From an uncultured virus (IMG/VR IMGVR_UViG_3300033175_000002) (taxonomy: Duplodnaviria > Heunggongvirae > Uroviricota > Caudoviricetes): 20,000 nucleotides of DNA. The translations under genes were made by a program, and so were the position numbers. Positions 1-20,000 of this stretch are shown one piece after another. The notes beneath the pieces are model-generated. The model saw nothing but the letters and a program-made list of their open reading frames with translations. It made no database searches and had not been told where the DNA came from. Position 1 is the first letter of the stretch; each line of letters starts with the position of its first letter. The DNA lies in IMG/VR virus record IMGVR_UViG_3300033175_000002; one strand, written 5' to 3'.

Positions 1-2
1 AT

Positions 3-236
3 CTACTCGAAGACCAGGCCGATGAGGGGATCCCGATCTATTTCGATATCATGATCATGGATCGGTTCCCGTCGAAAGACCAGGATGCCGGGACGGTCTC
101 GACCGGGAACGTCGGTCGAGCGGTCTTCGAGAAGCTGCTCAACTGTAAGGTGACGAAGAGCGGTCGGGACTATCCCGAGAACAACACTGTACTGACTCAG
201 TACGAGTTCAAGGCTATGGAGAGGTCCCCGCTATAG
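3..236 (+). CDS. Probable tail tube protein, C-terminal part (5' truncated by window)
   Basis: Frame is open from position 3 (LLEDQADEGIPIYFDIMIMD...EKLLNCKVTKSGRDYPENNTVLTQYEFKAMERSPL*). The ending pattern L.NC.V.......N..V.....F.A resembles contractile tail tube C-termini, and the gene lies directly before the chaperone and tape measure. Confidence 0.65.
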   Translation, partial: LLEDQADEGIPIYFDIMIMDRFPSKDQDAGTVSTGNVGRAVFEKLLNCKVTKSGRDYPENNTVLTQYEFKAMERSPL

Positions 237-273
237 GGCCCTCTCCAAGAACCATTTTTCGTAGGTGATTTTG

Positions 274-801
274 ATGGCTGAAACAAAGGGGAAGGGGAAG
301 GGAAACGGAACCGGAAAGGGCAAGCGTCTTACCCGGCGCATCGTTCTGGACGGTATTCGGTACCGAGAGGATGTCGACCTCCCAGGGTACCCGGGGTACT
401 GCGTTACGATTCGGCCTCTGCGAGACGTCGAGGTGATGGGGCTCGTCTCCGATATGAGGGGGGCGGCTGGCCGGTTGGACGACCTCCAGAAGCTTGCCGA
501 GGACCCTGACGGGAAGGCTAAGGTTGCCGAGGCCCTGCGGGCGGACTCTGATATGATGGGGCTTCTCAAACAGGTCTGCGAGCTGGGGATCGTGGCCGAT
601 ACCGAAGAGGAGGACCTGTCCTCGGTGTTCGATGAGATGGTAGGGTTCTCGATTTTCATCATCGGTATGCGAATCCTGGAGCTCTCCCATATCACCGACG
701 AGGGGGTGGACGATTTTTTCGGAGCGGTGACGGAAACGTCGTCCTCTCCCTCCACCTCGGAGGATGGCGGATCGGTGGGGGAGGGGACCCCCGCGACCTG
801 A
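274..801 (+). CDS. Tail assembly chaperone (gpG-like), 175 aa
   Basis: GGTGA RBS at 264-268 with ATG at 274. Contains VTIRPL motif and a helical acidic body. Lies between tube and tape measure and carries a slippery heptamer near its 3' end. Confidence 0.75.
   Translation: MAETKGKGKGNGTGKGKRLTRRIVLDGIRYREDVDLPGYPGYCVTIRPLRDVEVMGLVSDMRGAAGRLDDLQKLAEDPDGKAKVAEALRADSDMMGLLKQVCELGIVADTEEEDLSSVFDEMVGFSIFIIGMRILELSHITDEGVDDFFGAVTETSSSPSTSEDGGSVGEGTPAT
714..720 (+). other. Programmed -1 ribosomal frameshift site T TTT TTC
   Basis: X XXY YYZ heptamer in the correct phase (GAT TTT TTC). The -1 frame is stop-free from 636 to the stop at 1155-1157. Confidence 0.75.
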
Positions 802-1157
802 CTACCGTGCAGGTGGCTGTTGCGCTGTACTGCACCGCCCGGGAACTGGAGATCCGGGCGGGTCTTGAGTCCGGAGGCGGTCCGGCTGGATCGTCTTCAG
901 GTCGGTCACGCGGACCGACGAACCGTCGTCAGGCCGGACCGCTGACCGGCCGGCCGCCCCTGAAGTGGGCCAACAAAGACGGGTCGACCGGATACCTGAC
1001 CCACGAGGAGTACATCAATCTCCGGAGGCGGTCCCGGGGCGAACATGTCCCCGGCGGTATAGCCGACTACCTGGCGAAACGGAAGGCCGACCAGAAGGAC
1101 TCGCCGGTAACGAAAGCGATCGGGCTGAGCAACGAGGAGGAGGAGGGCGAGCAGTGA
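720..1157 (+). CDS. Frameshift extension of the tail chaperone (gpT part of gpGT, fusion about 294 aa)
   Basis: The -1 frame reads RSGDGNVVLSLHLGGWRIGGGGDPRDLTTVQVAVALYCTARELE... and includes ORF 807-1157, whose GTG has no clear RBS. It ends overlapping the tape measure start (GTGA). Confidence 0.7.
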   Translation, partial: RSGDGNVVLSLHLGGWRIGGGGDPRDLTTVQVAVALYCTARELEIRAGLESGGGPAGSSSGRSRGPTNRRQAGPLTGRPPLKWANKDGSTGYLTHEEYINLRRRSRGEHVPGGIADYLAKRKADQKDSPVTKAIGLSNEEEEGEQ

Positions 1158-4108
1158 AGATCCGGGACCTCTATTTCCGGATGCAAGTTCTCGATCAGGC
1201 CACGAAACACCTGACCGATACAAGAGTGCTGGCCGACCGAGTCGGGCAGACCGTCGCTACCGTCGAGACGCGGGTGAACGATCGGGCTTCGGCCCCGCTC
1301 CAGAAGGTGGCGGCCGCTGCCCAGACCGTCCAGACCACGTTCTCCAATTTTCAGAACGTTGGATCGAATGCGAGCCGGACTCTGGGGGCGGCCGGTGACG
1401 CCGGTGCCAAGGCTGCGTCCGGGATGGATCGGGCCGCTTCTGCTACAAACCGGTTGGCGGCCGGGCTGAGCAACGTCCAGACCCGAGCAGGTCAGGCGGC
1501 CTCTTCGGTGGGGCAGGTCGGCGCCAAGCTGGATTCAATCGAGCGCGGAGCTACCAAGGTCTCTGCGGCGACCGGGGCGATCGTGGGGATTTCGGTCTAC
1601 AAAGCCGCGGACTATCAAGAGCTCCTGAAGGGGATCGAGGCCCGGGCGTCCTCCCCCGAAGTCGCGAAAGAGATCACGTCGTGGGTCGAGGAGGGGGGAT
1701 CCAAATCCTATTCGTCCCAGTTCCAGCGGGCTCGGGCTGCCGCGAAGCTGACGACCGGAGCCGCCGGAGGTCTCGTCGGGGCCTCCGACAATGCCGACCT
1801 TCAAAAAGAGTTTCTGGAGGAGCTTGAGCTGACCCTAGCGGTGCAGGGGGCTGCGTCGAACGCCAGCATCCGCACCCTGGGCGATGCCGATAACATGCTC
1901 GAGTCGTTCGTCGGGGGGAACGTCTCCTCGCTGAACAAACTGATACCCGGCTACCAGCTGAGCAATGAAAAGGTGGCCGAGCTGCGAGAACAGTACCGGC
2001 GGACGATGCCCGAGCTCAAGAACTTCAATGATCAGCAGGTCGACCTGTACATCGGGATGAAAGAGGGCCTCAAAATCATGAAAGAGGCGAACGAGGGGAA
2101 GGACCCGATCGTGTCGGCGGTCACCGAGATGAGGATGGCTTACGAAAAGCTGTCCGTTGCGATCGGGACCCCTCTGGTCGGCTCGTTCGAGGCAGTTGCG
2201 TCCGGGCTGCACAAGCTCGCAACGCTGGCCGAGAAGTACCCGGATGCCACCAAGTACGTTTCGTTCGGGTTGGCTCTGGCGTTCGTGGGGGCGTCTGGGG
2301 CCGTCGTCTCCGCTCAGGTCCTCGGAGCTCTGACCACCCTGAAAGCGCTCGGCGGAGTCGCGTCCGTCGTCACTGCCCCGCTCAAGATCCTGACGGCCGC
2401 TCAGTGGCTCCTGAACGTTGCGATGGCGGCCAACCCCATCGGGATCCTGATCATCGCCGGGGCCGCGTTGCTGGCGCTCCTCGTCTACATCGCCTACCGG
2501 ACCGGGGCCCTGGCGAAAGCCTGGGAGTACCTGAAGTCCCTCGATCTGGGGGGGACCCTGTCGGCCGGCGTCGACTGGGCTAAGGAGAAGTGGTCCGACT
2601 TCCTCGCCATCGTGGACGGGGTCAGCTCGAAGCTGAAAGGGATGTCGGCCGGCGAGTTTCTGAAGGGCGCGATATCGATGGCGATCAAGGTCTCGCCGGG
2701 CGGGATGGTGGCGGCCGTCCTGACCCAGAAGATCCCGGGACTGCTGACCTGGATCTGGGATTCGATTACGACCCTGACCGACCGCCTCAAAGACTGGTTG
2801 GAGGGGCTGATCCCTGACTGGCTGGGTCAGGTCGTCAAGTGGCTGCAGGGAGCGTGGGGCTACCTCAAGGATCTGTACGGGACGTTCCGGGGCTGGTACG
2901 ATCGCCTCAAAATGATTCTGTTCGGCGGGTACAACGAGCAGGGGCAGTTCGAGGCCGGGATCGCCACTAAGATCGGCGACCGGATCGTCGATGCCCTGCG
3001 AGGCGCCCCCTTGATCGGGGGTCTTGTGACCCAGATGACTGCCGAGGGCGAGGCCGCCCAGGCCAAGGCCGAGGGGAAGACCGAATCCGAGACGATGCGG
3101 GAGCTCACCGGGATCGATCGGTTCCGGGGAAAGGATCATGCCGGCGAGGTCTACGTCATCGAGTACAAAGCAAAAGATCTGTACGCCGACTTGATGCAAG
3201 AGAAATACGGGACTGATACCCTCTCCTGGTCCGAGTGGCAGAAGCTTCCCGATGCCCACAAGGGTCTGTTCGACGAGAAGCTGAAATCGATAACTATCGA
3301 GGCCGCGAAGGCCCGAGGGTACGACGTTGACAAGGCCAAAGCGATCGAGAAGGCTTTTTCGGGCGGAGAACCCCCGGTCGAGCTCCCTCCTGCCGTCGAG
3401 GAGCATTACGCCGAGACGGGGGCGGCCCAGCAGCAGCAGCGGACCGAGGCGAGGGAGGCTGAACAGAATATACTCGATTTTCTGGGGGCTGAGATACCGA
3501 CCGGAGGAGCTCCGACTAGCGTCGATGCGATCGAGTTCGCCGGCCGGCAGATCCCCGTTTACGATCAGGCCGATCTGAGGGGGACCGGCTGGGGAACGAA
3601 CGTCCGGATCAACGATTCGGGGCAGGCCGTTATGGAGGTGGATATCGATTCGCTTCCGCATAAACAGAAGCTTGAGTTTCAGCAAAAGTACGGCTTCACC
3701 CAGTTCGTCCCGAAACTTGAACGCGGTGGCGGGGTCGAGGAGACCGGGGGAGCGGTCGTCCACGCCGGCGAAGAGTACTCCCCGGCCCAGGTCGTCCGGA
3801 AAACGACTGCGGCCGAACGGTTGGCTGACTCGATTCTGGCGCTGTTCGGGCTGGGCGAGACCGGGGCCGAGTCTCGGGAGATGGCCCGGACCGCTGTCCC
3901 TCTGCCCCGGTCCGAGGGAGGCGAGGTCGAACCCGGGGCCGGATCTGAAAGCGGTCCTCGGGTGTTGGTTCAGGTGCAGGGGCCGCTCATGCACGTCGAC
4001 CGGATCGAGCGGGAGGTCGACCTCAACGACGCAATCTGGAAACTGAGGACGATGCTTGATGATATGGCCCGGCGGGGCGAGGGCAACTATCTTGGTGGGG
4101 GGTGGTGA
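1154..4108 (+). CDS. Tail tape measure protein, 984 aa
   Basis: GTG start after a GAGGAGGAGG RBS; N-terminus VKIRDLYFRMQVLDQAT. Ala/Gly-rich helices, the typical AAQWLLNVAMAANPIGILII segment, Trp-spaced amphipathic repeats, and C-terminal PKLERGGGV...VVHAGE motif. Confidence 0.92.
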   Translation: MKIRDLYFRMQVLDQATKHLTDTRVLADRVGQTVATVETRVNDRASAPLQKVAAAAQTVQTTFSNFQNVGSNASRTLGAAGDAGAKAASGMDRAASATNRLAAGLSNVQTRAGQAASSVGQVGAKLDSIERGATKVSAATGAIVGISVYKAADYQELLKGIEARASSPEVAKEITSWVEEGGSKSYSSQFQRARAAAKLTTGAAGGLVGASDNADLQKEFLEELELTLAVQGAASNASIRTLGDADNMLESFVGGNVSSLNKLIPGYQLSNEKVAELREQYRRTMPELKNFNDQQVDLYIGMKEGLKIMKEANEGKDPIVSAVTEMRMAYEKLSVAIGTPLVGSFEAVASGLHKLATLAEKYPDATKYVSFGLALAFVGASGAVVSAQVLGALTTLKALGGVASVVTAPLKILTAAQWLLNVAMAANPIGILIIAGAALLALLVYIAYRTGALAKAWEYLKSLDLGGTLSAGVDWAKEKWSDFLAIVDGVSSKLKGMSAGEFLKGAISMAIKVSPGGMVAAVLTQKIPGLLTWIWDSITTLTDRLKDWLEGLIPDWLGQVVKWLQGAWGYLKDLYGTFRGWYDRLKMILFGGYNEQGQFEAGIATKIGDRIVDALRGAPLIGGLVTQMTAEGEAAQAKAEGKTESETMRELTGIDRFRGKDHAGEVYVIEYKAKDLYADLMQEKYGTDTLSWSEWQKLPDAHKGLFDEKLKSITIEAAKARGYDVDKAKAIEKAFSGGEPPVELPPAVEEHYAETGAAQQQQRTEAREAEQNILDFLGAEIPTGGAPTSVDAIEFAGRQIPVYDQADLRGTGWGTNVRINDSGQAVMEVDIDSLPHKQKLEFQQKYGFTQFVPKLERGGGVEETGGAVVHAGEEYSPAQVVRKTTAAERLADSILALFGLGETGAESREMARTAVPLPRSEGGEVEPGAGSESGPRVLVQVQGPLMHVDRIEREVDLNDAIWKLRTMLDDMARRGEGNYLGGGW

Positions 4109-4112
4109 TTTC

Positions 4113-4535
4113 GTGGGTTTCGTTCAAGTCGAGATCGGGGCAATTAAACTAGGGGAACGAGTGAAGGTCGAGAAGGGGGGGTCCCCCTGGGAGCGGAATC
4201 GGTCCGAGTCCCAGGCCAAACCGAACCCGATCGATATCACCTGGGAGCAGCGGTTCGGCATAGCGATTCATGAGCCGGTCGGCCGCAAACCGATCACCCA
4301 GGTGACTCAGCCTAAAGCCCTCTGGAGCTGCACGATGCAGTTCAACACTACCAACGAGGACTCGATGGCCGAGGTCCGAGACCTGACCGTCGGGCCCCAT
4401 ATCGTGCGGACGAGTCTCGACTCGATCTGCATGTACCTGGAACGGAAGCGGATGACCCAGCCCGGGGGCACGACCGACTTTTATTACAACTGTACCCTCT
4501 CGTTCATTGAAGCCAACGACCGGGGGACCACTTGA
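4113..4535 (+). CDS. Tail tube initiator / P2 GpU-like baseplate protein, 140 aa
   Basis: GGTGGTGA RBS then GTG at 4113. The ITWEQRFGIAIHEPVGRKPITQ pattern and LSFIE ending resemble the GpU family. Position immediately follows the tape measure. Confidence 0.6.
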   Translation: MGFVQVEIGAIKLGERVKVEKGGSPWERNRSESQAKPNPIDITWEQRFGIAIHEPVGRKPITQVTQPKALWSCTMQFNTTNEDSMAEVRDLTVGPHIVRTSLDSICMYLERKRMTQPGGTTDFYYNCTLSFIEANDRGTT

Positions 4536-6151
4536 TGGCGCTCGATCACCTCGTTACGATCGACGGGGTCGACGTGTCGCCGTGGGTCGAATCGATCCGG
4601 GCCGATGAGAACTTCAACTACAACGAGGGTGACAAGATCGATATCACCATCATCCACATCAACAACATGTTTCTGGGGAAGTTCCAGACCGACCACGAGA
4701 TCAAGGTCGCCCTCTACAACGAGATGGTTCACTGCGCCGGACGAGGCCGACGAGGAGAGACCACCTCCGTCCGGCACGAGTTCGTTCTGGCCGATGGCGA
4801 GGTCCAGAAGGTGAGCTACCGGCCGAACCGGATCGTCGTCGAGGGCGTCTGCCTGGTGGGGACCCTGGGCGATGCCCTCAAAGAAGACTACGATGCCAAA
4901 ATGAAAACGGTGACGACGGTCGTCAACGATCTGCTGAACATGCATCGAGACCAGTCCGCCCACGGCGACAAAATCAAGGGGCGAGTGATCGATATTACCT
5001 CCGACCACCTGTACGACTATCAGTGGCCCATATTCAAGGCGGGCCAGGTGAGCTATCAGACTGCCCTCACCCACCTCGCTACCAAGGTCGGAGCGATCTG
5101 GTTCGTCGATGAGTTCGGGATGTTCTATTTCACCGACCCCAAACCGCAGAAGGGGATGATCGACCTCGACCCGTACATGATGGATCCGGACGAAGCGGAG
5201 ACCGTGATTGGTCACTCGAACATCCTCCGGGTCGTGGGGTCGGGCGTCTACCCGCCGTCCAGTGAGTACTCGCCGCTGGAGACTCATGAGCGGTTTTTCG
5301 CCGAGGCCCGAAACGACAAGTCGATCGAGCGCCACGGGGAGCTGGTCGCTCCTGTCCTGTACGACCCGAATCTGTCGACCCAGTCGCTCGTCGATGAGAA
5401 GGCGACGAACCTCGCAGAGTTCTACAAGATCGCTGAGAACGTTGCCCGGCCGAAGCTGGTCGGGTTCGTCCCGCCGATCCTTTCGTTCGTGAAGTTTCAC
5501 GCTGGGGTGACGAACTACTCGGGCTGCCCCCAGAAGATCACCCTCGGGGAGAAGTCCGAACTGATTGACGGGCTCTGCGTTCGGCGGATCGTAGAATACT
5601 CCAGCCGCGGCCTCCTCTGCGAGATCGAGGTGGCAACGTCGGTCCCAGAGATGGGGCTCCTCTACATCAAGGGAGACGAGGATGCGGTGATCCTCCGGGG
5701 AGGCGATCCGGACGAGGCCGACGAGGCCCATATCGATGCAGTCAAAAAGCTGTCCGACGACGAGCTCAAAGACCTGGTCGAGGAGGAGGAGGAGGAACCT
5801 CCGGTCGAGGAGGAGGAGGAAACTCTGGAGACGGTCGAGATCGAGATCGATGGGCGGGCCTTCCGGGCGGCTGTAGTGACCGAGGGTGGGGCGAAATTCC
5901 TGCTCGTCCCGCCGGAGATCATCCCGTCGCTGTTCGATCTGGCGAAAGGAGATCGGGACCGCCGGATCCGGGCCTACGATACCCTGGACACTGGCGAATC
6001 TTGGATGTACTACCAGGTCGACCGGGCGGAGGCTCGGGTCGTCCGGGACCGGACTACTCTCCTCGGCTGGCATCGGGTCGTCCCCTGGAACGATCCGAGC
6101 TCCACCTCGGTTGCCAAGAACCTCGCCGGGGGGTGGCCGGACTATGCGTAG
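4535..6151 (+). CDS. Baseplate hub protein (P2 gpD/Mu gp44-like) with acidic linker and extra C-terminal domain
   Basis: Starts VTIDGVDVSPWVESI and contains the LATKVGAIWFVDEFGMFYF motif typical of hub proteins. Lies between GpU-like and spike genes; TGATG start/stop overlap with the upstream gene. Confidence 0.75.
   Translation: MALDHLVTIDGVDVSPWVESIRADENFNYNEGDKIDITIIHINNMFLGKFQTDHEIKVALYNEMVHCAGRGRRGETTSVRHEFVLADGEVQKVSYRPNRIVVEGVCLVGTLGDALKEDYDAKMKTVTTVVNDLLNMHRDQSAHGDKIKGRVIDITSDHLYDYQWPIFKAGQVSYQTALTHLATKVGAIWFVDEFGMFYFTDPKPQKGMIDLDPYMMDPDEAETVIGHSNILRVVGSGVYPPSSEYSPLETHERFFAEARNDKSIERHGELVAPVLYDPNLSTQSLVDEKATNLAEFYKIAENVARPKLVGFVPPILSFVKFHAGVTNYSGCPQKITLGEKSELIDGLCVRRIVEYSSRGLLCEIEVATSVPEMGLLYIKGDEDAVILRGGDPDEADEAHIDAVKKLSDDELKDLVEEEEEEPPVEEEEETLETVEIEIDGRAFRAAVVTEGGAKFLLVPPEIIPSLFDLAKGDRDRRIRAYDTLDTGESWMYYQVDRAEARVVRDRTTLLGWHRVVPWNDPSSTSVAKNLAGGWPDYA
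5776..5820 (+). repeat. 18-bp direct repeat GGTCGAGGAGGAGGAGGA x2 encoding poly-Glu linker
   Basis: Copies at 5776-5793 and 5803-5820, translating as VEEEEEEPPVEEEEE. Confidence 0.85.
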
Positions 6152-6269
6152 CGAAATGTTCCACCAGATGACCCAGGATCGAAGATCTCCGGGTCAAGGC
6201 TACAATCAGGCCAGACCGAACCCGAACCATCGGTTCCGGGGCAGCTCTGCATGTACGGGGGGTTTCTGA
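6144..6269 (+). CDS. Small hypothetical protein, 41 aa
   Basis: ATG at 6144 follows a GGGGTGG RBS-like run and overlaps the hub stop. The ORF exactly fills the gap to the spike gene and is in frame with it. Confidence 0.4.
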   Translation: MRSEMFHQMTQDRRSPGQGYNQARPNPNHRFRGSSACTGGF

Positions 6270-7448
6270 ATGGTCGGACAGACCCGTCAAGGCAGGCTGC
6301 TGGACGGAACCCGGCGAGACACCCGCCAGATCAATCGGATCGAGCTGATCGCCGCTGAGAAGATCTGGCCCCACCTGGCCCCGTTCGACGGAGACAAAGA
6401 CTTCAACCAGGTCGACGGCGCCCTCCGGGATCGAGCCACCCCGAAAGGGGCGGCCAAACAAAAGATGAGGTGGAGGATCAATACCCTCCAGCGGGGACCG
6501 GCTGATAGCAGGTTCAGCGGTCACCCCTGGACTCCGAGGGTCGGAGACCTCTGCGTCGTCCTCTGGTACAACAATGAGAAGGGGATAGTGATCGGGACGA
6601 TCCCGAACAAGGAGCAGGAACCGGTATGCCGGCCCGGCTCGAATACCAGGACTACGTACGATCAGGTCTGGAAAATTACGCCGTGGGACGAACCGAGCCG
6701 AAATGCTGAGCTCGATTTCAACAAGTTCCCGGATCCACGAAACCCCGATTGCTTGAAGTGGTGGGACGAGCGGCCCGGGGGGAAGGGGCGGGACTGGGTA
6801 TTTTCAAAGAATTGTAAGCCCGGGAACGACGAACCAAGCTGCAAGAGCTGTACCGGGCCAGACCACATCCTGCAGGGGTGTTCGTGGTTCAAACTGCTCT
6901 CGGACAAAACCCTCGCGAGCTGCGGGAAACCTGATCGGGTCTGGCACCACCACCTGTCCGGGTCGACGATGTTTCTCGATAAAGATGGTGTGATTTATAT
7001 CGAGAACCGACTATCGGAGGAGCCGAAAGGCCATATCAAGTTCTTCCCCGACGGGAAGATCGAAATCCAGTCCCGGTCGAAATCGTCGGGAGCGGTCTGC
7101 GGCTGTTCCGGGGACGGGTCGGGTATCATCGCGGGTGCCAGAGTCACCCTCCTCCGGAACGGCGAGATCGAGCTTAACAACCTGGACGTGGGCGGCGAAA
7201 GCACGGCGTTCATCCGCATCGCTGCGGATGGTGAGATCACCATAAAGACTCCTCGAAAGATATCGATTATTTCCGAGGAGGAGGACGTCTTGATCAAGGC
7301 GGCCACCAAGATTACACTTGATGCACCGCTGATCGACGAAGTTACCGGACTTGTGCACAACCACGGGAACCAGATCATCGACGGGTCTTGCGACCATGGG
7401 GCGTGCAGCTGTCCCTGTGGTGGAGGCGGAGACTGCCCTCTGGAATAG
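6270..7448 (+). CDS. Baseplate central spike (gpV/gp5-like), unusually Cys-rich
   Basis: OB-fold signature PWTPRVGDLCVVLW...GIVIGTI. Beta-helix-type repeats (IKFFPDGKIEI, VTLLRNGEIEL, IRIAADGEITI) and an HNH motif near the C-terminus. Confidence 0.8.
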   Translation: MVGQTRQGRLLDGTRRDTRQINRIELIAAEKIWPHLAPFDGDKDFNQVDGALRDRATPKGAAKQKMRWRINTLQRGPADSRFSGHPWTPRVGDLCVVLWYNNEKGIVIGTIPNKEQEPVCRPGSNTRTTYDQVWKITPWDEPSRNAELDFNKFPDPRNPDCLKWWDERPGGKGRDWVFSKNCKPGNDEPSCKSCTGPDHILQGCSWFKLLSDKTLASCGKPDRVWHHHLSGSTMFLDKDGVIYIENRLSEEPKGHIKFFPDGKIEIQSRSKSSGAVCGCSGDGSGIIAGARVTLLRNGEIELNNLDVGGESTAFIRIAADGEITIKTPRKISIISEEEDVLIKAATKITLDAPLIDEVTGLVHNHGNQIIDGSCDHGACSCPCGGGGDCPLE

Positions 7449-7456
7449 AGGGGGGG

Positions 7457-7942
7457 ATGATCGAAATGGGGGACCTGAAACTGAACATGGATCTGAGGGC
7501 GGGGGAGATCAAGTGCCATCGGTTGGTCGACCTGGTCTTGACCCCGGACGGGGACCTCGCCCTGACTCAGTCAGACCACGAGATGGGGCAACAAACGATG
7601 CTGGTCTATTTCGCTACGCCGAAGGGTGAGATGATCGATCCCGACGAGGGCTCGATCTTCTTCGATTATATGCACAAGCCGCTGACCAAAAATCGAATGG
7701 CGTCCCTATCCGTCGAGCTGCGGGCCGAGCTGGGGGAGTTCTTCCCTGAGCTGGGCGTCTACCGCGTGACCCTGACCCAAACCGATCACCGGCGCGTGTT
7801 TCTGACGGTGCATTGTTCCGTGGGGGCGCTGACCTACCTGTTCTCGCCGGAGGATGTGCTTCACTTGAACATGCAGCTGGCCCAGACCCGGGAATCCCTT
7901 CGGTGGGGGGTCGATGACGTGATGCCTGGAGGGGTGTACTGA
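7457..7942 (+). CDS. gp25/gpW-like baseplate wedge (sheath initiator) protein, about 161 aa
   Basis: DGDLAL...QQ......TPKGE..DPDEGS pattern characteristic of gp25-like proteins. Lies between spike and baseplate J. Confidence 0.75.
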   Translation: MIEMGDLKLNMDLRAGEIKCHRLVDLVLTPDGDLALTQSDHEMGQQTMLVYFATPKGEMIDPDEGSIFFDYMHKPLTKNRMASLSVELRAELGEFFPELGVYRVTLTQTDHRRVFLTVHCSVGALTYLFSPEDVLHLNMQLAQTRESLRWGVDDVMPGGVY

Positions 7943-9372
7943 TGGCGGATGAACCTCGAAAAGTGTCCCGCATCTCAACTGAGATGCAGCTCTACCAGCA
8001 GGCGGCGAACCCGAACCTACAGGGGTACGGCAGGTTCCAGGTCCTCGGGACCATCAACCGGTCGGTCGCGGTTCAGGTCCGCAAACTCGAGGAGCTCGTA
8101 TTCGAGGCGAGCGCGAACCTCTCGATCCGGACCGCGGCCGGGAAGTACCTCGATGCGCTGGTCATCGATCGGCTCCCTGAAGGGAGGCTCGGTGGGAACC
8201 GGGCGGGGGGTTACGTCACGTTCCACCGGTTCATCCCCGCCGGGGAGGATATCGAGATACCCGCGTTCACTGAGGTCGTTCGGCCCACCGAGGACGGGAC
8301 CAATCCGATCGTGTTCCGGACCGTCGAGGACGTCGTCCTGGAGGCGGGCGATACCGCGGTCGTGGCCCAGATCGAGGCCGTCGAGGCGGGGACCCGGGGG
8401 AACGTTCCGGCGTTTTCCATCGTGGCGGTTACGGATTCGCTGGTTGGCGTTGACTGGATCGAGAACCCGATGCCGATCTCTGGCGGGACCGAGCCCGAGA
8501 CGGACTCTTCCCTGCGGAGGAGGTACATCCACGCCATCCTCGTCCCCGGCCGGGCGACCAAATCGCTGATCGAACAGCATCTACTCGCCCTCCCAACCGT
8601 ATCCGAGGCGTCGGTGGCCCATGTTGGGGGCGGGGACGTCGAGATAGTGGTCGATACCTCCGAGGGGGTCCTCGGGTCGACTTACGAGATCTGGCAGGCA
8701 ATCAGGGAGAACCTGGCCGCTGGGGTGACTGCCCGGGGGGTGCTGGCTGCAACGGCCGGCGATCCGTCCCGGGCCTTGCTCGGGGATTCTGCCGGGGGCC
8801 AGATCTGGGTTCGGCCCACCCAGCATATACTATCCCTCGATTCGCTGGAGGTCACTTACTTCGATGTGCTGGGTCGGGCGAGGACCGGAGTCTGTTCCAT
8901 CCCGGATGCTACCCCCAGAGGGGCGGCGCTGAGGATGACCATGGAGGATGAGGATGATCGGGCCGTCGATATCCGGTCGGTCGATTACGATGGCCCCTAC
9001 GAGTACGAGCTGTTTATCGGGCTCGGAGAGATGCCGTACCTTTACAACCTCCCTGAGCCCGTCCTCGTCTCTGTCGTCGGTCAGGTTCGGGTGGATCCGA
9101 CCGCCCCGGTGGGGTTGCTCCCGGCGATCGAGGCGTCGGTGAGCGATTTTCTGAACCAGTACCGGATCGGAGAGGCGATCGAGTACTCTGACGTCGTCTT
9201 CAAAGCGATCGGTCTCGATTCCGGAACGGGGGTACCGTTCGAGGGGGTCGATGAAATTGTTTCTTGTCAGATATCGGCGAAGTATCAGATGATCGACCGA
9301 TTCGGCCTAAGGATAGCAGTGGACTCGGACGAGCGGGTCCGGGCCGGGACGGTTCGGTTCGAGTACGTCTAG
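7942..9372 (+). CDS. Baseplate J-like wedge protein, 476 aa
   Basis: TAAGKYLD, A.GYVTF, IEAVEAGTRGNVPA and NPMPISGGTEPETDSSLRRR are hallmark Baseplate_J motifs. Confidence 0.93.
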   Translation: MADEPRKVSRISTEMQLYQQAANPNLQGYGRFQVLGTINRSVAVQVRKLEELVFEASANLSIRTAAGKYLDALVIDRLPEGRLGGNRAGGYVTFHRFIPAGEDIEIPAFTEVVRPTEDGTNPIVFRTVEDVVLEAGDTAVVAQIEAVEAGTRGNVPAFSIVAVTDSLVGVDWIENPMPISGGTEPETDSSLRRRYIHAILVPGRATKSLIEQHLLALPTVSEASVAHVGGGDVEIVVDTSEGVLGSTYEIWQAIRENLAAGVTARGVLAATAGDPSRALLGDSAGGQIWVRPTQHILSLDSLEVTYFDVLGRARTGVCSIPDATPRGAALRMTMEDEDDRAVDIRSVDYDGPYEYELFIGLGEMPYLYNLPEPVLVSVVGQVRVDPTAPVGLLPAIEASVSDFLNQYRIGEAIEYSDVVFKAIGLDSGTGVPFEGVDEIVSCQISAKYQMIDRFGLRIAVDSDERVRAGTVRFEYV

Positions 9373-9386
9373 TTTGGGGTGACGTT

Positions 9387-9836
9387 ATGGGGGGAAAAGT
9401 GAATCCAGGTATCCAGGGAGGAGAGCTCCAGGCTTTCCTCGAAACCAAGTTCCCGATGACCACGGGTCGGCTGAGAAGGTTCCGGCCCTACGGACGGTCG
9501 GAACTTGAGGCATTGCTCGGAGTGGTCGTCGAGCCCGGCCCACAGGTGACTCTGCACGCTTTTCCGGGGCTGAGGATCGGAGATCATCAGGTCCCGCCGA
9601 AGTTCTTGCGGGTGTCAAGGGGCCAGATCGGAACCGAGGTGTTTCGCGAGAGCGATAGCGGGATCAAGAACGTCCGGATACTTTCGAAAGACGAGATCGT
9701 TCAGTACTACTACGATCTGGTCGTGGCAGGGTATACCCAGGCCGAGCTCGAGCTGACCCTGAACTCCGACTTTCCGCCGGCCATCGTCCGGGGACTGAAG
9801 AGAGATGCCCCGGTCGTCGAACCGAGGAGGGGATGA
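9387..9836 (+). CDS. Hypothetical protein, 149 aa
   Basis: GGGGTGA RBS then ATG at 9387. Fits the operon packing; no recognisable motif. Confidence 0.7.
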   Translation: MGGKVNPGIQGGELQAFLETKFPMTTGRLRRFRPYGRSELEALLGVVVEPGPQVTLHAFPGLRIGDHQVPPKFLRVSRGQIGTEVFRESDSGIKNVRILSKDEIVQYYYDLVVAGYTQAELELTLNSDFPPAIVRGLKRDAPVVEPRRG

Positions 9837-9837
9837 T

Positions 9838-10185
9838 ATGGGCGGGCTAGAGGTCATCGACGTCCATCTGCTGAAGCTCTCGTTCGCGTTCGGCTTGCTG
9901 CTGATCGTTTCGGGAGCGGCCCACGTCTACATGGGGTGCAAGTTCCGATCCATGGAGGGCTTGCTTCGGATCGTGGCCCAGCAGAACCGGGCTCTGTCTA
10001 CCGAGAGGGCGAACGCCCTGGAGAAGGTTGCCCAGCTTCAGATGACCCTGGAGGAGGACCTCGCCGTCCGGGCGGCCCTGAAGCGGTGCGCGGATCGGGC
10101 GACCTCCCTCGAAGAGCTGAAAGGGTGCGTTCACGAGTACGTTGCCCCGATCGAACCGGTGAAGGGCGGCGAGGGGGATGCATGA
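9838..10185 (+). CDS. Membrane-anchored coiled-coil protein, 115 aa
   Basis: GAGGAGGGG RBS. Hydrophobic segment LSFAFGLLLIVSGAAHVYMG followed by heptad-like helix and a C-x12-C pair (CADRATSLEELKGC). Confidence 0.72.
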   Translation: MGGLEVIDVHLLKLSFAFGLLLIVSGAAHVYMGCKFRSMEGLLRIVAQQNRALSTERANALEKVAQLQMTLEEDLAVRAALKRCADRATSLEELKGCVHEYVAPIEPVKGGEGDA

Positions 10186-10556
10186 GCCCTGAAGCGGTCA
10201 TCTGGATCCTCGGGATGCTGTTCATCATCGTCGGGACCGTTGCCGCATGGCTGGCGTTCAGCTTCCGGCACCTGCGGGGAACGGTGTACGTGTCCCTTGC
10301 GGAGGTCGGGGAGCTGCTCGTCCTCATCGCTCGATGGTACAAACTCGAGGATCCCGAGGAGAAGGCTGCCCGGATCCTAAAGATGGATCGGGAGACGCTG
10401 AAGCTAGAGATCGAGCGGGGCAACCTCATGATGCTGATAGCGCGTCGGGCCGAGGCGATCCTCGCTACGCTGAAATCTGCCGTCCCCGATGCGGGGAGGC
10501 TCATCCACGACATCGAGGACGATTTCTGTGGGGATGGTCGGCAGCGTGGAGGCTGA
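10182..10556 (+). CDS. Single-TM membrane protein, 124 aa (holin-like candidate)
   Basis: ATGA overlap with the upstream gene and GAGGGGG RBS. N-terminal TM AVIWILGMLFIIVGTVAAWLAFSF followed by a charged helical tail. Confidence 0.72.
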   Translation: MSPEAVIWILGMLFIIVGTVAAWLAFSFRHLRGTVYVSLAEVGELLVLIARWYKLEDPEEKAARILKMDRETLKLEIERGNLMMLIARRAEAILATLKSAVPDAGRLIHDIEDDFCGDGRQRGG

Positions 10557-10557
10557 T

Positions 10558-11310
10558 ATGGAGTACATCGTCGAACCGCTGGATTTTCGCAAGTATTTCT
10601 ACACGTGCGTGATCCTGGCGATAGTCTGTCTGCTTACCGGCCTCGCCGCGGTCTCGATCAGCGGTTACGCGGGCGTGCTGGAGACCTCGATCAAGGGGAC
10701 GGGGTCGATGGACGTCCGGCATCATACTGAGAGGGCGGCCGACGTGGCGATGGCCCAGAACGCGACCGTCGTCTACCAGTCCTCGATTACCGGGTCGGTG
10801 GACGATATGGCCCGGGCCTTCTCGACCTCGTTCATGGTCTTTGGCGCGGGAGGGACCCGTCGGGACCAGTACGTCGTCAAAGGGTCTGGGGCCGGCAACA
10901 AAGTCGAGTTCCGAGCTACCCAGCTCTCGGGGGATTTCGTCGGTGAAGGCGATATCGTCTTGAGGATGGAAGACGATCGCGAAAGCTTCGAGTCCCGGAT
11001 AGTCCTCGATTCGACTGCTGGGGAGGCGGTGTTCCAGGGGCGCGTCAAAGCTCGTGACCCCGTCGGAAGGCCGTTCACCGTGGAAGAGATCGAAGCGGTC
11101 GGGGCGTTCCTGATCGAGTCGTACTTGCTGGAGGAGGAGCCTCCGGAGACCGTCGCGAACTGGCTGACGTTCTGCTCGCTCATCAACACCGAGCTCCAGT
11201 CCGTTGCGCCGGGGGCTTACGTCACGCCCGAAGGCTATACCCTGGACGGGTGGGGGAACCTCACCCCGGACCAAGACTGCCCTACCGGCCGATGCCCTTA
11301 CGCGAGCTGA
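10558..11310 (+). CDS. Secreted or membrane-anchored beta-rich protein, 250 aa
   Basis: GGAGG RBS. RK followed by hydrophobic YFYTCVILAIVCLLTGLAAVSI (signal/anchor), then alternating polar/hydrophobic Ser/Gly/Thr-rich strands and C-terminal WLTFC...CPTGRC. Confidence 0.75.
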   Translation: MEYIVEPLDFRKYFYTCVILAIVCLLTGLAAVSISGYAGVLETSIKGTGSMDVRHHTERAADVAMAQNATVVYQSSITGSVDDMARAFSTSFMVFGAGGTRRDQYVVKGSGAGNKVEFRATQLSGDFVGEGDIVLRMEDDRESFESRIVLDSTAGEAVFQGRVKARDPVGRPFTVEEIEAVGAFLIESYLLEEEPPETVANWLTFCSLINTELQSVAPGAYVTPEGYTLDGWGNLTPDQDCPTGRCPYAS

Positions 11311-11321
11311 CGTTCTGGGGA

Positions 11322-11398
11322 GGCCCGATGCCCGATCCGAGGCGTCGGGCCAAACCCACCCGAAATCGAGCAGCATCGCCCTCATCCGCCTATTTTTT
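11322..11398 (+). terminator. Putative terminator of the structural operon
   Basis: 11-bp stem GGCCCGATGCC/GGCGTCGGGCC (11322-11351, one G-U) and a T6 tract at 11393-11398. Confidence 0.45.
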
Positions 11399-11672
11399 GA
11401 TGCGTGCAGATCGGCCATAACTTGTGATAATTTTGGATCCGTAGGTCTGAAGATTCCGGGAAAACTGTTAAACCGCTACCAGGCTCGGCCGTCCTAGCCT
11501 CGCGTTGGCGGCCGATCTCGATCGGGCCTTTATGTTAGAAGCTCGGGTTTTATCTGGCCCGTTTATTCAATTTTATATCGAATTATCCTGGCCGTTGAAT
11601 CTGATCCGAGCCGAATCCTGGTCCACGGATGGAAAAAAAGATGTCTGTGGATCACTTTCGGCCCGTGCGTGT

Positions 11673-11690
11673 CCGTAAAGAGTTTATATG
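11673..11690 (+). promoter_or_regulatory. Archaeal BRE/TATA promoter
   Basis: CCGTAAAGAG-TTTATATG about 30 bp before the SWIM gene ATG, in an AT-rich gap. Confidence 0.65.
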
Positions 11691-11721
11691 CTGTAGAATA
11701 TTATCTCATGGAGACTAATGT

Positions 11722-12030
11722 ATGGCGGGGCCTGGGAAGCTGTACTCGATCGGTGAGGTTCGGACCGCTGCCGAGGTGGTCCTAGGCTGGTCCCGGCGAG
11801 TGCTCCCTCCCGTCATCGTGTTCTCTCCAAAATCCGTCGCGGTTCGGAGCGATTCAGAGATCGGCTATTACTCGTGTTGGGAGGAGTTTGGTACGTGGTC
11901 CTGTTCGTGTCCCAGCTTTTATATTTCAGGATCGTGTAAGCATCTAGTCCGGGCGAAGTTGGCCGCAGTCCATGAAGCTGATCGAGTGACGACCGCTGCG
12001 CCTCGGGCCATGTCTGCCTTGATCGAATAG
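11722..12030 (+). CDS. SWIM zinc-finger protein, 102 aa
   Basis: WSCSCPSFYISGSCKHL matches the SWIM CxC-xn-CxH motif, preceded by VRSDSE...Y as in stand-alone SWIM proteins. Confidence 0.8.
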   Translation: MAGPGKLYSIGEVRTAAEVVLGWSRRVLPPVIVFSPKSVAVRSDSEIGYYSCWEEFGTWSCSCPSFYISGSCKHLVRAKLAAVHEADRVTTAAPRAMSALIE

Positions 12031-12080
12031 GGCTCGCGTGGCTGGTTCCAGATGGGGTCCGAGGCATCATTTTAATGCGA

Positions 12081-12100
12081 CCGTAAAGTAAATAATATAA
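12081..12100 (+). promoter_or_regulatory. Putative archaeal promoter
   Basis: CCGTAAAG (same 8-mer as at 11673) followed by TAAATAATATAA in an intergenic gap. Confidence 0.5.
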
Positions 12101-12143
12101 GAGTGGGATACTTAGGGCAGAGACTGCCGTGCGAGGTGGTGCG

Positions 12144-12482
12144 ATGCTTAGACGTGTCCCAACAGAAGTCCACATTAAACGCCCCGAAGTTTCGAGCCGG
12201 ATCGATGCCGACGGAGTCCGGAGGCTATCGTCCCGAGAGATGCGGGAGAAGTGGCGGGTGCCTCCCGGTGCTGTTTTGATGAGATTGAACGGGTCGGTCC
12301 GGCCTGATCTGCTCGATCTGGTTGCCGATTCGGAAGCTTTCGTTTTCGGGTATCGTCTCCCTTCCGAGGGGTCCGACTCGATCATCGCGATGGTCGTGTC
12401 GTCTTCTCCCGGGACGACTGGGTGCGTGAGGACCAAGCTTCCGATCAAGGACATCCTCCCGCTTGATGAGGGGTCTCGATGA
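12144..12482 (+). CDS. Hypothetical protein, 112 aa
   Basis: GAGGTGGTG RBS then ATG at 12144; ATGA overlap with the next gene. Confidence 0.6.
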   Translation: MLRRVPTEVHIKRPEVSSRIDADGVRRLSSREMREKWRVPPGAVLMRLNGSVRPDLLDLVADSEAFVFGYRLPSEGSDSIIAMVVSSSPGTTGCVRTKLPIKDILPLDEGSR

Positions 12483-12688
12483 CCCGGATCGACCCGGATC
12501 TGATGGCCGACGTCGCCGTCGAGAGCCGGATGCAAGCGTTCGCCGACCGGCTCCGAGACGTCCCGGTCGAGGCCCTGGTAAACGAGCTTCTGCGTGTCCC
12601 GACAGAAGATCTAGTCGCCGAGCTTCGGCGGAGGGGCATCTCAATTGGATCGTGTGAGGTAGATAATTTTGAACGAATCCGTGCGTAG
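12479..12688 (+). CDS. Small helical hypothetical protein, 69 aa
   Basis: GAGGGG RBS. Internal repeat VPVEALVNELLR / VPTEDLVAELRR, with an ELRRRG ending common in small viral proteins. Confidence 0.65.
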   Translation: MTRIDPDLMADVAVESRMQAFADRLRDVPVEALVNELLRVPTEDLVAELRRRGISIGSCEVDNFERIRA

Positions 12689-13568
12689 CGAAACAGTAGA
12701 CTCGGTCGAGATCACCTCGATCCGAGATCAAGCCGGGGACCGGAAACTGACCCCGGTCGAAGAGCAGGCCCTTCTCAACGTTGGCCGAGCTGCCTACCAG
12801 CTGCATGAGGAGTTCTCGGTTCCGTGGCCTAGGATCGCCGCGATGGGCAATTTCGTGACCGCCGTCGTCGAACTGATCTCTACCCCAGTTCGGGAGATCA
12901 GGTTCAGCATCAACGAAGAGGGCAACATCCTCGTCGGGCTGAACGATCTGGACGAGGATGCAGAGGTCGAACGCGGGACGGGCGAGACAACCCCTCCCAG
13001 TGACGATACCCCCCTCCCCCCAGATCCCACTGCGAGCAACCCTTACGTGGCTATGTGGACCTCCCGGATCAAGGGGCTCGTCCCAGAAGGGTTCCCGGTC
13101 GGGAAGCCGGCCGAGTGGACCGCCGCTAACGAATGGTCTGCCCGCCGGATAGCTAGCTCGCTGGGGTATTCGCCCTCGACCGTTTCGAATGCGGTCACCA
13201 TCTTGTGCAGGCTCGGGTGGCTGCGGCAGAGCTGGTCACCGAACGTCCCCCGGCTGTTCATGTACTACATCGCCGACCCCGCCGAGGAGGAGGGGAAGCC
13301 GCCCGGGTTGCTGTCGGAACTTTCCGACTCGGATATCATCGCCTGCCTGCCCGATGAACCCCCGCGTCCGGGCGAAGCTGTTTCGCTGGGGGCGCCTGGG
13401 ACAGTCCGGGCCGTCGCTGACGAGTTCTGCGTCCGCAAGTCGCTGGCGTCTGAGCGGTTGCGGAAACTGTACACCGCGAAGAAGATCGGTCGGGTCTGGA
13501 CGGTCATCCACACCGGCGGAGTCCCGGTCAACGGCTGCGTGTACTTCAAGAAGGGGGGCGACCTGTGA
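12669..13568 (+). CDS. DNA-binding protein with two winged-helix domains, about 299 aa
   Basis: SARRIASSLGYSPSTVSNAVTILCRLGWL and TVRAVADEFCVRKSLASERLRKLYTAKKIGR are both wHTH patterns with beta wings. TGAGGT RBS before the TTG start. Confidence 0.7.
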   Translation: MNESVRSETVDSVEITSIRDQAGDRKLTPVEEQALLNVGRAAYQLHEEFSVPWPRIAAMGNFVTAVVELISTPVREIRFSINEEGNILVGLNDLDEDAEVERGTGETTPPSDDTPLPPDPTASNPYVAMWTSRIKGLVPEGFPVGKPAEWTAANEWSARRIASSLGYSPSTVSNAVTILCRLGWLRQSWSPNVPRLFMYYIADPAEEEGKPPGLLSELSDSDIIACLPDEPPRPGEAVSLGAPGTVRAVADEFCVRKSLASERLRKLYTAKKIGRVWTVIHTGGVPVNGCVYFKKGGDL

Positions 13569-13930
13569 ACCAGGTCGTCGTTCGAGGCACCCCGGAGTGG
13601 AGCCCCTCCGAGGGCCCCCTCATCCAGATCATCGGGATCGAGGGGGTGGCGGTAAAATCCGAGCTACCCCCTGAGTACCTGGCCATGTACCCTCACATGT
13701 ACTGTCCCGAGCCGGGGTCGCAGACGGTCGTCATCAGGATGTCCCCAGAAGTGATGCTGATTGTCCCCCCAGACCCGCGACCCACCCCGAAAAAGACATT
13801 CGGGGAGCTCGTCCGGGTCATGCAAAAATGCAGGGACAACCTTCGCCAGGTCTCGGCGGCTTCTGAGAGGAGAGCGAAGGAAAAGCAGCAGAAATGGCTG
13901 TCTAAGGGGCCGATCGAGGTCCGCATCTGA
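13565..13930 (+). CDS. Hypothetical protein, 121 aa
   Basis: GTGA overlap with upstream stop and GGGGG RBS-like run. Confidence 0.65.
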   Translation: MNQVVVRGTPEWSPSEGPLIQIIGIEGVAVKSELPPEYLAMYPHMYCPEPGSQTVVIRMSPEVMLIVPPDPRPTPKKTFGELVRVMQKCRDNLRQVSAASERRAKEKQQKWLSKGPIEVRI

Positions 13931-13936
13931 GGTACC

Positions 13937-14452
13937 ATGCATCCGAAAAGCAAACCAAAAGGGTCGGCTGAATCCCAACCCCGACCCGTTGCCCGAATCG
14001 TCGAGATGGGGGCGGGGGCCGAGGCGGTCCCCGACCTCACCGAACCCGTTGACCAGCTTACCGTCGTCAAGGTACCCTATCGGGACCCTGAGCTCGAAGC
14101 GGCCGAACAGATCGATGACCAGGACGCGAAGACGATTGCTGTCGTCGCACTGTTCCTCCGGTCCCTGCCTCCGTACGCTAGCGCTCCGATCGAGGATCGA
14201 AAAGAGCTGGGGCGGGAGTGGGCGACCGCTGGCATATCCCTGGAGGAGATCGCGGCATGGGTGGCAGTCGGGGTCGCCTCCCCTCGGAGGGCGGTCGAGC
14301 TCAAGCAGTTCGGCCTGAGTCCCGGGGACGTTGCTTCTCCTACCGTTGATGGGGGGCCTACGATCGGCCACCTCTATAACGAGAGCAAGATCAATATCGA
14401 GACCGCTGTCTCCTACTCCCGGAAGGTGGCTGCGGGGAGGTCCCACCAGTGA
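13937..14452 (+). CDS. Hypothetical protein, 171 aa
   Basis: GAGGT RBS. C-terminal W..AG.S.EE...W...G...P..A helical-repeat-like segment. Confidence 0.7.
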   Translation: MHPKSKPKGSAESQPRPVARIVEMGAGAEAVPDLTEPVDQLTVVKVPYRDPELEAAEQIDDQDAKTIAVVALFLRSLPPYASAPIEDRKELGREWATAGISLEEIAAWVAVGVASPRRAVELKQFGLSPGDVASPTVDGGPTIGHLYNESKINIETAVSYSRKVAAGRSHQ

Positions 14453-14856
14453 CCAGCAGCCTCTACAAAGATTTCGTCGGACGGCGGGTCCGGATTGCGG
14501 GCAGGTCTGGCGTCGTGGTTGGTGAGCTGTTAATAGTCTCCGATTACGAGCTCACCGTCCAAGGCGCCACCGGCACCGTCGTCCTCATGAAGGGGTCGGT
14601 CTGGTCCGTCGAGCTGTCCGGGTCGACTGAATGCGCCGGACAGATCGTCCAGGGCGAGATCCTTTCGAAGCTGGTCGGGGAGAAGGTCTCCATCGTCGTT
14701 GGGGGGAACGTTGGCCTTTCCGGTACCATCCTGAAGGTGAGCCGATACGAGATCGAGATCAAGTCCGGGGACCGGGTTGTCCTCGTGCCAAAAGGATCCG
14801 TCGACCGGATCGTGATCGCTGGGAAGGGCGAGGTTTTCGGAGCGCGGGCCAAGTAG
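14449..14856 (+). CDS. Tandem Sm/Hfq-like (LSm fold) protein, 135 aa
   Basis: Two similar halves: FVGRRVRI...VVGELLIVSDYELTV...VVLMKGSVWSV and LVGEKVSI...LSGTILKVSRYEIEI...VLVPKGSVDRI, matching the Sm1/Sm2 spacing of Hfq-like proteins. Confidence 0.7.
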   Translation: MTSSLYKDFVGRRVRIAGRSGVVVGELLIVSDYELTVQGATGTVVLMKGSVWSVELSGSTECAGQIVQGEILSKLVGEKVSIVVGGNVGLSGTILKVSRYEIEIKSGDRVVLVPKGSVDRIVIAGKGEVFGARAK

Positions 14857-14929
14857 GCCCGCCCCCTCCCACAAGGATTATATTCGGGTGGCAAGATATA
14901 GGGATCTTGTATCTGGAGGTGCGGAAAGC

Positions 14930-15400
14930 GTGTCCCAACTCGATCCGGGATTATCCCCGATCAAATCGATACCAGTCGGTGATGTGTACCGGAGGCTGTC
15001 CGATCTGGAGGCCCGATTCGATTCGGAGACGGCCCGGTTATGGGCCGACAACGAAAAGCTGCGATCCGAGAACGCTGCGATCCGAAAAGAGCTGGTGGCC
15101 CATCAGGAGCGGCTTGCCGGGATGCGGTCGGGTCTGCTTCATCTGATGGATCGTGAGCGGTCCTACAATGCCCAGCGATACCAAGATCTGGCAGCCCAGA
15201 TCAGCTCCCTTGTCCGGGGCGCAAAAACCAAGTCGCTTACGTTCTCGGAGCTGAGGGGTTTTCTTCACATCGATGCTCCGACCCTGACCCGGGCCGCGAA
15301 AGCTGCTTGTGCTTCTGACCCTGACCTGGAGATTTGTTTCGTAGCGGGGTCGAAGAAGGAGAAACAAATATGTTTTGGAGGAGATCGTTGTCTGCAATAA
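14930..15400 (+). CDS. Coiled-coil plus C-terminal winged-helix protein, about 156 aa
   Basis: GGAGGTG RBS at 14915-14921 favours GTG 14930 over 14888. Heptad region LEARFDSETARLWADNEKLRSEN and HTH LTFSELRGFLHIDAPTLTRA. Confidence 0.65.
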   Translation: MSQLDPGLSPIKSIPVGDVYRRLSDLEARFDSETARLWADNEKLRSENAAIRKELVAHQERLAGMRSGLLHLMDRERSYNAQRYQDLAAQISSLVRGAKTKSLTFSELRGFLHIDAPTLTRAAKAACASDPDLEICFVAGSKKEKQICFGGDRCLQ

Positions 15401-15455
15401 AACAATAATCCTGAGATTTGGAGCCCTGGAGAAAAACCGGGGTTAAAAATTGTAG

Positions 15456-15483
15456 TGTATGTATGTATGTATGTATGTATGTA
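15456..15483. repeat. (TGTA)7 perfect tetranucleotide repeat
   Basis: Read directly: TGTATGTATGTATGTATGTATGTATGTA. Confidence 0.95.
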
Positions 15484-15497
15484 GTCGTAACCATATT

Positions 15498-15545
15498 GAT
15501 AGATAGATAGATAGATATCGATAGATATCGATCGGTTGATAGATC
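15498..15545. repeat. (GATA)5 followed by degenerate GATA/GATC units
   Basis: GATA x5 at 15498-15517, then TC-GATAGATA-TC-GATC-GGTT-GATAGATC. Confidence 0.9.
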
Positions 15546-15614
15546 TTTAGGAGGTCAGTCGATTTGTGCGAGGTTTCGGTCGTCCCACCAGAAAATTGTT
15601 TTATTGCGCCAACA

Positions 15615-15646
15615 ACCACCACCGTAGAAATTTCTAGGGTGGTGGT
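15615..15646. promoter_or_regulatory. 32-bp near-perfect palindrome overlapping the MCM ribosome-binding site
   Basis: ACCACCACCGTAGAAA|TTTCTAGGGTGGTGGT has 15 of 16 positions complementary and ends 3 bp before the TTG start. Confidence 0.75.
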
Positions 15647-15649
15647 GGC

Positions 15650-17692
15650 TTGACTGAGCTGTCCGGGCCGTGGGGAAAAGTGACTCCCGAGGAGATCGAA
15701 CGGTTCTTGTCGACCCGGTACCGGGACCGGATCCTGGAGCTGGCAGAACGGGGTCCCGACCGGTTCAGCCTGGTCGTTTCGTTCCGGGACGTGGCCCGGT
15801 TCAGCGTAGACCTGGCCGAGGGGCTGCTCGATCAGCCCACCGAGGTCATCGAGCTGTTCGAGGAGGTCTTGAGGTCGGCAGATCTACCGCTAGACGTCGA
15901 CCTGTCCCAGTTCAGGGTTCTCGTCTCGGATCTGCCCGATTCCCAGAGGGTGACGGTCAACGACCTCCGGTCCGAGCATATCGGCCGGCTGATCGAGATC
16001 GTGGGTCTCGTCCGCACCGCTACCGAGGTCCGGCCCCGGATCGTCAACTCGGTGTTCGAGTGCCAGCGATGCGGCCACATATTCTCGATCTTCCAGAATC
16101 AGTCGAAGTTTCGGGAGCCGTACTCCTGTCCGAACCAGGCTTGCGATCGGAAGGGCCCGTTCCGGCTGATTCTCGCGAGGAGCAAGTACGTCGATGCCCA
16201 GAACATCCGAGTCCAGGCCCTATACGAGGAGCTGGACGGGGGCGAGATCCCCCAGACCCTCGACGTCCAGGTCGAACGCGACCTGACGGCCAAGGTCTTC
16301 CCCGGCGACGTCGTCGAGTTCGCCGGGGTGCTGAGGTCGTACCAGAGGTCGACCCAGGTCGGGAAGAGCTCCTACTTCGACCTGTTCCTCGACTGCCGGG
16401 GGCTGAGGGTCCGGAACAAGGACCTCCTCGACACGGAGCTCACTCCCGAGGACGAGGACGAGATCCGACGGTTGGCGCGATCCCCGGACGCCCTCGGCCA
16501 GGTATCGAGCTCCTTAGTCCCGTACATCCACGGGCACGACCCGATCAAACGCGCTATAGCCCTCCAGATCTTCAGCGCTCCGGAGGTTCGGCGGCCCGAT
16601 GGAACCACAGTCCGGGGGGACGTCCACATCCTCCTGTGCGGGGATCCTGGTGTCGCAAAAAGTCAGATTCTCCGGAGGGCCGCAAAGCTGTCTCCCCGGA
16701 GCGTGTACACCTCCGGCAAGTCGGCCAGCGGGGTCGGGCTGACTGCCGCCGCCGTGAAGGACGACTCGGGCCGGTGGACGGTGGAGGGAGGAGCCCTCGT
16801 CCTGGCCGACGGCGGGTTCGCCTGCATCGATGAGCTGGACAAGATCGGCAAGGACGACCTGGGCTCGATTCATGAAGCCCTCGAACACCAGACGATCTCG
16901 TTCATGAAGGCGGGGATCAATGCGGTCCTACGGTGCAGGTCGCCGGTCCTAGCGGCGTGTAACCCGGTCGGTGAGAGGTTCGACCTCATGGAGCCCATAT
17001 CAGCTCAGCTCGGGGTCCCGGCGGCGCTGCTGACCCGGTTCGACCTCGTCTACGCTCTGATCGACGACCCCGACCCGGACCGGTCCCGCCAGATGGTCGA
17101 CCACATCTTGGCGTCGTACGTGGCGGAGGCGGACCCGCCAGTCCCGATCACCACAATCAAAAAGTGGATATCTCTTTCGAAACGAGAAATCCAAGAGGTC
17201 GAGATCGACGAAGAGGCCGGCGAACTCCTGAAGGCGTTCTTCGTCGAGTTGCGGAAGGCTGCCCGGGACACCAGGTCGAACTCCCTCCCGATCACAGTCC
17301 GGCAGTTCGAGGCGCTGATGAGGCTGACGAAGAGCTCGGCTCGGCTCCGGCTGAGCCCCGTCGCTTCGTCGACCGATGCCACAATAGCGATCGACCTCAT
17401 GAGGACGTCCATGGATCAGGTCGGGATCGATCCGGCCACGGGCGAGTACGACGCGCTCGTGATCGAAACCGGCATCCCGAAATCGGATCATGCTCGGATG
17501 AAAGCCCTCCGGAACGTCATAACAGACTGGTATAAGCGGAACGACTGCTGGCCGACCCTGGAACAGATCCAGGCCGACGCTGAAACCGTGGCGAAGATTC
17601 CCGCGGGGAAGACCGAGACCCTCCTCGAAAAGATGAGGATGGTCGGCGACATCGTCTGTCCCGAGCTGGGTCGGTACAAACCGGTCGGCTGA
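15650..17692 (+). CDS. mcm: MCM replicative helicase, 680 aa
   Basis: Zn finger CQRC...CPNQAC, Walker A GDPGVAKSQ, GLTAA, Walker B IDELDK, arginine finger LLTRFDL, ITVRQFEAL.RL, and C-terminal winged helix. No intein seen. Confidence 0.97.
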   Translation: MTELSGPWGKVTPEEIERFLSTRYRDRILELAERGPDRFSLVVSFRDVARFSVDLAEGLLDQPTEVIELFEEVLRSADLPLDVDLSQFRVLVSDLPDSQRVTVNDLRSEHIGRLIEIVGLVRTATEVRPRIVNSVFECQRCGHIFSIFQNQSKFREPYSCPNQACDRKGPFRLILARSKYVDAQNIRVQALYEELDGGEIPQTLDVQVERDLTAKVFPGDVVEFAGVLRSYQRSTQVGKSSYFDLFLDCRGLRVRNKDLLDTELTPEDEDEIRRLARSPDALGQVSSSLVPYIHGHDPIKRAIALQIFSAPEVRRPDGTTVRGDVHILLCGDPGVAKSQILRRAAKLSPRSVYTSGKSASGVGLTAAAVKDDSGRWTVEGGALVLADGGFACIDELDKIGKDDLGSIHEALEHQTISFMKAGINAVLRCRSPVLAACNPVGERFDLMEPISAQLGVPAALLTRFDLVYALIDDPDPDRSRQMVDHILASYVAEADPPVPITTIKKWISLSKREIQEVEIDEEAGELLKAFFVELRKAARDTRSNSLPITVRQFEALMRLTKSSARLRLSPVASSTDATIAIDLMRTSMDQVGIDPATGEYDALVIETGIPKSDHARMKALRNVITDWYKRNDCWPTLEQIQADAETVAKIPAGKTETLLEKMRMVGDIVCPELGRYKPVG

Positions 17693-17730
17693 CCCCACCA
17701 TATCGTGCGAGATAACGGAGTGTCCCACAG

Positions 17731-18027
17731 ATGAATGTAGTACTGTTCACCACGCCCACGTGCAACCGCTGTCCGGCGGTGGCTGCATCCCTGACCTCAG
17801 CCGGAGTACCGTTCTCGAAGGTAGACCTCTCGACACCTGCGGGTCTGGCCGAGCTCCGAGTCCTGGGCTGTTTCGAGCTGGCGGCCCCCATCCTGGGGGT
17901 CTCGGCTGATGGGGAGAAGTGGGTCTTCTACGGCCCGGCTGACCTGCTTGACGGGGACCGGGTTTTTCCACTGGATCGGATTGATCCGAGGCTGGCCCCT
18001 CTCGACACACCTGAGGTGGGCGAGTGA
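17731..18027 (+). CDS. Glutaredoxin/NrdH-like redoxin, 98 aa
   Basis: LFTTPTCNRC active site, VDLSTPAGLAELR and cis-Pro motif AAPIL. Confidence 0.85.
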   Translation: MNVVLFTTPTCNRCPAVAASLTSAGVPFSKVDLSTPAGLAELRVLGCFELAAPILGVSADGEKWVFYGPADLLDGDRVFPLDRIDPRLAPLDTPEVGE

Positions 18028-18443
18028 CCCCTCATCTGCTGAGCGTTGGCCGGACCCGAACCCTTGATCCGGTCGACTACGAGCTGGTGGGGACGGTCAC
18101 CATGGCTACCCTGATCGCCTGGCTCGTCGTATTCGCTGTCCCCGTCCTGGCTCGCCCCGGCCCCCTTGACTCGGCAACCTACTTTGTGATGGTGGCTTTG
18201 CTGGGGGTGGGGCTCGGGCTGGCCGGGTTCTATTCGTTCCTCGTCGACCATCTTCGCCCTGAGACGATGGCGATCATCCGGCGGGGGCTGTACTGTTGTT
18301 CGATCGCGACCGCAGCCTCGGTCGCCTTATATTTGGGGTGGTCTGCTGAGACGTCCAGACTTTTTGCCACGTTCGGTTTCTGGGCGTCGGCATACCTCGC
18401 TGGCATCGATCTGAGTAACAAGTTTGAGTTAGTTCGACATTAG
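18024..18443 (+). CDS. Integral membrane protein with about 4 TM helices, 139 aa
   Basis: GAGGTGG RBS and GTGA overlap with the glutaredoxin stop; four hydrophobic segments. Confidence 0.7.
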   Translation: MTPHLLSVGRTRTLDPVDYELVGTVTMATLIAWLVVFAVPVLARPGPLDSATYFVMVALLGVGLGLAGFYSFLVDHLRPETMAIIRRGLYCCSIATAASVALYLGWSAETSRLFATFGFWASAYLAGIDLSNKFELVRH

Positions 18444-18455
18444 GAGTGTCCCATA

Positions 18456-19208
18456 ATGGAGTTTGTAGCATACGCTGGGCAGTTCAAGAAGTACGTACAG
18501 GCTGTAGCGAAAATTTCCGATGAGGCTCGCCAGACCGTGACCACCGACGGCATCGTCTGTTCCGCGGTGGACATGGCTTGCGCCTGCATGGTGCAGGCCC
18601 AGATGGATTCCGACATCGTCGACTTCAGTGACGAGCCCGGCACCGAGGTCGGTCTCGACATGACCGTTCTTTCGAGCATCTGCAAGACGGTGACGGGATC
18701 GGCTGAGGTAGGCTGGACCCAACCCAACGGCCAGATCCATATCAGGTCGGGCCGGAGCGTCCACGTCATGAGTCCGCTCCCTCTGGCCTCGCTCCGACCG
18801 ATTCCGGTCCCCCAGGGGGGGTCCGCTCAGGTGAAGGTCGCAATATCAGGAGCCTCACTTCGGGAGGCCGTGCTCTCGGTAAAACCCATATCCGATGCGC
18901 TCCGGTTCGTAGCGACCCCCACCGGCGTCGTCCTGTCCGGTGTCGGGGACGGTCGGGAGTACTCGCTCGAAATCCCGAAATCCGACATCATCGCGATCCA
19001 TTCGATCCCGGTCGAGGGCGAAGCCAAGACGCTGATCGGTCTAGGGTACCTCGCGTCAGAGATCCCTCTCTACAAGTCGGCGGACATGGTCGTCCTGAGC
19101 TGGTCCCACAACCGCCCTCTCCGGGTCGAGTGGGGAATCGAACCCGGGCTCGATGCCGAGATGCTGATCGCTCCGATCATGGAGCTGACCGACTCGGTGG
19201 GTCAGTAG
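18456..19208 (+). CDS. pcn: PCNA-like DNA sliding clamp (divergent), 250 aa
   Basis: PCNA length. N-terminal FKKYVQAVAKISDEA...DGI...AVD.A...MV, GLDMTVL, and C-terminal RPLRVEW......MLIAP. Confidence 0.85.
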   Translation: MEFVAYAGQFKKYVQAVAKISDEARQTVTTDGIVCSAVDMACACMVQAQMDSDIVDFSDEPGTEVGLDMTVLSSICKTVTGSAEVGWTQPNGQIHIRSGRSVHVMSPLPLASLRPIPVPQGGSAQVKVAISGASLREAVLSVKPISDALRFVATPTGVVLSGVGDGREYSLEIPKSDIIAIHSIPVEGEAKTLIGLGYLASEIPLYKSADMVVLSWSHNRPLRVEWGIEPGLDAEMLIAPIMELTDSVGQ

Positions 19209-19610
19209 ATGGCAGCGACGACCGCAAAAAGTCAGAAGGCGAAGGGGAGGTCCCTCCAAAAATGGGTCCGGGCCCGGCTCATCGACCGGCTGGGGCTTGA
19301 TCCCGAGGACGTCCTGAGCACACCGATGGGGGTCGCTGGCTGCGACCTGTACCTCTCCCCAGCGGCACAGAAGAGGTTCCCGTTCGGGGTCGAGTGCAAG
19401 AACACGGAGCGTCTGGCGATCTGGGAGGACCTGGCCCAGGCCGAGACGAACGCGGCGGAGGTCGGGCTGACCCCCCTCCTCGTCTTCAAACGGGCCCGGT
19501 CGGAGACGTACGTCACGATGAGGTGGTCCGACTTCGAGGAGCTCATTAGATCCGGATCTGCGGACCGAACGACCGATCCGGTCGCAGAACCCGTCCCAGA
19601 ACCGGTCTAA
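19209..19610 (+). CDS. Holliday junction resolvase-like PD-(D/E)xK nuclease, 133 aa
   Basis: KAKGR..Q..V, G.D catalytic Asp, VECKN, QAE.NA and PLLVFKR motifs of viral Hjc-like resolvases. Confidence 0.8.
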   Translation: MAATTAKSQKAKGRSLQKWVRARLIDRLGLDPEDVLSTPMGVAGCDLYLSPAAQKRFPFGVECKNTERLAIWEDLAQAETNAAEVGLTPLLVFKRARSETYVTMRWSDFEELIRSGSADRTTDPVAEPVPEPV

Positions 19611-19632
19611 CCCTCCATTCTTGCTCTTTTTT
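19611..19632 (+). terminator. Putative archaeal pyrimidine/oligo-T terminator
   Basis: CCCTCCATTCTTGCTCTTTTTT directly after the resolvase stop. Confidence 0.55.
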
Positions 19633-19696
19633 GCGCAATGCTGGCGGATCTGGTCCGGACCCGTTCCGTGCTTCGAAATATCATGTCAGATAATCT

Positions 19697-19712
19697 CAAA
19701 AATCTATAAATA
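19697..19712 (+). promoter_or_regulatory. Putative archaeal promoter
   Basis: CAAAAAT-CTATAAATA in an AT-rich gap, predicting a start near 19730. Confidence 0.45.
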
Positions 19713-19888
19713 GAATGAACTGAATAGTAAGGGGCTGAGGAGTTGAACCAGCCACGCAGCCTGCTGAGGGACACGGCGGGCGCCTCGCACGATCCAAACC
19801 GCTATCAAGCGGTTCAACTTCGTGGCAGCCCGGAGTCCCCATCCTTTAGGGTGGGGAGGAGGGCGTACCTAATTCTCTGCCCCACCGA

Positions 19889-19904
19889 CCGAAACATTTT
19901 TAAG
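19889..19904 (+). promoter_or_regulatory. BRE/TATA promoter for tnpB (probably leaderless mRNA)
   Basis: CCGAAACA-TTTTTAAG; the TATA element starts 30 bp before ATG 19927. Confidence 0.6.
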
Positions 19905-19926
19905 GCTGAAAGTCAATATTGATCTG

Positions 19927-20000
19927 ATGGTAGATCAGGTATTAACCGTTCGGTGCAAACTCGCCCCCTCGGATTCGCAGGTCGAATCTATCGAGGAGAC
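19927..20000 (+). CDS. tnpB: TnpB RNA-guided nuclease, N-terminus (3' truncated)
   Basis: MVDQVLTVRCKLAPSDSQVESIEE resembles the QVLT..CKL.P...Q...I..T start of TnpB proteins and follows an IS605-type hairpin. Only 24 codons are visible. Confidence 0.72.
   Translation, partial: MVDQVLTVRCKLAPSDSQVESIEE

Follow-up and report, generated by a model that had tools for sequence, protein, structure and literature searches.

How does a tailed virus leave an archaeal cell that is enclosed in a protein sheath? A 2024 review (PMC10791045) describes the players in archaeal virus exit as uncharacterised and archaeal viral holins as elusive. The question arises for a 20,000-nucleotide stretch of an uncultured tailed virus (hereafter the window), which carries three small adjoining genes, here termed A, B and C. 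A first-pass annotation had proposed that they form a new membrane and sheath disruption system. An egress cassette acting on membrane and sheath is still the best reading, given that the genes recur as a conserved unit and that the family of C has been proposed to disrupt the sheath, but it is not entirely new, as both the family and the egress idea were in print in 2024 (PMC11576556). On balance, we lean towards an enzyme-free egress module in the late operon of a contractile-tailed Methanothrix virus, arranged around a mimic of the host sheath protein (SH). What is new here is that C travels with membrane partners.

In the window lie tail and replication genes of a tailed archaeal virus, which encode a tape measure, spike, baseplate J, MCM helicase, processivity factor and resolvase; terminase, capsid and tail sheath are encoded in the overlapping record G002. 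The Pfam tail-sheath search missed this virus's own sheath gene and is therefore unable to sort tail types. Record L001, which matches the window at 100% identity across 11,022 nt, is listed in Table S7 of PMC11576556 as a Methanothrix virus with an SH-like match. Because both this record and a homologue of C, vir525_00064, were assigned to Methanothrix in that work, the host is probably a sheathed Methanothrix.

Several other features of this virus were recorded along the way. Two genes at 265-1157 occupy the usual tail assembly chaperone position ahead of the tape measure, and an intergenic run of short tandem repeats at 15450-15620, before the MCM gene and kept in L002, is a possible replication origin. 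At 17731-18443, a glutaredoxin-like CxxC protein is followed by a multi-pass membrane protein; the two could be a viral thiol-redox pair, which would be relevant to a disulfide-linked sheath. An unannotated 1541-aa ORF lies amid head morphogenesis genes, with short Cys-rich ORFs after it (L009:13668-18293).

The three genes are as tightly packed as was first described, with exact coordinates and real coupling. The upstream gene ends in a TGA at 9834-9836, 1 bp ahead of the ATG of A at 9838; A and B share an ATGA overlap (10182-10185); and B stops at 10556, again 1 bp ahead of the ATG of C at 10558, which itself stops at 11310 (Table 1). A GGAG/GAGG-rich ribosome-binding site is found at the start of each gene. 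The single N-terminal hydrophobic helix claimed for each product was also recovered, scoring 2.11, 2.47 and 2.58 for A, B and C (Kyte-Doolittle, 19-residue windows), and only the tape measure was also positive among the 14 window proteins tested. No family in Pfam, PHROG or NCBIfam gave a name to A, B or C. The 149-aa gene upstream is probably baseplate-associated, judging from its place after baseplate J, and is treated as lying outside the cassette. Downstream of C, the sequence shows the T6 run and, at 11683-11690, a TATA-like TTTATATG; both are compatible with the view that the block ends the virion operon.

Table 1. Positions of the A/B/C block and associated features in the window.
Feature	Position	Strand	Description
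149-aa gene	9387..9836	+	Upstream of A and coupled to it; no family match; downstream of C in L040 and L041
Gene A (115 aa)	9838..10185	+	N-terminal membrane helix, coiled coil and invariant Cys84; conserved upstream partner of SH-like C
Cys84 of A	10087-10089 (codon)	+	End of coiled coil; invariant in 19/19 aligned
Gene B (124 aa)	10182..10556	+	Membrane helix leading into a small helical domain; adjoins C homologues upstream; candidate holin-like or accessory factor
Gene C (250 aa)	10558..11310	+	Predicted member of the viral SH-like (sheath-protein-like) family
Export leader of C (residues 1-38)	10558..10671	+	Basic n-region of KYFY type, then a hydrophobic helix; signal-peptidase cleavage predicted after G-Y-A38
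Beta core of C (residues 40-194)	10675..11139	+	DSSP string divisible into 12 segments, read as six beta-arches
Cys206 of C	11173..11175	+	In DWLxFC-type helix; 49/49 aligned, the only invariant residue
T6 run	11393..11398	+	Candidate archaeal terminator closing the virion operon; read from sequence

On the evidence of homology, C is a member of the published, predicted family of viral SH-like proteins. It shares 41.8% identity over 225 aa (E 6e-49) with vir525_00064, given as a Methanothrix SH-like protein in Supplementary Data 1 of PMC11576556, and the assignment follows from this homology and from the presence of the window-identical record in Table S7. Among annotated phage records, vir525 was the single match at E ≤ 1. 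A profile built from five close homologues collected 55 cluster representatives at E ≤ 0.001, and the alignment of C comprised 49 full-length sequences, with fragments, one fused-looking protein and one false match left out. The 1094-aa profile match P0066 was set aside as spurious, being a repeat protein that does not resemble C. Two narrow pattern scans of genome contigs found no cellular relative of C; one member of the C clusters sits on a 1.9-Mb contig.

The structural model of C (pLDDT 90.5) has a helix at residues 7-35, long kinked strands at 40-194 and a further helix at 199-216. The core can be read as an SH-like six-arch layout, with the pairing of arches taken from the DSSP string and not from coordinates. 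This would match the viral SH-like proteins of PMC11576556, which have two sheets of six antiparallel strands joined by beta-arches, measure 159-288 aa and usually have no cap domain; C likewise lacks a large cap, having a single helix and a short tail behind the core, and its 250 aa lie within that range. The model also suggests that C is non-enzymatic. Foldseek against PDB and a viral library returned no match at E ≤ 0.001, no sequence relative of C was found in PDB, and Atlas look-alikes scored at most 0.83. The best VIA match was the FyuA barrel (Z 7.6, rmsd 4.4, 97 aligned), followed by LptA at 6.4, both in the range of common arrangements. A beta-barrel pore and an LptA-like lipid carrier had been entertained for C and were dropped once its SH identity was known.

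C had been described as a signal or anchor helix followed by a beta-rich domain with a terminal Cys. The leader and beta core stand, but the terminal residues, Cys241/246, are limited to close relatives, and it is Cys206 that is invariant. By eye, a DWLPC end akin to its DWLxFC motif is visible in other viral SH-like proteins of PMC11576556. In the leader, basic residues are followed by the hydrophobic helix, and the small-x-Ala site pattern is found in 34 of the 36 loci analysed; cleavage is predicted from the conservation of this pattern. The 17 C representatives hold 71 N-glycosylation sequons, against a shuffle mean of 26.8, and none of 1000 shuffles reached as many. Together, the leader and the sequon excess clearly mark C as an exported protein and indicate that it is a glycoprotein.

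The 36 loci consist of the window, L002, L003, vir525 and 32 others; L001 and L004, which derive from the window-identical record, were excluded. Gene calling used our own plus-strand script, and grouping by C at 85% identity sorted the loci into 17 groups. Directly upstream of C, a small gene encoding an N-terminal membrane helix is present in 33 of the 35 loci with upstream DNA (15/17 groups), while such small membrane genes make up 6 of the 497 genes more than four places away from C. Conservation of the block as a unit, for which a synteny check had been suggested, is thus upheld insofar as partners recur upstream of C. A-family genes occur in 9/17 groups, B-family genes in 6/17 and either in 12/17; another small membrane gene, which falls into several unrelated types, is present in 12/17. 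Since five of the 17 groups have neither A nor B, and two (the sisters L042 and L043) have C without any membrane neighbour, A and B are dispensable. The partnerless homologues in these sisters lie between a neck-position gene and a tail completion gene (L042:9965-10627, L043:6431-7093) and serve as natural controls for the need of C for its partners.

The place of the block in the late operon shifts. In the window, as in L040, it comes after baseplate J; in vir525 and L035 it comes after terminase and a portal-position gene; in L017, L025 and L029 it lies between head-tail connectors and the major tail protein; and in L015 it is beside a phosphatase gene. This fits a mobile module and not a fixed part of the virion. 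A secreted two-domain DUF7507/DUF11 Ig-like protein is encoded directly after C in L035 (7497-8192) and the vir525 group. Reverse transcriptase genes adjoin tail or cassette genes in two loci (L005:19332-22062, L037:1874-2953), where they may belong to diversity-generating retroelements.

Gene A recurs as a recognisable family: a profile built from the A proteins of other viruses, with that of the window omitted, picked out the window's A from 846 proteins at E 5e-4. In L003, A is represented by a fragment of 36 aa, which scores E 3.4 with the profile and was recognised by eye. A is present once per record in 11 of 19 records, which are exactly those with A beside C, and two complete genomes without A beside C lack it altogether. 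The membrane helix and coiled coil ascribed to A by the first-pass annotation are borne out, but the Cys pair is not, as Cys84 alone is invariant and Cys97 is limited to the window, L002 and the fragment in L003. Paralogy of A and B was considered and not accepted, the profile-profile comparison giving a probability of 10%.

Gene B conforms to its earlier description as a membrane helix with a charged helical tail, being a small protein with at least one membrane helix and a charged C-terminal part. Its model is all-helical (pLDDT 78), and the fold search gave no clear match (best Z 5.7). The B alignment recovered 24 proteins. B has a short and a long subtype, and the short subtype finds the window's B at E 1e-9. 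The short subtype carries a Cys at one aligned position in 14/14 proteins and stands before C without A in all three loci of known context (L015, L029, L030), whereas the long subtype, found together with A, lacks that Cys. No known holin family in Pfam, PHROGs or NCBIfam was matched by B, and the holin-like neighbour genes likewise had no significant holin homology; holins are poorly conserved (PMC10791045). Upstream of the window, in record G002, a 79-aa membrane protein is encoded just ahead of the head genes (L009:19596-19835). It bears a weak resemblance to the gene that opens the L040 cassette (32% over 50 aa, pairwise E 1e-5), scores E 4.6 in the comparison with the larger family, and is a candidate for a displaced holin-like gene of the window virus. 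In 12 loci, C is followed by a membrane-anchored protein of about 80 aa (L038:10642-10881 and homologues), usually with two sequons and an N-in charge pattern; it is a possible fourth cassette member and was not found beside C in the window.

The leader of C appears to covary with the presence of A. A KYFY-type leader motif, which was defined after inspection of the data, occurs in 9/9 groups with A and 0/8 without, and leader identity averages 47% among A-bearing pairs against 22-24% otherwise, while identity of the mature domain is flat across pair classes at 45-46%. On the mature-domain tree, the A-bearing set needs five changes, no fewer than shuffled labels, and its grouping as a single clade was rejected (p-AU 4e-45). 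These comparisons suggest that the link between leader and A is independent of the mature-domain tree, with only two independent pairs on supported branches behind it (sign test p 0.5). Recombination that co-transferred A with the 5' end of C would yield an identical pattern; in three groups B lies between the two genes, which is no more than mild evidence against pure linkage.

How these genes might serve viral exit can be set out in four steps, of which the first is supported by the leader and sequons described above; the SH identity of C likewise has sequence support, and the remainder is proposed. The N-terminal leader would export C, which would be N-glycosylated. Following the published model, the leader would then be cleaved and C would fold into a six-arch SH core, enter the beta-rings of the host by sheet augmentation and cap or weaken the disulfide-linked hoops, because it has no large cap and one conserved Cys as against two opposed Cys in the Methanospirillum SH. 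A may act as a single-pass partner, its coiled coil probably cytoplasmic, that binds the leader of C and either retains C at the membrane or times its release. As signal-peptide cleavage has been proposed to trigger SH folding (PMC10593813), a partner holding the leader would make a natural timer. Finally, B and a separate small membrane protein near the head genes may have a holin-like action on the cytoplasmic membrane. No papain-type protease was found in 18 records, four of them at least 90% complete, with a control that was positive in 3/14 genomes. Peptidase_C71 was also found in 0/18 records, but here the control matched nowhere either.

An alternative we consider unlikely is that A and C form a spanin-like bridge, in which a type II A with an outward coiled coil would be joined by a Cys84-Cys206 disulfide to sheath-embedded C, so that the pair couples membrane and sheath at lysis. 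The single invariant Cys in each family is suggestive, as are the Cys of the short B subtype that stands alone before C and the Dsb-type thiol-exchange proteins of sheathed methanogens; against this, the Cys motif of C is common to other SH-like proteins, which makes a viral partner unnecessary. Each of three Rz-like PHROGs is matched by 11 of 19 A proteins (best E 1e-4), but the window's own A matches none of the three, and among the helix-plus-coiled-coil controls E. coli FtsB matches the same profiles at E 0.003-0.02, with FtsL and AtpF negative; after this result A was no longer labelled Rz-like. Lambda Rz matched its own family at E 1e-79 as a control, and the A profile found none of lambda Rz, T7 gp18.5 and P2 LysB (best E 0.56). 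Nor does the list of ORFs of at least 50 aa hold an o-spanin lipoprotein gene inside or after A, where B and C come next. The first-pass remark that A recalls an inner spanin thus shrinks to a likeness of architecture, namely an i-spanin-like build of N-terminal membrane helix and coiled coil with Cys. No basic residue precedes the helix in 17/19 A proteins, unlike in three control i-spanins, which leans uncertainly towards a cytoplasmic coiled coil; the 2-4 basic residues that the controls also carry behind the helix weaken this reading, and the window's own A has Lys13 ahead of the likely helix. Sequons in A show no excess (6 against 10.1 expected), and the host has no outer membrane to fuse. 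PMC12596118 tabulates 15 new putative spanins across phages and archaeal viruses and presents a spanin phylogeny without archaeal cellular homologues.

Other readings keep C at the sheath and change its purpose. C could jam or divert the sheath-assembly machinery to halt filament growth or to bring virions to the surface, while A and B assist in the membrane. Non-lytic roles of SH-like proteins were named by the authors of PMC11576556 themselves, and with about 160,000 subunits per micrometre of Methanospirillum sheath (PMC10593813), poisoning new hoops alone may open an old sheath too slowly. The coupling to late virion genes and the small holin-shaped genes nevertheless fit exit better than an early take-over, which we regard as rather improbable. 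Superinfection exclusion or receptor masking, where C would remodel or coat the sheath surface so that sibling virions fail to adsorb to the infected cell or its debris, seems to us a little less probable again. It would suit a predicted exported glycoprotein, the several proviruses among the records and the Ig-like secreted gene after C in the vir525 group, but a promoter of its own is not evident for the block, whose genes are coupled in translation to those of the virion, and the sole sigma-70-type site in a promoter scan without archaeal promoters lies on the other strand. That A, B and C are virion components, such as baseplate, fibre or entry proteins, is suggested by the position of the block after baseplate J in the window and L040; it is very improbable given that all three carry a membrane or export helix, that C has its sequon excess, and that the block moves among head, neck and baseplate regions beside different tail genes.

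The egress module that we favour can be placed among known systems. Its closest counterparts are the viral SH-like proteins of the vir134_00026 / vir525_00064 group, proposed as egress factors of viruses of sheathed archaea (PMC11576556), to which C is directly homologous, with the same length range, leader, beta core and proposed role. That study handles SH-like genes singly, whereas here they have conserved A, B and holin-like neighbours and a leader that covaries with A. Neither the neighbours nor the covariation were found in its text (figures aside); the words "holin", "spanin", "transmembrane" and "cysteine" are absent from the main text, and the first two are absent from the four text supplements as well. 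Outside the 2023 compendium of methanogen viruses, which our literature coverage did not include, no account of the multi-gene cassette was found. The SH of Methanospirillum hungatei consists of six beta-arches, with Cys for inter-ring disulfides (PMC10593813), and C can likewise be read as six arches with a leader and Cys; compared by description, however, that SH bears a large cap and its two Cys lie on opposite sides, where in C the core is followed by one helix and a single Cys is conserved. As in lambda S-R-Rz/Rz1 and P2 Y-K-lysA-lysB-lysC, small coupled membrane genes adjoin an exported wall-acting factor, and the block, like the P2 cassette, can sit between head-completion and tail genes. 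Unlike these holin-endolysin-spanin cassettes, A/B/C comes without an enzyme, a lipoprotein o-spanin or an outer membrane, and its Rz-like matches are no better than those of FtsB. PeiW/PeiP pseudomurein endoisopeptidase lysis in Methanobacteriales viruses is likewise an exit module of tailed methanogen viruses, but PeiW and PeiP act on pseudomurein, whereas C is non-enzymatic by its model and the host wall is a protein sheath.

The break-out of tailed archaeal viruses is an open question, and the sheath-mimic idea covers the outer wall only; the conserved membrane partners of C provide concrete candidates for the missing membrane and timing steps. A more ambitious and doubtful extension is that the genes make up a complete enzyme-free lysis cassette, in which a holin-like protein acts alongside a sheath mimic, the mimic poisons the amyloid wall, and a dedicated membrane partner (either A or the B subtype with the Cys) binds the leader or Cys of the mimic and releases it on cue. 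If true, archaea would have a counterpart to holin-triggered release of endolysin, and candidate families for both holin and timer would be named for the first time in tailed viruses whose archaeal hosts lack pseudomurein. As a methanogen, Methanothrix is a major user of acetate, and the route by which its viruses exit therefore bears on the methane ecology of digesters and sediments.
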